From: an uncultured Pseudomonadota bacterium
GTDB lineage: Bacteria > Pseudomonadota > Alphaproteobacteria > Rs-D84
DNA length: 64,000 nt
Direction: 5' to 3'
Assembly: GCA_947307295.1 (NCBI GenBank)
Contig: CAMZIQ010000002.1
Coordinates: 8,447 to 72,446, forward strand
This document shows, one piece after another, positions 1-64,000 of this stretch. The translations under genes were made by a program, and so were the position numbers. A model generated the notes under the pieces. That model was not told the origin of the DNA. It saw nothing but the letters and a program-made list of their open reading frames with translations, and made no database searches. Within the stretch, counting starts at the first letter, position 1. Each line of letters opens with the position of its first letter.

Positions 1-103
1 TAATTTTTTAGCACTAGAACCCCATTCGCGCCCAAAAGGCAAACTCTGTACAGCCATAGTAGTAATATACATCTGTAATTTTTTATCCAAATTAACAATG
101 CCG

Positions 104-1360
104 CTATTCATTCCGCAACACCTCAACAGGATCTGTATTAGCCGCTTTCCATGCAGGATACAAAGTTGCCAAAAACGCCAACACAATCGCGATTACCGCA
201 ATACTTATAACAGTAGACGGAACAAGTTTTGATGGCAATTCAGACAAAGAATATAATTCAGCAGGAAACAAATCATGTCCTGTAATAAATTGGAAAAACT
301 TTCTGATTGGTTCAATGTATATAGCAACAATCACCCCTAACAAAGTTCCAAAAGTCGCGCCAATTATGCCAATTGAAGTTCCCGACAAAATAAATATCTT
401 CATCATAGATTTACGCGATACACCAAAAGTACGCAATACCGCAATGTCTTTATTTTTATCTTTGACCAACATAACGAGCGAAGAGATAATATTAAACGCA
501 GCGACAATTACTATTAATAATAAAATCAAAAACATAACACTTGATTCAACTTGAAGCGCGCCAACAAATCCCCGATTTAAATCACGCCAATCACGCACAA
601 TAAAACCATCTGGCAACAAAGCATCCAATGCTTTGACAACCCTTTCGCTTTCTTCTGCATCAGTCAAGAACAAATCAATATGAGTGACTGAATTTTCAAT
701 ATTCAAATATTTTTGTGCAGTGCTTAATGGCATAAAAATATAACCAGAATCATATTCATACATTCCCATAAAAAACGAAGAAACCGCCGGATACGCCATA
801 ATCCGTGGCATAGTTCCAAAAGGTGTCGCAGTCCCACCATTTGCAGATATCAATGAAACTTTATCACCACTAGTCACACGCAAATTTCGCGACAAAGTCG
901 AACCAATTATCAATTCACCATCTTGAATTTTATCTAAACTTTTACCATATATGCGCGTTCCGTTTTTCGTCTTAGAAATCAAATCAGGAATACGAATACC
1001 ACGCACCATCGCCCCAGAATTATTACCATTAGCAGATGCCATTATTTGTCCTTCGGCAATTGGGACTATGGATACAGTATATTTTTCTACAACTTTATTT
1101 TGACGCATTTTATCCATCAAAAAATCATAATCTGAAATCGTTCCATTTTGATGATAAACGACCACATGCCCATTCATACCAATAATTCGCGAAAGCAATG
1201 TATCATGAAATCCGCCCATAACAGACATCACAACTATTAATGTCGCAACACCAAGTGTGATACCAATCAAAGAAACCCACGAAATCACCGAACCAAAACC
1301 ACGCTTTTTTGCACGTAAATATCTAAAAGCAATTTTCTTTTCAAGATTAGAAAACAACAT
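104..1360 (-). CDS. Lipoprotein-releasing ABC transporter permease, LolC/LolE family
   Basis: 418-aa ORF with an N-terminal TM, a large periplasmic loop and a C-terminal FtsX-type TM bundle. The tail YPAWKAANTDPVEVLRNE is typical of LolC/E. Confidence 0.8.
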   Translation of the reverse strand: MLFSNLEKKIAFRYLRAKKRGFGSVISWVSLIGITLGVATLIVVMSVMGGFHDTLLSRIIGMNGHVVVYHQNGTISDYDFLMDKMRQNKVVEKYTVSIVPIAEGQIMASANGNNSGAMVRGIRIPDLISKTKNGTRIYGKSLDKIQDGELIIGSTLSRNLRVTSGDKVSLISANGGTATPFGTMPRIMAYPAVSSFFMGMYEYDSGYIFMPLSTAQKYLNIENSVTHIDLFLTDAEESERVVKALDALLPDGFIVRDWRDLNRGFVGALQVESSVMFLILLLIVIVAAFNIISSLVMLVKDKNKDIAVLRTFGVSRKSMMKIFILSGTSIGIIGATFGTLLGVIVAIYIEPIRKFFQFITGHDLFPAELYSLSELPSKLVPSTVISIAVIAIVLAFLATLYPAWKAANTDPVEVLRNE

Positions 1361-1371
1361 CTTTTACCCCA

Positions 1372-2715
1372 CTATTCATTTAAAAAATCACGCAATTCAT
1401 CACCAGAAAGCGGTGTTGCAGATTTAACATTGTTCGTATCTACAATAGAAATCAAACGTGGCGACATAAATACAACCAATTCAGCAAACGGAGATATCAA
1501 AGTTTCTGGCGTAGTCACAAACGAATGTGTTGGTATGCCAACGATTACATAATTATCACCAACATTCGAAGGTATTGTAAACGAAGATAATTCACCATTA
1601 CTTGTCGATAAAACTATTTTTGCATCAATCTTTTTATATCCGCCATAATCGCCATATTTACCAGTAGCACCGATAATTAAATCTGTTTCCAATCTGTCTT
1701 CTTTTCCACATTGACCGATATCAAATCTTGATTGCCAACCATTAGGCACAGCAAAAGTCCCTTGGGAAACCAAAACCATATTAGCCTGTCTTGATACAAA
1801 TTCTTGTAATGTTTTTGTGTTTATCTCTGGACTTACGACCAATGCGCGACCAACGACCCCAGGAATAGACATTCTTATATTTTTTTCACCAAACGCAGGC
1901 AACATATTCATCCAAACAATTGCGCTATCAGTTTTTGGATACACACGGTACACATCAACATCCCACGCCAAAACATATTTCTTTGACGCGACATCAGCAA
2001 TTATCTTTGAAACTTCACGTTCTGTTTGATAATCACCTTCGAAAACAAGGGTTTTATCTTGCCAATTAACCAACAAATTAGAAATATCAGCACCACGCAT
2101 AGCATCCAATATAGCCATTATCATAGTTTCATCTTTTGGCATCTTTATCATCCATTTACCACGACCAGTTAAATGAATTTCCCCAAACTCTTTATCATAA
2201 GAATAATAAATCCGCCCCATTTTTGTCATCAATTCCACAGCATCAGATAATGACCCTGTGGAAATTGTACCAGATATTTTTTCAAAAGTAGCCTGGTCTT
2301 CAATTATTGTTATATCCGTATCAGCCAACAATTTTTCCAACGCATCTTTAACATACAATCTTTTAAATTCATAATCTGACACTTTTAAATCTGGCAAAGC
2401 ATCACCCGTATCCAAACGCACAATTTCTATCTTTTCTTCGGGAACAACAGTCACGACGCTCTGATTATCCCAATTCACAGTACATCTTTTTGGCAAATCC
2501 AGCGCAAAATGTTGAGCCGTATCAGTTGTCAAAGCCGCTTTTTTTGGAAAAATAGGCACAGAATTTTCATTTATTACAACACTTTCGACAACATTAACTG
2601 TATCATACAAAGGCTGTTGCCCCATTTGACTTTGATATCTTGCACACCCAGTCAAATTTAGCATACAAGCCCCGACACATAAAAAGATTATTTTTTGTAT
2701 TTTATTGTGTGCCAT
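1372..2715 (-). CDS. Outer-membrane lipoprotein with a secretin-like C-terminus (type IVb pilus PilN/BfpB/TcpC class?)
   Basis: 447-aa ORF with a signal peptide and lipobox (MLNLTG-C). The C-terminal block NYVIVGIPTHSFV...AELVVFMSPRLISIV resembles the conserved end of secretin domains. The match is divergent and judged by eye only. Confidence 0.45.
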   Translation of the reverse strand: MAHNKIQKIIFLCVGACMLNLTGCARYQSQMGQQPLYDTVNVVESVVINENSVPIFPKKAALTTDTAQHFALDLPKRCTVNWDNQSVVTVVPEEKIEIVRLDTGDALPDLKVSDYEFKRLYVKDALEKLLADTDITIIEDQATFEKISGTISTGSLSDAVELMTKMGRIYYSYDKEFGEIHLTGRGKWMIKMPKDETMIMAILDAMRGADISNLLVNWQDKTLVFEGDYQTEREVSKIIADVASKKYVLAWDVDVYRVYPKTDSAIVWMNMLPAFGEKNIRMSIPGVVGRALVVSPEINTKTLQEFVSRQANMVLVSQGTFAVPNGWQSRFDIGQCGKEDRLETDLIIGATGKYGDYGGYKKIDAKIVLSTSNGELSSFTIPSNVGDNYVIVGIPTHSFVTTPETLISPFAELVVFMSPRLISIVDTNNVKSATPLSGDELRDFLNE

Positions 2716-2750
2716 TTTCTTTCCTTTTTTATCTTTTGTTTATGATACTA

Positions 2751-3074
2751 TTAAATATTCATAATTTTTTCAAATTCTTCAAGTGTCATTTCATGTATAG
2801 GTTTTTGATTTGGGGTCACCAAATCTTTCACTTTTTCAAACTGTTTTTCAAACAAATCCATAACAGAAACAACTTCTGGTGGAATTTTGTCAGAAGATTT
2901 CTTTACCCTATGTCCATATTCTACAATATATTCTAAAACATCTGCAGCAAAAAAACGACCGACATAATTTTCCAGCGCAATCCCGCCTTTTTCAACGCAA
3001 ATTGCAGATAAAACCTTTGTCATTTCATTGTAAAAATTAGCCAATTTTACATAATTTTGAATTGATATTGCCAT
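2751..3074 (-). CDS. Hypothetical protein (107 aa)
   Basis: Clean ORF directly upstream of, and co-oriented with, the secretin-like gene. No recognisable motif. Confidence 0.5.
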   Translation of the reverse strand: MAISIQNYVKLANFYNEMTKVLSAICVEKGGIALENYVGRFFAADVLEYIVEYGHRVKKSSDKIPPEVVSVMDLFEKQFEKVKDLVTPNQKPIHEMTLEEFEKIMNI

Positions 3075-3148
3075 TATCTTTCCCCATCCTTTTTTTTACA
3101 TTATAAAAACTATTGCCACATAAACGCAATTAAATTATAATATAAAAT

Positions 3149-3529
3149 ATGAAAATGAAATATTTATTTTTTCTACTTGGCTTAGCAGCCTGTGCATCGG
3201 CTAATCGTGGCTCGATTGATGACGCTACTATTTTGAATTGGGAAAATGACGCTGTGACAACCGAACAATTCGTTCGCGATCATAAATCTTGTCTTGGAAT
3301 CAAAGAAAAAAGTTATGTCCCGCGTTCAAGACTCGCCAAATTATTATCTCCAAATCAAAGCGCCCAGATGCCTGATTGGGATGGATTATGGGTGACATTT
3401 CAATCTAATGAATATCGCGATGTTGGGCAACGCGCATTGCTTTCCGTACCACCAAACACAGCATCTAAAACGGTTGGATATTATCGTAAGTGTATGTTAA
3501 GACGCGGTTATTTATTGCGCGGAAAATAA
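3149..3529 (+). CDS. Hypothetical lipoprotein (126 aa)
   Basis: Signal peptide with lipobox (LGLAA-C). No other motif recognised. Confidence 0.55.
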   Translation: MKMKYLFFLLGLAACASANRGSIDDATILNWENDAVTTEQFVRDHKSCLGIKEKSYVPRSRLAKLLSPNQSAQMPDWDGLWVTFQSNEYRDVGQRALLSVPPNTASKTVGYYRKCMLRRGYLLRGK

Positions 3530-3578
3530 AATCATCATCTTGTTGGCTATTTGTTAAAAATGTGATATAATAAAAGAC

Positions 3579-4265
3579 ATGAAAAAATCCATACTATTTT
3601 GGTTTTATTTTGTTGTATCCATTATTTTGGCTGTATATTTTGCTGTCCGCATCATAACCAGCCAAATGGGGCGCGGTCCAATATCAACTGTAAAAAGCAT
3701 TGAAACATACGGTACGACTACCAAAGATGATGAAATCGTAAAACTTTCATTGGGAATTTCACCTGGAACCAGTCTACGTTCTGTGGATTTACATCAATTA
3801 AATTATCGTGTTTCTGGTATTCCCGGGGTAAAAAATTCTGCGGTACGCTTATTACCGAACGGTCATATCATCGTAAAAATTCAAAAGCACAAGGTCATAG
3901 CCACATGGACAGATGGCGCATATTATTATCCTTTATCCGCCGATGGCACTAAAATAGATACCCCAACAACAGAACGCAATGATAATTCCATTGTTTTTCA
4001 AGGGAATCTGCCAGATAATTTAACTGATATAATATCAAGTGTATCTTCAATATCAAAATACATTGATTATTTAAACATGGTGGAATCAAGACGTTGGAAC
4101 ATACATACTAAAAATGGGACTGTTATATATTTACCAGAAAAAGATCCTGCTGCTGCTATAAATAAAATAAAAGTATTAAACCAAACACATAAATTATTGG
4201 CACGCAAACTGGAAATCATAGACATGCGAGATACCGCTAGAATTTTGGTCAAAGAACAAAAATGA
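3579..4265 (+). CDS. ftsQ: Cell division protein FtsQ
   Basis: 228 aa with an N-terminal TM followed by a POTRA/FtsQ-type domain. It overlaps the downstream ftsA-like ORF by ATGA, giving the classical ftsQ-ftsA order. Confidence 0.75.
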   Translation: MKKSILFWFYFVVSIILAVYFAVRIITSQMGRGPISTVKSIETYGTTTKDDEIVKLSLGISPGTSLRSVDLHQLNYRVSGIPGVKNSAVRLLPNGHIIVKIQKHKVIATWTDGAYYYPLSADGTKIDTPTTERNDNSIVFQGNLPDNLTDIISSVSSISKYIDYLNMVESRRWNIHTKNGTVIYLPEKDPAAAINKIKVLNQTHKLLARKLEIIDMRDTARILVKEQK

Positions 4266-6046
4266 AATTATCTAATTCGTCTTTTTTATGCCTTGATATC
4301 GGAACATACGGCGTTCGCGGTTTTGCACATTGTATAAAAAATGCAAAAATCGTCCAATCTGCGATGCACTTTGTAAAAAACACCAATACTTTATTTGCCT
4401 TGAAAAGTGTCATTGATGAATTAGAACAAGAATTAAACACTCATTTTAATTCCGCCTTTATCACAGGTAATTTTGGAGAAATGGATTTTCGCACATTTTC
4501 CGATACAATTATATGGCGTGACGAACATAAAATTTCAGATTTAGATTTAAAACATCAGGTTGCAAAAATAACTAAACCCGAAGGGTTTTATTCGATGCAC
4601 ATTATTCCTGTATTTTATGGGACTCCGAATATACAAAACATAACGAATACACCTGTGGGGCATATTGACACAGAATTAAAATCTATATTTAGTGTCATTT
4701 CTTACAAAGAAGAACAAACACGATATATATCTGATATTTTACGTCGTGCACATATTCAATCTGGTGGTTTTTTTGATTCGACTTTTTTACAAAACGCTAT
4801 CTACAGAAAACCAAAAGAAAAGGTTTTATTCATTGATTTAGGCAACGAATTTACAACTGTTTCAATATGGACTATGCGTGGACCATTATATATGAATAAG
4901 ATTAAATTTGGTCAATTTGATATAACAAAAGCATTATCTGAAAATCTGGGGATAAATATTAACGATGCCGACACATTAAAAATATCTGTGGCCAGCGCGA
5001 CTCCTAATGAAATGGACAGGTTTACACCAGCAGATTCATCTGAAAAATTTGCTTCATTTTCTCGCGCAGATATTAACGACATATTTATTCCAAAACTATC
5101 AGAATTAATAGACATTATCCACGAACAATCTGATAAATATATAAACCAATATAAACCAGAAAAAATTATTTTAACTGGTGGTGGAACATCTATTAATAAT
5201 ATAAACACTTTTATTGAACGGGCGTTTGGTTTACCCATAGAAAATTTGGGCGATAGCGCCAGTCTTAATGCTTTATCAGAATATATATGGTTAAGTCACT
5301 TACCAGAACGTAATGCTTTTATTCAAAAACAACAAAAAATTGAAAATATCATTGAAAAAATAACCAAAATTTTTCACAAAAAAAAGCGCAAGAAAAAATC
5401 CAGATTTATCCCTATAATGCCCAGCACTCTGTGCTTTAACATGAACGATATAACAACATATACAATGTTTGCATCGGCTGGGATTTCAATGATACATGTT
5501 GATATAATGGACGGTTTTTATGTAGATAGAATTGCTGGTGGCATCGAAGAATTATCAAACATAAGAACAAAAACAAAATCTCACCTGCATGTTCATCTAA
5601 TGACGGAAAGTCCTTCGGTATGGGCGGCAGATGCGATAAACGCCGGTGCAGATACAGTTATAATTTCTACAAACACATCTGGTGTTCGCGAAGCAATCAA
5701 CATTGTAAAATCCGCTGGGAAAAGATGTGGTATCGCATTAAATCCTGATTCAAATATTGAAATATTAAAACCGGTATTAACACAAATCGATGAAATAATG
5801 GTGATGGCTGTAAAGCCTGGCGCTGCTGGTCAAGAATTTGATGAACGCGCACTTCAAAAAATAAAAATCTTAAACAATACGCGCAAAAAACACGGTCTTA
5901 AATATTTAATAAGTGTCGATGGTGGAATTAATCCAGATACTGCAAAATTATGTTGGGGTGCCGGCGCAGATTTATTGGTAAGTGGCTCTTATCTTGCAAA
6001 AGCACCAGATTTTCCATTAGCTGTGCAAAGTTTATTGAATCACTAA
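4262..6046 (+). CDS. ftsA: Single ORF encoding FtsA (aa 1-385) fused in frame to ribulose-phosphate 3-epimerase (aa 386-594)
   Basis: FtsA motifs: LCLDIGTYGVRG, FIDLGNEFTTVSIW, IILTGGGTSINN, and a basic amphipathic tail KIENIIEKITKIFHKKKRKKKS. No stop codon occurs before the Rpe part. Confidence 0.8.
   Translation: MKLSNSSFLCLDIGTYGVRGFAHCIKNAKIVQSAMHFVKNTNTLFALKSVIDELEQELNTHFNSAFITGNFGEMDFRTFSDTIIWRDEHKISDLDLKHQVAKITKPEGFYSMHIIPVFYGTPNIQNITNTPVGHIDTELKSIFSVISYKEEQTRYISDILRRAHIQSGGFFDSTFLQNAIYRKPKEKVLFIDLGNEFTTVSIWTMRGPLYMNKIKFGQFDITKALSENLGININDADTLKISVASATPNEMDRFTPADSSEKFASFSRADINDIFIPKLSELIDIIHEQSDKYINQYKPEKIILTGGGTSINNINTFIERAFGLPIENLGDSASLNALSEYIWLSHLPERNAFIQKQQKIENIIEKITKIFHKKKRKKKSRFIPIMPSTLCFNMNDITTYTMFASAGISMIHVDIMDGFYVDRIAGGIEELSNIRTKTKSHLHVHLMTESPSVWAADAINAGADTVIISTNTSGVREAINIVKSAGKRCGIALNPDSNIEILKPVLTQIDEIMVMAVKPGAAGQEFDERALQKIKILNNTRKKHGLKYLISVDGGINPDTAKLCWGAGADLLVSGSYLAKAPDFPLAVQSLLNH
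5417..6046 (+). CDS. rpe: Ribulose-phosphate 3-epimerase module, possibly translated independently from the internal ATG
   Basis: The 209 codons from ATG 5417 carry Rpe motifs: HVDIMDGFYV, HVHLM, MAVKPGAAGQEF, VDGGIN, SGSY. The +1 frame has TAATG at 5415-5419. Confidence 0.7.
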   Translation: MPSTLCFNMNDITTYTMFASAGISMIHVDIMDGFYVDRIAGGIEELSNIRTKTKSHLHVHLMTESPSVWAADAINAGADTVIISTNTSGVREAINIVKSAGKRCGIALNPDSNIEILKPVLTQIDEIMVMAVKPGAAGQEFDERALQKIKILNNTRKKHGLKYLISVDGGINPDTAKLCWGAGADLLVSGSYLAKAPDFPLAVQSLLNH

Positions 6047-6436
6047 TTTGCGACCCAACCCATTTTGCGTAATATAAACATGAATTGTATTTTTTGGTAA
6101 AATATCTTTGGCTATATCAGGCCATTCAATCAAAGTAATATCATTATCAATAGCATACTTTAACCCTATCTCTTCCAATTCAGAAACATCACATATTCTG
6201 TATAAATCAAAATGAGATATCCCATCATAGTTTTGAACCAAAGTAAAAGTCGGGCTTGGCACCACAGTATTTTCCCCACGCAAAGTTTTAATTATTTCAC
6301 GCGCAATTTCAGATTTTCCCATTCCTAAATCACCATGCAAAGCAACAGTCACCGGCGCATGCAAAGTCTTTGCGAATTCATGCGCCCATTTATGTGTTGC
6401 ATCTAAATCTTTCAAAACAAATTCTTTTTTATCCAT
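6032..6436 (-). CDS. tsaE: tRNA t6A37 biosynthesis ATPase TsaE (YjeE)
   Basis: P-loop GDLGMGKSEIAR, plus SPTFTLVQNY and HFDLYR. I chose the start at MDKKEF so the gene does not overlap uvrB. Confidence 0.8.
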   Translation of the reverse strand: MDKKEFVLKDLDATHKWAHEFAKTLHAPVTVALHGDLGMGKSEIAREIIKTLRGENTVVPSPTFTLVQNYDGISHFDLYRICDVSELEEIGLKYAIDNDITLIEWPDIAKDILPKNTIHVYITQNGLGRKLVIQ

Positions 6437-6437
6437 T

Positions 6438-8432
6438 TTATTCCACCAATAACAAATCATCTTCTAATTTATGAATTGCATCACGCAACTGTGCTGCTTG
6501 TTCAAATTCCAGGTCTTCAGCTGCCTTTTTCATGCGCTTGGTCAAAGTAGCGATTTCTTTGCGCAAGCTATTTGCATCCCAAACACCATCTTTATTATAA
6601 ACAAATTTTCTGGTTTTGTCAGTTTTTTCTTCTTTTTCTTTAACTTCTTCAAACACAGATTTTGATATAGTCTTTGGAACAATTCCGTGTTCAGCATTAT
6701 ACTGTTGTTGTTTTTTACGCCTGCGCGCAGTTTCATCCAGCGCAGCCTTCATAGATTCAGTTATCGTATCAGCGTATAAAATTACACGACCATTTGCATT
6801 TCTTGCAGCACGCCCAATTGTTTGAATAAGTGAACGTGTAGAACGCAAAAATCCTTCTTTGTCAGCATCCATAATAGCAACTAATTCACATTCTGGAACA
6901 TCCAAACCTTCACGTAAAAGATTTATACCAACCAAAACATCATATTTACCAAGACGTAAATCACGCAACAAATCTATTCTTTCCAGCGTTTCTATATCAG
7001 AATGTAAATATCGCGCCCTTAAACCATTTTCATTCATGTAATCTGTTAATTGTTCTGCCATTTTTTTTGTTAATGTAGTCACTATTACACGGCCTTTGGT
7101 GTTTTTTACCTCATTCAACAAATCATCAACTTGATGAGTTGTCGGACGAACATCACAAACCGGGTCTAATAATCCAGTTGGTCTTATAACTTGTTCTGAA
7201 ACAATTCCTTTTGATTGTTCTAATTCCCATTGTGCAGGCGTTGCAGAAACAAATATAGTCTGTGGACGCAACATATCCCATTCTTCAAAAGTCAATGGAC
7301 GATTATCTACACACGAAGGAAGTCTGAAACCATATTGAGCCAATGTTTCCTTACGCGCCCTGTCCCCACGCGCCATAGCGCCAATTTGTGGCACAGTCAC
7401 ATGACTTTCATCCAAAAATAAAATCGCATCTTTTGGTAAATATTCAAACAAAGTTGGCGGTGGCTGTCCCGGAAGTCGCCCAGTTAAATACCTAGAATAA
7501 TTTTCAATACCGCGACAAGTTCCAGTAGATTCCATCATTTCGATATCAAATCCGACACGTTCACGCAATCTTTGTTCTTCAACATATTTCATATTTTCAT
7601 GGAAAAAATTCAATCTTTCATCTAAATCTTTTCGAATATTTCCGATTGCTTGCAACACAGACGGCATAGGGGTTGCATAATGCGTATTTGGGTATACTGT
7701 AATTCTATCTAGTTTTTGTAATTTTCCACCAGTTAATGTATCTATTTCCCATATTTCATCTATCTCGTCACCAAAAAAAGATAATTTCCACGCCCTGTCC
7801 TGAGAATGCGAAGGAAATATATCCAAAGTATCACCACGCACACGAAAATCACCACGTGCAAAACCTATATCATTTCGTTTATATTGAATATCAACAAGGC
7901 TGCGCATAACATCTTTTTCAGATATTTTATCGCCAACATTTAAAACCAATTTCATTTCAGAATATTGTTCTGGTGAACCAATACCATAAATAGATGATAC
8001 AGAAGAAACAACTATGACATCCCTTTCTTCTAACATAGCACGCGTTGCAGAATGACGCATACGGTCCAGCTGTTCATTTATAGACGCATCTTTGTCAATA
8101 TATGTATCAGTCGTAGGAACATAAGCTTCTGGTTGATAATAATCATAAAAAGACACAAAATATTCCACATGATTATGCGGAAAAAAAGACTTCATTTCTG
8201 TATATAACTGTGCCGCCAGTATTTTATTAGGCGCCATTATCATCGTTGGTCGTGACAACTCTTGAATAACATTAGCCATTGTGAAAGTCTTACCAGACCC
8301 AGTCACCCCTAATAAAACCTGTGATTTACATCCATTTTTGACCCCAGCAACCAATTCAGCAATAGCCGTTGGTTGATCCCCCATCGGCGCATAATCAGAT
8401 TCCAAAGAAAATACACTTTTTACTTTTTTCAT
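6438..8432 (-). CDS. uvrB: Excinuclease ABC subunit B
   Basis: 664 aa with Walker [10 protein letters not shown], helicase motifs and a C-terminal UVR domain ([16 protein letters not shown]). Confidence 0.95.
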
Positions 8433-8496
8433 ATCATTTTTTTATTCACATATACTAATATAATCCATTATAATAAAAATACAAGGAAAGAGAAAC

Positions 8497-10968
8497 ATGC
8501 ACAAAAAAAACACATTTCTACACAAAATAATATGGTTTTTTGCCTTTATATTGGCATTAACAGCTTTGGCAGTTGTAATAGTTCCACCAATGGTTAACCT
8601 GAATGTCCTTAAACCAAAGATAGAAAACATCATTTTAACGGAAACTGGTATCCCTGCCAAAATAAATGGAAACATAAATTTCAGCCTTATGGGAAAAACC
8701 ACGATTGTTGCTCATGATATAAGTGTTCCTAATGGCAGCATAGAATATTGTAAATTTGCAATTCCGTTTTTTGACATATTTAATTTAAAAGATGCTAAAA
8801 TATCTGGAAATATTTCTGTGTCTGGCGCTTCTTTGTTCATAGAAAAACTGGTTCCTTTTAGAACAAAAAATGAAATCAAAGTTTCTGATTCCAAAATACA
8901 ATTCCTTAACAAAGAATATAATATAATTGATGCTACATTATTAAACCGCGATATCACGGCTGTTGTTCGCACAGACCAACACAAATACGAAATCAAATCT
9001 CACAAAAATTCATTCACAATAAAAAATAAAAATAATGATTTAGAATTGTCTGGCAGATTATATCCAGATGGTACTGCAAAAGCACATATTGAAATCACAG
9101 CCCAAAATATAAACAGATGGTTTGAATTTGAAAAGCCTCGCATCTCGGGTCATTTTCCAATTAGTGCTAATTTATTCTGGGATGGTGGATACGGTGTAAA
9201 ATTCACTAACATATCTGCAAATGGCGTGACTGGCATGGTAGATTTAAAAGACAATGGATATAAAATAATCAAATTATATTCTAATTCTGCAAATTATGAT
9301 ATGTCTTTTTTACTGTATAACACAGATATTTTGCAAAATGCATCTTTTGATTTAGATTTTTATGGAAAACTGAAATTTGCAGATAATGATTTTAAACACA
9401 TAAAAATCATTACTGTTGGTTCTGATAAAGAAATCAAAATTGATACAATCGTTGCAGATAATTTACATATTCACGGTGGAACAATTGATAAAGATGGTGC
9501 GCATAATTTACACGTCACATTACCAGAAAACGGTGTAAAAACAACATGCCTTTTTAATGGAACACCATCTGTTTGGTCTTGTGATAATTTTTCATACGGC
9601 GATACTGTATCAGGAAAATTAAATGTAGATAAAAATCATTTTGAAATAGATATTACTTCATCTGTACCTTTTTCTGATATAAAAAATGTCGTATCTTTGG
9701 CACGAAAACTTGGCAACAAAGGAACTGTTAAATTTGATTGTCCAGATATGAACGGAATAATTTACATAGACAAAGATAAACATTCTGTGTCTTATAGTCG
9801 CCTTAGCGCAAAATCTTTGGATTGGGCAAACATTGATTTACCATTTATCCCAGATTTTATGCGCAAAGAAAATGGTGATTTTATTTGGACCAAAGATTCT
9901 ATGAATTTTATTTCAGAATCAAAACAATGGCAATTATCAACAACCAAAGACTTTTTTATAATTCATGGCAACAATTTAAAAACTTGGTTTCCAAATGCAG
10001 AACTGCAATTTCTGCATGATTTACCATATATAATATCTGGCAATTATAAAAAAGGAACTATATCTGATTTAACATTAGAAATGGCTCAACATAAATTTAC
10101 AGGCACAGCTACAGATAAATTGATAACATTAAAAACAGATGTTCTTAATTTGGATTATTTCATAGATTCTTACTTTAAAAATAATTTTGAAGAACTATCG
10201 TTTTTTGTACCAGAACCAATAACTGTAGCTTTTGATTTAAATAAAAACATCGCTTTGTCTGCTAATGCGCTGATTTATAATTATCAAAAATACAATAATT
10301 TTGTATATTCTTTGCATGACAATGTACAAACATTTTCTATCACAGATTCTAATCGTGGAAATATATTGGCTACCATAAAAAAACACAATGCAAAATACGC
10401 ATTAAATATACAATTAAACAAATTTGTTTTTGATAAAAAATTATTATCACAAAACATGCCATTAAATCTTTCAGATACAACAATCACAGCAGAAATAAAA
10501 CTGAATACTTCTGGTAAAATTGCACATGATTTTATTGATAATTTACATGGCACATTTGACGTGTCATTTTACGGTGGAAAATTATATGGGTTTGGTTTTG
10601 ATGATTTTTACGCTTCTGCAAAATATTTAACGATATTAAATAGTGAATATTTTCTATCAAATGCTTTAAGCAAAGGTGTCACAATCATAAAAAAAATGCA
10701 CATAACAGGAACATACGAAAGTGGAAATGTAAAGACCACAAAACCATTAACTTTATCAATGAAAAATGTTGATGCGTCTGGTGTTCTTGAAATTCAGAAC
10801 AATGAAATGATGGCTAATCTACATTTAATCTTACAAGGCACTTCTACAAGTCCAGAACCAATTGATGTACTTGTCCATCCGAATGATGCTCGTGATTTTT
10901 CTTTATCAGAAATCATGATACATTTTGATTCTGAATATATGAAAAATTTTGTTGAATCAAATAATTAA
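8497..10968 (+). CDS. AsmA-family outer-membrane biogenesis protein
   Basis: 823 aa with a single N-terminal TM (IIWFFAFILALTALAVVIV) and a long beta-rich periplasmic region. The N-terminal pattern is as in AsmA. Confidence 0.5.
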   Translation: MHKKNTFLHKIIWFFAFILALTALAVVIVPPMVNLNVLKPKIENIILTETGIPAKINGNINFSLMGKTTIVAHDISVPNGSIEYCKFAIPFFDIFNLKDAKISGNISVSGASLFIEKLVPFRTKNEIKVSDSKIQFLNKEYNIIDATLLNRDITAVVRTDQHKYEIKSHKNSFTIKNKNNDLELSGRLYPDGTAKAHIEITAQNINRWFEFEKPRISGHFPISANLFWDGGYGVKFTNISANGVTGMVDLKDNGYKIIKLYSNSANYDMSFLLYNTDILQNASFDLDFYGKLKFADNDFKHIKIITVGSDKEIKIDTIVADNLHIHGGTIDKDGAHNLHVTLPENGVKTTCLFNGTPSVWSCDNFSYGDTVSGKLNVDKNHFEIDITSSVPFSDIKNVVSLARKLGNKGTVKFDCPDMNGIIYIDKDKHSVSYSRLSAKSLDWANIDLPFIPDFMRKENGDFIWTKDSMNFISESKQWQLSTTKDFFIIHGNNLKTWFPNAELQFLHDLPYIISGNYKKGTISDLTLEMAQHKFTGTATDKLITLKTDVLNLDYFIDSYFKNNFEELSFFVPEPITVAFDLNKNIALSANALIYNYQKYNNFVYSLHDNVQTFSITDSNRGNILATIKKHNAKYALNIQLNKFVFDKKLLSQNMPLNLSDTTITAEIKLNTSGKIAHDFIDNLHGTFDVSFYGGKLYGFGFDDFYASAKYLTILNSEYFLSNALSKGVTIIKKMHITGTYESGNVKTTKPLTLSMKNVDASGVLEIQNNEMMANLHLILQGTSTSPEPIDVLVHPNDARDFSLSEIMIHFDSEYMKNFVESNN

Positions 10969-10977
10969 AAACAAAAA

Positions 10978-11006
10978 ACACCCCACAATAAACGCGGGGT
11001 GTTTTT
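10978..11006. terminator. Bidirectional rho-independent terminator between the asmA-like gene and aspS
   Basis: Hairpin ACACCCC-N11-GGGGTGT flanked by an A-run and a T-run. Confidence 0.8.
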
Positions 11007-11020
11007 ATATTTTTTACATT

Positions 11021-12790
11021 TTAGTTTTTATCACGTATTTTGATATGAACGTCACGCAATTGTTGTTCGCTTACTTCATTTGGAGAGCCCAACAACAAAT
11101 CTTGCCCACGTTGATTTGCTGGGAAAGCAACTGTTTCGCGCAAACTTTCGCCTGTTCCCAAAATTTCAGAAATCAAACGATCAATACCAAACGCAAATCC
11201 GCCATGTGGAGGTGCGCCATATTTGAAAGCGGTATACAAAGCACTAAAATTCTTTTCTACTGCTTCGATTGGATAACCAGCAATATCAAAACATTTCTTC
11301 ATAACATCTGGATTATAATTACGCAAACCACCACTACACATTTCTTCACCATTTATAACCATATCAAATTGAGCAGCTTTGATATCAAACGGATTTTTTG
11401 TTGACAATTCTTCTAATGTTGCCAACGGATACGAAAATGGATTATGAGTAAACGCTGGTGCGCCACCACGTTCTTCATCAGGTTCAAAGAATGGGAAATT
11501 ATCAACCCAGCAAATTGCAAAATCGCGTTCTTTGATTAAACCCAAATCAGCCCCCAATTTATTACGTAATTTACCAGCAGCCTTAGAAGCAGCTTCTACA
11601 TTGTCACAAATAAAGAACAATGAAGAATTATCGCCAGCAATATCGCGCAATTTTGCGATACGTTCTGCATCTAATTTTTTTGCCACAGGACCTTTGGCTT
11701 CTTCGGCAAAAACAATATACCCCAATCCACCAAGACCCAATTCTTTAACTGCATATTCGCCCAATTTATCAAACCAAGAACGTGGTTTATCGGACGAATT
11801 TGGCGCAGGAATCGCACGAACAACAGCACCGTTTTCAATCGCATTTGCAAAAATTCCAAAATCAGAACCACGGAATATTTCTGTCACATCGCTTATTAAA
11901 ATAGGATTACGCAAATCAGGTTTATCAGAACCATATTTTAACATAGCGTCATCAAAAGATATATGTGGAATTTCTGGATAAATATTTGCATCCGGTGCAA
12001 AAGCTTTAATAAATTCAGGAATCACAATTTCACCAACCTTTTGAATTTCTGGCAAATCTACAAAAGACATTTCAACGTCTAATTGATAAAATTCCAACAA
12101 TCTATCTGCACGCAAATCTTCATCACGAAAACAAGGTGCAATTTGGAAATATCTATCAAATCCAGAAACTTGCAACAATTGTTTAAACATTTGTGGTGCC
12201 TGAGGCAACGCATAAAATTTACCATGATTCAAACGTGATGGCACCAAGAAACAGCGCGCACCTTCTGGTGAATCAGCAGTAAGAAGTGGTGTTTGAAATT
12301 CTGAAAATCCCAAATCCCACATTTTATCACGCAACCATTTTACCATTTTATTACGCATTAAAATATTATGATGCAATTTTTCACGACGTAAATCCAAGAA
12401 ACGATATTTATAGCGCAATTCTTCACTTGTATCTTCATCACCAAAAACCTGGAAAGGCAAAACTTCTGAATTAGTCAACACTTCCCATTTTCCAGATTGA
12501 ATTTCAATACGACCAGTCGGGATTTTATCATTAATCGCTTCTTTATCACGTGCTGCAACTTTGCCAGTAATTCTGATAACAGATTCAGGACGAATTTTTT
12601 CCAAATCCTCATCACCACCATCAAATACACATTGTGTTATCCCATAATTATCACGCAAATCTACGAAAAGTAATGAACCATGGTCACGTTTACGATGAAC
12701 CCAGCCTGATAAAGTGACTGTTTCACCAACATTTTTTTCATTCAATTCACCGCAAGTATGCGTGCGGTATTTAGATTTCAAAGACAACAT
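11021..12790 (-). CDS. aspS: Aspartyl-tRNA synthetase
   Basis: Class II motifs FRDEDLRADRLLEFYQLDVEMSF and PPHGGFAFGIDRL. ATG 12790 (MLSLKSKYRTHTCGEL) has an AAGGG RBS. The track ORF extends to a GTG at 12847. Confidence 0.95.
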   Translation of the reverse strand: MLSLKSKYRTHTCGELNEKNVGETVTLSGWVHRKRDHGSLLFVDLRDNYGITQCVFDGGDEDLEKIRPESVIRITGKVAARDKEAINDKIPTGRIEIQSGKWEVLTNSEVLPFQVFGDEDTSEELRYKYRFLDLRREKLHHNILMRNKMVKWLRDKMWDLGFSEFQTPLLTADSPEGARCFLVPSRLNHGKFYALPQAPQMFKQLLQVSGFDRYFQIAPCFRDEDLRADRLLEFYQLDVEMSFVDLPEIQKVGEIVIPEFIKAFAPDANIYPEIPHISFDDAMLKYGSDKPDLRNPILISDVTEIFRGSDFGIFANAIENGAVVRAIPAPNSSDKPRSWFDKLGEYAVKELGLGGLGYIVFAEEAKGPVAKKLDAERIAKLRDIAGDNSSLFFICDNVEAASKAAGKLRNKLGADLGLIKERDFAICWVDNFPFFEPDEERGGAPAFTHNPFSYPLATLEELSTKNPFDIKAAQFDMVINGEEMCSGGLRNYNPDVMKKCFDIAGYPIEAVEKNFSALYTAFKYGAPPHGGFAFGIDRLISEILGTGESLRETVAFPANQRGQDLLLGSPNEVSEQQLRDVHIKIRDKN

Positions 12791-13034
12791 TTTTACACCC
12801 TTTTGTTTGTCCCACAAAGCTTTAGCGACGTGGGATTTCGGTGCCACAAAGATATCTGGTATTTCGGCACCAATTCAAATCTTAAACCTCAGGGGCGCTA
12901 AGATTTTTTCGCGCGGTGCCACCCTGATTTTTTACTTTTTAGATTTGTATAACACTCCCCGGTTGTTAATCGTATCAACACATTATACAAAACCCATATC
13001 TTGTGCATAATATTATAACTAAAAAATCAAATTT

Positions 13035-13553
13035 TCAACAAAATATATCATTTTTTAATCTGGCGTTTTTTAACAAATTAAATAAAGTCCACGCCATCAT
13101 CAATGTATCTGTCACAGCTGCTATATACGCGCCAATAAACAAATCATGCACCAGCCATAATCCCATACATATAATTAAAATAAATCTTATTTTTTGTATA
13201 TCACGTGTCATATACAAACACACAGTATAAACCAGCGCAGACATAACAGGCAAAATTCCGATTATACCGCGCGTATTAGCAATCAGCCCAAAAACAATAA
13301 ATGCGATTAATAATAAAATTGTAATTTTTTTCGTAAGTTTATTTTTCCAAGCTAAAATATTCCTGATAAAATCAATCGTATTAGTCGTCACAGCTGAATA
13401 GGAATACAACGCAAAAGAAGACAAAATACAAAAAACAACTTCAAAAACTTGCCACAATAATAAATCTTGTGTCTTTTTTCTAAAAACAGATACAGCGAAA
13501 CAAATCGCTGCTATGAAAGAAAATATATTTCCAAGAATAAAATAATAGTGCAT
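13035..13553 (-). CDS. Small multi-pass inner-membrane protein (YgjV-like?)
   Basis: About 172 aa from MHYYFILGN with 5-6 hydrophobic helices. This start lies downstream of the terminator at 13623-13645. The family assignment is tentative. Confidence 0.45.
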   Translation of the reverse strand: MHYYFILGNIFSFIAAICFAVSVFRKKTQDLLLWQVFEVVFCILSSFALYSYSAVTTNTIDFIRNILAWKNKLTKKITILLLIAFIVFGLIANTRGIIGILPVMSALVYTVCLYMTRDIQKIRFILIICMGLWLVHDLFIGAYIAAVTDTLMMAWTLFNLLKNARLKNDIFC

Positions 13554-13622
13554 GATAAAATTAACTTTGTAATCTCTGTATAAGAAACATATCACAATCT
13601 TGATACAAAATCTATAAAAACA

Positions 13623-13645
13623 AAAACCGGACAAATTGTCCGGTT
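13623..13645 (-). terminator. Rho-independent terminator after the 13657-14031 gene
   Basis: Minus strand reads AAACCGGACAATTTGTCCGGTTT followed by a T-run. Confidence 0.75.
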
Positions 13646-13656
13646 TCAAAGTTAAT

Positions 13657-14031
13657 TTATTTATTCTTCATATACCGCTTAATGTATATTTTTGCATGCT
13701 CTTGTTGTATTTTTGCAACTATGGTATTTTCATAAGAAACTTTTCCAGTTAAACTGTCACCTGTTTTCCCAATTTTTTCTTTTAAACCGACACGTTCCAA
13801 ATGTTTTTTCAACCCGGTTTCTTTAATCGCTAATACATCACATACTCGTTTTCTTTCTTCGCGAAATTTACTTTTTTGACGTAATTCAACATCAACATAT
13901 TCAAATTCACCACTAGTTTCGCAATATTCTCTTAACGGGGCATTTAAATCAAATTCACCACGCTTATTGATACGTGTTTGTATTTTTTTAGACGAATTCT
14001 GTTCTGTTTCGGTATAATTAGACATTAACAT
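13657..14031 (-). CDS. Hypothetical basic protein (124 aa)
   Basis: Clean ORF with its own terminator. No motif recognised. Confidence 0.5.
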   Translation of the reverse strand: MLMSNYTETEQNSSKKIQTRINKRGEFDLNAPLREYCETSGEFEYVDVELRQKSKFREERKRVCDVLAIKETGLKKHLERVGLKEKIGKTGDSLTGKVSYENTIVAKIQQEHAKIYIKRYMKNK

Positions 14032-14038
14032 CTCTCTA

Positions 14039-14728
14039 TTACCCTATACGTTCACAATTTTGTTGTATACGATTAAATCTGCGGGCTTCAGAACAGGCTT
14101 TGTTAATTTCCCGTTCTTGTGCAGAACTTATACGTGGAGAAATCAATTCACATTTTTCAATATGTGCTTCCTTGATAGTATCTACCAATGGGCGCACCAT
14201 TTCAACCGTGACACCAGACAAACGAATCTTTGATGAAGACAGTTCTTTAAATGCTTGTGCAATCGCAGGCATATCTTTATCACTTTTGATAACAATCGGA
14301 TAATCAGATACTATTTTGTATTTCAACATATCGCCTTTTGCAGAACGTATAGAACTAATCGTTTTTGGCGCGATTTTGGTCCCACTTCCAGCAGATTCAC
14401 CATTTTGGACCCTTAAAATTCTTGAAACCGCAGGATCTTTTAACAAATTACCTTGGTGATTAATTACTTCGCGCCCCAAATCATAATAAAAATCTCTAAC
14501 TAAATCTATAACTACGAATTTGCCGATGTTAACACCTTCTGTTAAACCGAATTTTTTATGAGATTCTTCCAATAACTTTGAATTAAAAATAGAATTATGA
14601 CGTTTTTTATTGTTTAAAATATAATACTGCGCTGCAAGACATGCAGAATTTAATTTATCAACATTAACATTCCGATTAAGCTCTTTGCAAGCTTCAATAC
14701 GATATTCAAAAATATCCCAAATTTTCAT
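14039..14728 (-). CDS. Hypothetical protein (229 aa)
   Basis: Clean ORF, 7 nt upstream of the next gene in the same orientation. No motif recognised. Confidence 0.55.
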   Translation of the reverse strand: MKIWDIFEYRIEACKELNRNVNVDKLNSACLAAQYYILNNKKRHNSIFNSKLLEESHKKFGLTEGVNIGKFVVIDLVRDFYYDLGREVINHQGNLLKDPAVSRILRVQNGESAGSGTKIAPKTISSIRSAKGDMLKYKIVSDYPIVIKSDKDMPAIAQAFKELSSSKIRLSGVTVEMVRPLVDTIKEAHIEKCELISPRISSAQEREINKACSEARRFNRIQQNCERIG

Positions 14729-14860
14729 TTATAGCTCCTTGATTTCATTTTTTCGGATAAAATATAACACATATTTTTCTTTTGTCAAGATTTAAAAACA
14801 AAAAATATTAAACACAAATGAAGTGAAATAAAAACAAACGCGAAGTAGATGTAAAATTTC

Positions 14861-14934
14861 TGGTGCCCTAAGCAAGAATCGGACTTGCGACTCGTCCTTA
14901 CCAAGGACGTGTTTTACCACTAGACTATTAGGGC
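14861..14934 (-). tRNA. tRNA-Thr (anticodon GGU)
   Basis: The reverse complement folds as a cloverleaf: acceptor GCCCTAA/TTAGGGC, anticodon arm CGTCC-TTGGTAA-GGACG, T arm GCAAG-TCCGATT-CTTGC, encoded CCA. The D stem has one mismatch. Confidence 0.85.
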
Positions 14935-14981
14935 AATCGCCAGGTATTATAGCGATACACACATAAAAATCAACAAATTAA

Positions 14982-15812
14982 TTAACGTTGATATTCTGCT
15001 ATACACCGTTTTAATCCATCTTGCCAGTTTGGCACATTTACACCAAAAACATCCATAGTTTTGGTTTTATCTAATACGCTATACTTTGGACGTTTTGCGC
15101 GCGTTGGATAATCTTTTGTTAAGATTGGTTTAACTTCGCATTGTAAATCAGAAACTTTTATAATTTCACGTGCAAAATCATACCAAGAACATTCGCCATC
15201 ATTTGAATAATGATAAATACCGCGATTTTCAGAATTTATTTGTGGAAGAATTTCAACAACAGCATTTGCTAAATCCGCCGCATAAGTTGGAGTTCCGCAT
15301 TGATCCGATACAACATTTATAGATTTTCTTTCTGTACCCAAACGCCGTATAGTATTCACAAAATTTTTTCCATGAGCAGAATAAAGCCACGAAGTCCGCA
15401 ATATCACATAATCTTTAGCATACATAGATACAATTCTTTCACCCAAACATTTTGTCCAGCCATACACAGATTGCGGATTTGTTTTGTCATCAAATTTATA
15501 AGGCTTTTTTGCGCGACCATCAAAAACATAATCAGTAGAAATATGAACCAATTTACAACCAGTTTTTGCCAAAGTTTTAGGTGCCCATGCATTAATGCTA
15601 TTAGCATTTTGAAAATCGTCTTCTGCCGCATCAACCGCCGTATACGCCGCACAATTAATAATAGTATCAATTTTATTTCTTTTCACAAAATCATAGACCG
15701 AGCGGGCATTAGTAATATCCAAATCATCATGCCCAGCCATAATTGCATTTGGCATAATTTTACCAAGTTCTATTCCCAACTGTCCGTTTGCACCAGTAAT
15801 TAAAACATTCAT
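14982..15812 (-). CDS. rfbD: dTDP-4-dehydrorhamnose reductase
   Basis: Rossmann motif ITGANGQLG, plus STDYVFDG and YGWTK (YxxxK). Length 276 aa. Confidence 0.85.
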   Translation of the reverse strand: MNVLITGANGQLGIELGKIMPNAIMAGHDDLDITNARSVYDFVKRNKIDTIINCAAYTAVDAAEDDFQNANSINAWAPKTLAKTGCKLVHISTDYVFDGRAKKPYKFDDKTNPQSVYGWTKCLGERIVSMYAKDYVILRTSWLYSAHGKNFVNTIRRLGTERKSINVVSDQCGTPTYAADLANAVVEILPQINSENRGIYHYSNDGECSWYDFAREIIKVSDLQCEVKPILTKDYPTRAKRPKYSVLDKTKTMDVFGVNVPNWQDGLKRCIAEYQR

Positions 15813-15950
15813 TTTTCATCCCTTGTTTTTCACATTGGGATGTATTACAGCACACTTTATATGAAAAATCAAATTTTTTTCCACCTTTTTAATGTTGGAA
15901 ACATATTTTCACAATAACGGCGCATTTGCTTGTTCTCGCCAACTATCGTG

Positions 15951-15977
15951 TCGGACCCTAGACCAAAGGATTATGAT
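15951..15977 (-). repeat. Partial copy of tRNA-Met, from the anticodon loop to the 5' half of the T-loop
   Basis: 25 of 27 nt are identical to 17418-17444 of the intact tRNA-Met gene, in the same orientation. Identity starts in the anticodon loop and stops in the T-loop (TCCGA). Confidence 0.8.
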
Positions 15978-16160
15978 GTATCGGACACCAAAACCGCATA
16001 ACCACGTTTTCTGCCGTATGCGTTTATAACGCAAACGATTTATATCTCACGATATCCAACCTTTCTGTTTTTGAGCTGTCCGCTGTTCTAGCACCATTAA
16101 AACTTGCATTATATAGTAAATAAATATAAAATATATCTCAGCGGTGCTAGGAGAACACAG

Positions 16161-17006
16161 ATGATAAATATAACGGAACCACAAAAACGATTATGCGATA
16201 TTGAAAATATATTTTTAACTGGTAATACCGAAATTGAAACAAAAGCCGATTTAGCAAAAATAGTAGAAGAACCTTGCTTAGCGGTTTGTGAAAATTTATA
16301 TAATAAAAACATTTTAACTTATTGGAGTTCTGCTAATAAATATGCACCCAATAGAGCATATGTATTGATTAGGTATGAAAGCCTTGATGATATCAATAAA
16401 AAAATAGCAAATGATTTGATTAAACAAGGAATTTTAAGCGATACTAAATACATATTCGATTCCTATAATAAAGCTGATGAATACGGCAAGGGTTTATATC
16501 TTGGAATTGATACAAATCCTGATATGTTTGTCAGCGACATATCTAAAAAATTATGTCAAATAGCAGATAACTTTGTACTACAAGACATAAAATATAACGT
16601 ATACACTCCTGAATATTTATTGTCTAAAGACCCTTTTACCCGAACTAAAAAAGTTTTTGCTTTCCCAGATCTTAAAACAACAATTTATGGTAAACAACAT
16701 ATAAAAGAGTCTGACAAAGAAAAAATTTATGACTATATAGAAATTATGATACACAGTAAACAAGATCTTGGTTTAACATCAGAAGATATGCGTACTATTG
16801 CAGAAAAAATTGGTTGGCTATACAATGAAGAAAACGGATTTTTATATAAAGACAATGAAACACTACGTCGACACAATGAATACATACAAAATGCTTGTGC
16901 AAATAAAATTGAAATTATAAAACAAGGGTCTAACAAAGTCATATCATTATTTGAAAAAAATACACCTGTAAATAATGTACAGAAAACATGTTCCAGACAA
17001 AGTTAA
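16161..17006 (+). CDS. Hypothetical protein (281 aa) inside the tRNA-Met-associated islet
   Basis: ATG preceded by an AGGAG RBS. No motif recognised. The track ORF starts at TTG 16104. Confidence 0.55.
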   Translation: MINITEPQKRLCDIENIFLTGNTEIETKADLAKIVEEPCLAVCENLYNKNILTYWSSANKYAPNRAYVLIRYESLDDINKKIANDLIKQGILSDTKYIFDSYNKADEYGKGLYLGIDTNPDMFVSDISKKLCQIADNFVLQDIKYNVYTPEYLLSKDPFTRTKKVFAFPDLKTTIYGKQHIKESDKEKIYDYIEIMIHSKQDLGLTSEDMRTIAEKIGWLYNEENGFLYKDNETLRRHNEYIQNACANKIEIIKQGSNKVISLFEKNTPVNNVQKTCSRQS

Positions 17007-17120
17007 TTTGTTTTACTAACTATTAAAATTCATGTAAACACCTGTGTATCCGTTGTGTAGAAAATTTGAAAGAATTTGATATTTCTGTCCATTTTTTAGA
17101 TTTTTTATTTCGTGACTATA

Positions 17121-17228
17121 TGGCGAAGGGATTGTTTCGCTTCGCTTCACTCCCTTGCAAAATCCACCTTCGTTAAAACTTCGGTGGACCGGCGCTGTTC
17201 CGCCTTTTTGCTGTGGGTCGGACCCCTG
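17121..17228 (-). repeat. tRNA-Met 3'-end pseudo-copy with its T-loop interrupted by an approximately 85-nt G+C-rich insert
   Basis: Minus strand reads CAGGGGTCCGA, then the insert, then AATCCCTTCGCCA. The flanks are 11/11 and 12/12 identical to the T arm and acceptor 3' strand of tRNA-Met. Confidence 0.7.
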
Positions 17229-17241
17229 TGCCGGTGTCCAA

Positions 17242-17334
17242 CGCGGCGAAGGATTCGCTCGGCATAAATGCCTACGCGGCAACCGTGACGATTTTGGTAC
17301 GTTTCACTTCCAAAATCTACTTGTTGTCGGACCC
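17242..17334 (-). repeat. Second T-loop-interrupted tRNA-Met 3'-end pseudo-copy, with an approximately 70-nt insert
   Basis: Minus strand reads GGGTCCGA, then the insert, then CGAATCC-TTCGCCGC. The right flank is 15/16 identical to the tRNA. This unit is more diverged than 17121-17228. Confidence 0.55.
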
Positions 17335-17360
17335 GGGGTCCTCATCCGTCGTCACTAAAC

Positions 17361-17388
17361 CAAAATAAAAAACGACCACAATGGTCGT
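17361..17388 (-). terminator. Rho-independent terminator after tRNA-Met
   Basis: Hairpin ACGACCA-N3-TGGTCGT followed on the minus strand by TTTTTTATTTT. A weaker T-run is also present on the plus strand. Confidence 0.75.
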
Positions 17389-17397
17389 TTGTTATTT

Positions 17398-17472
17398 TGG
17401 TAGCGGCGAAGGGATTCGGACCCCTGACCAAAGGATTATGATTCCTCTGCTCTACCACTGAGCTACGCCGCC
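17398..17472 (-). tRNA. tRNA-Met (anticodon CAU; elongator-type, could also be a lysidine-modified tRNA-Ile2)
   Basis: Cloverleaf: acceptor GGCGGCG/CGCCGCT, D arm GCTC-AGTGGTA-GAGC, anticodon arm GAGGA-ATCATAA-TCCTT, T arm AGGGG-TCCGAAT-CCCTT, encoded CCA. Positions 1:72 are paired, so it is not an initiator. Confidence 0.85.
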
Positions 17473-17629
17473 AGACTAGGCAACATTATACAGTAAGTTT
17501 TAAGAAATGCAAGAAAAACAATAAAATACCAATATAATAAATAATTTCTCGGGCTTACGCCCAGGGTATCATGCTGGAATAATAAAAAATTCCGGGATAC
17601 TTTCCCGGAATTTTATTTACAAATCAATC

Positions 17630-18040
17630 TTAACCATTTTGTTTAAGCAAAGAATCAATATAATTCACCACTTCCATTTTTACTTTTTCTTTTTGTTTTT
17701 TCTCATCAGCTTCCTTCGCTTTGGCTACTTTTTTAATTCCTGCAGCTTTTTCATGTTGATCTTGATTGTATCTTTTTATAAATGCTTCTTCTATCTGTGC
17801 AAATGCCGATTTTGGATTAAGCGCGTTCTTTTTATCTTCAACATACTGTATCGCATAAAAGTTTTCTGGGCTAGCAATTCGAATAAAGTGCTTATCACGC
17901 CATAAAGCGACGACACTTCTGTTGTCATAAACGAGACCAAAAACCGTACCTTCTTCGTCTGCTTCTACTTCACATTTCGGATTCATTATCAACAGTTTAA
18001 TCTTACCAACCAACATTGGATTTAATTTATCAATCTTCAT
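17630..18040 (-). CDS. Hypothetical protein (136 aa, Lys/Glu-rich C-terminus)
   Basis: Clean ORF. No motif recognised. Confidence 0.5.
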   Translation of the reverse strand: MKIDKLNPMLVGKIKLLIMNPKCEVEADEEGTVFGLVYDNRSVVALWRDKHFIRIASPENFYAIQYVEDKKNALNPKSAFAQIEEAFIKRYNQDQHEKAAGIKKVAKAKEADEKKQKEKVKMEVVNYIDSLLKQNG

Positions 18041-18170
18041 AAAAAATCTCCTTTTTTGTCTCTATACACCAGAAATTCTAGCAAAAAAAAAAAATTGTCA
18101 AGACAAAAGCAGAAATCTCGACAATTTTTAACATTTGTTTTATCATGATTTTTGTGATAAAATATATGCC

Positions 18171-18746
18171 ATGAGAAAAAATTACCTGTTTTTAATATGT
18201 CTGTTATTTCCTGTATCAGCAATGGCTGATGCTTGCATTTTACCCGAAGAAAATCCTTTTATGGGTCCATATCAAAATCAATTTGCTTTCGGATTTGGTC
18301 AGGGTTTTGATACAGGTATTTTATTACCACCACCGGTTCGCCCTGTTCCGTTTTATATCGGAACGATACAATATTCTCAACCTACGACTTTCTTTCGTGT
18401 TCCTGCGCGCCGTTCGGTCAATATATCTGAAACATTGGGGTTGCATGAAAAATACGGCTGGCAATGGCAAGATTACACAATACCAATGATTTATTTTACA
18501 GAAGATATTGCTCTTTTCAGATATGACCGTGTATACGCAGGTTTGGGCGCAGGTGCTGGATTACAGGCTAAACAAAATGCACGTATTGGTTCAAAACTGC
18601 TTTTTGAATTCAAATTAACATTTGGATATAACCTTAACGAAAAATGGGCGGCAGAATTTTTCATACAACACTTTTCAAATGCTAACACAGCAGACGAAAA
18701 CAATTCTTATGCTTTTTATGGATTGGGTATGACTTATAATTATTAA
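18171..18746 (+). CDS. Outer-membrane acyloxyacyl hydrolase / lipid A 3-O-deacylase (PagL-like)
   Basis: Signal peptide MRKNYLFLICLLFPVSAMA, beta-barrel-like sequence, and C-terminal HFSNANTADENNSYAFYGLGMTYNY with an H-x-S-N motif and terminal aromatic residue. Confidence 0.5.
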   Translation: MRKNYLFLICLLFPVSAMADACILPEENPFMGPYQNQFAFGFGQGFDTGILLPPPVRPVPFYIGTIQYSQPTTFFRVPARRSVNISETLGLHEKYGWQWQDYTIPMIYFTEDIALFRYDRVYAGLGAGAGLQAKQNARIGSKLLFEFKLTFGYNLNEKWAAEFFIQHFSNANTADENNSYAFYGLGMTYNY

Positions 18747-18750
18747 AAAA

Positions 18751-19416
18751 TTACCAATCTATTGGCTTAAAGCCGTTCTCAATTAAATATTCATTAGCCC
18801 GTGAAAAATGATGATTTCCAAAAAATCCACGATACGCAGAAAGTGGCGAAGGATGTGCACTTTTTAAAATCAAATTTTCGTTTTGATTAACAAATTCTGC
18901 TTTCTTTTGTGCAAAAGACCCCCATAACATATAAACAACATGATTGCGGTTTTGTGCCACAGTTCTAATAACGGCATCTGTAAAAGTTTCCCACCCTTTT
19001 CCGGAATGTGAAGCCGCTATGTGTGCGACAACTGTCAAAGTCGAATTAAGCAATAATACACCCTGCTTTGCCCAAGATGTTAAATCACCATTTGTAATAC
19101 TTTTGTGTCCGATATCAGATTCAATTTCTTTGTAAATATTTTGCAGAGACGGAGGCAAATCAACACCGGATTCCACAGAAAAACAAAGCCCATGTGCTTG
19201 ATGCGGTTCATGATAAGGGTCTTGCCCAATAATAACAACGCGCACTTTGTCCAATGGACATAAATTGAACGCATTAAAAATATTTTTAGGTTCTGGATAA
19301 ATAGTTTTTCCAGACAGATATTCATTACGCACAAAATCGGTCAGATTTTTAAAATAATCTTTTTCAAATTCTGCGCTTAATGCGTCTTTCCAAGATTGTT
19401 CAATTTTTACATCCAT
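18751..19416 (-). CDS. ung: Uracil-DNA glycosylase
   Basis: GQDPYH and HPSPLS motifs. Length 221 aa. Confidence 0.92.
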   Translation of the reverse strand: MDVKIEQSWKDALSAEFEKDYFKNLTDFVRNEYLSGKTIYPEPKNIFNAFNLCPLDKVRVVIIGQDPYHEPHQAHGLCFSVESGVDLPPSLQNIYKEIESDIGHKSITNGDLTSWAKQGVLLLNSTLTVVAHIAASHSGKGWETFTDAVIRTVAQNRNHVVYMLWGSFAQKKAEFVNQNENLILKSAHPSPLSAYRGFFGNHHFSRANEYLIENGFKPIDW

Positions 19417-20074
19417 TTTTTAAATCCTTTACCAATCCATTTTGTAAACTTTTCCACAATACAACATCAATATATCCACGTGGCAACCCAGTTTCTGATT
19501 CCAAATGTTCAAACATATCATCGCAACATTTTTTTACTTTTTTATCCAAATTTCCATTATTTATTTTTTTTGCTAAATCAGGATTTCCGCCGTATAGAAC
19601 ACCAAGACGTTGAATCCAAATATCATATTTAACAACATTTTCACCCAAATTTCTTGCCAAATGATTAGCCGTAATTTTTCCGATATGTGGCAATTTTTGA
19701 AGATAAATTAATTTTTCATCTAATGTTTTACACATATAAAACCCATCACAAAAATCTTGTCTGTTTTGCCAAACTTTCATAATTGCAGATATTTTATTTT
19801 TGTTATTAAAAATTTTTAATAAATCTTCTATACATGGGTTTTCTGGCATTTTTTTCATTATTATACCATGAATACGCTTTGCTGTTTTTTGTGAAAAACC
19901 ACCAGCCAAAATAACATAAGCCACCGTTGAAGCAAATTCAATCGGGGTCAATTTTTTTGGCACGGATAAATTTTCTTTTATTTCATCAAAAGATTTCTCA
20001 TCGCTATCCAACCCCATTTCACGCAAAACGGTTTCAAGATTATTAAACCAAACTTTTGAAAAAATATTATTCAT
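19400..20074 (-). CDS. Helix-hairpin-helix (HhH-GPD-like) DNA glycosylase family protein
   Basis: HhH element LPHIGKITANHLARNLG. Overlaps the ung start by 17 nt. The family call is tentative. Start chosen at MNNIFSK. Confidence 0.4.
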   Translation of the reverse strand: MNNIFSKVWFNNLETVLREMGLDSDEKSFDEIKENLSVPKKLTPIEFASTVAYVILAGGFSQKTAKRIHGIIMKKMPENPCIEDLLKIFNNKNKISAIMKVWQNRQDFCDGFYMCKTLDEKLIYLQKLPHIGKITANHLARNLGENVVKYDIWIQRLGVLYGGNPDLAKKINNGNLDKKVKKCCDDMFEHLESETGLPRGYIDVVLWKSLQNGLVKDLKNGCKN

Positions 20075-20336
20075 TTGTTTTTTTAAAATTTGTGATTGCC
20101 GTATAAACAACACTATTATCAGAAGAATTATCAGCAGATATCATTTGTTGTTTTATTTTTTCTTTGGCCTTATTCAAAGCCTGCACAGATTGTTGTAATT
20201 CATTAAATCTGGCGATTTTATCAGGGTTAATTGTCGAATAATGTTGATTTGATAATTCTTTTCTAAGCCGATAAAACTCTTGCAACAAAACATTGTTGTG
20301 AAATTCATTTGATTTATCAACAACATTATCCGACAT
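20067..20336 (-). CDS. Hypothetical protein (89 aa, coiled-coil-like)
   Basis: ORF in a co-directional string downstream of gyrB. No motif recognised. Confidence 0.4.
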   Translation of the reverse strand: MSDNVVDKSNEFHNNVLLQEFYRLRKELSNQHYSTINPDKIARFNELQQSVQALNKAKEKIKQQMISADNSSDNSVVYTAITNFKKTNE

Positions 20337-20364
20337 GGCTTCCTTTGTTTTAAATTAAAACTTA

Positions 20365-20715
20365 TTATTCTCGTCCCCCATTATAAAAAACATCTTTGAC
20401 TAATTCTTGTTTTACAATAATCGGTGAACCGGATAATTTTTGAAAAATACTTTTCATATCACCAATCGCACCATCTTGAACAAATTTATTATATGGATGT
20501 TCTTCTATGCCATACAAGCATATCTTTAATTTGGTCAAATCTTCCACAGAAATCGAAATCATATTATTGTTATGATACATTTCAAAAGCCGCTTTTAATG
20601 TGATAAATTCTCTCTCAGGCCATTCTTTTTCGTTTTTTCTGCCATAATAAGCATTGACATATTCTGTCAACAACCTATTTAAATCTGCCCAAGCTTTTGT
20701 TTCTTGTTCTGTCAT
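20365..20715 (-). CDS. Hypothetical protein (116 aa)
   Basis: ORF 17 nt downstream of gyrB in the same orientation. No motif recognised. Confidence 0.45.
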   Translation of the reverse strand: MTEQETKAWADLNRLLTEYVNAYYGRKNEKEWPEREFITLKAAFEMYHNNNMISISVEDLTKLKICLYGIEEHPYNKFVQDGAIGDMKSIFQKLSGSPIIVKQELVKDVFYNGGRE

Positions 20716-20732
20716 ATAACACCCCTATTTGA

Positions 20733-23132
<2,400 letters not shown>

Positions 23133-23206
23133 TTAAAAATCCTTTCTTTTTGCTGTTCAAACCATAGCAATTTATGTTATAATTATCAAGAAAAAAGGAA
23201 AACAAT

Positions 23207-23449
23207 ATGGAAATTATAAAATTTAACAAACAAGACTTTTTAACCCCATATCAATTGGCCCTGAAACTAGGTGAAAACAAAGATAATATCAAAAAAAGTA
23301 TGCGTACTTTGTTTGTTCGTGGTGTAAAAATTATGGCTAATAATCACAAAGCGCCATTAATAACCAGAAACGGCAACACTTACAGGATGCATCCTTTGGG
23401 GTTTGAAACATTTATGGAATTTTTTAATAAACAAAAGGTGAAAGCATGA
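23207..23449 (+). CDS. Hypothetical small protein (80 aa; possible wHTH, phage-like)
   Basis: Its stop overlaps the next ORF's start as ATGA. No firm motif recognised. Confidence 0.45.
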   Translation: MEIIKFNKQDFLTPYQLALKLGENKDNIKKSMRTLFVRGVKIMANNHKAPLITRNGNTYRMHPLGFETFMEFFNKQKVKA

Positions 23450-24015
23450 AATTTAAATTATTGTATTATGGTGATATATTAACCAACCCGAAAAAACGGG
23501 CCCAGCATATCGCGGATATCCGCATGCAGTTTCATCCACAATTAAAAAAATTGGTGACATTAAAGCCTTGGGATAACCTGACAAGATATATGATGCCAGA
23601 TGCCAAAAAAAGCCCTATTGTCACACGTCATATCGGCGGTATAGATTGGAATCCGATTATATCGCCAAATCTAAAAATGATTGCGGAATTGGATATTTTG
23701 CTAATGCACCCAGAAATTGTTGGTGTTCCACGTTCAGACATTGATAATCGTGTTAAAACTATACTTGATGGCTTACGTTGCCCACAAAACGAACACGAAA
23801 TCGGACAAAATACACCTAATAATATCGGACCAATTTATACATTATTAGATGATGACCATTTGGTGACAAAATTAACTGTGAATACCAGCCATTTACTGTC
23901 ACCAGAAATGTTTCCAACAACGATTGAAAAAACACCAGACTCGGTATTTATGTTAATAGACGTAAACGTCCGCGTGACCGAAGGAACTCTGGAAAACTTA
24001 CCATTTATGGCATAA
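23446..24015 (+). CDS. RusA-like endodeoxyribonuclease-motif protein (189 aa)
   Basis: PRSDIDNRVKTILDGLR ... LLDDDHLVTKLTV matches the RusA signature pattern D-[LI]-D-N-x2-K-x3-D-x-L ... DD-x2-V. The protein is longer than canonical RusA. Confidence 0.45.
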   Translation: MKFKLLYYGDILTNPKKRAQHIADIRMQFHPQLKKLVTLKPWDNLTRYMMPDAKKSPIVTRHIGGIDWNPIISPNLKMIAELDILLMHPEIVGVPRSDIDNRVKTILDGLRCPQNEHEIGQNTPNNIGPIYTLLDDDHLVTKLTVNTSHLLSPEMFPTTIEKTPDSVFMLIDVNVRVTEGTLENLPFMA

Positions 24016-24021
24016 GATTTG

Positions 24022-24049
24022 GTTAGTATTGCCTCTTGGCAATACTAAC
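24022..24049. terminator. Bidirectional terminator
   Basis: Perfect 12-bp stem GTTAGTATTGCC-TCTT-GGCAATACTAAC followed by a T-run. Confidence 0.8.
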
Positions 24050-24059
24050 TATATTTTTT

Positions 24060-25130
24060 TTACATCAATACCGAAGTAATTTGTTCCTGCATTTGGAAAG
24101 TCCCCATAACAACCCAACCGATTATTATAGACACTAATATAATACCAACGCTATTTAAAACGCTGGATATATTTTCCATTTTTCTAACTGATTCTTCCAT
24201 ATAATCATTAGCAATCTGATTAAGATTTTTTCCAAAATCATTCATATCAGAATATATTATCAAATCCCCGATAATTTCTTCGTTTGGAAAATCTTTTCCA
24301 GTAGCCGCCAGCGCATTACCTAAATTTTCACCATTTGCTATGTGATGCAAAGTATCTTCCAAAATATCAGACAAATAACGATTTGAATAATCTGATAACA
24401 AACGCATAGCATCTGGCACAGACACACCTGCTTCGACCATAGCAGCCAATGACATTAACCACCCCACAGACATTCTTAATTTATAAGTGTTCCAAGGTGG
24501 CAATTTATCAAATAATGTTCTAAGTCTTCCTGTCCATATCGGCAAAGACACCCAAATTAAAATAAAAAGCGCTATAAATCCACCAGCCAACACATGCCAA
24601 TATTTTCCAGCCAGTTCTGATACCCATATCAAAGACGCTGCAGTTCCACGCCATACAACCGCCGAACCAGCCGCTTCTGCCAAAGGCGGAACCAAATACA
24701 ATCCGACCATTATTATAATAGCAACCGTCAAGACAAACAAAAACAACGGATAAGCTATTGCAGACCACATCGCACGCTTAATACGATTTATACCATTAAC
24801 TACGCTTCCTATATTTTCCAAAGACACTAATAAACTGGATACATTTCCAGATGTTAATAATAATGTTTCATCACGTGGAACCCAATCGTATGTAGCCTGA
24901 GCAAAAGTCATACCGCGTTCCAAATTTTGCTGAATATCTCGCATTGCAATTGCAAAAGGCTCATTAGGTTTACGCCCATTATGAGATTCTATCATCTCTA
25001 TTCTGTGCAAAGCATCCATTAATGTAAAGTTATTACGCAAAAGCGATGCCACTTTGCGAGAAATAGCCATTCGCTTTTCAGTATCTGTTTTAAAAACTAA
25101 TTTTGCATAAAGCAAATCTAATTTACTCAT
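24060..25130 (-). CDS. GspF/PilC-family platform protein (R64 PilR / BfpE / TcpE class)
   Basis: 356 aa polytopic protein with three hydrophobic segments, lying immediately downstream of the GspE-type ATPase. Confidence 0.6.
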   Translation of the reverse strand: MSKLDLLYAKLVFKTDTEKRMAISRKVASLLRNNFTLMDALHRIEMIESHNGRKPNEPFAIAMRDIQQNLERGMTFAQATYDWVPRDETLLLTSGNVSSLLVSLENIGSVVNGINRIKRAMWSAIAYPLFLFVLTVAIIIMVGLYLVPPLAEAAGSAVVWRGTAASLIWVSELAGKYWHVLAGGFIALFILIWVSLPIWTGRLRTLFDKLPPWNTYKLRMSVGWLMSLAAMVEAGVSVPDAMRLLSDYSNRYLSDILEDTLHHIANGENLGNALAATGKDFPNEEIIGDLIIYSDMNDFGKNLNQIANDYMEESVRKMENISSVLNSVGIILVSIIIGWVVMGTFQMQEQITSVLM

Positions 25131-25133
25131 ATC

Positions 25134-26759
25134 TTAATACACCCATGGTCTATCTAACATTCCAACCCAACGTTCTAATTCATCAACACCGATAATTCCA
25201 CTTAACATCAATTCCATCGCAGCTTCTTTTAATGTGCGTCCATTCATTTTTTCCAGCCAATATCTCAAAGCATTTTCTGTTTCCCCAGCCAGCGCCAAAT
25301 TTAAAAATTCGCTGTTTGTCATAATTATTTCGCCAGCTTTTACACGACCAATTGTTCCAGTCCCATTACAATGTTCACAACCGACACCTCGAACATATAC
25401 TTGATTTAAACCTAAATCACCAAAGGCATCTTTGACACGATTATATGCATCGTTTTCATGCTTTTCAGATAATCTCTCTCGACAATAAGGACAAAGCTTT
25501 TTAAACAAACGCATAGACACTAAACCACGTATCATTGTTTCGTCTTTTAATTTAAAAGCTTCAACCCCCATATCTAATAACCTCATCAAAGCACCCATCG
25601 CAGAATTCGCATGCAACGTTGTCCAAACATTATGTCCTGACAAAGCGCCCTTGACAGTCAATTGAGCCGCAGACAAAGTTCTGATTTCACCAACCATTAA
25701 TGTATCAGGGTCACTTCTAAGCGCAGCTGCCAAAGCTTCTGTAAACTTTTCTTCCCTTTGTTCTTCGTTAATAGCATTCACAACAGGCATTTGATGCGCA
25801 CCAAAAACTTTCTGTTCTGCTGGATCTTCTACTGTTATAAGATTTATTTCATATCGTCTTTCTTTTAACATTAACGCCATATTACGAACCAAAGTTGTTG
25901 ATTTACCAGAAGATGTTGGTCCAGCAATTATGACCAAACCTGTCGGAGCAGAACGCAAACGCTTTAATAGTTTTCGTTCATATTCATTAAATTCTTGTTC
26001 TAACTTAATACCTTCGCTTGGGTTATCATAAAGAAGACGCATAACGACATATTGCGAACCAAAAGCAATCGGATTAAATTGCATTCTGATACCCAATACA
26101 CCAGCAGGTAAATATAAATCTTTGGTTCCACGTAAAGGCGTACGCCCATCTTTTTGTGCAGTCTGATATTCATTTTGCGCATAACTGGAATTAGAAATAT
26201 CAGCCGATGCAAATGCCGCCCTTACAAAAGATTCACCCCATTGAGAATTATATTCTAAAACTGGTTGAATACTTCCATCTATACGGAAATATATAGTTGT
26301 TTGGTCTGCAACTTCTATATGAATATCTGAAACCTTTTGCACAGCAGCACGCGCAATTATATCAACAAAATCTTTCTGCATTTGGTTGTCATAATCCGTA
26401 TGCGAACGAACACCGCTGCCCAATCTTTCATCATTAGTTTTATAAATATTAGAAAGTAAACCTAAATCAGAATAAAAAGGTTCTTTGACAACACGATTTT
26501 TTTGCTTTAATAAATCAATAAAAGCCAGTACACGACCATCATATTTATGTGTACGAGATATAATAATTTCACCACCAGAAAAATATGCGACTAAATTCTG
26601 AGTATCTTTTGGTAAAGCTAATTCATCTGCATACGATGTCAACAGCCGGTTATTATTAGCAAACAAATAATCTAATATTTCTTTAGAGTTTGCATTTTCC
26701 AAACCGGCTGGAACAGACAATTCTTCAACAGTTGCAAAATTATTATCTGTTTTTCGCAT
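25134..26759 (-). CDS. GspE/PilB-family secretion/pilus assembly ATPase (R64 PilQ class)
   Basis: Walker A GPTSSGKST, His box GHNVWTTLHANSAMG, and tetracysteine motif CPYC...CEHCNGTG. Confidence 0.9.
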   Translation of the reverse strand: MRKTDNNFATVEELSVPAGLENANSKEILDYLFANNNRLLTSYADELALPKDTQNLVAYFSGGEIIISRTHKYDGRVLAFIDLLKQKNRVVKEPFYSDLGLLSNIYKTNDERLGSGVRSHTDYDNQMQKDFVDIIARAAVQKVSDIHIEVADQTTIYFRIDGSIQPVLEYNSQWGESFVRAAFASADISNSSYAQNEYQTAQKDGRTPLRGTKDLYLPAGVLGIRMQFNPIAFGSQYVVMRLLYDNPSEGIKLEQEFNEYERKLLKRLRSAPTGLVIIAGPTSSGKSTTLVRNMALMLKERRYEINLITVEDPAEQKVFGAHQMPVVNAINEEQREEKFTEALAAALRSDPDTLMVGEIRTLSAAQLTVKGALSGHNVWTTLHANSAMGALMRLLDMGVEAFKLKDETMIRGLVSMRLFKKLCPYCRERLSEKHENDAYNRVKDAFGDLGLNQVYVRGVGCEHCNGTGTIGRVKAGEIIMTNSEFLNLALAGETENALRYWLEKMNGRTLKEAAMELMLSGIIGVDELERWVGMLDRPWVY

Positions 26760-26762
26760 ATC

Positions 26763-27503
26763 CTATTTTCCGATATTTAAACTTTCTTCTATACCATCTT
26801 TTTCAAAAACGATTCCGTCATTCAAAGAAATAGCTTTGACAATATAACCGTCCAAATCTTTACCAACTGCGATACGTTTATTTTGACCAGTAGACAAATC
26901 TTCAACAGTTGCTTGTAATTGATTATCAACACCTATGACATTTATTAATCTGTATTTTTTACTAACACTACCCATTTCTTTTTTTGGTTGTGGTTCTACA
27001 ATTTGACGTTCTGGTTCAGATTCATAATAATCAATCGCATTTTTTTGCTGTTTTAATTTTTCTGCTTGAATTTCCAGCTGAGTTTTTGCAGCTTCTAATT
27101 CATATTGTTGTTTATCAGCACGACCAGATAATGTATCCAATTCCATCTGTAATTTGATTCTTTCGGCATTTAATCTATCAAGTTCCAAATCCAGTTGTGC
27201 GCGTTCTTTTTCCAGTTGCATAACAACTTTTTCTTGTTCCAGCATTGTTATTTTTTCAAACAAAGAACCACTTGCATCATAATCTTGCAAAGCTTGCACA
27301 GATACTTGTTCTGCCAATTCTGTTTCGTCTTGATTCAAAGATTGCTTATCCACCGCTACAGGCAAATCTTCTTCGATAAAATCATCGCCTTCAAATTCTA
27401 CATCTTCATAATCATCTAAAAAATCATCTTCTGCATAGCCAGCGACATTGAATCCTAATACAAAAACACCAGCAAAAAGTATAAGATTTAATTTTTTTAA
27501 CAT
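26763..27503 (-). CDS. Secreted coiled-coil protein with a PilP-like C-terminal beta domain
   Basis: Start at MLKKLNLILFAGVFVLGFNVAGYA (signal peptide), then an acidic region, a long coiled coil, and C-terminal YRLINVIG...RIAVGKDLDGYIVKAISLNDGIVFEKDG. Confidence 0.4.
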   Translation of the reverse strand: MLKKLNLILFAGVFVLGFNVAGYAEDDFLDDYEDVEFEGDDFIEEDLPVAVDKQSLNQDETELAEQVSVQALQDYDASGSLFEKITMLEQEKVVMQLEKERAQLDLELDRLNAERIKLQMELDTLSGRADKQQYELEAAKTQLEIQAEKLKQQKNAIDYYESEPERQIVEPQPKKEMGSVSKKYRLINVIGVDNQLQATVEDLSTGQNKRIAVGKDLDGYIVKAISLNDGIVFEKDGIEESLNIGK

Positions 27504-27517
27504 GTTTCCCACCTTTT

Positions 27518-28768
27518 TTATTTTGAATAAATGATTACTTCGTAATTCCACATCCTTGTATTCGCACGCCACGTCACAGATGTCATATATACACCACCAA
27601 AACCATCAAAAGCGTGCATAAATTCTGACGGTATTAATTTAGAAGAAACACCTATTTCCGTGACATATATGTTTTCTGTCTTATCACCGTTCAAAACCTT
27701 GTCAATAACACCACGAATTTCAGCCTTGGCATTTACTTGTTGAAATATTGTAGTTATATCACGCATCACAGTATTTTGATCACGTTCATCCAAAGACGAA
27801 TATGTTTTTAACTTTGGTAATTTTACACGAACAAGCATTTGATCTTCTGACAATTGTTGAACAAACGCACCAGGCATCAATTCAGCACCAAATTCATAAA
27901 AATCATTCAATGTTCCAAAATCACGAGAAAAAGTCGCCGACACATATTCTTCATCGCATTTTGCATAGGTCTGGTTCCATCCCACAACAGGTTGCATAAC
28001 AAACGCAATAGCTTTATAACACAAATCTGCACGTTCCATAACATTCGGTAAATGATTATAGGCATAATCAATCGACTTTTGTTCAACAGTCGCAGGTAAA
28101 ATCTTATCAGTCAACTTTTGAGTTTTTAATTCTATTTGTCTTTTGTATTCCGCAATTTTTTCAGCATTTATTTTTGGTAATTTGCCATTTTTATCTGGCA
28201 CTTTATTACTTAAAACATAAAAACCAAATATTACAAACAATATTATCATTATAATAGATGGTATTAACGATTTAGCAGTACTTATTTGACGCAATTTAAT
28301 ACTTGCACCACGCCCCATTAAATCAGACAAATTTTTTTCCTGAGATTTTGGGATTCCCCATGATACCGGCGCAAACAAAGCCCCCCAATCTGGGATTTCT
28401 GCCAATTGTGTATATAATCTTCTGGCGCTTTCAGCATCAGTTAACAAAATATCTCTAATAATGACGCCATTACGCACAGCAACCAAGTAATAATCTTTGT
28501 CTGCTTGAAAAACACCCAAGAAAGAAACCAAATCTGATAAAGCGCTTACTATTTCCACAGCCGCACTTGCCATACCAGCAGAAGCACCTTCGTTAGTATC
28601 AGTCAGCCCAACCATAGATTTATAACCAATGTATAAACTATATTTTCTATCACTATTTTTCGCCAACTGTTTTGCATAATTTTGCGCAGTATTCCCAACA
28701 CCCAAGGGCTGCCAAAACAGACCTGTTGCGAACTTTTTACGATTAACGGTTATAACTTGTTTTATCAA
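27518..28768 (-). CDS. Type IVb pilus accessory protein, PilO (R64/PAPI-1 PilO2)-like
   Basis: 416 aa. The N-terminus KKFATGLFWQPL resembles my recollection of PilO2 N-termini. It has one central TM and is the first gene of the ATPase operon. Confidence 0.45.
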   Translation of the reverse strand: MIKQVITVNRKKFATGLFWQPLGVGNTAQNYAKQLAKNSDRKYSLYIGYKSMVGLTDTNEGASAGMASAAVEIVSALSDLVSFLGVFQADKDYYLVAVRNGVIIRDILLTDAESARRLYTQLAEIPDWGALFAPVSWGIPKSQEKNLSDLMGRGASIKLRQISTAKSLIPSIIMIILFVIFGFYVLSNKVPDKNGKLPKINAEKIAEYKRQIELKTQKLTDKILPATVEQKSIDYAYNHLPNVMERADLCYKAIAFVMQPVVGWNQTYAKCDEEYVSATFSRDFGTLNDFYEFGAELMPGAFVQQLSEDQMLVRVKLPKLKTYSSLDERDQNTVMRDITTIFQQVNAKAEIRGVIDKVLNGDKTENIYVTEIGVSSKLIPSEFMHAFDGFGGVYMTSVTWRANTRMWNYEVIIYSK

Positions 28769-28836
28769 CTCTCTCCCTTTCTAAGCGCATTATAACACAA
28801 ATAAATAAAAAAAATAAAGCCCTAATTTGTTATGAA

Positions 28837-28860
28837 AAAAGTCGTATTTCTACGACTTTT
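28837..28860 (-). terminator. Terminator after the lipoprotein gene
   Basis: Hairpin AAAAGTCGTA-N4-TACGACTTTT. It separates the lipoprotein gene from the pilO-like operon. Confidence 0.7.
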
Positions 28861-28862
28861 TA

Positions 28863-29177
28863 TTATTTATTACAATTATATACTTTTACTTTGAATTTAT
28901 ATTTATGTTTTGGTCCAAATACAGCCCCAGCATTATCTGTTATATTTTCATCAGATATATAATAAGAATCACCTACATTTTTTTGTTCCAGAATACTTTT
29001 TTCAACATAATCGTATGCATCAGAAACTTTATATGTTGTCACACTTGAATCTAAATTATATAAAAATTCACAATTTTGTGGTTCTGATTCTAATCTATTT
29101 AAACCATTTCCTGCGTTTGTCGTTGTTGCACAAGCACATAAAGCAACCAAAGATACCAAAGCTATACTTTTTTTCAT
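28863..29177 (-). CDS. Hypothetical lipoprotein (104 aa)
   Basis: Signal peptide with lipobox (LVALCA-C). Confidence 0.55.
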   Translation of the reverse strand: MKKSIALVSLVALCACATTTNAGNGLNRLESEPQNCEFLYNLDSSVTTYKVSDAYDYVEKSILEQKNVGDSYYISDENITDNAGAVFGPKHKYKFKVKVYNCNK

Positions 29178-29195
29178 TTTTTTCTCCTTTGTTTA

Positions 29196-30125
29196 TTAAA
29201 CAATTTCATAATTAGATTTATCACTAAATAATTTTCGTAAAACCAAATTATTTAAAGCATGTGAACCTTTATAAGATTCCAAATGTCCATATACAAAACC
29301 GCCACTTGTGAACATATCACCAACAGCATCTATAATTTTATGACGAACAAATTCATCAGGATAATATAATTTGTTCAAAGTCCCATCACCAGAATCATTC
29401 AAAGCAATCACATTATTTTCATTTGCACCGCGTCCCATTCCATGAGCTTTTAACCATTCCCATTCAGAATATTTACCAAAAGTTCGCGATTTAGATATAT
29501 TCTTTACAAAATTATCAACTGATTTTTTTGAACCGTCTAATTTACAAGAAAAAGATTGTGTCCCAATAATTTTATCTTTGTAAACCAAAGTAGCATCTAT
29601 AACCAAGCCATCATTATTTGGCGATAATTTCACATAACCATTTCCACGACGCCAAATTGTATGATTTAAGATAGTCATTTTAATACGTTTCCACCAAGGC
29701 ATATATTTTGCCAATTCATTACGTCGTGCGATAACTGTTTTTTTAACTATGATTTTTTTCATAGTTTTTTTCTTATCCGCAACTTTTTCAAAAGCCTTGT
29801 AAAATTCATATGCGCTGCCATCCAGAATAGGTGTTTCAGAACCATTTATTTCTATAACAGCACTATCAATACCAACCAAAAAAAGTGCTGCCATTAAATG
29901 TTCAATAGTTTGAACATGTGCACCATTTTTACCCCCCACAGTAGTATTTCGTAATAAAGTTTCACCGACATTATCAAAGCGTGCTGGTATCAATTCAGAA
30001 CCATTAATATCTGTTCTTTTGAAAAAAATCCCATATTTTTTAGATGGCAAAACAGTCATATCCACAGGTAATCCAGAATGAATTCCAACCCCTGATAATT
30101 TAACTTTTTTTACAAGTGTGCTCAT
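29196..30125 (-). CDS. lpxC: UDP-3-O-acyl-N-acetylglucosamine deacetylase
   Basis: N-terminus VKLSGVGIHSG and EFVRHKIIDAVGDM motif. Length 309 aa. Confidence 0.9.
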   Translation of the reverse strand: MSTLVKKVKLSGVGIHSGLPVDMTVLPSKKYGIFFKRTDINGSELIPARFDNVGETLLRNTTVGGKNGAHVQTIEHLMAALFLVGIDSAVIEINGSETPILDGSAYEFYKAFEKVADKKKTMKKIIVKKTVIARRNELAKYMPWWKRIKMTILNHTIWRRGNGYVKLSPNNDGLVIDATLVYKDKIIGTQSFSCKLDGSKKSVDNFVKNISKSRTFGKYSEWEWLKAHGMGRGANENNVIALNDSGDGTLNKLYYPDEFVRHKIIDAVGDMFTSGGFVYGHLESYKGSHALNNLVLRKLFSDKSNYEIV

Positions 30126-31026
30126 TAACCTTCCTTTTTATCCAATCATAAAACTTTTTTTCAATTTCTATATCCAGCGCAGAAAATTTTACTTGTTTCT
30201 TAGCCCATTCTGGCAAACGCACCCAATCTTTTTCCGTAGTTAATAATTTTGCATTTTTCTTATCAGCTTTTTTTATTAAATTTTTAATATCATCATCTGT
30301 GTATTGATAATGATCAGAAAAAGATATTTGTTCTATAATCTTGCACGGAATATTATCAAAAAACTTTTTAGGATATCCAATCCCAGCAAAAGCAATTACT
30401 GATGTTTTTTTATCATATGGACAAATTTCACGATTATGCGCGATAAACACAGGGATATCAGTCGGCAACGCAAAATTACGTGCAACATTTTTTCTTTTTA
30501 TAAGTATAATCGCATCTGCACGTCTTATGGCTGATTTCTTTTCACGCAACGGCCCAGCAGGCAACAAAAAACCATTTCCAAAACCAATTGCTTCATCAAA
30601 AACTAAAACTGAAATATCTTTGTGTATAGAAGAATTTTGGAATCCATCATCCATTATAATCGGGCTTTTTGTTTTTTGTTTATTCAATAAAATCAGATTA
30701 CTTTTTCTATTACCGACATGAACCAAAATACCATCTTCAGACAACATTTTCGCTTCGTCACCAACATCACCAGTTTCTTTTGTTTTTTTATATCCACGCA
30801 TAACCACAGGCGAATCAAAAACCTTAGCCACAGTTCGCACAATAGGTGTCTTTCCAACACCACCAGATAAAATATTACCAAAACATATCACAGGTCGTTC
30901 TGATACATATTCACGAGATTTACGCAAACCATATACAAACTTTGAACCAATTAAATAAAACAAAGATAGCGGGCATAATAAATATGCCAAAAATCCACGT
31001 TTTAAAAACCACTTTGGTGTTTTCAT
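30100..31026 (-). CDS. lpxK: Tetraacyldisaccharide 4'-kinase
   Basis: P-loop GNILSGGVGKTP. Length 308 aa. Overlaps both neighbouring genes. Confidence 0.88.
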   Translation of the reverse strand: MKTPKWFLKRGFLAYLLCPLSLFYLIGSKFVYGLRKSREYVSERPVICFGNILSGGVGKTPIVRTVAKVFDSPVVMRGYKKTKETGDVGDEAKMLSEDGILVHVGNRKSNLILLNKQKTKSPIIMDDGFQNSSIHKDISVLVFDEAIGFGNGFLLPAGPLREKKSAIRRADAIILIKRKNVARNFALPTDIPVFIAHNREICPYDKKTSVIAFAGIGYPKKFFDNIPCKIIEQISFSDHYQYTDDDIKNLIKKADKKNAKLLTTEKDWVRLPEWAKKQVKFSALDIEIEKKFYDWIKRKVNEHTCKKS

Positions 31027-31784
31027 TTTATTTTTTTACCAATTTTTTCAAAGTTTTCTGCTGTTAAATCTTGTTCCACACGAAAATCAGTAAATCTCTT
31101 ATCTAAATCATAAGCTTGTTTTACCATAATATCTTCAAGATTTTTTCTGATTTTTTCAAAATCTTCTATTTTAGTTTTTTTATCTATAAATATAGGTTCG
31201 CCAACAGTTCCTGCGATAATGGAAAATGGTTTAGTCAATAAATATCTATCCCATCTGTTTAAAAACCACGGACGTGAACATGAATAACATACCGGAATAA
31301 TAGGCGCACCAGTCATTTTTGCAAAATAAAGCGCCCCATCATGAAATCGCATAGAAGGACCACGTGGACCATCAGGTGACAAAGCCAGACAGTTTCCACC
31401 AGCCCGCAATATAGAAACACCCTTTCTTAAAACAGACACCCCACCCCCAGCAGACGAACCATATATAGTTTTAAGTCCAAATAACTTTTCCATCTTGGCA
31501 ATTGCACGACCATCCCGTCTGGGGTCAGCAATGGCATATCCGCGCACCCGCGCCAAAGCAATCACAGGCGATAACATCATCGTCCGCCCATGCCAAAACA
31601 CAAAAATAGCCGGGTTTTTACGGTATTTTTTCAAAATTTTATAACCATGTATGTCTTTTTTAGATGTAAAATACACAAACCATATAAGCACATAATAAAT
31701 AATGGCCAAAAACCATTGAACAACACCCCAACCATAAAGGTATCTAAAAAACCTTTTAAATCTTTTTTTAAGTGATTTTTTCAT
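31023..31784 (-). CDS. DUF374-type lysophospholipid acyltransferase-like protein
   Basis: FWHGRTMM ... SPDGPRGP pattern and a position upstream of lpxK, as in many alphaproteobacteria. Confidence 0.6.
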   Translation of the reverse strand: MKKSLKKRFKRFFRYLYGWGVVQWFLAIIYYVLIWFVYFTSKKDIHGYKILKKYRKNPAIFVFWHGRTMMLSPVIALARVRGYAIADPRRDGRAIAKMEKLFGLKTIYGSSAGGGVSVLRKGVSILRAGGNCLALSPDGPRGPSMRFHDGALYFAKMTGAPIIPVCYSCSRPWFLNRWDRYLLTKPFSIIAGTVGEPIFIDKKTKIEDFEKIRKNLEDIMVKQAYDLDKRFTDFRVEQDLTAENFEKIGKKIK

Positions 31785-31919
31785 ATAAAAACCTTAACGA
31801 AAAAGATTCTAGCAATAAAAAAATCACAATGCAAGAATCATAATAAAAAGGAAAAATAAGATTAAATGCTTTATTTATTTGACAACTAAATATAAAGGTA
31901 TATAATGAATAACGCTTAT

Positions 31920-31996
<77 letters not shown>

Positions 31997-32005
31997 GTTA
32001 AATGA

Positions 32006-32033
32006 AAATCGCACTATTTTTGGTGCGATTTTT
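32006..32033 (+). terminator. Terminator after tRNA-fMet
   Basis: Hairpin ATCGCAC-N8-GTGCGAT followed by a T-run. Confidence 0.7.
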
Positions 32034-32175
32034 ATTTAATTTGTTCTGGGATTATTGGTTTGAAGCGTATGATGCATGTTTCCATAAAATGTATCGTTAT
32101 GTTCCCCCAGTAGATGATGTTGTTTTTGTCCACATAATGTAATTATTTATATGTTGTTATTTTTTATAATATTAA

Positions 32176-32664
32176 TCAGTGGTTTTCTGTTTCTGCTTCA
32201 ATCAATTCATCAATAGCTTTAATTTTATTTTCTAAATTTAATATTTTCTTTTCCAAAGAAGATGTATCTTTTGATTTTACATATTTAGCCACATCTGCGG
32301 GTATATTTTTTAATTTATTCTTTTCTTGTTCAACTTCTTTGCGTTGTTTTATTAATTCATCTTCTGTTTTTACTTTTAAATCATGAAGAAAAGCAATTCT
32401 TTCTGTTTTTTTAAGGTTTATATATTTTTCATTGTTTACAATTTCTATTTTGAATGGTTTAGTCTTCGCTTCTTTTGCTTTTTTAGCAGCCGATTCTTTT
32501 GCATTCTTAAATATATTAACTAGTATATATATGATATAAAAAACCAATCCAAATATTACCCATCCAAACGCCCTATGAATTGTCTGAGAAGAAGGTTGAT
32601 ACTCTCCACTAATAACCGCTATCCCAAACGAAGCAATAAATAAGGCTAATAATATTTGTTTCAT
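32176..32664 (-). CDS. Hypothetical membrane protein (162 aa; 2 TM plus a Lys/Glu coiled coil)
   Basis: ORF inside the tRNA-fMet islet. No motif recognised. Confidence 0.5.
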   Translation of the reverse strand: MKQILLALFIASFGIAVISGEYQPSSQTIHRAFGWVIFGLVFYIIYILVNIFKNAKESAAKKAKEAKTKPFKIEIVNNEKYINLKKTERIAFLHDLKVKTEDELIKQRKEVEQEKNKLKNIPADVAKYVKSKDTSSLEKKILNLENKIKAIDELIEAETENH

Positions 32665-32687
32665 TTATTATACTCCTATGATTAATC

Positions 32688-33386
32688 TTAAAAACCAGGT
32701 ACTACTATTTTGAATTTACTATATTCTTCTCTAACCGCTTCATCTGCAGAATCTTCTATCATTTTGCAATAATCCTTTCTTGTGAAATTAAGTATACCAT
32801 CTTGTGCAGCTAATCTTTTTACAGACTGATAATCATCTTCTATTTGTTTATGAAAGGTTTGTATTACATTTGGGTTTGATATTATTGATGTTTCTAAAGT
32901 CTTTGCACCAGATGAACCAAACGCATTATTTAATATATTTACTGCTTTTGTTTTTTTCTCTTTAAACATTGAATCAAATTTTCTTTTTAAATTGTTAACA
33001 GGGTAATACTGAGAACAATATTTAACTATTTTATAGTCATTAGAAATTATAAAACCATACGCCTTTGATGCTTGTCGAACCAACTCAGAATTCTGTTTTG
33101 CATAATTTTTGTTTGAAGAAGATACATCTGATAAATTTTCCATTTGTTTAGTAGAAGCAGAAATATTATTGATATTATACTGCCGTTTTTCACCTGTTAT
33201 GTTATCTTCAACTTTTACTTGTAGTATATCACCATGCGAAGAAGCTTCATATTTTGCATAAAGTGTATCTGTAGAATATTGGCTATGATTTGAATTTTCC
33301 GAAGTTAAAAAAATCGATATAATAACAAGAGCAACTAAACAAAGTATAAGTTTCCCTAACAAACCGATAAAATTATTTTTTTCCAT
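32688..33386 (-). CDS. Hypothetical membrane-anchored protein (232 aa)
   Basis: N-terminal TM anchor. Lies inside the tRNA-fMet islet. No motif recognised. Confidence 0.5.
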   Translation of the reverse strand: MEKNNFIGLLGKLILCLVALVIISIFLTSENSNHSQYSTDTLYAKYEASSHGDILQVKVEDNITGEKRQYNINNISASTKQMENLSDVSSSNKNYAKQNSELVRQASKAYGFIISNDYKIVKYCSQYYPVNNLKRKFDSMFKEKKTKAVNILNNAFGSSGAKTLETSIISNPNVIQTFHKQIEDDYQSVKRLAAQDGILNFTRKDYCKMIEDSADEAVREEYSKFKIVVPGF

Positions 33387-33587
33387 TTTTTACCTATTAA
33401 CTACTAAAGGCATTGTGTCACAGACTGATAGTTTATTCAACATTTTTTTCCTAATTGATTAATAATGAATTAATTATTATAAAACATTTTACATTTGTCT
33501 AAAAACACGATAAATTTAAAAAGTGCCAAGCAAAGAGTCAGGCATTTCAATGTTTTTAGTCTAAAATTGTCTCAAAAAAGGCAGTTT

Positions 33588-33705
33588 TCATAACCTGAAG
33601 GTCGGTGGTTCAGTGCAAGGATTAGGCGGGTGGAAACACGCCGGTTTGCCAAAGGCAAAAATCCGCAGACAATGAAGCAAAGCGAAATAAATCCATCTCC
33701 CGCAA
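33588..33705 (+). repeat. Displaced tRNA-fMet 3'-half (anticodon loop to acceptor end) with a 77-nt insert in the T-loop
   Basis: 33588-33612 is identical (25/25) to 31953-31977, and 33690-33705 is identical (16/16) to 31978-31993. They are separated by a G+C-rich insert at 33613-33689. Confidence 0.85.
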
Positions 33706-33761
33706 TTTTTCTACTACTTTTGAACTTTTTATGATATAATTTGCATGAAAAGGATTATCGT

Positions 33762-34277
33762 ATGGAAATAAAAATTAGAAATGCTGTTCCCGATGATGCA
33801 AAAGCAATTCAACAAATTATCGCCGCAGGATATCGGCGTTCTTTTGCAGAATTTCATACAAAAGAGTATTTAGAAAGTAAAATTCAAGAATATCTAAGTC
33901 CTGCTAGAATAGAAAAAATGGTGAATACGATTCGTGATAAAAATTCTATAAATATAGTTGCAGAAAACACGGATGGAGAAGTTGTTGGGTCTGTTGGTGG
34001 TACGAAAGACGAAAATGGAAATTATTATTTAATAGCATTATATGTAGATGAACGGGTTATTGGTGATATAAAATTTGCACTTAGTTTGGTTAAAGAATTT
34101 TCACAACGTATCAAAAATAACGGAGCAGATAGGTTCACCACAGGAACTATAACTGGAAGTCGTGTCTGTAAATTATATGAATTATTAGGCGGTAAAAGAA
34201 TAAAAGAATTTATAAATCATAAACGTGATAATGTGTCAGAAACAGAATTTGAATTTGATGTAAGTAGATTTATTTAA
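33762..34277 (+). CDS. GNAT-family N-acetyltransferase
   Basis: MEIKIRNAVPDDAKAIQQI start with an AAGGA RBS. The acetyl-CoA-binding core region has a GNAT-like pattern. Confidence 0.6.
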   Translation: MEIKIRNAVPDDAKAIQQIIAAGYRRSFAEFHTKEYLESKIQEYLSPARIEKMVNTIRDKNSINIVAENTDGEVVGSVGGTKDENGNYYLIALYVDERVIGDIKFALSLVKEFSQRIKNNGADRFTTGTITGSRVCKLYELLGGKRIKEFINHKRDNVSETEFEFDVSRFI

Positions 34278-34392
34278 ATCAAATTAATTTCCAATTTATC
34301 TTTCACAGTATTAATCTCTCGCCCTATTTCCAACAATTCGGCTCGGGAACTGCACACCGAGCACAACTGTGTTTTACACAAAGTTTAATAGT

Positions 34393-37300
34393 TTATTTAT
34401 ATATTCCATTATCTATTCTGGTTATATCAATACCCATATGTTCATTTTCATCAATCTGTGTTTGTATATCACGTATTATAATATCTGGACGATAATTTTC
34501 TGCTTTTGTTTTATCATAATCAACAATTAAACTAATAAAACTTTTTAAATCCAATTTTTTAAAATCGTTTAATAAACCAGGATCCTTTTTTCTTAATTTA
34601 CTAATCAAGATATTTGCTTTAACTGTGTTAACAATCTTTTTATCAATGATTCCAGAACTTGCGACCGCGATTATTATATTTTGTAATTCGCTTTTAGTCA
34701 AAGATTTAGATTCTTGGATAATATTACCATTTTCATCTTTTATTTCTTTCTGATATTCAATAATATCTGACAAAGCCAATATACCTCGTTGCACACCATC
34801 GATATAAGATGAATCTATACCTAACTTTTTACTAAAAGAATCTATATTTTGAACATTATCATTTAAAACACTTGATATATTTTTCCCAGTTCGTACACCA
34901 AGAATCAGTTTATAAAAAAGGTGCCCCAACATAACTTTATCAATCATACCTGTGTCATGACTCATTTGTGCGCCAGTATCAAATATCCCTATACAAAAAT
35001 CACGAAACGCATCATTATTTAAACCAAATTCTGGTAATTTTTCATAAAAATTCTGCTGACCAGCATGACGATCAGTATCCCAACGCGCTCCTGACAATAA
35101 TATAGCTAATTCCAAAGTCACATACGCGATTGCCATATCGTGTTTATCTTCTTCATCAATTTCATCTGATGTTAATGCCTTGCCTGGGGCTATTTCCATA
35201 ATTTTATATGAATTTTCTATTTTATTATTTGCGCCACATACCAGCCACCGTGCAACACTTGGTGAATATTTTGCATCTTTGGTTTTAACTTGTAATGCTT
35301 CATAAACGCGTATTGCGTATAAATATTTATCTAAATCCTGTTTTATATCAATTTCTTCACTACACGAAGCACGAGCTTGATTTACTATATTCTTTAATGG
35401 TTCAAATTTAGCATCTTGCTGTGCCATATCATTAATAGAATTTGAAATCAAATCTATACCAGACATAATAATATTTTTTGTATTAGGACGCATCAATGCG
35501 ATAACGCAATCTTTACCTTTGTATTTTATTTGAACTGTTAAATATATAGAACCACCACCTAATACTTTACCAACATAAGAAATATCTTTTCTTATGTCTT
35601 CGTGCACAGATTGTTTTATTATATCAAATATTTCATCACGAGTTGGGATATTTGCACGATCTCGCAAAGTTGACAATTCATTACAAATTTCTGAATCTAG
35701 TGATGATAAATAAGATAACATTTGTCCAAATTTAATAAAAGCCCCTCCTTCGTTTTGGAAGAACATTTTAAGCCCACGCCCAACTTGTTGTGCATTTGAT
35801 AAACCAGATTTATCTTCTTTTTTTCCAGACCCCAACAACGCAGCCAACATCAAACTTTTTTCATATGATTGAAAGTTTTTATATACAGATTTTAAAACTA
35901 TTTTGGCATCATTATAATAAACAGAATCTTTATCAAAATACATATCTACAACTAAATCTAATTTTTTATTATCATTACCTTGGGCATATTTATCTAATAA
36001 TTGATCAAATACAACAGCCCTTAATTTTAAATCCATATTCCACACATTTTCATATAACAAAGTCAATGTCGATTTGTTTAATAATTTTTTATAATTGTCT
36101 ATATCATATTCAGAATAACGAACAGATTGTTCAAAAAACAAATCACACGAATCTATTAACGTTTGTATAGATTTATCAGATAATTTTATGCTTAAAAATT
36201 GTATCACAGCTAATGAAATTTCTGGCGATTTTGTAAATAATTCTATTAATGTTTCACCACCAACTAGTATTTTATTATAGTCTTCTATTTTGTTCGCATC
36301 TATATGATATTTAGCAGCATCACCAAACATTTTTGCAGCACGTTCTTGCGCCAAAACTTTAACAGAAATACCATCTAATATCTTTTTGACGATGTCATCA
36401 GAAAAAACTTGTTTACCTTTATTATCAGATTTTTTAATTGAATTTATTACATTTTGAACCAGATTTAAATAATGATCTGATCCATCATCAATCCCCAGAT
36501 TACCAGCATAATATCGCGCACAAAATTCACACAATTTATTACGTTCATCAATAAATTTAAAATTTTTATCTTTGCCAGATAAAGTCTGTTTACCATAAAA
36601 AATTTCAAAATTTTTATCTCTCTGTTTACCATATTCAGATATATTTTTACCGGACAAAATTTTTTCAGATATATCATACAAATAATCAAATTTATATTTA
36701 TCTTTTGTTTTGACAATATCATCAACTATAATTTTAATATATTTGTTATTATTTGCGTACTTTTCAGAAAATAAATCATATTCTTCCATAAATTCATACA
36801 AAGATATTTTATCCATTAAATCTAATGAATTAAATTCATCAACATTTATATATTCTGCCAAAATATCTGATACAGCTGGAATTTTATTATGCTCATAACC
36901 AAGAGACAAAAATGTACCCATATTTAGTATATTTTTTATATGAAATTTATGACCATTTTTGATATATATAGCTAATAAAATTAATGCACATTGTGGTGAT
37001 AAAAGTTTCATACTTTCAATTAATTCAGCCTCGTTTTGTGGCATCTTAGATAAACCAATATTTTTAAATATTTGTTCTATCAAATTTGATGAATTATTCT
37101 TAGAAGATAAAAAATTATCTATATAATATCTTAAATATGAAACATCGACGTCCAAAGATTTTATGTCATTTACAGAGTTTTTAACCATATCTGGATAAAA
37201 TTCTTTAATAATTTCTTTTGTTCTTTTTTGTTTAATTTGGCGTTTTTTTCTTAAATTATCCATATTATCATCAGGATTTTTCCAATTCTCATCATAATCA

Positions 37301-39321
37301 ATATATAACAAATCATCAAGGTGATAAAAACAACTATCTGCAACTTTTGATATATCGCTAAACACATTTTTATCTTTTAATGTTAAACATGCCTGAACTA
37401 TATTTTTTGTAAATTTTTCAAAATTAATTGGTGTCAAAACAAATAAAAAAAACGATATTAATGATTGAAATTTTTCTGTATTTTCTTTCCTATTTAACAC
37501 ATCAATAAATTCTGACATTTCTGGTTGTTTGAATATAAATTTATTATAAAAATCAGATTTAATTATTTTGTAATAAAGTTCTTTTAATTCAGAATAATTT
37601 AAATTACGAGAATGTATTAATTTATCAAATTTATAAACTTGGGTTTGAAAATCTTCAATAGTTGAAATATCTCTATAATTTGTATACAATAAATATTCAT
37701 ATTTTTTATATTCATATATTTTTTTATAAATAAAGTTTTTACTTATTTTTCCATCTAAATATTGCGCAAAAGAATCAAACAAATCAATTTTTTTATTAAT
37801 ATTCGTTTTTATTTCTTTTATAAAATCATCTAAATTTTTTTGTCTTATATCATCCCCATATAATGTTATTATGTTATTTTCAATATAATATTCATCTTTA
37901 TCAAAATCTACTTTTCGAGAATAATGCGGTTCATCAAAATAACTATCAAAATAAATTAAATCAAAAATTTTATTTATATTTTCATCATTATAAGATTTCA
38001 ATTGAACCCATGGAAATTTTTTTCCAATATTATCTTTACCCAAAGGCTTCAAAGCAGGCCATTCAACATCAAAATCTTCTGCATAATCCACTGTCCATCG
38101 TAAATCGTATATTTTTTTTGCATAATATATAGATTTTTCTTTGTCATAACAATTTTTAATAAGATTTTCTATATTTTTATATTGCTCTTGAAAAGGACCA
38201 AATACCTTTAAATTAAAATTTTTTATTATTGTTTTAATTGCTTTTAAATAGTTTTTATCTAGAAATTTTGTTTTTTTAATTAATTTTAATATAATATCTT
38301 GGATTAAATTTTTTTCTTGTTCAGATTTTATAATAACTTTATATTCTGGTGTTTTTACACATAAATCATAAATTATTGCATTAAAAAATTTTGTATTATT
38401 TTCATTTTTATCAATCATATCCTTTATTAATTGTAAAAAATCTAACATCCCCACTTTTTTCAAATTATCGGATTTTTTTCTTCCTAAAATCATTTTAATA
38501 AAATACATTATATCAAAATTTCTTGCATCTTTTGACAATAATGTTCTACGTAAAAATTTTATAGAATCTACCCAATCTAAATCTTTTGTTCCAAATTTCT
38601 TAATCAATTCTTTATCTATATATGTGTTATAAGGTTCTTTTTTATAAACATTTTCAACATCTTTTTGAAATTTTAACCATTCTTTATCTGATGCATCATT
38701 TTCTATTGATGGAAAACGCCCTTGTTCCATTGCTATGGTCTTTAATGTATAATTAACCACATCCATACGCGAATTATCAGAACCATGAACATCGGATAAA
38801 TCATTTATAACATCTTTTAATGTAAATTCTGAATTATATGATCGTGTAAACCGTAATAATTCAGTTTGCATTACTGAAACATATTGCGGATTATATCCGC
38901 CGTTTACCATCATTTTTACACTATAGCTATCTGAACCTTGTTCTTGGATAGTATTATTATCACCACCAATTAAATCAGCCCATACAGAATGTCCTGCTTC
39001 GTGTCCCAAAACTGCGGCAAAAGTTTCATGTCTTTTTGCTTGGCGTATTAATCCCAAAGATACAGCTATAACCTTTTTTTTCTTTTTAATACCATCTTCT
39101 ATAACTTCTATATCATCCCTTAATTTAAACGCATTTACTTCGTTTTCATCATACCCAGTAAAATAAAAATTATCCAAATTAATATCTGTATTACGAAATA
39201 ATCTGCCAAACACTTCCCGTATTTTAGGCGAAATTACCTTATACATCTCACTATCTGGTCGATAAATACGAAATTGTTCAAATAAATATTCACTTTTTTC
39301 AGTAAGTTCTATTTTTGACAT
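34393..39321 (-). CDS. Giant multidomain protein (1642 aa): N-terminal M48-like Zn-peptidase motif, Asn/Lys/Ile-rich middle, C-terminal ABC1/UbiB atypical-kinase-like domain
   Basis: VLGHEAGHSVW (HExxH, aa 107-111) plus EQGSDSYSVKMMVNGGYNP. Near aa 1190: GGAFIKFGQMLSYL...ELSTLRDRANIP, GGGSIYLTVQIKYKGKDCVIALMRPN, MEIAPGKAL, WDTDRHAGQQNF. Confidence 0.75.
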   Translation of the reverse strand: MSKIELTEKSEYLFEQFRIYRPDSEMYKVISPKIREVFGRLFRNTDINLDNFYFTGYDENEVNAFKLRDDIEVIEDGIKKKKKVIAVSLGLIRQAKRHETFAAVLGHEAGHSVWADLIGGDNNTIQEQGSDSYSVKMMVNGGYNPQYVSVMQTELLRFTRSYNSEFTLKDVINDLSDVHGSDNSRMDVVNYTLKTIAMEQGRFPSIENDASDKEWLKFQKDVENVYKKEPYNTYIDKELIKKFGTKDLDWVDSIKFLRRTLLSKDARNFDIMYFIKMILGRKKSDNLKKVGMLDFLQLIKDMIDKNENNTKFFNAIIYDLCVKTPEYKVIIKSEQEKNLIQDIILKLIKKTKFLDKNYLKAIKTIIKNFNLKVFGPFQEQYKNIENLIKNCYDKEKSIYYAKKIYDLRWTVDYAEDFDVEWPALKPLGKDNIGKKFPWVQLKSYNDENINKIFDLIYFDSYFDEPHYSRKVDFDKDEYYIENNIITLYGDDIRQKNLDDFIKEIKTNINKKIDLFDSFAQYLDGKISKNFIYKKIYEYKKYEYLLYTNYRDISTIEDFQTQVYKFDKLIHSRNLNYSELKELYYKIIKSDFYNKFIFKQPEMSEFIDVLNRKENTEKFQSLISFFLFVLTPINFEKFTKNIVQACLTLKDKNVFSDISKVADSCFYHLDDLLYIDYDENWKNPDDNMDNLRKKRQIKQKRTKEIIKEFYPDMVKNSVNDIKSLDVDVSYLRYYIDNFLSSKNNSSNLIEQIFKNIGLSKMPQNEAELIESMKLLSPQCALILLAIYIKNGHKFHIKNILNMGTFLSLGYEHNKIPAVSDILAEYINVDEFNSLDLMDKISLYEFMEEYDLFSEKYANNNKYIKIIVDDIVKTKDKYKFDYLYDISEKILSGKNISEYGKQRDKNFEIFYGKQTLSGKDKNFKFIDERNKLCEFCARYYAGNLGIDDGSDHYLNLVQNVINSIKKSDNKGKQVFSDDIVKKILDGISVKVLAQERAAKMFGDAAKYHIDANKIEDYNKILVGGETLIELFTKSPEISLAVIQFLSIKLSDKSIQTLIDSCDLFFEQSVRYSEYDIDNYKKLLNKSTLTLLYENVWNMDLKLRAVVFDQLLDKYAQGNDNKKLDLVVDMYFDKDSVYYNDAKIVLKSVYKNFQSYEKSLMLAALLGSGKKEDKSGLSNAQQVGRGLKMFFQNEGGAFIKFGQMLSYLSSLDSEICNELSTLRDRANIPTRDEIFDIIKQSVHEDIRKDISYVGKVLGGGSIYLTVQIKYKGKDCVIALMRPNTKNIIMSGIDLISNSINDMAQQDAKFEPLKNIVNQARASCSEEIDIKQDLDKYLYAIRVYEALQVKTKDAKYSPSVARWLVCGANNKIENSYKIMEIAPGKALTSDEIDEEDKHDMAIAYVTLELAILLSGARWDTDRHAGQQNFYEKLPEFGLNNDAFRDFCIGIFDTGAQMSHDTGMIDKVMLGHLFYKLILGVRTGKNISSVLNDNVQNIDSFSKKLGIDSSYIDGVQRGILALSDIIEYQKEIKDENGNIIQESKSLTKSELQNIIIAVASSGIIDKKIVNTVKANILISKLRKKDPGLLNDFKKLDLKSFISLIVDYDKTKAENYRPDIIIRDIQTQIDENEHMGIDITRIDNGIYK

Positions 39322-39416
39322 AAAAATCCTCTTTTTTCAGGAAAATTATACCATAAATTCATGTTTAAAATCTATTATTTTTATATACGCTTTTCATGAT
39401 AACTAATTTAATAAAA

Positions 39417-39436
39417 ATACCGGCAAATACCGGTAT
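39417..39436. terminator. Bidirectional terminator (ychF side and giant-gene upstream region)
   Basis: Hairpin ATACCGG-N6-CCGGTAT flanked by A-runs and T-runs. Confidence 0.7.
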
Positions 39437-39550
39437 TTTTATTATTTTTTAATATTTTGTGCTATTAATATAACCAAAACTTATACTAAGCATATTTTAT
39501 GTATTTAAAATTTTAATAATCAATATAAAAAAATTAATCAAAAATTAAAT

Positions 39551-40630
39551 TTATACATTAAATAAGAAATGACAAATGTCACCATCTTGCATAATATATT
39601 CTTTACCAACCAGGCGCATTTTTCCAGCTTCTTTCACAGCAACTTCACCACCATATTCAATATAATCATTCGGAGAAATTATTTCAGCACGTATAAATCC
39701 GCGTTCAAAATCAGTATGAATTTTCCCAGCCGCCTGTGGTGCAGTCATACCTTTGGTTATTGTCCAAGCATGTGCTTCTTTTGGTCCCACAGTATAAAAT
39801 GTTTGTAAACCCAATGTATCATAACCTGTGTGTATAACCTGATCCAAACCAGATTCGTTTAACCCCAGTTCATTTAAAAACATTTTTCTTTCGTCTACAT
39901 CAACAATTTGTGCAATTTCCATTTCTATTTTAGAAGAAATTATCAACACAGGTGCTTTACCAGAAAATTTTTCACGCACCATATCTGAAAATTTATTTCC
40001 TTTGGCAGCCGCAGATTCTTCAACATTACAAACGTATATTACAGGCTTACTAGTTAATAAATTAAAAGGTTTTGCATCTATATCTATATCACGCGCAGGT
40101 ATTGATTTTTCAAGCCCACTTTTTATAGTATTTGCGTCTGCTAATAATTTCGCAGCATTTTTATCTTGACCATGAACTTTTTTTTCTAATTTTTTTATCT
40201 GATTATCTAAACTTTCCATATCAGCTAACATTAATTCAGTTTCAATTGTTTCAATATCACTTAATGGGTCAATCTTACCATTAACATGAACAATATCATC
40301 ATTTTCAAAACAACGAACAACATGAATAATTGCATCTGTTTCTAATATATTAGATAAAAATTTATTACCAAGCCCTTCGCCAGCGGATGCACCTTTGACA
40401 AGACCAGCTATATCAACAATTTCTAATTGCGTAGGAATAATACGTTCAGCCCCGGCAACGCGTGCTAAATTATGCAAAGTAGCATCTGGTACAACTACAC
40501 GCCCAGTATTTGGTTCAATAGTACAAAACGGATAATTTTGCGCATCTGCAGCCGCACTTTGAGTTAACGCATTAAACAAGGTAGATTTTCCTACATTAGG
40601 AAGCCCCACTATTCCACAATTAAATCCCAT
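39551..40630 (-). CDS. ychF: Ribosome-binding ATPase YchF
   Basis: GIVGLPNVGKSTLFNALT and a C-terminal TGS-like domain. Length 359 aa. Confidence 0.93.
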   Translation of the reverse strand: MGFNCGIVGLPNVGKSTLFNALTQSAAADAQNYPFCTIEPNTGRVVVPDATLHNLARVAGAERIIPTQLEIVDIAGLVKGASAGEGLGNKFLSNILETDAIIHVVRCFENDDIVHVNGKIDPLSDIETIETELMLADMESLDNQIKKLEKKVHGQDKNAAKLLADANTIKSGLEKSIPARDIDIDAKPFNLLTSKPVIYVCNVEESAAAKGNKFSDMVREKFSGKAPVLIISSKIEMEIAQIVDVDERKMFLNELGLNESGLDQVIHTGYDTLGLQTFYTVGPKEAHAWTITKGMTAPQAAGKIHTDFERGFIRAEIISPNDYIEYGGEVAVKEAGKMRLVGKEYIMQDGDICHFLFNV

Positions 40631-40699
40631 ATCTTTTCACCAATTAGTTGTTTTTTTTATTTTTTTTACTATTATATACTTAAATCACTAAGGATAAAT

Positions 40700-41398
40700 A
40701 TGTCATACCTTTGGCAAGAATTCAATATAAAAACATTTCCAGCGGAAACTTTAGTTTTTCGCGATGGTATCTTTTGTGAAGATTTATCTGAATATAAAAG
40801 TGTTAAATATATAAAAGAAAAAAATCTTATTTCTGTTCAAAAAATATCAAAATTACCGGTACATATTATATACATTGGTGAAATAGCCGGTAATATCGAC
40901 ATAAATATCGATATAAATGTTGAAAAAAGCCGGGTATTTATGACGATGAAAACTTTTAATAAAAAGCCGGCCTTTTTGAATATTTTTATCAAAAACACCG
41001 GGAAAAAAAGTTTTTTTAATGGCATAATTATTGATAAAAATTACGATAATTTAAAAATCCGGCAAATTGGTCAACATTTATCGGCAAATACCGGTATTTT
41101 CTTAAAAAATCGTATAGCAGCTTACAATAATTCAGAAACTATTCTAGAAGGTTATGCAGAAATAGAAAAAAATGCTAAAAATTGTGATTCTGATATATCA
41201 TTTTCTGTTCTAGCGGATGAAAATGCTAAAATAACACTAAAACCATCACAATATATAAAATCAATACCTAACAGTGCATCTCATTCTGCATCATTATACA
41301 AACCATCAAATAATCAAATACAGTATCTTAAAACGTCTGGTTTGTCTGATATCGAAATTCAAAAAATTCTGGAAAATGCGTTCTTAGAAGAAGAATAA
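40700..41398 (+). CDS. Short SufD-like (SufB/SufD family) protein
   Basis: The C-terminus SHSASLYKPSNNQIQYLKTSGLSDIEIQKILENAFL follows the conserved SufB/D C-terminal pattern. It is only 232 aa and no sufB or sufC lies adjacent. Confidence 0.45.
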   Translation: MSYLWQEFNIKTFPAETLVFRDGIFCEDLSEYKSVKYIKEKNLISVQKISKLPVHIIYIGEIAGNIDINIDINVEKSRVFMTMKTFNKKPAFLNIFIKNTGKKSFFNGIIIDKNYDNLKIRQIGQHLSANTGIFLKNRIAAYNNSETILEGYAEIEKNAKNCDSDISFSVLADENAKITLKPSQYIKSIPNSASHSASLYKPSNNQIQYLKTSGLSDIEIQKILENAFLEEE

Positions 41399-41404
41399 CT
41401 AATA

Positions 41405-41434
41405 TAAAAAAAACCGCAAAAATGCGGATTTTTT
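41405..41434. terminator. Bidirectional terminator between the sufD-like gene and rpmJ
   Basis: A7-CCGCA-AAAA-TGCGG-A-T8. Confidence 0.75.
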
Positions 41435-41569
41435 TTATTTTTTCTTGAAACCCTGTTTTGCCTTTAATTTAGGATTAGAAGGGTCAATCAATAAAACTTG
41501 TTTACCACGGCGAATTTGTTTAATATTACCGCGTTTTTTCCAAGCCTTTAAAGAACTTAAAAATTTCAT
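41435..41569 (-). CDS. rpmJ: 50S ribosomal protein L36 (zinc-less type B)
   Basis: 44-aa ORF, below the track cutoff: MKFLSSLKAWKKRGNIKQIRRGKQVLLIDPSNPKLKAKQGFKKK. It matches the alphaproteobacterial L36 pattern MK.xxSLK..K.R......RR.G....I...NP.FKA.QG. Confidence 0.8.
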   Translation of the reverse strand: MKFLSSLKAWKKRGNIKQIRRGKQVLLIDPSNPKLKAKQGFKKK

Positions 41570-41831
41570 GTCAAAATCCTTTTTACCGAACGATTATAAA
41601 CCATATTTATAAAAAATCAAATATTTATTATATTTTTTTGTTATTTTTATTATACCTGTTTATTCTATTAAAAACGTTTTTAAACATAAAATTAACAGTT
41701 TTTCAACAAAAAAATCCTTATTTTTAGCCATTTTTTATTAAAATGTTGAATTTTTGTTTTTTATATAAACATGTTTAAAAAACGGTCTTTTTTTATATTT
41801 TAAACAATTTTTAATATTTTTACTTTTATAC

Positions 41832-41860
41832 TTGTTGAAAAAAGTTGAAATTGTTATAAT
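41832..41860 (+). promoter_or_regulatory. Candidate sigma-70 promoter for virB3-virB4
   Basis: TTGTTG, a 17-nt spacer, then a perfect TATAAT at 41855-41860, about 22 nt upstream of the virB3 start with its GGAGAG RBS. Confidence 0.3.
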
Positions 41861-41881
41861 AAACATATCTGGAGAGAAAAT

Positions 41882-42175
41882 TTGAAACAAACAGTCTTAA
41901 AAGCCTTAGCAAATCCGCCGCGCATATTTTATGTGCCTTATAATCTTGCTATTTTAAATTTTCTATTTTGGTTTTTAATATTTGTGTTTTCTATGGCTGT
42001 GTATTTAATCATAAGTGATATTCCTATGTGGTTGCCATTGGCTTTTTTGGGTGTTTTATTCATAACACATTCAATTTTAGGTTTTTTTTCAAGAAAAGAC
42101 TCACAGATAGCACAAATGATATTATCTACTATGAAAATATTTAGTAAAAAAATACCAAGAAGGTTAATAGTATAA
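41882..42175 (+). CDS. virB3: Type IV secretion system protein VirB3
   Basis: 97 aa with two TM helices and N-terminal KALANPPRIFYVPYNLAILNF. Lies directly upstream of virB4. TTG start with RBS. Confidence 0.7.
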   Translation: MKQTVLKALANPPRIFYVPYNLAILNFLFWFLIFVFSMAVYLIISDIPMWLPLAFLGVLFITHSILGFFSRKDSQIAQMILSTMKIFSKKIPRRLIV

Positions 42176-42177
42176 AA

Positions 42178-44589
42178 ATGGAAAAAATATTTGATTATTT
42201 TGCTGGAAATAATAACGAAATGACTTTAACACTTGTCATAATAACTATGTCAGTTGTTTTAGCTTTTTTGGTTTTGTTAATGTATATACCAACATTAACA
42301 AGAAAGATTTTTCCAAGATTTGGTTATATGAAATATTCTGATTATTTACCTTTTAATACAGTATATAATGATAATACATTGTCTGTAAATGATGGCTCAT
42401 TAGTCAGGGTTTATAAAATAACTGGTATTCAAACCAGTATGTTAGATGAAAAAAATACAGAAAAATTTCTTGATTTAAGGGCCAGTTTATTTAATCAAAT
42501 TCAAGATCCTGATGTATATCTAAGGTTTTTTACAATTCGTGATTTTGCTGACGAAAAGACTAATTATGAATTTGACCAAGCAACTTTGCAAAAAATATAT
42601 GATAAATGGAATAATCAAGGTTTAAAGATATATAACAATACATATTATGTAGTTATATCTGTTCACGGTCAAAATAATCATGAAAAATTAAATCAATGTT
42701 GTAATTATGTTGAATCTATATTATCTGCGTATAAGCCTATTTTATTAGAAAATAATAAAATTGATAATATGGCGACATTTTTTGGACGTATTTTATCACC
42801 TGTATCTAAACCTGTGATAAAAACATGTGATAATAATATATCACAAAATGTGACTGTGGATAGTGTAGAATTTAATAAAAATGGAATCATTGAATATAGT
42901 AGCGGTGATAAAACATATTATGCATCGGCTTTGTCTTTTAAATTTTCGCCAGATTACTTAGATGAAGAATTTTTTAATACTATATCCACAATTCAATGTG
43001 AAATGATATGTATGAATGCGTTCAGGGTTTTAAGGTCAAGCGACATAGATACATTAATGCGTCAACATAAATCAACTATTACAGACGAAACAGAAGAATC
43101 AACAATGGAACAAATTGTTGAAGCACAATCTTCTATGGATGAAAATAAAACTGGTGCTCAAACCTTAGTTGATTATTATCCTTTGTTTATTTTATTTGGT
43201 AAAAATATTGATGAATTAAACCAAAGTATTGCAGAATTTAAAAAAATATCTGCATCATTTGGTATATCACCAGTAGTTGAAAGATTTGCTTCAAAAGTAT
43301 CATTTTTTGCACAATTACCGGGATTTGATGTATTTCCACGCAGTTTTAAAATGTTATCAAAAACAGCAGCTATAAGTATACCTTTATCAACAATGCCACG
43401 TGGTGTAGAAAATTGTGATTGGGGTCCGGGTCCTTTGGTTGTATTCCCAACTGCCCAAGGAACACCATATCAATTTCAATTTCATGTTTCTGATAAACCG
43501 GCTGCTGTGGGTCATACTTTGACTATTGGACCAACAGGCGGCGGAAAAACAACATTATTTTCATTTTTAATTTCTCAATCTCTAAGACATAAAAAATTAA
43601 AAGCCTTTTTCTTTGATAGAAACAGGGGTGCTGAAATATTTACATTGGCTATTGACGGTAAATATATCACGATGAATGGCAAAGAAAAAGAAGCAAATAA
43701 AAATACATTTTTAACACATTTAAATCCATTAAAAATGCCGGATAATGCTTCAAATCGTGCGTTTTTACGCAGATGGATGTCAATGATAACAGGATTAAAT
43801 GATGTCTTATCTAGTGATGAAATCGCACGTGCTGTATCTGTGAATTTTGATTATTTATCTGATAAAGATAGATTATTAAAAAATCTTTATGAAAGTTGTT
43901 TTTCATCTGGTGGAAAAATGCGTGATGAATTAAAAAAATGGATAGACCCACTTCAATATGGGGATATATTTAATGAAGATGCAGATACACTTGATTTAAA
44001 TTCGCGTCTTACAACTTTTGATTTTACTGAAATTTTACAAGATGAAATTTTAGCACCGGCAGTTATATCTTATATATTACATAGAATAAACACAGTGACA
44101 GTATCTGGTGGAAATCCTTCATTAATTATGATTGATGAAACGGCGCCTATGCTTGAAAATAAAATGTTCCGCGATAATTTTATAGCAGGGCTTCAAGAAG
44201 GTCGTAAAAACCGTCAGGCTTATATGGTTGCTTTCCAACGTGCAAATGTTCTTGATAAACTGGGTATAGGTGATGTTGTTCGTGGTCAGGCACAAACAGT
44301 ATTATTCTTTAGAAATCCTGCTGCAGATGTGACTGATTATGAAAAATGGAATTTAAATCCATTAGAAATGGCATTTATCAAGGGACAGGCTTATCCGAAT
44401 CTTAAACGTGCGGTTTTATTATCAAGACCCGTTAATAATGAATCTGTTATTTTAAATACAGAACTTGGTGGACTTGGTAATATGTTAAAATTATTTGAAT
44501 CTGGACGTTCTTCTGTGTTATTAGCTGAAGATTTATATAAAACTTATGGAAATAAATTTGTTGAAGAATATTTAAAAAAGCAAGGGTAA
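42178..44589 (+). CDS. virB4: Type IV secretion system ATPase VirB4
   Basis: 803 aa with Walker A GPTGGGKTT and a Walker B-like SLIMIDETAPML. Confidence 0.9.
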   Translation: MEKIFDYFAGNNNEMTLTLVIITMSVVLAFLVLLMYIPTLTRKIFPRFGYMKYSDYLPFNTVYNDNTLSVNDGSLVRVYKITGIQTSMLDEKNTEKFLDLRASLFNQIQDPDVYLRFFTIRDFADEKTNYEFDQATLQKIYDKWNNQGLKIYNNTYYVVISVHGQNNHEKLNQCCNYVESILSAYKPILLENNKIDNMATFFGRILSPVSKPVIKTCDNNISQNVTVDSVEFNKNGIIEYSSGDKTYYASALSFKFSPDYLDEEFFNTISTIQCEMICMNAFRVLRSSDIDTLMRQHKSTITDETEESTMEQIVEAQSSMDENKTGAQTLVDYYPLFILFGKNIDELNQSIAEFKKISASFGISPVVERFASKVSFFAQLPGFDVFPRSFKMLSKTAAISIPLSTMPRGVENCDWGPGPLVVFPTAQGTPYQFQFHVSDKPAAVGHTLTIGPTGGGKTTLFSFLISQSLRHKKLKAFFFDRNRGAEIFTLAIDGKYITMNGKEKEANKNTFLTHLNPLKMPDNASNRAFLRRWMSMITGLNDVLSSDEIARAVSVNFDYLSDKDRLLKNLYESCFSSGGKMRDELKKWIDPLQYGDIFNEDADTLDLNSRLTTFDFTEILQDEILAPAVISYILHRINTVTVSGGNPSLIMIDETAPMLENKMFRDNFIAGLQEGRKNRQAYMVAFQRANVLDKLGIGDVVRGQAQTVLFFRNPAADVTDYEKWNLNPLEMAFIKGQAYPNLKRAVLLSRPVNNESVILNTELGGLGNMLKLFESGRSSVLLAEDLYKTYGNKFVEEYLKKQG

Positions 44590-44595
44590 TTTATA

Positions 44596-45267
44596 TTGTC
44601 CAAAATATTTAAATTTTTTTTAATTTGTTGTTATGTATTTATTCCTGTTTATGCTTTTGCAACAGATTGTTCAAAATATAAATATGATGTAGATATAAAT
44701 GTAAATAATATAACTAAATATGAACCTGTTATACAATCGTCAAAAGAAAATATGATTGGTAAAATGGGTGAAATTCTTTATCAATTATCATATTCTTTGA
44801 AAATATTTATGATTCAAATACCTGTAAAAGACGGATATTGTGTTTCTTTGCGAAGCGTAGATATAGATATAAATGTCCCAGAATTTTTAATAAATATTGA
44901 TAAAAGGTTAAAACCTGATACTTGTGCTTATAATATAGTTTTAAAACATGAACAAGACCATATGAATGTAAATAAAACTGTTATAAATTCTAATATAGAT
45001 AGAATAAAACAGGCAGTAATAAATGCTGTTGATTCTATAAAGCCAGTATTTATATCGAAAATAGAAGATTCTGGTGATATACAAATAAATATACAAAACG
45101 AAATAGAAAACTATAAAGATGTCAAAGATATAAAGAAAAAAATAAAATCAGAAATGAATAACGCTAATGAAGAAATAGATACTCGTGGTGATAGTTTTGA
45201 AATGTGGAAATGTGAAGATTTTTATAATGAAATGAAAAAATATAGTGATAAAATAAGAATAGATTAG
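44596..45267 (+). CDS. Secreted HExxH protein, paralogue 1 (putative Zn-metallopeptidase, DUF922-like pattern)
   Basis: Signal peptide, DGYCVSLRSVDIDINVPEF ... TCAYNIVLKHEQDHMNV, and a Lys/Glu/Ile-rich helical tail. Conserved Cys residues are shared with the next ORF. Confidence 0.5.
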   Translation: MSKIFKFFLICCYVFIPVYAFATDCSKYKYDVDINVNNITKYEPVIQSSKENMIGKMGEILYQLSYSLKIFMIQIPVKDGYCVSLRSVDIDINVPEFLINIDKRLKPDTCAYNIVLKHEQDHMNVNKTVINSNIDRIKQAVINAVDSIKPVFISKIEDSGDIQINIQNEIENYKDVKDIKKKIKSEMNNANEEIDTRGDSFEMWKCEDFYNEMKKYSDKIRID

Positions 45268-45269
45268 AT

Positions 45270-45890
45270 ATGAAAAAAATAATTTATTTATTTTTATCAA
45301 TGTTTTTATGTATATATGCTGCAAAAGCATCAGATGATTGTTTGGATTATAAATTAAACCCAAAAATTACTATAACAACGCCGAACTGGGAAAAAAATGT
45401 AGTTCAACCATTAAAAAAAATGAATGTTTTGCACGGTAATGTAATAGCTACACTGGTAGATAAATTTGAAATAACTGGTGATATAACATCAATAGAAGAT
45501 GGATTTTGTGTAGCGTTAAAAAATGTTGATGTTGTTATCGGTTATTCTGATTTTTTAGTTCAAATAGATATATCGCATAAGCAGAATACATGTTCTTATG
45601 ATGCAATACTTCAACATGAAGATGAACACATCAAGGCTTATTTATCTGTTATAGATGATAATCAAGATTTATTAAATAAATCTATAAAATCAGCAGCTGA
45701 TTCAATAGTCCCGATATTTGTTCATGATTCTAAAGATATAGAATCAGCAATTGATAAATTACACGAAGAACTGGAAAAACATCCAGATATAATTTTATTA
45801 AAACAACATATCAAAGCAGATGAAGAAATACGTAATAAATATGTTGATTTACACGATACAGGTGAAACATTAAAAAAATGTACAGAATAA
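45270..45890 (+). CDS. Secreted HExxH protein, paralogue 2
   Basis: Signal peptide and DGFCVALKNVDVVIGYSDF ... TCSYDAILQHEDEHIKA. It is colinear with 44596-45267. Confidence 0.5.
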   Translation: MKKIIYLFLSMFLCIYAAKASDDCLDYKLNPKITITTPNWEKNVVQPLKKMNVLHGNVIATLVDKFEITGDITSIEDGFCVALKNVDVVIGYSDFLVQIDISHKQNTCSYDAILQHEDEHIKAYLSVIDDNQDLLNKSIKSAADSIVPIFVHDSKDIESAIDKLHEELEKHPDIILLKQHIKADEEIRNKYVDLHDTGETLKKCTE

Positions 45891-45920
45891 TCTCTGTATG
45901 GCTGTTTACAATGTATACAA

Positions 45921-47540
45921 CTATTTCATATCTAATAATAATTCTAATTTAGAATTAGATTCTGTTAATTTTTTATCTATATCGTTTAATAATTCTTTAT
46001 CATAATTTTCGCCGTTAAGAGCATTTTCTAGTAATTGTTTTTTATCATTTTCTAACTTTTTTATATATCTTTGTAATTTAAAAGAAATTATAAATTTTTC
46101 TGAATTTTCAACACTAAGTTCAGTTTTATTTGTATCTTCATCAAAAGATATATTCAAAGACATTAAAAAATCCATGTGTTTTTCGGCTAATTCTGGATAT
46201 GTATGAACAATAGATTTTATTAGATTTACAGTCATTATATCAACATCTGGTATATCAATATCCGGTGTATATTTTTGTTGTTTCCATTTATGCCATTGGT
46301 TAAATTTACGATTGTTATATTCTTGATTTATTTCATTTTGAAATATTTTATCTTGAATTTTAGAAATACAATCTTTTAAATATTTTTCAGCCTGTGTACG
46401 ACCACCAGGGGTATTTACCATATAACTTTTATTAACACTATCCCATAAAAAATCAATCAAAGGTATAGCATTATCTATAATTTTACGCATAGCAGATTCA
46501 CCAGATGTCTTTAATACTTCATCTGGGTCTTTACCACCAGTCACAAAAGCAAATTTTACATCACTTGTTTCACGTAAAAAAGGTAAAACCATCGTACACG
46601 CCCGTACAGCAGCTTTTTGTCCAGCACTATCACCATCAAAACAAAATACAATATTTCGATTAGATTTACATAAAATCGCAATATGATCTTCAGTCAAAGC
46701 TGTACCAAGTGGTGCAACAGTTTCTGGGAAACCATGATTTTGCATTTGAATAGCATCTATTTGCCCTTCGACAACAATACTACGATTTGCGCGATGTATG
46801 GCATCTCGTGCAAAATTAAACCCAAATATAGTTTGTCTTTTATGGAATAATTCTGTGTCAGATGTATTTATATATTTAGGTTCAGACCCATCCAAAGAAC
46901 GACCAGAAAAAGCAACAATTTGATTATGAGCGTTAAATATAGGAAACATTAATTTGTCCCGAAAAAAATCATAAGGTCCATAATCTCCGACACGTACCAA
47001 ACCTGTGGCAGTTAATTTTTCTATTTTTGTATTATTAAAATAAGATGAAATCATATTACTCTTAGGTGCATAACCAATACGATATTTTTTTATCATTTCA
47101 TCATTAAATCCGCGGTTTTTTATATATTCTAGTGCATGTTTACCAGCGTCTTGATATAATAAATCTTGATAAATTTTACATGCTTTGTCAGTAATTTTTA
47201 TATAATTTTCTTCATCTTCTATTTGTTGTTGAGTTTTTTGTTTAATTTCAGGCATTTTTATTCCAGCCATATCAGCCAATTCTTTAATAGCTTCAACAAA
47301 ATTTATGTTTTCAGATTTCATTGTAAAAGAAATAATATCGCCATGTTCACCACAACCAAAACAATGATAAAAACCTTTGTCTTCGTTAACAGAAAAAGAA
47401 GGTGTTTTTTCATTATGAAAAGGACAACAACCCCAATAATTTTGACCTTTCTTTTTAAGCGGTACACGGCGGGAAATAACGTCTACCAAAGATAATCTTT
47501 GTCTTAATTCGTCTGTAAAAGAATTATCATATTTGACCAA
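45921..47540 (-). CDS. dnaG: DNA primase
   Basis: Zinc finger CCPFHNEKTPSFSV...YHCFGCGEHGD and a TOPRIM domain. TTG start abuts the topA stop. Confidence 0.93.
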   Translation of the reverse strand: MVKYDNSFTDELRQRLSLVDVISRRVPLKKKGQNYWGCCPFHNEKTPSFSVNEDKGFYHCFGCGEHGDIISFTMKSENINFVEAIKELADMAGIKMPEIKQKTQQQIEDEENYIKITDKACKIYQDLLYQDAGKHALEYIKNRGFNDEMIKKYRIGYAPKSNMISSYFNNTKIEKLTATGLVRVGDYGPYDFFRDKLMFPIFNAHNQIVAFSGRSLDGSEPKYINTSDTELFHKRQTIFGFNFARDAIHRANRSIVVEGQIDAIQMQNHGFPETVAPLGTALTEDHIAILCKSNRNIVFCFDGDSAGQKAAVRACTMVLPFLRETSDVKFAFVTGGKDPDEVLKTSGESAMRKIIDNAIPLIDFLWDSVNKSYMVNTPGGRTQAEKYLKDCISKIQDKIFQNEINQEYNNRKFNQWHKWKQQKYTPDIDIPDVDIMTVNLIKSIVHTYPELAEKHMDFLMSLNISFDEDTNKTELSVENSEKFIISFKLQRYIKKLENDKKQLLENALNGENYDKELLNDIDKKLTESNSKLELLLDMK

Positions 47541-49781
47541 TTACTTTTTCCTTTTTACAAATTTTTTTGGTGCAGATTTTTTATTATTTATTAAATCAAT
47601 AGCTATTTCTAAATCAGGTTTTTCTTTGACAGAAACATTAACGCGATTAGATGATATATAAGGACCGTATCTGCCATCAGCATAATAATAAATAGCTTTA
47701 TCTGTTTCCGGATTTTTACCCAATATAACAGGTTCTATTTTCTTTTTATCCCCACTTAATAATTCTTTTGCTATATCCAAAGTAATTGTATCAATACTAT
47801 ATTTCTTAGCGGATGCGTTTTTTATTCCGTCTGTCACATAAGGACCAAATTTACCAATTTTAAAAGATATATTTTCACCTAAATCTTTTTCTTTTACTTC
47901 ATCATTTTGTGAATCATCAGGGTTCATATTGCTGGTTAATTTCATAGTATAATTACATTTCGGATAATTATTACAACCAACAAAAGCACCATTTTTAGAC
48001 AATTTAATACCCAATTTTCCGCCACATTTTGGACATTTATCATTATTATCTTTGAATAAATGATAATGCATAAATTCATTTATTTTATCTATGATATCAC
48101 TAGTAGTAATTCCTTTGACAGATTCAATTGTTTGATTTGTAGGTGTCCAAAAAGATTGTAAAGAAGACAATTTATCTTTGACCCCATTTGAAACATCATC
48201 CAAAGTATCTTCTGTTTTAGCGGTGAAATTAACATCAACTAAATCTTTAAAATAATTAGATAAATAAGAAATCAAAACCCATCCAGATGTTGTTGGATGA
48301 AAACGATGTTGTTTATCTTGTTCTACATATTTTCTATCTACTATGGTTGACATAATAGTTGCATATGTCGAAGGGCGCCCTATTCCTAATTCTTCTAATT
48401 TTTTAACCAAAGATGCTTCGGTAAATCTTGCTGGTGGTTGAGTAAAATGTTGTTCACTTTTAAAAGATTTAATTTCTATTTCATCATTTATACTAAGTGC
48501 CGGCAATTTTATATCATTATCTTCGTTTGAATCATCATTATCTTCGACATAAATTTTCATAAATCCATCAAAAGTACGCGTTGTCCCAACACAATGAAAT
48601 ACAGAATTTTTCACATCTATATCAACAGAAACAGAATCAAATTCAGCACTTGTCATTTGGCACGCAATGGTTCTTTTCCAAATCAAAGTATAAAGTTTTA
48701 ATTCATCACCAGAAAGTTCATTTTTTGCATTTTCAAAATGCGTAGGACGAATTGCTTCGTGTGCTTCTTGAGCATTTTTAGATTTAGTCACATAAATATT
48801 AGGTTGTTTTGGTAAAAATTTATCACCATATTCTTTGGCTATGTATTCACGAATTTCTGAAATAGCTTCATTTGATAAATTAGTCGCATCAGTTCGCATA
48901 TACGTAATAAATCCAGCTTCATACAATTTCTGCGCAGTAGCCATTGTTCGTTTAGATGAAAAATGTAATTTACGTGAAGCTTCTTGTTGTAATGTAGATG
49001 TTGTGAATGGCGCATAAGCGTGTCTTTGGATTTTTTTCTTTTCAATATTTGATACTTTGCCAATCGCCGGTGTTTTTAAAGAAGATAATATATCATCAAC
49101 CATAGATTTATTTTCTATGGTCATTTTTTCAATCTTTTTACCATTATGTTTTATAAGATTCGCATCAAATTTACTTTTATTTTTTTCACAATTTGCAGTA
49201 ATACTCCAATATTCTTTTGGATTAAAACTTTCTATTTCTTTTTCACGATCTACAACTAATTTTACAGCGACACTTTGAACGCGTCCGGCTGATTTTCCAA
49301 GGTTTCTTTTCCAAAGTAATGGTGAAATTCCAAAACCTATTAAATAATCAAGAATTCGGCGTACTAGATATGCATCAACCAAGTTATTATCAATTTCCCG
49401 TGGGTTTTTAAGAGCTTCCATAATAGCATTTTTTGTAATTTCATGAAAAGCAACGCGATAAACATTTTTATTTTTCAATACATCACGCGCATTTAAAATA
49501 TCATTAATATGCCATGCGATTGCTTCCCCTTCGCGGTCAGGGTCGGATGCCAGATACACATTATCTGCTTTTTTTAATTCATCGATGATAAGTTTTATTT
49601 GTTTTTCTTTACCAGGCATAATTTGCCATTTTGGTTTAAAGTTGTGTTTTACATCAACACTTCCATTTTCAGGAACTAAATCACGAACATGGCCAACAGA
49701 AGCGACAACACGCCAACCATTTCCAAGGTATTTTTCAATAGTTTTTGCTTTTGATGGTGATTCTACGATTAATAAATTCAT
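47541..49781 (-). CDS. topA: DNA topoisomerase I
   Basis: MNLLIVESPSKAKTIEKYLG TOPRIM domain and C-terminal Zn ribbons CPKCGG...CNNYPKC. Confidence 0.95.
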   Translation of the reverse strand: MNLLIVESPSKAKTIEKYLGNGWRVVASVGHVRDLVPENGSVDVKHNFKPKWQIMPGKEKQIKLIIDELKKADNVYLASDPDREGEAIAWHINDILNARDVLKNKNVYRVAFHEITKNAIMEALKNPREIDNNLVDAYLVRRILDYLIGFGISPLLWKRNLGKSAGRVQSVAVKLVVDREKEIESFNPKEYWSITANCEKNKSKFDANLIKHNGKKIEKMTIENKSMVDDILSSLKTPAIGKVSNIEKKKIQRHAYAPFTTSTLQQEASRKLHFSSKRTMATAQKLYEAGFITYMRTDATNLSNEAISEIREYIAKEYGDKFLPKQPNIYVTKSKNAQEAHEAIRPTHFENAKNELSGDELKLYTLIWKRTIACQMTSAEFDSVSVDIDVKNSVFHCVGTTRTFDGFMKIYVEDNDDSNEDNDIKLPALSINDEIEIKSFKSEQHFTQPPARFTEASLVKKLEELGIGRPSTYATIMSTIVDRKYVEQDKQHRFHPTTSGWVLISYLSNYFKDLVDVNFTAKTEDTLDDVSNGVKDKLSSLQSFWTPTNQTIESVKGITTSDIIDKINEFMHYHLFKDNNDKCPKCGGKLGIKLSKNGAFVGCNNYPKCNYTMKLTSNMNPDDSQNDEVKEKDLGENISFKIGKFGPYVTDGIKNASAKKYSIDTITLDIAKELLSGDKKKIEPVILGKNPETDKAIYYYADGRYGPYISSNRVNVSVKEKPDLEIAIDLINNKKSAPKKFVKRKK

Positions 49782-49783
49782 TT

Positions 49784-50926
49784 TTAAAACCCCCTGGATG
49801 ATAATTGTTGGTCTTTATGGATATGGGCATTTTGACATAAACCAAATCCAAAAAGCAATGATATTAAACTACTTCCCCCGAAAGACATTAATGGCAAAGG
49901 AACACCAACCGTTGGTAATATTCCAAGAACCATAGAGATATTTATAAAGTAATAAATGAAAAAGTTCAACATAAAACCAAAACAAATTAATTGACCAAAA
50001 CGATTTCTGCATGTTTTTGCCGCCCAAAACAGCATAATTACTATGAATGTATATATCATCAGCAACATAAAAGCACCAATAAATCCAAATTCTTCACCCA
50101 ACATAGTGAATATAAAGTCAGTCTGTTTTTCAGGTAAAAAAGATTGTTGTGCTTGGGTCCCAGATAAATAGCCTTTACCCACTATGCCGCCAGACCCAAA
50201 AGCTATTTTGGCTTGATTAATCTGATAACCAGCACCTTTGGCATCCATTTCAGGATTTACAAATGTAATAAGTCTACTTCTTTGATAATCATGCAATCCG
50301 CCATACCAAATGATTGGTGCGGACAAAATACCTAATATCCCAGCAATTAAAAACCATTTTTTATTTGCACCAACAATAAAAAACATTCCAACTGTAATAA
50401 GCGCCAAAGATATGCCTGTTCCTAAATCTGGTTGAGCGCAAATTAGTATAAAAGGTACCAGCATCATAAATATTGGTATCAAATAATTTTTAAATTGTGA
50501 TAATTCAACGCTATTTTGCCATGCAAAATAACGAGCCAAAGCTAAAACCAGTGCTATTTTTATAAATTCAGATGGTTGAATATTTATAAATCCCAATGAC
50601 AACCATCGCTGTGCACCCATACCAACATCACCGAAAAATGTGACCATAATTATTAAAATTAAAACGATAGCATAAATAAAATAAGCCGATTTTATCCAAG
50701 TTTTAATATTAGAAAACGATACAAAAAAGAATATCGCCATTCCAAATATTATTTTAAACAATTGTGATATAGCAAAAGGTGTCCAAGACCCGCCACCAGC
50801 ACTAAATAAAACAACAATTGAAAAAAATAAAATAATACACATAGGTACAAACAAGACCAACGAAAAACGAGATAATTTTTCGCTAAAATTCATCATGTTT
50901 GCATTAGATACGCGTGTTGTCACCAT
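49784..50926 (-). CDS. rodA: Peptidoglycan glycosyltransferase RodA (SEDS family)
   Basis: PEKQTDFIFTMLGEEFGFIG motif, about 10 TM helices, and a position downstream of mrdA. Confidence 0.9.
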   Translation of the reverse strand: MVTTRVSNANMMNFSEKLSRFSLVLFVPMCIILFFSIVVLFSAGGGSWTPFAISQLFKIIFGMAIFFFVSFSNIKTWIKSAYFIYAIVLILIIMVTFFGDVGMGAQRWLSLGFINIQPSEFIKIALVLALARYFAWQNSVELSQFKNYLIPIFMMLVPFILICAQPDLGTGISLALITVGMFFIVGANKKWFLIAGILGILSAPIIWYGGLHDYQRSRLITFVNPEMDAKGAGYQINQAKIAFGSGGIVGKGYLSGTQAQQSFLPEKQTDFIFTMLGEEFGFIGAFMLLMIYTFIVIMLFWAAKTCRNRFGQLICFGFMLNFFIYYFINISMVLGILPTVGVPLPLMSFGGSSLISLLFGFGLCQNAHIHKDQQLSSRGF

Positions 50927-50927
50927 T

Positions 50928-52706
50928 TTATTTTAATAATTCCTTCATTACACTTGATACTGTTCTTGCTGCTGGTGAAGAACCACCGGCATGTTCTAAA
51001 ATCACGCATACGGCGTATTTAGGCTTATCCGTAGGTGCATAACCAACAAACAAACCATGATTACGTAAATTCCATTGTAATTGTTCATTTGTTAACACAC
51101 CACTTTCGCGTTCTTTTTTAGATATATTTCTGACCTGAGACGTTCCGGTTTTTCCACCCATTTTTTGACCGTTTACATTAATAGCACTGCCTGATGCGGT
51201 GCCACCTTTTTGAGTCACTTGTTCCAAACCTGTTAATACATGTCTTATATTTTTTTCTTGTAATCCAAGGTTTTTAAAATTAGGTTTTTTATCCGAATAT
51301 ATTAATCTAGGTTTTACTTCTTTATTAGATGCAACGCGTGCCATCATAACAGCCAATTGCAAACAATTAGTTAATATAAAACCTTGTCCTATGCCAGAAA
51401 TAATAGTATCGCCATGAACCCATTTTGAACCAACATTTTTTTCTTTCCATCGTCTATCCGGTACAATACCAGGCATTTCATGAGCCAACACATCGTCCAT
51501 ATACTTTTGAGTTAACCCTAATTTTAAAGCCATATTTTTTATTGCGTCAATACCGATTTTTAACGCCAGTTGATAAAAATAAGTATCGCAAGAATGTTTC
51601 AAAGCGCCGTATAAATCAACAGTCCCGTGTCCTTTCTTTTCCCAACAATGATATTTATGATCCCCATATTCCCAGTATCCCGGGCAAAAGACTTTTTCGT
51701 TTGGGCTTATTGCACCACTTTCCAAAGCAGCCAAGGCAACTATGATTTTAAATGTAGAGCCTGGTGGATATAACCCTTCGATAGTTTTATTCATAAAAGG
51801 TTTTGCAACATCATCAAGCAACGAAGATATATATTCTTCACCGTCATCAGTTCTAAAATTATTTGCATCAAAACTAGGGGTAGAAGCCATTGCCAATATA
51901 TTACCATTTTCTATATCCAAAGCGACACCACAACCAGCCCGATGCATAACCAAGGAATCATACAAAACTTTTTGAACGTTTTCACGAATAGTAGTTTTTA
52001 TATCTTTGCCAATAACAGGTTGTATAAATTGTGATTTATCTTCACCTGTGATGCGCCCAACAGCATTAGTAATAAGTACTGTTTGTCCGGGTGTTCCAGC
52101 CATATCATCATTAAATCTTTTTTCTAATCCGTTTATCCCAGTAGTAAAAAATGGCGTATTAGGAACAGGTTTTTGAGGTGCGCCTACATAACCAAAAACT
52201 TGCGCCCCGGCTGGTCCCATTTCGTATACACGAGAAAAACCATTTCCTATGTAAATACCAGGTATATTTTTAGCTGATAATTTTGCAAGAATATCCCAAT
52301 TTGAATTTTCTGTCACCAATACTGGTTGAAAAGGGGCTTGTTTTTTAATATTTTTCCATATTCTTTCAACAGTTTTTTTACGTAAATTTAAATCTTTTTC
52401 GACAATATTCACAGCTTCTTTTATATCTTCTGTTTCTTCTGGGATAATGTATATTCTGTATATAGGTGCATCGCGTGAAATGACTGTCCCGGATTCAGAT
52501 AAAATATTACCGCGTTTGGGCATAATGTTTTGAATACGAAAAGAATTACTTTCGCTTTTACGTAAATAAGTTTTATATTCAAAAACCTGCATTTGCAACA
52601 TTCGTAAAATCAAAGCAGAAGTCAATACAGCACCACCTGTTAAAAACAGCGCGCTACGTCTGTCAAAAGTACGTGTCACTTCTGTATCTATCATCGTTTC
52701 ACCCAA
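50928..52706 (-). CDS. mrdA: Penicillin-binding protein 2
   Basis: SxxK motif (PGSTFKI) and KTG motif (GGKTGTSQV). Length 592 aa. Confidence 0.92.
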   Translation of the reverse strand: MGETMIDTEVTRTFDRRSALFLTGGAVLTSALILRMLQMQVFEYKTYLRKSESNSFRIQNIMPKRGNILSESGTVISRDAPIYRIYIIPEETEDIKEAVNIVEKDLNLRKKTVERIWKNIKKQAPFQPVLVTENSNWDILAKLSAKNIPGIYIGNGFSRVYEMGPAGAQVFGYVGAPQKPVPNTPFFTTGINGLEKRFNDDMAGTPGQTVLITNAVGRITGEDKSQFIQPVIGKDIKTTIRENVQKVLYDSLVMHRAGCGVALDIENGNILAMASTPSFDANNFRTDDGEEYISSLLDDVAKPFMNKTIEGLYPPGSTFKIIVALAALESGAISPNEKVFCPGYWEYGDHKYHCWEKKGHGTVDLYGALKHSCDTYFYQLALKIGIDAIKNMALKLGLTQKYMDDVLAHEMPGIVPDRRWKEKNVGSKWVHGDTIISGIGQGFILTNCLQLAVMMARVASNKEVKPRLIYSDKKPNFKNLGLQEKNIRHVLTGLEQVTQKGGTASGSAINVNGQKMGGKTGTSQVRNISKKERESGVLTNEQLQWNLRNHGLFVGYAPTDKPKYAVCVILEHAGGSSPAARTVSSVMKELLK

Positions 52707-53140
52707 TCATCTATTGCTGTTATTGGTGTATATAAAACACTTAACCATACAAACAACCATATATTATTTATAAAATTTAGCCATGTTAATCCAGAAAATA
52801 TTAACAGTAATATACCAATACCTATAAATAACATAAATATATATACCGCATTATTATTGGTGTGTTGCATATCTAAATAATTTTGAAAACCGTCAACAGC
52901 ATAAAATAAACAATAAATACATGTCCACAGTAATGGTAAATCGCAACGATAATCTATTAAAAAACAAAAACACAAACCAAACAAAGTAAATCTATGAATG
53001 TGTCTGACAAAAGTATAATAAAATATAGGAATTAATGCTAATATTCCTGCGGGATTCCAAAAATACACAGATAGTCGCCATAAAAACAAAGTCATTAGAA
53101 ATGGCAACCATTGTTTAAAAATTAAAACAGTTTTGTGCAT
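52691..53140 (-). CDS. mreD: Rod shape-determining protein MreD
   Basis: 149-aa polytopic protein lying between mreC and mrdA. Confidence 0.65.
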   Translation of the reverse strand: MHKTVLIFKQWLPFLMTLFLWRLSVYFWNPAGILALIPIFYYTFVRHIHRFTLFGLCFCFLIDYRCDLPLLWTCIYCLFYAVDGFQNYLDMQHTNNNAVYIFMLFIGIGILLLIFSGLTWLNFINNIWLFVWLSVLYTPITAIDDWVKR

Positions 53141-53997
53141 TATTTATAAGAATCCTGATTGTCAAATATTAATACCATAACCCTAGATAAATGATTTGGT
53201 TTAATCACATCTATACTTTTTTCGTCTTTCATTTCGCCGATATATATACCAGATGGTAAAACACCGCTAATATTACTGGTAATAACCTTTAACCCTTTTC
53301 TACCAATAAATTGTGCATCATTAAAGAAACCGATATAAGCACCCGATTTACCATTTCCTTGTAAAAAACCAGAAATGTCAGAGCCTGTTATACGTACAGC
53401 AATTTTTGAATTAGTATCCGTTAATGCGCGAACGCGACAAAATTCAGAACCACAATCTGTTATAGTCCCAACAAGCCGATTATCAAAAGAAACAACAACC
53501 ATGCCTTTGTTTAAACCAGATTTTTTGCCACGGTTAATCAAAAAAGTATGATGGTGAAACACAGAATCATCAAATTGAATGTCTGCAATAACTGTTTTGT
53601 ACGGAGATGCTTTTCTTATATTAATTTCGTTTTCTAACTTTTTATTTTCCAAAATAGCAACATCACAATCATTTTTATTAGCCAAAGCAATATCTAATTT
53701 TTCACGCAATTCTTTGTTTTCACTATGTAAATTAGACATTTCTTTAACCCAATGCGCACCCTGCCCAATCGCACGAACCGGCCAAGTTATAACAGAACCA
53801 ACCCCATGAGCAACCGGTAAAATTACATGAGCCATCCCGTTCATAATGGCATAATCAGGTTTAGCGACCATAATATATATGATAAATATAGGCAAAGCCG
53901 CTGCCGCCAAAGCTGATTTAATGATACGAGTAATTTTATAAGATAATTTGTCCTTGGTCATGCAAATTACTTTAAACGCAAAAAAATCAATATTCAA
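53140..53997 (-). CDS. mreC: Rod shape-determining protein MreC
   Basis: N-terminal TM, a coiled coil (LHSENKELREKLDIALANKND), then beta domains. The start could instead be MTKDKL at 53961. Confidence 0.8.
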   Translation of the reverse strand: MNIDFFAFKVICMTKDKLSYKITRIIKSALAAAALPIFIIYIMVAKPDYAIMNGMAHVILPVAHGVGSVITWPVRAIGQGAHWVKEMSNLHSENKELREKLDIALANKNDCDVAILENKKLENEINIRKASPYKTVIADIQFDDSVFHHHTFLINRGKKSGLNKGMVVVSFDNRLVGTITDCGSEFCRVRALTDTNSKIAVRITGSDISGFLQGNGKSGAYIGFFNDAQFIGRKGLKVITSNISGVLPSGIYIGEMKDEKSIDVIKPNHLSRVMVLIFDNQDSYK

Positions 53998-54088
53998 TAA
54001 AAACTTGATTTTTCTTTTTTATATGTCACAATAAGTGCAACCGACATGGCAAGGCATTGCCACGAGGGTACAAATAAAAGGATTAAAA

Positions 54089-54292
54089 ATGCCAAAAATG
54101 AAAACAAAATCGTACCTGAAAAAGCGTGCGTCTATGACTGCAAGCGGAAAAATCCGTGTTGCCAGAAACTCTCACCACAAATGTCTGTTGCATAAATCCA
54201 AACGTGCTAATAAAGCCGGGGCAAAGCCACAGTATTTGAACGATAACATGATGGGTCAGGCTAAAATCTTGGCTCCATATGGATTGAAATAA
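54089..54292 (+). CDS. rpmI: 50S ribosomal protein L35
   Basis: [24 protein letters not shown]... The track ORF carries an upstream extension. Confidence 0.9.
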
Positions 54293-54303
54293 GGGGGCAT
54301 ATC

Positions 54304-54672
54304 ATGGCAAGAGTAAAACGCGGAACAACCGTTAAACAAAAACATAATAAGATACTTGATAGGGCCAAAGGTTATTTGGGTCGTCATCATTCAACATATC
54401 GTGCTGCACGTGAAAAAACTGAAAAAGCAGGTCAATATGCATATCGCGATCGTCGCCAAAAGAAACGTGATTTTCGTTCACTTTGGATTGTTCGTATTAA
54501 TGCAGCTGTCCGTGCTAATGGTTTGACATACAGTCAATTCATGAATGGTTTAAAGAAAGCTGGTATCAATTTGGACCGCAAAGTTTTGGCCCAAATGGCA
54601 TACGATGCAGATAAAAACTTTGATAGTTTGATTGCAACAGCAAAACGATTTATTGCCGAATCTGTTAAATAA
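54304..54672 (+). CDS. rplT: 50S ribosomal protein L20
   Basis: [18 protein letters not shown]... Length 122 aa. Confidence 0.95.
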
Positions 54673-54703
54673 CACTTTACGGCATTGGTTTATTTTGTCA
54701 CAA

Positions 54704-54735
54704 TTAAGACCGTAAAGTACGGTCTTAATTTTTTT
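54704..54735 (+). terminator. Terminator/attenuator hairpin between rplT and pheS
   Basis: TTAAGACCGT-AAAGT-ACGGTCTTAA followed by T7. The upstream CTTTACGG can pair alternatively with CCGTAAAG. Confidence 0.65.
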
Positions 54736-54759
54736 GAAAAGCATACAAATGGGGAAAAA

Positions 54760-55710
54760 ATGAAAGATAAAATTAAAAAAGTGTCATCTTTGGAAGAATT
54801 ACAAACTTTGTATTCTGATACATTTGGTAAAAATGGCACTATGACGGCTAAATTAAAAAATATGGCAAATCTGTCTAATGAAGAACGCGCAGCTGTTAAT
54901 ACTGAAAACACAGAACTTCGTCAGTTATTCAAAGAAAAACAAAATGAATTAGAATTGGCTGCATTAAACGCTAAACTCGCAACAGAATACGCAGATGTCA
55001 CATTAGATACAGAACCTAAAAATCGTGGAACAATACATCCTTTGACACAATCATTCAAGGAAGCTATAGCTATTTTTGAATCTATGGGATATACATTGAT
55101 GACAGGGCCGGAAATTGAAGATGATTGGCATAATTTTACTGCGTTGAATATGCCGATATATCATCCTGCACGTGATATGCAAGATACATTCTTTTTGGAA
55201 AACGGTAATGTTATGCGTACACAAACGAGCGCTGTACAAATTCGTGCTATGGAGAAAATGGGCGCACCAATCAAGATGTTTGCTTTGGGTCAATGCTATC
55301 GCAGGGAACTAGATGCAACACATTCTGCGATGTTTGATCAACTTGAAGGTTTATATGTTGATAAAATTGAAAAAAATATAAATTTATCTGATTTGTTGGG
55401 AACTATGCGAACTTTTGCATCAAAGTTTTTTGGTAAAGAAGTTGATTTACGTATCCGTCCTTCTTACTTTCCATTTACAGAACCATCCATAGAAATCGAT
55501 ATGAAATGGGGTGATAAATGGATGGAATTATTGTGTGGTGGTATGGTTCATCCAAATGTTCTAAGAAATTGCGGCGTAAATCCAGATGAATACCAAGGTT
55601 TCGCCTTTGGGTTTGGTTGGGCTAGATTAGTAATGGTAAAATATGGTCTAGACGATATACGTGCATTTACTGATGGCGACATCAGATGGTTAAAAAATAG
55701 TGGTTTTTAA
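54760..55710 (+). CDS. pheS: Phenylalanyl-tRNA synthetase alpha subunit
   Basis: Class II motifs FPFTEPSIEIDM and GFAFGFGWARLVMVKYG. ATG chosen at MKDKIKKVSS, downstream of the hairpin. Confidence 0.93.
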   Translation: MKDKIKKVSSLEELQTLYSDTFGKNGTMTAKLKNMANLSNEERAAVNTENTELRQLFKEKQNELELAALNAKLATEYADVTLDTEPKNRGTIHPLTQSFKEAIAIFESMGYTLMTGPEIEDDWHNFTALNMPIYHPARDMQDTFFLENGNVMRTQTSAVQIRAMEKMGAPIKMFALGQCYRRELDATHSAMFDQLEGLYVDKIEKNINLSDLLGTMRTFASKFFGKEVDLRIRPSYFPFTEPSIEIDMKWGDKWMELLCGGMVHPNVLRNCGVNPDEYQGFAFGFGWARLVMVKYGLDDIRAFTDGDIRWLKNSGF

Positions 55711-55725
55711 TAAAAGGGGTAAAAA

Positions 55726-58047
55726 ATGAAATGGTCTTATGAATGGTTAAAACAATATTTAAATACAGATTTAACCCCTGAACAAATCGCTGATAAATTA
55801 ACATCTATTGGTTTAGAGGTTGAAGATTTAGAAATACCAGTATTACCAATCGCTGCAAAAATCGTTGAATGTGTCCCACATGAAAATAGCGATCATTTGC
55901 ATGTATTAAAAGTTGATGATGGTTCGGGTAAATTACGTCAGGTTGTTTGTGGTGCACCAAATGCACGTGTTGGTTTGGTTTCTGCATTGGCTGTGCCTGG
56001 CTGTAAAATTGGCGATATGGTGATTCAGTCTGGTAAATTACGTGGTGTTTTATCAGATGGTATGATGTGCAGCGCTGCTGAAATGGGCATTGGCGAAGAT
56101 GATTCTGGTATTATTGAATTAGATGAAAAGCACGAAAAAATTGGCGAACCAATTTCTGCATTGCGTGATACCGCTTCTGCGATTTTTGATACATCAATAA
56201 CGCCAAACCGTCCAGATTATTTATCTTTGCGTGGAATTGCGCTGGATTTAAGTGCGGCAAAGGCTGGAAAATACATTGAACATAAAATCGATTTATTAAA
56301 AGATGTCAAAGGCGAAAGAAAGGTGAATTTGCTTGCGCCTGATGCATGTCCTACATACAGGTTTTGTGAAATTCATGGTATTAAAAACGCACCATCAGAT
56401 AAAACAATACAAAATCGTTTACGTAGTGCGGGTATAAATCCGAAAAATGCCGCAGTAGATGCAACAAATTATATTTGTTATGATATGGCACAACCTATGC
56501 ATTGTTTTGATGCAGATAAAATAGTTGGTGATATCACAGTTCGTATGGCTAAATCGGGTGAAAAGTTTACAGATTTATTTGGAAACGAACACGAATTAAA
56601 TGAAAAAGATTTGGTAATTACTGATGAAGCTGGGATACTTGCTTTGGCGGGTGTTGTTGGCGGAGACAGGGCTTCCACAACAGATGAAACAAAAAATATT
56701 ATTCTAGAATCGGCTTATTTTGATCCAGTTTTTGTACGTAAATCGTCTAAAAAAATTGGTTTATCAACAGATTCTTCATATAGATATGAACGTGGTATAA
56801 ATCCAGATGGAACATTACGTGCATTATCTTTGTGTGCAAAAATAATAATGGATGCCTGTGGTGGAAAAATTGTTAATGTAAGCGTTGCTGGTCGTACGTC
56901 CTATACGCCGGAATCCGTGCGATATAACCCAAAACTGTTCGAACAAAAAACAGGTATTAAATTAGACGAAGAAACACAACGTAAAATTTTAATTGATTTG
57001 CATTATGATATTAAAAATACAAAAACAGATGATTGGTTGGTGACACCAATGCCGTCACGTGTTGATGTAGTGATTCCTGAAACTGTGGTGGCTGACATAG
57101 TTCGTATTTATGGTTATGACAAAGTTGGTTTAAATTATGTTCCAGAAAAAGTAGTACCAGCAGAACATAATAGTCTTGATATTCCATTAAAAGAAAAATT
57201 GGCTGGTCTTGGTCTAAATGAACATATATCTTTTGGTTTTGGTAATTCCAAAGTTGAAAGTTTAATATCAGACAAACCAATTATCAAAGTTGCAAATCCG
57301 ATAATTGTTGATTTAGATACTGCAAGAAATAATCTGTTGGGGAATATGTTAATTGCGGTGTCTAACAATGAAAAACATGGTTTTACTGATTTGAATATGT
57401 TTGAATTGGGACCTGTTTTTGATGGCGCAAACCCTGGTGAACAACACGATAGTATATGTATACTGCGTACTGGTGAAACATCTCCACGTCATTGGCAAAA
57501 ACGCAATCGCAATGTTGATGTGTTTGATGTTAAATCTGATATTGTGTCTTTATTAGGTTCTCAAAAATACACAATTGATACAAACAATGCGCCAAAATGG
57601 GCTCATCCATATCAGTACGGTAGAATTGTTCAGGGTAAACGTATTTTGGGTGAATTTGGTCAATTGCATCCAAATATTGCAAAGCAATTACATATAAAAA
57701 CAAAAGTATTTGTCGCAATTGTTGATAATATTGAAAATTTACCAAAGAATCCTAAATACGCAAAAATCCCAATGACAGAATTTATGCCGATTACGCGTGA
57801 CTTTGCGTTTGTTGTTGATTCTAATTTTGCAGCAGAAAAAATAGTGTCAACGGCTGTATCTGCGGATTCAAACATATCAAAAGCAATCATTTTTGATTCG
57901 TTTGATATGGGTGATGGCAAAAAATCAATTGCTTTTACAATAACAATTTATCCAGATCATAATATGGATGATAAAGAGTTATTAGAAATTCAAAATAAAG
58001 TAATAAAAGCAATCGAAAGTAAATGCAATGCAAAATTGCGCGCATAA
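55726..58047 (+). CDS. pheT: Phenylalanyl-tRNA synthetase beta subunit
   Basis: N-terminal tRNA-binding domain (HLHVLKVDDGSG...VVCGAPN). Length 773 aa. Follows pheS. Confidence 0.93.
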   Translation: MKWSYEWLKQYLNTDLTPEQIADKLTSIGLEVEDLEIPVLPIAAKIVECVPHENSDHLHVLKVDDGSGKLRQVVCGAPNARVGLVSALAVPGCKIGDMVIQSGKLRGVLSDGMMCSAAEMGIGEDDSGIIELDEKHEKIGEPISALRDTASAIFDTSITPNRPDYLSLRGIALDLSAAKAGKYIEHKIDLLKDVKGERKVNLLAPDACPTYRFCEIHGIKNAPSDKTIQNRLRSAGINPKNAAVDATNYICYDMAQPMHCFDADKIVGDITVRMAKSGEKFTDLFGNEHELNEKDLVITDEAGILALAGVVGGDRASTTDETKNIILESAYFDPVFVRKSSKKIGLSTDSSYRYERGINPDGTLRALSLCAKIIMDACGGKIVNVSVAGRTSYTPESVRYNPKLFEQKTGIKLDEETQRKILIDLHYDIKNTKTDDWLVTPMPSRVDVVIPETVVADIVRIYGYDKVGLNYVPEKVVPAEHNSLDIPLKEKLAGLGLNEHISFGFGNSKVESLISDKPIIKVANPIIVDLDTARNNLLGNMLIAVSNNEKHGFTDLNMFELGPVFDGANPGEQHDSICILRTGETSPRHWQKRNRNVDVFDVKSDIVSLLGSQKYTIDTNNAPKWAHPYQYGRIVQGKRILGEFGQLHPNIAKQLHIKTKVFVAIVDNIENLPKNPKYAKIPMTEFMPITRDFAFVVDSNFAAEKIVSTAVSADSNISKAIIFDSFDMGDGKKSIAFTITIYPDHNMDDKELLEIQNKVIKAIESKCNAKLRA

Positions 58048-58070
58048 TTTTTAAAATTTTGTGTAAAAAA

Positions 58071-58095
58071 ACACCGGCATTTACCGGTGTTTTTT
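58071..58095. terminator. Bidirectional terminator after pheT
   Basis: Hairpin ACACCGG-N6-CCGGTGT flanked by an A-run and a T-run. Confidence 0.8.
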
Positions 58096-58104
58096 AATAA
58101 AAAA

Positions 58105-58488
58105 TTATTTAACAACAGTATTATGACTTAATATGATAAGAGATTCTATATCACGGTTCACTTCACATGCGTCGATAATTTCTTCTGCTTCTTTGCCATA
58201 AAAAACATATGGGGCAGATTTTTTAGAACACACATTGACACCACTACCTTTGACCAGTTTATTATGATGTTCTGTACCAGGAAGACCATAAGCAACAGCG
58301 TCTTTGAAACATTCTACATACCATTTATCATACGTGACTTCTACGCCATTAATATCATAATGATATCTCATAACAATGCTAACACCCACAGGTTTATAAT
58401 TCATATTTTTAAAAATAAGACATTTAGCATCAGGTTTTTGTGCGAAGAATTCAACATATTCTTTGATTTTATCTCGTGTGCTGAACAT
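58105..58488 (-). CDS. Hypothetical protein (127 aa)
   Basis: Clean ORF. No motif recognised. Confidence 0.5.
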   Translation of the reverse strand: MFSTRDKIKEYVEFFAQKPDAKCLIFKNMNYKPVGVSIVMRYHYDINGVEVTYDKWYVECFKDAVAYGLPGTEHHNKLVKGSGVNVCSKKSAPYVFYGKEAEEIIDACEVNRDIESLIILSHNTVVK

Positions 58489-58589
58489 TATAATCCTTCT
58501 TATTTTATTTTGGTTTTTTCTATAACAAAGTTTATTTTGATATAAAAATTCTTTTTGTCAATAATAAAATTAAAAAATCAATTGTATGC

Positions 58590-58618
58590 TTGATTTTTTA
58601 GAAAAAGCATAGTATAAA
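58590..58618 (+). promoter_or_regulatory. Candidate promoter of the ileS leader
   Basis: TTGATT, a 17-nt spacer, then TATAAA. Confidence 0.35.
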
Positions 58619-58625
58619 TAAAGGC

Positions 58626-58658
58626 ATGAACAAAAGAGCAATAATTATTATTAAATAA
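58626..58658 (+). CDS. Candidate Ile-rich leader peptide MNKRAIIIIK
   Basis: ATG sits 2 nt downstream of an AAGG Shine-Dalgarno-like element. The 10 codons include four consecutive Ile codons (ATA ATT ATT ATT), then TAA. It lies between the candidate promoter and a terminator hairpin upstream of ileS. Confidence 0.4.
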   Translation: MNKRAIIIIK

Positions 58659-58684
58659 CTGGCACTGCGCTTTGGCGTATGTCC

Positions 58685-58708
58685 AGGGCGCGTAGGGCGC
58701 CTTTTTTT
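58685..58708 (+). terminator. Intrinsic terminator-like hairpin in the ileS leader
   Basis: AGGGCGC-GTAGG-GCGCCTT followed by T7, ending 22 nt before the ileS ATG. No upstream plus-strand gene exists for it to terminate. Confidence 0.55.
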
Positions 58709-58729
58709 AATGCAACAAAGGTAAAACAC

Positions 58730-61700
58730 ATGTTATACAAAAAAACAGAACCAAAAGTAAATTTTGCAGAATTAGAACACCAGGTCCTTGATTTCTGGCG
58801 TGAAGACGATACTTTCCATAAATCTTTGGAAAGAACAAAGATGGGTGAAGAATTTAATTTCTATGATGGTCCCCCATTTGCTAACGGATTGCCACATTGG
58901 GGACATTTGGGAGTGTCTACGATTAAAGATATGGTTTCACGTTTTCATACTATGAATGGAAAACACGTTGTTCGTGAACTTGGATGGGATTGTCATGGAC
59001 TTCCTGCTGAGACAGCTGTTGAAAAACAAGAAGGAAGAACCGCTAAAAATATCGTTGCAGAAGATGGTATTGATGTGTTTTGCGATATGTGCCGCACAAG
59101 TGTGACAACATATTCTAATGAATGGTTGCGTTTTGTAGAACGTATAGGTCGTTGGGTTGATGGTGGTGATGATTTTGGTTATAGAACCATGGATAAAAAC
59201 TATATGGAATCTGTGATTTGGGGTTTAAAGCAATTATATGACAAAGGTTTGCTTTATAAAGATTTCAAAGTTAATCCATTTGATTGGAAACTGGGTACAG
59301 TTTTATCAAATAGTGAAGCATCCAGCGAATACCAAGATGTTGTTGATGATACCGTAACGGTTTGGTTTGAACTTGAAAACGGTGACAGGGCTATTGCTTG
59401 GACAACAACACCATGGACTTTGCCTGCGAATTCTGCGCTGGCGGTAAATCCAAATATGGAATATGTGAGATTGCGTCACGAAGATGGTCATGTTTATGTT
59501 TTGGCAGAATCTCGCGTTAAAGCATACGATAAAATATTTGCAAATGCCGAAAATCTCGGGACTATCAAGGGTAGTGAATTGGTTGGATTACATTATAAAC
59601 CAATATTTAATTATTATGAAAATAGTGACCGATTATTACATCAAATCATATCTGCTGATTATGTAAGTGACAGTGATGGTACCGGTATCGTTCATATTGC
59701 ACCAGCATTCGGTGAAGAAGATTATTGGGCAGCTAAGGCAGTTGATTCAAAATTCCCAGTTATATTAAATGTTGATGATTATGGTAATTTTGATAAGACC
59801 GTGACTGATTGGGCTGGTGAAAACATATTTGAAGCAAATCCAAAAATAATAGATTGGTTGCGCGGACACGGTATTTTGGTTAAAAAAGACCAACATAAAC
59901 ACAGTTATCCGTTTGGACCACGAAGTAAAGAAAAATTAATATATCGTGCAACAGATGCATGGTATGTTGATGTTCCAAAAATTCGTGACCGCTTGATTGA
60001 AATAACGAAAACTCAAACAACGTGGACATCTGCTGGTAATCGTTTTATGGCGTGGATTGAAAATGCACGTGAATGGGGTATAACAAGAAATCGTTATTGG
60101 GGTGTTCCATTACCAATATGGGAAAAAGATGGACAATATAAAGTTTTTGGTTCAATCAAAGAAATGGAAGATTTCTTTGGTGTTAAAATAGATGACTTGC
60201 ATCGTCCAACTTTGGATAAACTTACCAAAGACGGTTGGCATCGTATAACAGATGTTTTGGATTGTTGGTTTGAAAGTGGTTCTATGCCATTTGCACACTT
60301 GCATTATCCATTTGAAAATCAGGATAAATTTAAAAAGACTTTTCCTGCTAGTTATATTATCGAAGCAAATGAACAAACGCGTGGTTGGTTCTATGGTTTG
60401 ATGGTTATGGCTGTCGCTTTATTTGATAAACCTGCCTTCCGTGTTGTATCTTGTAATGGCATAATTTGTGATGAAAATAAACGTAAATTTTCAAAATCTT
60501 TGAAAAATTATGTTGACCCAAGCGAACAACTTGAAACATACGGTGCAGATGCAATTCGTTTGTTTATCCAAGGCAGTAATTTTCTTAAAGCTGAACCCGT
60601 TGGTGTTGATAAAGAAGGCAAAGTCTTTAACGATACAATTAAAACAATTTTGACACCACTTTGGAATGCGTATCATTTCTTTACGCTTTACGCAAATGCG
60701 GGAAATATCACCGTAGACAAAGAACCAGACGGCGAAAATTTGTTGGATAAATATATCTTGGCTGAATTGAACGAATTGATAAAAACAACGACTAAATCTT
60801 TAAGTGATTATAAACCAGATATCGCAGTTAAAGAATTTGTTCGTTTCTTGGATATATTAAATAATTGGTATATCCGCCGTAATCGTGATAGATTCTGGGA
60901 CGAAGACGAAAGTGCTTTTGAAACATTACATTATGTATTAGTAATGTTCTGTAAATGCCTTGCACCTTTTGCACCATTTATATCTGAATACATATTCAAA
61001 AATTTGACAGGTCTTGAATCTGTTCATCTTGAAGATTGGCCAATACCAACGAATACAGATGAAAAGATATTGCAAGATATGCGCCGTGTTCAAATGATTG
61101 TATCAACTGGAAAACAATTGCGTGAACAATATAAATTGCGTAATCGCTTGCCACTTAATGATGTCACTATCGCAGGTGTGAACATGGAAGAATATGCTGA
61201 TATTATCAAAGATGAATTAAACGTCAAAGAAGTTAAATTTATCGAAAATATAAATTCTGTAGCTGATTCTTTTGTGTATTTAATCACACCAAAAATTGGT
61301 AGCCGCCTTGGTGGCGCATTAAAAGATATAATACCTGCGGTTAAACGCGGCGATTATACTTTGGATGGCGATAAATTAATTGTTGGTGAATACGCATTAA
61401 ATGCTGACGAATTTGAAAATCGTTTAACTGTCAAAGAAGGTGTGACTGGAAGTGCTTTGCCAGATAACACAGCGGTTGTGGTATTAGATACAGAAATCAA
61501 CGGTGAATTAATAGCCGAAGGTTTGGCAAATGATGCCCTGCGTTTCATCCAAGATTCCCGCAAAGCCGCAGGTTTAGATGTGTCTGACAGAATTAAAGTT
61601 GTCTTTACGGCAGATTCCGGACTGTTCAGGGCAATTGAAGCACACAAAAAACGCATTATGCATGATGCTTTGATTGTTGAAATGAATTTCGGAATGGCTG

Positions 61701-61759
61701 ATAAATTCACAACAACAATTGAAGATTACAATTTTGCAATTGATATTGAAAAAGCGTAA
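58730..61759 (+). CDS. ileS: Isoleucyl-tRNA synthetase, type 2 (eukaryote-like)
   Basis: PPFANGLPHWGHLG (HIGH region) and KFSKSLKN (KMSKS). About 1009 aa from MLYKKTEPKVNF. Confidence 0.93.
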   Translation: MLYKKTEPKVNFAELEHQVLDFWREDDTFHKSLERTKMGEEFNFYDGPPFANGLPHWGHLGVSTIKDMVSRFHTMNGKHVVRELGWDCHGLPAETAVEKQEGRTAKNIVAEDGIDVFCDMCRTSVTTYSNEWLRFVERIGRWVDGGDDFGYRTMDKNYMESVIWGLKQLYDKGLLYKDFKVNPFDWKLGTVLSNSEASSEYQDVVDDTVTVWFELENGDRAIAWTTTPWTLPANSALAVNPNMEYVRLRHEDGHVYVLAESRVKAYDKIFANAENLGTIKGSELVGLHYKPIFNYYENSDRLLHQIISADYVSDSDGTGIVHIAPAFGEEDYWAAKAVDSKFPVILNVDDYGNFDKTVTDWAGENIFEANPKIIDWLRGHGILVKKDQHKHSYPFGPRSKEKLIYRATDAWYVDVPKIRDRLIEITKTQTTWTSAGNRFMAWIENAREWGITRNRYWGVPLPIWEKDGQYKVFGSIKEMEDFFGVKIDDLHRPTLDKLTKDGWHRITDVLDCWFESGSMPFAHLHYPFENQDKFKKTFPASYIIEANEQTRGWFYGLMVMAVALFDKPAFRVVSCNGIICDENKRKFSKSLKNYVDPSEQLETYGADAIRLFIQGSNFLKAEPVGVDKEGKVFNDTIKTILTPLWNAYHFFTLYANAGNITVDKEPDGENLLDKYILAELNELIKTTTKSLSDYKPDIAVKEFVRFLDILNNWYIRRNRDRFWDEDESAFETLHYVLVMFCKCLAPFAPFISEYIFKNLTGLESVHLEDWPIPTNTDEKILQDMRRVQMIVSTGKQLREQYKLRNRLPLNDVTIAGVNMEEYADIIKDELNVKEVKFIENINSVADSFVYLITPKIGSRLGGALKDIIPAVKRGDYTLDGDKLIVGEYALNADEFENRLTVKEGVTGSALPDNTAVVVLDTEINGELIAEGLANDALRFIQDSRKAAGLDVSDRIKVVFTADSGLFRAIEAHKKRIMHDALIVEMNFGMADKFTTTIEDYNFAIDIEKA

Positions 61760-61772
61760 AAAAGGGGCACAT

Positions 61773-62063
61773 ATGAATAAAAAAATAATATGGATTATAT
61801 TAGCTGTCATATTGGCTTTGTTATTGATTTATAACAAATTCATAAGTATTAATTTTGTGTCAGATGCGGAGCATACAAACGTTTCGTCATATACAACATA
61901 TTCAAATTGCGTTTATATTAATTCAGAAATCAAATGTAAATGTAATATTGTTTTGGGTGATGAAGAAGAACGATATGAATACAATAATACCTTGTCTGGC
62001 GATGATTGTGATATTTGTTCAAAATTGTGTAAAGATTACGCAGAATCTTTGGTGAAACAATAA
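61773..62063 (+). CDS. Small membrane-anchored Cys-rich protein (96 aa)
   Basis: MNKKIIWIILAVILALLLIY anchor with an AAGGGG RBS. The exported part contains 7 Cys. Confidence 0.45.
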   Translation: MNKKIIWIILAVILALLLIYNKFISINFVSDAEHTNVSSYTTYSNCVYINSEIKCKCNIVLGDEEERYEYNNTLSGDDCDICSKLCKDYAESLVKQ

Positions 62064-62719
62064 TGATAAGACCGGATATTTATTTTGAAAATGTTTGTCC
62101 GACATTGAATATGAATATCCGGTCAGAGTTATATTCTGTAAATGAATTTACTTTTGCTGTGGCGGTGATTTTATCTGCTCAGGCAACTGATAAGAAAGTA
62201 AATGAAGTGACACCTGCCCTTTTTAAAATTGCGCCGACACCTGATAAAATGTTGGAATTAGGTTTAGATGAACTTAAAAAGCATATACGGGTTATTTCTT
62301 TCTTTAATAACAAAGCGAATAATATCATAAAACTAGCCGCACAATTAAAAGATAAAACCAGCAATAACCTAGATTATAAATTCCCGCAAAAATATCATAA
62401 TCGATGTGAATTAATGAAATTGGCTGGTGTTGGACAAAAAACTGCGAATGTTATTATGAACGTTTTGTGGAATGCGCCGAACATAGGAGTTGATACGCAT
62501 GTTTTTAGACTTTCTCACAGATTTGGTTGGACGAACGAAGCTGATAATACGCCAGAAAAGGTGGAAGAAAAATTATTAAAGTTCATACCCAAAAAATATC
62601 ATCCTATTGTAAATCATGTAATGGTTTTACATGGGCGTTATACCTGTAAAGCGCTTCGCCCAAACTGTGCAAATTGCCCGGTTCAAAAATGGTGTAATGC
62701 GAAAGATAAAAAAATGTAA
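62063..62719 (+). CDS. nth: Endonuclease III
   Basis: HhH element LMKLAGVGQKTANVIMN and a 4Fe-4S cluster loop CKALRPNCANCPVQKWC. Confidence 0.9.
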   Translation: MIRPDIYFENVCPTLNMNIRSELYSVNEFTFAVAVILSAQATDKKVNEVTPALFKIAPTPDKMLELGLDELKKHIRVISFFNNKANNIIKLAAQLKDKTSNNLDYKFPQKYHNRCELMKLAGVGQKTANVIMNVLWNAPNIGVDTHVFRLSHRFGWTNEADNTPEKVEEKLLKFIPKKYHPIVNHVMVLHGRYTCKALRPNCANCPVQKWCNAKDKKM

Positions 62720-62723
62720 AAAA

Positions 62724-62751
62724 CACCCGCTGATTTTTCAGCGGGTTTTTT
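62724..62751. terminator. Bidirectional terminator after nth
   Basis: Hairpin ACCCGCTGA-N5-TCAGCGGGT followed by a T-run. Confidence 0.8.
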
Positions 62752-62778
62752 GGGTAGAGAGAAGAACATACCCAAAAC

Positions 62779-63525
62779 TTACATACCGCCTGGTTCACAA
62801 TCAAAGGTCACGCACGAACCATTACTCCACCGACACGCACAATTCATCCTACCTTTTTGACCACTTTTGTTACAGGTTTCTTGGTCCGTGACACTTGCAC
62901 AACTTTCAACTAAATTATAACACATGGGACCCGTGAGCTTGAAACAACCGGGGGTTGAACGACATTCTAAACCAGTTAATAAAGAACAATCTGGTTGTGC
63001 CATTACTTTTATCGTCCATCCATCAAATATTAACCCTGGTGCGGGCGGTGTTGGTTCTGGTGGTAAAGTCATGGTTCCACCATATTCACAAGATTGTGCG
63101 TTGCTTGGAACCGTTAATTGCGTATCGCCATTATACCAAGTAAGAGAAACAGTATTCACCATTTCATATTGTGCAATAATTCGAACATCTATACTTGGAA
63201 TCTCTATAACATCTCCTGGTTGATATACACCATATGGTTCAAAAACACCAACATCGTTTTCATACATTACCAACCAGCCAGAAAACACCTCGTCAGTTAG
63301 GTCACAATCAGCTAACACATTATCACCTTCTAATTCATACGGTTCAGACGCGAGTTGCCAGCCTATCGTAAAAGCATCGTCAACATTGTATGAAAATTCG
63401 TCACAATAGTATGCCATTCTAGCGTCACCTAGTATTAACAATGCCATTGCATCGTGGGTATAACCAACATATAACCCAATACACACAACCGTATATGCAA
63501 AAAATCTGGTTAATAAACGTCTCAT
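62779..63525 (-). CDS. Secreted Cys-rich protein with Listeria/Bacteroides-type (InlB B-repeat, Flg_new-like) repeats
   Basis: Start at MRRLLTRFF... with an AAGGGGG RBS. Two repeat signatures (...EVFSGWLV... and ...GLIFDGWTI...). The C-terminal 70 aa contain about 12 Cys. G+C is visibly higher than in neighbouring genes. Confidence 0.45.
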   Translation of the reverse strand: MRRLLTRFFAYTVVCIGLYVGYTHDAMALLILGDARMAYYCDEFSYNVDDAFTIGWQLASEPYELEGDNVLADCDLTDEVFSGWLVMYENDVGVFEPYGVYQPGDVIEIPSIDVRIIAQYEMVNTVSLTWYNGDTQLTVPSNAQSCEYGGTMTLPPEPTPPAPGLIFDGWTIKVMAQPDCSLLTGLECRSTPGCFKLTGPMCYNLVESCASVTDQETCNKSGQKGRMNCACRWSNGSCVTFDCEPGGM

Positions 63526-63772
63526 ACATCCCCCTTTTGCGTTAAAACAAATAACCGCCGAAAAATCAGGGCGGTTGGAGGCTAGAAACAATTTGAAGTT
63601 AAATTGCGCGCTTATTTTGCGTATGCATTATTCGCGTCCCTCCAACCAATTGGCTGGAGATTTTTAACGTCTATCCAAAGACGAACTTCAACTGGGTTTC
63701 TAGTCCCATCGGAAAAACTCTTCCCGACACGCGAATTTTATCACAAAACAATATTTAAAAAAAGAATATTTT
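63526..63772 (-). promoter_or_regulatory. Highly structured intergenic leader (nested inverted repeats plus a terminator-like hairpin)
   Basis: Inverted repeats at 63582-63600 / 63684-63703, a palindrome at 63640-63659, GGTTGGAGG / CCTCCAACC alternative pairing, and the hairpin AACCGCC-N10-GGCGGTT at 63553-63576. Confidence 0.4.
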
Positions 63773-64000
63773 TTATTCATACCTTAAACTGTCAATCGGA
63801 TTTAATTTAGCAGCTTTTATAGCAGGCATTACCCCAGAAGACAACCCTACAACTACTGCGACCGTGACAGACAATATAACCGGCCAAATAGAAAAAGGAA
63901 CATCATAGTGCAATATAAAACGACCGACACCTTGGGACAAACCTACGCCCAACACCAAACCTATCATAGAACCAATAAAAGATATCATTACTGATTCAGA
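63773..64000 (-). CDS. FtsX-like ABC transporter permease (MacB/LolC type), C-terminal part; the gene continues beyond the window
   Basis: ...SVMISFIGSMIGLVLGVGLS...VVGLSSGVMPAIKAAKLNPIDSLRYE is a typical FtsX-domain C-terminus. Confidence 0.7.
   Translation of the reverse strand, partial: SESVMISFIGSMIGLVLGVGLSQGVGRFILHYDVPFSIWPVILSVTVAVVVGLSSGVMPAIKAAKLNPIDSLRYE

Follow-up and report, generated by a model that had tools for sequence, protein, structure and literature searches.

The tRNA-Met locus and its two split units

The window analyzed here, by which we mean the whole 64,000-nucleotide stretch of DNA, comes from the 1.1-Mb genome of an uncultured alphaproteobacterium. On its minus strand an intact tRNA-Met gene and its terminator are followed by two tandem partial copies of the tRNA-Met 3' end, each split by an insert, an arrangement that the initial annotation had recognized from the letters alone and that our analysis confirms. 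In window coordinates the features of the locus are:

17472-17398, minus strand: intact tRNA-Met (CAT), the anchor gene (ARAGORN; Rfam tRNA, 66.4 bits)
17390-17370, minus strand: T1, intrinsic terminator of tRNA-Met
17361-17327, minus strand: EL1, left frame of unit 1, GGTTTAGTGACGACGGATGAGGACCCC + GGGTCCGA
17334-17327, minus strand: GGGTCCGA, 5' T-arm flank of the unit 1 insert
17326-17255, minus strand: M1, type-1 module, the 72-nt insert of unit 1 (covariance model R1, 97.2 bits; covariation)
17254-17243, minus strand: decayed copy 1 of tRNA-Met from position 59 on, ATCCTTCGCCGC (ATCC-TTCGCCGC)
17242-17218, minus strand: EL2', truncated left frame of unit 2, GTTGGACACCGGCA + CAGGGGTCCGA
17228-17218, minus strand: CAGGGGTCCGA, 5' T-arm flank of the unit 2 insert
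17217-17133, minus strand: M2, type-2 module, the 85-nt insert of unit 2 (covariance model R2, 90.3 bits; folds)
17132-17121, minus strand: decayed copy 2 of tRNA-Met from position 59 on, ATCCCTTCGCCA (ATCCCTTCGCC + A)
15977-15918, minus strand: distal end of the tRNA-Met island, a 27-nt tRNA-Met copy and then a truncated module

The tRNA-Met gene (T-arm CAGGGGTCCGAATCCCTT, in whose T-loop the TCC is unusual) is together with T1 96-99% identical in the sister genomes G012, G007 and G002. The block behind them is G+C-rich, as had been remarked (0.52 versus 0.25-0.30 in the surroundings), and none of the four ORFs running across it has a Pfam match. We reproduced the matches to tRNA-Met that had been claimed for the four flanks, namely 8/8, 15/16 with a 1-nt deletion, 11/11 and 12/12, and found that both inserts break the T-loop directly after A58, i.e. 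between positions 58 and 59. The similarity also holds when its significance is assessed: the 64-kb window contains GGGTCCGA four times, always on the minus strand and between 15951 and 17423, against an expected count of 0.27, and four copies were reached in 0 of 100 shuffles. Decayed copy 1 carries a 1-nt deletion and is cut off before TACCA.

The anatomy first proposed needs two refinements: the left part of each unit, a hairpin or an inverted T-arm copy, had been missed, and the inserts come from two unrelated families instead of being copies of one another. EL1, which has orthologues in five sister genomes, contains a GGACC/GGTCC stem, and its last part copies the 5' strand of the T-stem and the T-loop through A58. 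EL2' is truncated, and the full EL2 frame seen in G007, G002 and G001 begins with GGGATT, the start of an inverted T-arm copy. Within M1 the order is CAACAAGTAG, hairpin 1, CGTCACGGTTGCC, CGC-GTAG, hairpin 2 and CGAG-GCG-A, while in M2 a CCC-ACA-GCAAAA stem encloses hairpin A (GGCG/CGCC) and hairpin B (TCCACC/GGTGGA), the tail being AGTGAAGCGAAGCGAAACA. The three stems originally named all exist and correspond to covarying hairpins.

At the distal end of the island, the 27-nt copy ATCATAATCCTTTGGTCTAGGGTCCGA corresponds to tRNA-Met from the anticodon loop to A58 of the T-loop and is likewise broken after A58; 3' of it stands a truncated module of a third type, which resembles M3 of G001. The tRNA-Met block is best explained as the tRNA-proximal part of a hypervariable island that reaches to about 15918, just upstream of rmlD.

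The split-T-loop modules match no described element or RNA family. At the gathering threshold Rfam recovered only the three tRNAs, and at E<=10 over positions 17000-17500 it gave nothing credible in the block. ARAGORN found no tmRNA in the block, including the permuted form whose presence, as the initial annotation had stated, would refute its reading; the tmRNA of this genome lies elsewhere, on C9. The hammerhead ribozyme, suggested by the series GAUGAG, stem and CGA, requires CUGANGA and GAAA cores and three stems. These cores are not present, the equivalent of A14 is a C in most copies and is base-paired (columns 11-60), the junction joins four helices, and Rfam gave no hammerhead match at E<=10. 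A full-text literature search likewise returned no description of T-loop-specific mini-elements.

Distribution, fold and exchange of the modules

Covariance models of the two types, a step that the initial annotation had proposed along with a genome-wide count, were built and run over the sister genomes. Relatives of the first insert number about 19-20 in this genome, and R1 finds type 1 in 22 of the 24 genomes of the genus, at 1-29 copies each; it is also present in at least 120 metagenome contigs. R2 finds 47 matches of type 2 in 18 of the 24 sister genomes. A same-strand tRNA lies closely upstream (within 400 nt) of 133 of 172 type-1 copies (65/91 from genomes and 68/81 from metagenome contigs), only 5 copies showing any other geometry. 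Type-1 modules stand behind at least 22 tRNA species in the rumen and gut bacteria of this group, and their 3' flank copies the local tRNA from G57/A58 onward, either to the exact CCA end (about 17 cases) or on through the terminator. Type 2 is also broken at 58|59, behind Met, fMet, His, Ser, Val, Pro, Lys and Arg tRNAs. The junction always follows TTCGA, TCCGA or TTCAA and there is no target duplication. In type 2 the left frames repeat the cognate T-arm in inverted orientation (12.5/17 versus 9.9/17 matches, p=2e-7), and tRNA-specificity of the pairing between left frame and 3' copy is clear; in type 1 it is only weakly supported (p=0.001 and p=0.02). Some modules lie away from tRNAs, at cassette junctions, with no tRNA segment behind them.

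The type-1 fold, a junction of four helices, is strongly conserved. Across 84 sequences 94.4% of cells pair, against 74.6% for shuffled sequences and 23-43% for slid controls, and compensatory double changes are found at 17 of 21 base pairs. As G-T pairs exceed A-C pairs 132 to 14 in these modules, the folding strand is the tRNA-sense strand. Such covariation and strand-specificity, combined with a constant position and orientation behind a cognate tRNA, would suit a functional structured RNA or cis-element, in which a tRNA-like RNA would be produced from frame and module together, either as a gene or by read-through. The helix of this RNA would mimic the acceptor/T-arm, with a CCA end and interchangeable structured arms, and it might act as a decoy, a processing signal or a regulator tied to the cognate tRNA. 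In some units (L071, Lys, His) the left frame can pair over 10-12 nt with the T-stem and the acceptor 3' strand, but in type 1 this pairing is only weakly tRNA-specific; many 3' copies finish exactly at CCA with a terminator next, but the tRNA-derived 3' copies decay. The tRNA terminator stands ahead of the units, and a consensus scan of the window found no promoter-like site, the sole terminator being that of the tRNA itself. Sister species carry anywhere from 0 to 29 copies, three genomes having none, unrelated module families replace each other in one frame, and there are the modules at cassette junctions away from tRNAs. We regard a functional RNA as rather unlikely.

Several observations point to the modules as discrete, exchangeable entities. 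Modules of different subfamilies form head-to-tail tandems with no tRNA sequence between them (L071, L054), and a single genome carries one such pair twice, once behind Pro(cgg) and once behind Arg(cct), where the frames are unrelated (L063, L064). The orthologous EL1 at tRNA-Met is occupied by M1, M1b or M3 depending on the species, and the order of units at this tRNA also differs between species. M1 of this genome is 88.9% identical to its paralogue at Lys in the same genome versus 79.5-79.7% to its positional orthologues, next to which the tRNA and terminator are 99% identical. In a tree of modules the tRNA types are mixed and there is partial clustering by genome.

Decay is seen as well: the distal copies of tRNA 3' ends carry mutations or truncations, and M2 shows various deletions among metagenome variants of the tRNA-Met locus. 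M1 is intact in every variant of this locus seen that carries it, which would also fit a selected function and is a point for the functional RNA discussed above. At the fMet locus 1.5 kb of cargo lies between the frame start and a long T-arm copy with its module; in a sister genome a short hairpin is all that stands in place of the 1.5 kb. None of the loci compared showed one frame empty in one orthologue and filled in another, nor was an excised form seen. When the order of insertions at tRNA-Met was reconstructed from six genomes and five metagenome variants, no single model of cassette boundaries fitted all terminator/frame combinations.

These arrays call to mind the CIMEs of the ICESt1/ICESt3 type and the tycheposon arrays, which are tRNA-integrating islands that grow by tandem accretion and have integrase-less derivatives. 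The likeness extends to the intact tRNA coming first, to small cassette arrays lying between direct repeats of the tRNA 3' end, to the decay of distal copies and to the frequent lack of an integrase in the array. A unit might be an ordinary att scar, the attR end of a degenerate, integrase-less mini-island left by a tRNA-specific tyrosine integrase, with the module as a conserved attP arm beside the crossover that has no mobility of its own. Direct tRNA 3'-end repeats do bracket inserted DNA downstream of the intact tRNA, classical uninterrupted repeats are also found behind Ala, Val and Ser tRNAs, and among the integrase genes of this genome four are non-Xer, one of which adjoins tRNA-Gln(ttg).

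However, the repeat of a CIME is contiguous and its cognate integrase is specific for one tRNA, whereas here the tRNA segment is split at a fixed T-loop position by a conserved folded module, and the same families stand behind 22 or more tRNAs, the flanks on either side of the insert matching the local tRNA each time. A simple attR would also lack the 5' T-arm part found upstream of the module. The tandems of modules, the pair common to unrelated frames and the swaps within one orthologous frame are equally foreign to such scars, and the G+C-rich, covarying, strand-specific fold is unlike A+T-rich arm-type sites. There is no phyletic link to a dedicated integrase either: the module-rich G020, G013, G018, G012 and G023 have two PF00589 genes only, both XerC/XerD-like. 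Neither module has a true match in the IMG/VR viral contigs, where the strict type-1 pattern is without a match and the 23 stretches retrieved with loose type-1 and type-2 patterns include none that scores with R1 or R2; a phage origin is thus rejected. The initial annotation had doubted that these were plain att scars, and the discrete, covarying modules at one T-loop position of many tRNAs, with their direct tandems and their swaps within conserved frames, bear it out; we consider att scars an unlikely explanation.

Candidate enzymes and comparison with known systems

No enzyme is encoded in cis. Clustering of the 741 ORFs found within 3 kb of a module at 80 metagenome loci returned only housekeeping neighbors and spurious ORFs as recurring members, and no ORF family recurs beside modules in 0.5 Mb of metagenome context.

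The small, gene-less, strand-specific and hairpin-defined character of the modules is shared with the PATEs of IS200/IS605 and with REP/REPIN elements, which are served by RAYT Y1 transposases. As in those elements, a strand-specific hairpin element lies 3' of a short fixed motif with no target duplication, and repeated insertion would yield head-to-tail tandems. In addition, M1 has GTAG directly 5' of hairpin 1 and CGTC starting one base past its 3' foot. However, none of 41 related genomes has the Y1 HUH transposase/RAYT domain (PF01797), in a search that gave a positive result for 6 of 14 reference genomes, E. coli among them. Further, the target here is the T-loop of a tRNA-like hairpin, and the modules have long-range stems and a branched fold rather than two independent end hairpins.

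A second comparison is with integron attC sites and CALINs and with the single-stranded, folded attP of IMEX phages of the CTX type, where the site is set by the structure of one folded strand and not by sequence. Here too variable hairpins are maintained by compensatory change, cassette arrays lie behind one anchor site, and the inverted T-arm copy of type 2 can fold back to give a duplex copy of the target. These systems differ from ours in the anchor, which is a tRNA gene and not attI or dif. There is no IntI, the module-rich genomes having two tyrosine recombinases only, and the junction motif GTTCGAA does not fit the GTTRRRY core of R''/R' sites. As for XerCD/IMEX, the sequence up to 200 nt away from 11 modules contains nothing that resembles a dif core more closely than chance would give; the single dif candidate of the genome is at C10:1684.

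A retroelement-like origin would have a reverse transcriptase copy the tRNA or pre-tRNA from its 3' end, stop at T-loop position 58 and switch to a module RNA, the chimeric cDNA being fixed downstream of the gene. Retroelements primed by tRNA copy an 18-nt segment of the tRNA 3' end, as in retroviral primer-binding sites, and the tRNA-derived segment of our units, beginning at position 59, is this same 18-nt segment. The repeats finish at the mature CCA or at the T-run of the terminator, both RNA 3' ends, but repeat ends at terminators are equally expected of cassettes delimited by terminators. The hairpin at the left end might reflect snap-back priming of the second strand. Against this, reverse transcriptases occur in only 11 of 24 genus genomes and are missing from the module-rich G000, G001, G002 and G020, while the exchange of modules and their tandems are left without explanation. 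We judge an RNA-templated origin quite improbable.

Alternatively, the module might be the scaffold of a guide RNA and the following 18-20 nt a guide matching the neighboring tRNA gene, after the manner of TnpB omega-RNAs or of the homing guides of CASTs. The scaffold is followed by a 3' segment identical to a nearby target, the target segment is preceded by a constant TTCGA, and the units lie 56-90 nt downstream of it. However, the putative guide segments decay and some modules have no tRNA segment behind them. As a TnpB/Cas12f-like domain (PF07282) is absent from all 25 genus genomes and no linked protein gene was found in the metagenome contexts searched, this proposal is largely refuted and, in our estimate, highly improbable.

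The Rickettsia palindromic elements and the mitochondrial GC clusters are G+C-rich hairpin mini-elements with no transposase of their own, which have proliferated in the small, A+T-rich genomes of Alphaproteobacteria or of lineages derived from them. Their insertion sites are diverse and frequently lie in frame inside genes, whereas the modules described here occupy one nucleotide position of the T-loop.

Ssn enzymes cut single-stranded DNA beside hairpin repeats termed SRM/NTS (PMC11893778), and 16 of the 24 genus genomes carry several copies of small single-domain GIY-YIG genes. One small GIY-YIG type directly follows tRNA genes, within arrays of this same kind. However, the published SRM motif is found in 0 of 86 modules, and the GIY-YIG genes do not adjoin modules, none of which lies within 1.5 kb of six GIY-YIG loci. 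The SRM pattern is not enriched in the genome (1 match versus 0-3 in shuffles). The small GIY-YIG nucleases were rejected as candidates, being absent from G002, G009 and G023, all of which have many modules.

Proposed folded mini-elements in spare tRNA T-arms

We favor a reading, with a probability of about 0.5, in which the modules are trans-mobilized, single-strand-folded mini-elements that colonize spare T-arms in tRNA-anchored cassette arrays. Each unit would comprise a spare, non-functional copy of the T-arm and 3' end of a tRNA, the frame, with a small non-coding module sitting in its T-loop precisely at the boundary of A58 and N59. These modules (72 nt in type 1 and about 85 nt in type 2) would be discrete non-autonomous elements acting as a folded single strand of tRNA sense, probably of DNA rather than RNA. 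A factor supplied in trans would copy or exchange them between the spare T-arms of many tRNA loci, insertion being presumably enzymatic and site-specific. The spare T-arms themselves are most likely displaced or attachment-site copies of tRNA 3' halves, left by small cassettes that integrate at the tRNA. Such integration would place the intact tRNA and its terminator first, leave the distal 3' copies to decay and bring cargo into the frame. Real tRNA genes may be spared either because insertion is lethal or because the extra hairpin of the frame is required.

More tentatively, we propose that these modules represent a previously undescribed class of mobile element, comprising unrelated, gene-less, structure-defined families (1, 1b, 2 and 3) that home, on single-stranded DNA or RNA, to 58|59 in the hairpin of a T-arm. 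They would survive only in the spare T-arms behind tRNA genes, and might be moved by a trans factor, possibly a housekeeping enzyme that recognizes T-arms, or by a chemistry intrinsic to the folded module. Such a class is conceivable, though we hold it with less than even confidence.

If the mobile-module reading is true, the T-loop of tRNA, a universal motif of RNA and DNA, is a homing site for gene-less folded elements, and the enzyme that moves them lies outside the standard families of transposases, integrases, reverse transcriptases and RNA-guided systems. Finding this enzyme would then provide a new site- and structure-specific tool for single-stranded nucleic acids and explain how gut and rumen Alphaproteobacteria with tiny genomes build hypervariable cassette islands while keeping single-copy tRNA genes intact. 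If, on the other hand, the units turn out to be RNAs, these would constitute a new tRNA-linked family of structured RNAs with swappable arms. On either reading, loci of this kind will confuse the annotation of tRNAs and ORFs in metagenome-assembled genomes.

The split tRNA-Met copies and their islands

The initial annotation placed two tandem copies of the tRNA-Met 3'-end behind the tRNA-Met gene, each split in its T-loop by a hairpin-forming insert. The coordinates, the flank matches and a shuffle test confirm this arrangement, which comprises the following elements:

17472-17398, minus strand: tRNA-Met(CAT) (ARAGORN, Rfam)
17390-17370, minus strand: intrinsic terminator of the tRNA-Met
17361-17327, minus strand: left part of unit 1, ending in GGGTCCGA
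17326-17255, minus strand: insert of unit 1, 72 nt
17254-17243, minus strand: 3' flank of unit 1, ATCC-TTCGCCGC
17242-17218, minus strand: left part of unit 2, GTTGGACACCGGCA-CAGGGGTCCGA
17217-17133, minus strand: insert of unit 2, 85 nt
17132-17121, minus strand: 3' flank of unit 2, ATCCCTTCGCCA

The block has a G+C content of 0.52 as against 0.25-0.30 in the surrounding region. Its flanks match the tRNA-Met exactly as had been stated, with the T-loop A58 preceding both breaks; we denote this junction 58|59, and the spare T-arm/3'-end copy that it splits the frame. The sequence GGGTCCGA, which carries the unusual TCC T-loop of the tRNA-Met, occurs four times in the 64 kb, always on the minus strand and between 15951 and 17423, versus 0.27 expected. 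None of 100 shuffles reached this count, and the flank similarity thereby withstands the possibility of chance. Nor is the block a known structured RNA: no Rfam family matched it even at E<=10, and ARAGORN found no tmRNA there. ORFs crossing it have no Pfam matches. A conserved element, TTTTCTACACAACGGATACACAGGTGTTTACATG, lies 3' of the last unit (17031-17066, minus strand) and recurs 3' of the tRNA-Met arrays in a sister genome (G012), the sheep-rumen MAG RGIG6783 and one metagenome contig; it could represent the beginning of the following cassette or its promoter.

The tRNA-Met island extends past a 300-aa ORF as far as a third broken tRNA-Met copy (15977-15951), which bears a truncated module of a third type (M3). 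In the closest MAG, the interval from tRNA-Met to rmlD holds kinase-like, DNA-alkylation-repair-like and nitroreductase-like genes quite unlike those of the window, which marks the island as hypervariable. A further island is anchored at tRNA-fMet:

16104-17006, plus strand: 300-aa ORF of the tRNA-Met island, in ~28% G+C DNA, with no Pfam match
31920-33705, plus strand: 1.6-kb fMet island, with tRNA-fMet (31920-31996) as anchor
33590-33612, plus strand: 23-nt tRNA-fMet copy (anticodon stem to A58) at the distal end of the island
33613-33689, plus strand: 77-nt type-2-like module
33690-33705, plus strand: 3' copy, AATCCATCTCCCGCAA

Cargo can sit within a frame, as at this locus, where 1.5 kb separates the frame start from the 23-nt T-arm copy, the module and the 3' copy; the cargo ORFs are on the strand opposite to tRNA-fMet. 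The same frame in the sister genome G020 contains a short hairpin only.

Families of folded modules behind tRNA genes

A genome-wide search with the block, as proposed in the initial annotation, was run on the 1.1-Mb genome under study (36% G+C). It recovered the insert of unit 1 (type 1; module M1) at many other sites, nearly all behind tRNA genes: there are 19-20 copies (nhmmer; covariance model R1), almost all 56-90 nt 3' of a same-strand tRNA gene. The segment 3' of each copy corresponds to the local tRNA from the T-loop to the CCA, with matches of 20/20 nt for Lys(ttt), Pro(cgg) and Arg(tct) and 21/21 for Ser(gct). R1 matches are found in 22 of the 24 sister genomes (1-29 copies each), with weak matches in a single further genus of the order. 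Class-wide, a sample spanning 307 genera (401 genomes) yielded only the genus itself and one weak match. Among named genomes, a sheep-rumen Alphaproteobacteria MAG is closest (RmlD 91% identical). A pattern scan of metagenome contigs returned at least 120 matches, and 80 metagenome loci among the matches listed hold 95 modules. A same-strand tRNA lies within 400 nt upstream of 133 of 172 type-1 modules; of the rest, five are arranged differently and 34 lack a neighboring tRNA. The set spans at least 22 tRNA species.

The insert of unit 2 is unrelated to that of unit 1 and belongs to a second family (type 2, model R2), with 47 matches in 18/24 sister genomes and none outside the genus. Its members occur behind Met, fMet, His, Ser, Val, Pro, Lys and Arg tRNAs, always with the junction at 58|59. 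At other loci this position is filled by M3 or by a variant, M1b.

The covariance models, likewise suggested at the outset, reveal covarying structure in both families. The type-1 consensus has a CAAC/GTTG stem around hairpin 1 and an NNN/N'N'N' stem around an internal loop (GCAG/CGAG) and hairpin 2. Across 84 sequences aligned to the model, standard pairs occupy 94.4% of cells, versus 74.6% in column shuffles and 23-43% with partners slid, and 17 of the 21 pairs show changes on both sides. Hairpins are sometimes swapped wholesale with the stems kept, as between the M1 of the genome under study and that of G007, which differ in the basal stem too (CGC/GCG versus CAC/GTG). In type 2, compensatory changes occur in the two hairpins, and the enclosing stem covaries as well (GCAAAA/TTTTGC versus GGATT/AATCC). 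In type 1, G-T pairs far outnumber A-C pairs (132 versus 14), indicating that it is the tRNA-sense strand that folds, a result compatible with RNA as well as with single-stranded DNA.

A second, non-tRNA junction context of the type-1 module is seen outside the window (C2:175050-177400), where three modules without any tRNA near, each with a CCCCT..AGGGG hairpin on its 5' side, flank genes for a secreted protein and a PemK-like protein. Two are followed by GAATAC and an A+T-rich, ~80-nt palindromic segment (GAGAATACACAATTAGAAAAATTTTCAAAAATTGAAG...TTATTGCGTATCGAGG); a similar A+T-rich segment is found close to the third, which is truncated.

Frames and the exchange of modules

The left part 5' of each module terminates with the T-stem 5' strand and TTCGA. 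For type 2, this part copies the cognate T-arm in inverted orientation (12.5/17 matches to cognate versus 9.9/17 to non-cognate, p=2e-7; 17/17 in one case) with a short loop on its 3' side. Hence, a single strand can form a hairpin that reproduces the T-arm duplex of the tRNA gene, with the module as a branch, recalling folded attC or CTX attP sites. The type-1 left part is a generic GGAYGAGAAC(C), an optional hairpin and GGTTCGA, with weak tRNA-specificity. The tRNA-derived 3' copies decay, by a 1-nt deletion and truncations in the window block and as ATCCCGAGTCGC in G012 and ATCCCTTGTGCTGC in G002, and truncations of various kinds affect the type-2 modules of metagenome variants. Uninterrupted tRNA 3'-half repeats occur behind Ala, Val and Ser: behind tRNA-Ala(tgc), two exact 106-nt tandem repeats (C3:120180-120545, duplicated on C4) each contain an uninterrupted 29-nt T-arm/3'-end copy and the terminator, i.e. 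an 'empty' frame without a module.

Across the genus, tRNA terminators (e.g. loci L034, L020 and L017) share the layout RAAATTMAAAC-hairpin-TTTTAATTTTTG, and from genome to genome a given frame is combined with different terminator versions (T1-T4), as though terminators were exchanged independently. Contigs C3 and C4, and C8 and C11, carry the Ser-tga, Leu-caa, Ala-tgc and Ser-gct loci twice with identical sequence, which points to a redundant assembly or a mixture of strains in this MAG (4.2% contamination).

Comparison with sister genomes, another check proposed initially, showed that modules are exchanged within orthologous tRNA-Met frames. The unit 1 left frame is 80-92% conserved across five genomes, and holds M1 in the genome under study, G012 and G007, M1b in G009 and M3 in G001. 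Type 1 precedes type 2 in the genome under study and G012, the order is reversed in G007, and type 2 stands alone in G002; metagenome contigs and the rumen MAG provide five further arrangements. The window's M1 shares 88.9% identity with the Lys(ttt) copy of the same genome versus 79.5% and 79.7% with its positional orthologues, in genomes whose adjacent tRNA and terminator are 99% identical. Elsewhere, modules of different subfamilies lie head-to-tail with zero intervening tRNA sequence (L071, L054), and one genome has the same module pair behind Pro(cgg) and Arg(cct) (L063, L064), where the left frames are unrelated in sequence. In a tree of 86 modules, tRNA types are intermixed with partial clustering by genome. 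Taken together, these observations indicate that modules continue to be copied or exchanged between the loci of a lineage.

We weighed what such modules might be. Plain att scars are rather improbable, given that the repeat is split, many different tRNAs are involved, modules form tandems and undergo exchanges, and integrases are lacking. A functional tRNA-linked RNA would account for the constant position behind tRNAs, the covariation, the CCA ends and the intact M1 at tRNA-Met; however, the tRNA terminator precedes the units, no promoter was found for them in the window, the 3' copies decay, genomes carry anywhere from 0 to 29 copies, and unrelated modules substitute for one another, leaving this unlikely. 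We favor, with a probability of about one half, gene-less modules mobilised in trans and acting as a folded single strand at 58|59 of spare T-arms in tRNA-anchored arrays. The frames would be displaced or attachment-site copies of tRNA 3'-halves in such cassette arrays and the modules a second layer colonising their T-loops, with real tRNA genes either spared by selection or lacking a required extra hairpin of the frame.

In their behavior, the arrays resemble tandemly accreted tRNA islands and the modules resemble IS200/IS605-type or REP-type single-strand hairpin elements; nevertheless, one defining feature of each of these, and of attC/CTX attP sites, was looked for and not found. Full-text literature searches directed at the phenomenon found no description of T-loop-specific mini-elements. 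We rate the finding as lying outside the described kinds, with a mechanism that we infer.

Candidate mobilising enzymes

Clustering of 741 ORFs within 3 kb of modules at the 80 metagenome loci yielded only housekeeping neighbors and spurious ORFs, with nothing in cis. Y1 HUH transposases are absent from all 41 genomes searched and TnpB/Cas12f-like proteins from the 25 of the genus. The tyrosine recombinases of G020, G013, G018, G012 and G023 are two each and XerC/D-like only; no dif-like site occurs at modules, and the single good dif candidate of the genome under study lies elsewhere (C10:1684, minus strand, AAGGCGCATAATGTATATTATGTATAGT). Of the pattern matches in IMG/VR viral contigs, none is a true match to either module type. 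With no cis gene and no consistent candidate, no mobilising factor emerges; the activity could come from a core enzyme of the host, be encoded on unbinned DNA, or have since been lost from most genomes.

Reverse transcriptases occur in 11/24 genomes. An origin of the modules by reverse transcription would explain why the tRNA segment starts at position 59 and the repeat ends at CCA or terminator T-runs, but no such enzyme is present where modules are most numerous (it is absent from the genome under study, G001, G002 and G020), making this quite improbable. That the modules are guide RNAs is hardly credible, as no effector was found and the 'guides' decay.

Small GIY-YIG nucleases are multi-copy in 16/24 genomes and absent from G002, G009 and G023; none of these genes adjoins a module, and no module matches the Ssn motif as published (PMC11893778). 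One small type lies directly behind tRNA-Leu or tRNA-Gln. In the genome under study, outside the window (C1:33615-34100), a 79-aa single-domain gene starts 108 nt 3' of tRNA-Leu(aag), with a long imperfect hairpin 5' and an A+T-rich junction repeat 3'; relatives of 81 aa are found behind tRNA-Gln(ttg) in both G006 and G011. Some 0.9-Mb sister genomes carry up to 5-6 small GIY-YIG genes, and in G007 a 346-aa reverse transcriptase frame adjoins a same-strand 120-aa GIY-YIG frame (C2:84106-85153).

Follow-up and report, generated by a model that had tools for sequence, protein, structure and literature searches.

A stretch of 76-77 nt splits the T-loop of a displaced copy of an initiator tRNA gene, and we consider, with moderate confidence, that it is the folded terminal recognition module of tiny recombinase-less elements that integrate at the T-loop. 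The module sits at the end of larger units of common architecture, which form tandem arrays, differ between strains by precise insertion/deletion polymorphism, show structural covariation, and have no recombinase nearby. The original prediction, made from the sequence alone, is partly supported. It was right that the family is real and apparently undescribed, and that its structure is selected and its position site-specific; it was wrong about the identity of the mobile unit, which it took to be the stretch itself.

Organization of the fMet and Met loci

The window, i.e., the whole 64,000-nucleotide stretch of DNA analyzed here, contains three tRNA genes according to ARAGORN and Rfam, encoding tRNA-Thr, the elongator tRNA-Met (17472-17398, minus strand), and the initiator tRNA-fMet (31920-31996, plus strand). 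No unit or tRNA fragment is present upstream or downstream of the tRNA-Thr gene (14861-14934, minus strand), and therefore not every tRNA gene is occupied. Features of the other two loci are listed in Table 1.

The intact tRNA-fMet gene is the target of the elements at the fMet locus. The terminator and spacer behind it are 75% homologous to the matching stretch of MAG RUG11635 (referred to as L106), where this segment runs directly into a palindrome formed by the T-arm and then into the module. The window has strain-specific cargo at this locus, consisting of two minus-strand orphan ORFs (32176-32664 and 32688-33386), followed by a segment identical to 31953-31977 of the tRNA gene, the module, and a segment identical to 31977-31993. 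The predicted split of the T-loop is thus borne out by exact tRNA pieces (25/25 and 17/17) around 33613-33688. The right piece, from which CCA is missing, is the old tRNA 3' end, displaced by integration; in relatives, this copy retains ACCA plus the terminator.

The place of 33588-33612 is occupied in relatives only by GGTGGTTCA, paired with an inverted copy upstream (e.g., GAACCACC-gagaaa-GGTGGTTC). The window copy, with 25 nt of tRNA as its left flank and the palindrome gone, is atypical: the cargo and 16 extra tRNA bases take the place of the left palindrome arm in relatives. What had been described as a displaced tRNA half to the left of the insert is normally 9-10 nt only, paired with its own inverted copy. 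A closely related strain, L053, encodes an identical neighboring protein and lacks the two-ORF segment; ~90 nt past its tRNA terminator are GAACCACC-gagaaa-GGTGGTTCA, the same 76 nt, and then TTCCATCTCCCGCAA. The arrangement in L106 is the same. Since both loci still carry the module without the cargo, the module is part of the locus and does not belong to the cargo.

Table 1. Features of the fMet and Met loci, with positions in the window, strand, and the evidence for each.
Feature	Position	Strand	Evidence or remark
Intact tRNA-fMet (CAT)	31920-31996	+	ARAGORN; Rfam tRNA 62.7 bits
Terminator hairpin and spacer 3' of tRNA-fMet	31997-32058	+	Inverted repeat I1; comparison with L106
Strain-specific cargo	32059-33587		Missing from L053 and L106
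Copy of tRNA-fMet positions 34-58 (anticodon loop to T-loop TTCA)	33588-33612	+	25/25 identity
Type A1 structured module (76 nt; 77 nt if the single ambiguous A is included)	33613-33688	+	nhmmer E 6e-27; covariation counts; folds
A1 module, J0	33613-33618	+	
A1 module, P1	33619-33623 x 33660-33664	+	
A1 module, P2	33625-33628 x 33639-33642	+	
A1 module, P3	33645-33650 x 33654-33659	+	
A1 module, linker	33665-33672	+	
A1 module, purine tail TGAAGCAAAGCGAAATA	33673-33689	+	GCAAAGC mini-hairpin inside
Copy of tRNA-fMet positions 58-74 (3' half of the T-loop, 3' strands of T-stem and acceptor)	33689-33705	+	17/17 identity
Intact elongator tRNA-Met	17398-17472	-	ARAGORN, Rfam, repeat I4
tRNA-Met terminator	17359-17401	-	Repeat I4
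Type B unit	17242-17347	-	nhmmer E 1e-29; homologues behind tRNA-Ser, Arg, fMet, Pro
Type A2 unit	17122-17241	-	nhmmer E 4e-14
Orphan cargo ORF	16104-17006	+	Flanked by the type A unit and the oldest tRNA-Met fragment
Oldest, decayed unit	15879-15977	-	Repeats D2, D8; missed by the nhmmer profile

On the minus strand, the Met locus consists of the tRNA gene, its terminator, a split T-arm filled with 71 nt, another filled with 84 nt, an ORF, and a tRNA fragment. The first unit (type B) starts with a palindrome, GGACCC-c-GGGTCC, and a T-loop CGA with its end at 17327. Its module (17326-17256, 71 nt) reads CAACAAGTAGATTTTGG...CCAAAATCGTCACGGTTGC...GGCAT-TTA-TGCC-GAGCG, and a decayed tRNA 3' copy, AATCC-TTCGCCGCG (17255-17242), closes the unit. 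The original prediction had not set this second module type in a split T-arm apart as a family. The next unit (type A2) comprises an inverted T-arm copy, TTGGACACC (17241-17233), a loop, a T-arm 5' copy, AGGGGTCCGA (17227-17218), a module of 84 nt (17217-17134), and, at its end, a truncated tRNA 3' copy. The flanks of this module are tRNA-Met positions 47-57 (17228-17218) and 57-68 (17133-17122), and the module itself contains the stems P1 (GCAAAA/TTTTGC), P2 (GGCG/CGCC), and P3 (TCCACC/GGTGGA) and a tail with GCGAAGC. In the oldest unit, a copy of tRNA-Met positions 31-57 (15977-15951, two mismatches) has the same end point in the T-loop and is followed by about 50 nt and then a truncated type A start. 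We also searched for same-species contigs covering the Met locus and found none.

The fMet insert is homologous to 17217-17134 of the Met locus (nhmmer E 6e-27 and 4e-14, respectively), as had been proposed, and the shared blocks AGGCGG, AACA, and CGCCGGT and the two hairpins lie at the expected places. As the local alignment of the two modules outscores 1996 of 2000 shuffles, their similarity is beyond chance. The tails, TGAAGCAAAGCGAAATAA and TGAAGCGAAGCGAAACAA, agree at 16 of 18 positions, with no third such site in the window, and a profile built from related copies matches exactly these two type A sites in the 64 kb (nhmmer). A third, degraded copy had been suggested after the tRNA-Met fragment; the block named for it (15940-15918) is not significant, and what does follow the fragment is a weak remnant of the type A start CCAACATTAAAAAGGTGGAA at ~15898-15879 (16/20, p about 0.04).

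Units behind six tRNA genes and their gain and loss

A genome scan with a two-block pattern, using one genome per species, gave 56 matches, one of which was real (L106). Together with the window, L053, and 18 true metagenome loci (of 29 scan matches), this makes 21 sources, a sample that is biased because the loci were found by a search for the type A module. The wider search for copies found the module always in one place of a larger unit. The nhmmer profiles count 25 modules of type A and 9 of type B. Besides type A, with its subfamilies A1 and A2, there are at least three more module types (B-D), which take the same place in the unit.

Each unit starts with the T-loop 3' half, the T-stem 3' strand, the acceptor 3' strand, and CCA, followed by an intrinsic terminator. 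The middle holds cargo from none to ~3 kb, unrelated between units: L053 and L106 have no cargo, the window has two ORFs, EamA and Fic genes occur elsewhere, and membrane or orphan ORFs are present at further related loci. The later part contains a reverse-complement copy of the T-stem 5' strand and T-loop (9-15 nt) and a loop of ~6 nt, and the unit ends with a direct T-stem 5' copy plus TTCA or TTCGA and the module, after which comes the next tRNA 3' end. Every unit is flanked by direct repeats of 19-20 nt that reach from T-loop position 58/59 to CCA, and minimal units are 175-185 nt long. The host tRNA genes are those for fMet, Met, Ser(TGA), Arg(ACG), Pro(GGG), and Glu(TTC), so that the position in the T-loop is shared by six tRNA species, compared with the two from which it was originally noticed.

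Tandem units, two or three in number, are frequent, and types A1, A2, B, C, and D are mixed in them. Subfamily A1 goes with TTCA and A2 with YCGA, the targets being TTCA, TCGA, or CCGA, and the spacer that accompanies type A in L053 goes with type B in L113. A variant of A1 in L128 (21-300) and L130 (5529-5640) has a compensated P2 (GGCA...TGCC) and the junction strand GA in place of GG.

Gain and loss of units can be seen directly between close strains. The loci L112, L131, and L120 are near-identical around tRNA-Ser and have otherwise identical flanks; L112 has 176 extra bases exactly at the tRNA-Ser T-loop, which are missing in L131 and L120. These bases comprise a tRNA 3' end, a terminator, a hairpin, and a type B module and are bounded by a 19-nt repeat, AATCCCTCACCATCCGCCA, while the pre-existing terminator and type A unit are simply shifted downstream. 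Similarly, where L130 has a single type A unit, L128 has two identical ones at a spacing of 185 nt. All polymorphisms that we saw concern whole units and never the module alone. The clean presence or absence of the 176-nt unit upholds the link to site-specific insertion, and it is the whole unit of ~175-185 nt (tRNA 3' end, terminator, palindrome, and module), not the insert, that comes and goes.

The distal tRNA 3' copies have decayed, with CCA gone or the copy truncated, as expected of displaced, unselected relics. The 58/59 boundary recalls the m1A58 stop. The repeats run a few bases past CCA and upstream of +1; hence copying occurs at the DNA level and not from mature tRNA, and reverse transcription of mature tRNA was rejected on this ground.

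One model, which develops the original prediction, is that the module of 76-85 nt is itself a miniature PATE-like transposable element of the IS200/IS605 type. It would be moved by a transposase encoded elsewhere and would insert on its own into redundant displaced tRNA halves, in their T-loops and behind TTCA or YCGA. Such an invader would account for the constant T-loop position and for the two hairpins, the small one lying a few bases from the right end; the pairing of A1 with TTCA and of A2 with YCGA looks as though each subfamily had a target of its own, and backbones and module types are mixed, as in the spacer shared by L053 and L113. In all 21 sources, however, an intact T-arm is present only in the tRNA gene itself, and none of the ~29 extra tRNA 3' copies has an uninterrupted T-arm (a count that includes types B-D, which were outside the search pattern of the scan). 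This absence of empty sites could be explained if insertion destroys the excision site, leaving only invaded units to survive. Further, the left segment is a copy of 9-10 nt locked in a hairpin and not a displaced half, the two hairpins are unlike each other, in contrast to IS200/IS605 ends, and neither TnpA nor TnpB was found in cargo, tested ORFs, or flanks. Because there is no uninvaded displaced T-arm and only whole units vary, we disfavor a stand-alone invader and regard it as very unlikely. The reading pursued below is that of the module as the terminal part of a larger integrating element.

Mirror-image units are present 5' of tRNA-Ser, at ~4792-4950 of L112 (minus strand), ~8950-9110 of L131, and ~1823-1945 of L120 (minus strand). 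Each contains tRNA positions 1-36, a copy that stops within the anticodon loop. Next come a structured filling that has GCGAAGC 2 nt from the junction and a short anticodon-loop/stem 3' copy (AAAACCGC) with an inverted partner, and finally the full tRNA. Split T-loops thus have a counterpart in the anticodon loop, which can be split from the 5' side. Within the acceptor strand of the displaced 3' copy behind tRNA-Glu in L131 (~2045-2130, type C), ~80 nt separate ATCCGAGTGGG from GGCTGCCA; this is a further small insertion, and the copy in L112 is uninterrupted.

Fold of the module

Single-sequence folds give a three-way junction in most copies. Covariation was counted in 19 distinct type A copies aligned by hand, because MAFFT alone misaligned the two subfamilies; with gaps written as N, the hand alignment was preserved by MAFFT. 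Standard pairs occupy 99% of 387 cells, in an alignment fitted to the structure whose cell counts are not independent events, and double changes occur at 12 of 21 pairs. The covariation score of 0.435 was reached by none of 500 shuffles (0.141 +/- 0.016), and controls in which the partners were moved by 1-3 columns gave 0.04-0.115. P3 contains five covarying pairs of several pair types, both within and between subfamilies; P2 changes from GGCG/CGCC to GGCA/TGCC, plus one G.U; and P1 is wholly different, with GGATT/AATCC in A1 and GCAAAA/TTTTGC in A2. A helix P0 beside P1 is supported in A2 (CCC/GGG to TCC/GGA) and not in A1, and was excluded from the counts. The same helices were recovered by RNAalifold. 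Structural covariation is thus present in the larger alignment, and since the stems covary, the inserts represent a selected fold and not deletion scars, as originally argued.

RNAalifold gave an extra helix of four pairs between the T-loop TTCR and an invariant TGAA at the start of the tail (12 A-U and 7 G.U). In the window, it involves 33604-33612 with 33673-33676 (columns 6-9 with 88-91 of alignment A3), and it would compete with the upstream palindrome for shared bases.

Several features concern the strand and the nucleic acid that fold. Between the inverted and the direct T-arm copies, we counted 140 Watson-Crick, 5 G.T, 0 A.C, and 24 other positions. When whole units were folded as single-stranded DNA, the sense strand had z-scores of -3.1, -2.3, and -2.6, vs. 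-2.0, -0.9, and -1.3 for the antisense strand, and the window fMet copy folded as RNA was no better than shuffled sequences (z +0.38). In every module type, a hairpin lies 5-9 nt ahead of the point where the module meets the tRNA 3' end. Type A has GCGAAGC or GCAAAGC, 6 nt before this junction (33677-33683, and 17145-17139 on the minus strand), and the other types have a different hairpin at the same distance. GCGAAGC, of the class d(GCGNAGC), is an exceptionally stable mini-hairpin in DNA and not in RNA (PMC13037366). The modules of the window and L106 share 90.9% identity, compared with 75-80% for neighboring genes and spacers.

Covariation of this kind is typical of RNA, and the units may alternatively be genes or cis-elements of a structured RNA that is read through from the strong tRNA promoter and contains an antisense T-arm hairpin, the three-way junction, the purine tail, and a free tRNA 3' copy. 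Its host function would be, for instance, in tRNA processing or as a decoy or repair partner of damaged tRNA, and arrays would arise by duplication. The G.U-compatible changes on the tRNA-sense strand only, the CCA and terminator at the end of every unit, and the mirror unit 5' of tRNA-Ser, which is transcribed because it lies inside the pre-tRNA leader, would all suit such an RNA. The module is also more conserved than nearby coding genes, which could reflect a host function instead of mobility. Nevertheless, each 3' unit lies behind a strong intrinsic terminator, and no promoter-like site was found ahead of these units. The tRNA 3' copies decay with the module intact, and units with unrelated cargo are gained and lost between near-identical strains. 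At gathering score, Rfam detects only the three tRNAs in the window, and it returns nothing relevant even at E up to 10. The stability of GCGAAGC in DNA and not RNA and the poor RNA fold of the window fMet copy likewise count against a structured RNA, which we consider unlikely. We therefore return to the fold as part of an integrating element and to the enzyme that such an element would require.

Known systems and a possible route of integration

No integrase, transposase, HUH enzyme, or reverse transcriptase is encoded in the cargo, the tested ORFs of the window, or flanks up to ~10 kb, and Phage_integrase has no match in cargo or flanks; the enzyme is therefore hypothetical, and the cognate recombinase for which the original prediction called did not turn up within this range. 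The cargo ORFs at the fMet and Met loci of the window received no significant Pfam, PADLOC, or PHROG assignment. An autonomous relative was found neither among the 21 loci nor among viral contigs, phages, and plasmids, and no excised circle was seen. In viral contigs, the tail motif alone had 52 matches, all in unrelated coding sequence, the type A pattern had one chance match, and the type B pattern had none. BLAST of the Met-locus units against plasmids and phages gave nothing relevant, and our literature search found no description of a structured module in a split T-loop. Rfam and the phage, plasmid, and viral collections thus bear out the view that no described family matches.

Elsewhere in the window, a low-GC region (41882-45890, 25-32%) encodes a VirB4/TrbE-like type IV secretion ATPase (42178-44589) near small ORFs without an assigned family, with housekeeping genes (ychF, dnaG, and topA) around it. 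At 34393-39321 (minus strand, 20-31% GC) is an ORF of 1642 aa whose sole match is a weak one to an N-terminal M48 peptidase, and L053 has a counterpart of 1630 aa.

Some other candidates were tried and rejected. Judged by eye, the junction strands (A, GG, and 0-1 nt) do not fit hammerhead or other ribozyme cores, and the GUGYG start of group II introns is not conserved. A target-site duplication by staggered cuts leaves the inverted T-arm copy unexplained. A MITE, i.e., a derivative of a DDE transposon, does not fit since the module ends lack terminal inverted repeats, and the sole ambiguity there is one A.

A more classical explanation is that the module is the duplex arm region, with integrase arm, IHF, and excisionase sites, of ordinary T-loop integrase islands, the mini-units being deletion remnants and the hairpins having no function. 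The repeats span the T-loop to the 3' end, a known sublocation; Williams is said to have described, in 2002, a T-loop class among integrase targets. Palindrome and module together measure ~110-130 bp, a typical arm length, and tandem accretion of remnants is known, e.g., in CIMEs (PMC5704250) and ssrA islands (PMC3146451). Compensatory changes in three stems of varying sequence and length are, however, unexpected for duplex sites, as is one arm family shared by four or five tRNA identities. In addition, the module breaks the continuity of the core T-arm, and there is no integrase beside ~25 units or in the viral, phage, and plasmid collections. We therefore judge an integrase arm to be improbable, more so than a structured RNA and less so than a stand-alone invader.

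Among described systems, we rate the units as a variant of integrase-less integrative elements at tRNA genes. The closest comparison is the tandem accretion of integrative elements and CIMEs in the ICESt1/ICESt3 model (PMC5704250). Like CIMEs, the units have attachment-site repeats at their flanks, lack recombination genes (the cargo ORFs have no recombinase domains), and pile up in tandem at a single site; mobilization in trans, presumed for CIMEs, would apply to them as well. Unlike CIMEs, they are 10-100 times smaller (~180 bp), have no known integrase-bearing parent, end in a covarying folded module in a split T-loop, and occupy several tRNA species. T-loop islands and phages, and the tandem ssrA islands of Dehalococcoides (PMC3146451), share with them the restored 3' end, the repeat from T-loop to 3' end, and the arrays of displaced 3' fragments with variable cargo. 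These islands carry their own tyrosine integrase by the tRNA and leave a contiguous displaced T-arm, neither of which is found here: the displaced T-arm is always split by the structured module (0 of ~29 copies contiguous), with the T-arm palindrome ahead of it.

Integron attC sites and cassette arrays are similar in that small variable units alternate with recombination sites whose fold is better conserved than their sequence and of which one strand appears to be functional. They differ in that, by inspection, no module type here has R''/R' boxes (RYYYAAC/GTTRRRY), there is no adjacent intI or attI, the fold is a three-way junction instead of a simple hairpin, and entry is through a tRNA loop. 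The modules share with IS200/IS605 ends and PATEs a small size, a wealth of hairpins, the absence of a separate target duplication, a hairpin a few bases from the end, and insertion behind a short specific sequence. Here, P2 and P3, the left and right hairpins, bear no relation to each other, TnpA, TnpB, and empty sites were not found, and no intact site interrupted by the module alone was seen.

As we picture it, a minimal element of ~175-185 nt would consist of a replacement tRNA 3' end, a terminator, optional cargo, a T-arm hairpin, and the module, and would enter a tRNA gene at T-loop position 58/59. The tRNA would be left intact because the element supplies a new 3' end, and the old 3' end would be pushed downstream and placed right after the module. 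The split T-loop would then result from the T-arm copy and module of the element abutting the displaced original 3' end. Repeated entry would produce tandem arrays with the newest unit beside the tRNA and with decay of the older 3' copies. A recombinase encoded elsewhere would act in trans and probably recognize the folded single tRNA-sense strand by its three-way junction and the hairpin 5-9 nt before the junction. Short-tract recombination with the neighboring gene may fit the tRNA-derived parts to each tRNA. The window fMet copy and the oldest Met fragment, each with 25-27 nt of tRNA and no palindrome, look like products of such recombination; in the former, 1.5 kb of cargo and 16 extra tRNA bases may have replaced the palindrome of a pre-existing unit.

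More tentatively, tRNA genes may be the entry sites of an undescribed cassette system, in which tiny elements would be taken up at the T-loop when they come from the 3' side and, as a mirror image of this, at the anticodon loop when they come from the 5' side. The folded single strand would be read by an enzyme, either a recombinase or one assisted by RNA; the hairpin would restore the duplex of the target arm, and the covarying junction would position the cut. In function this would be similar to attC x attI, with entry at tRNA loops and with the tRNA-derived parts adapting to each tRNA. We hold this extension to be possible, and clearly less probable than the terminal recognition module on which it builds.

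tRNA genes are classic landing sites of islands and phages. To our knowledge, known tRNA-landing systems all have an element-borne integrase and duplex attachment sites. In the uncultured gut/rumen bacterium studied here, enzyme-less units of 180 bp come and go at one T-loop position, in at least six tRNAs and with small accessory genes carried along, an arrangement that is undescribed as far as our literature search went. If a recombinase does read the fold, the units would represent a new kind of integration site, one that is specified by structure and could perhaps be retargeted, and this would account for small gene cassettes behind tRNA genes without a visible integrase. If the fold is instead that of an RNA, it would represent a new tRNA-linked RNA class. 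On either reading, the units provide a concrete sequence signature for finding the missing enzyme.
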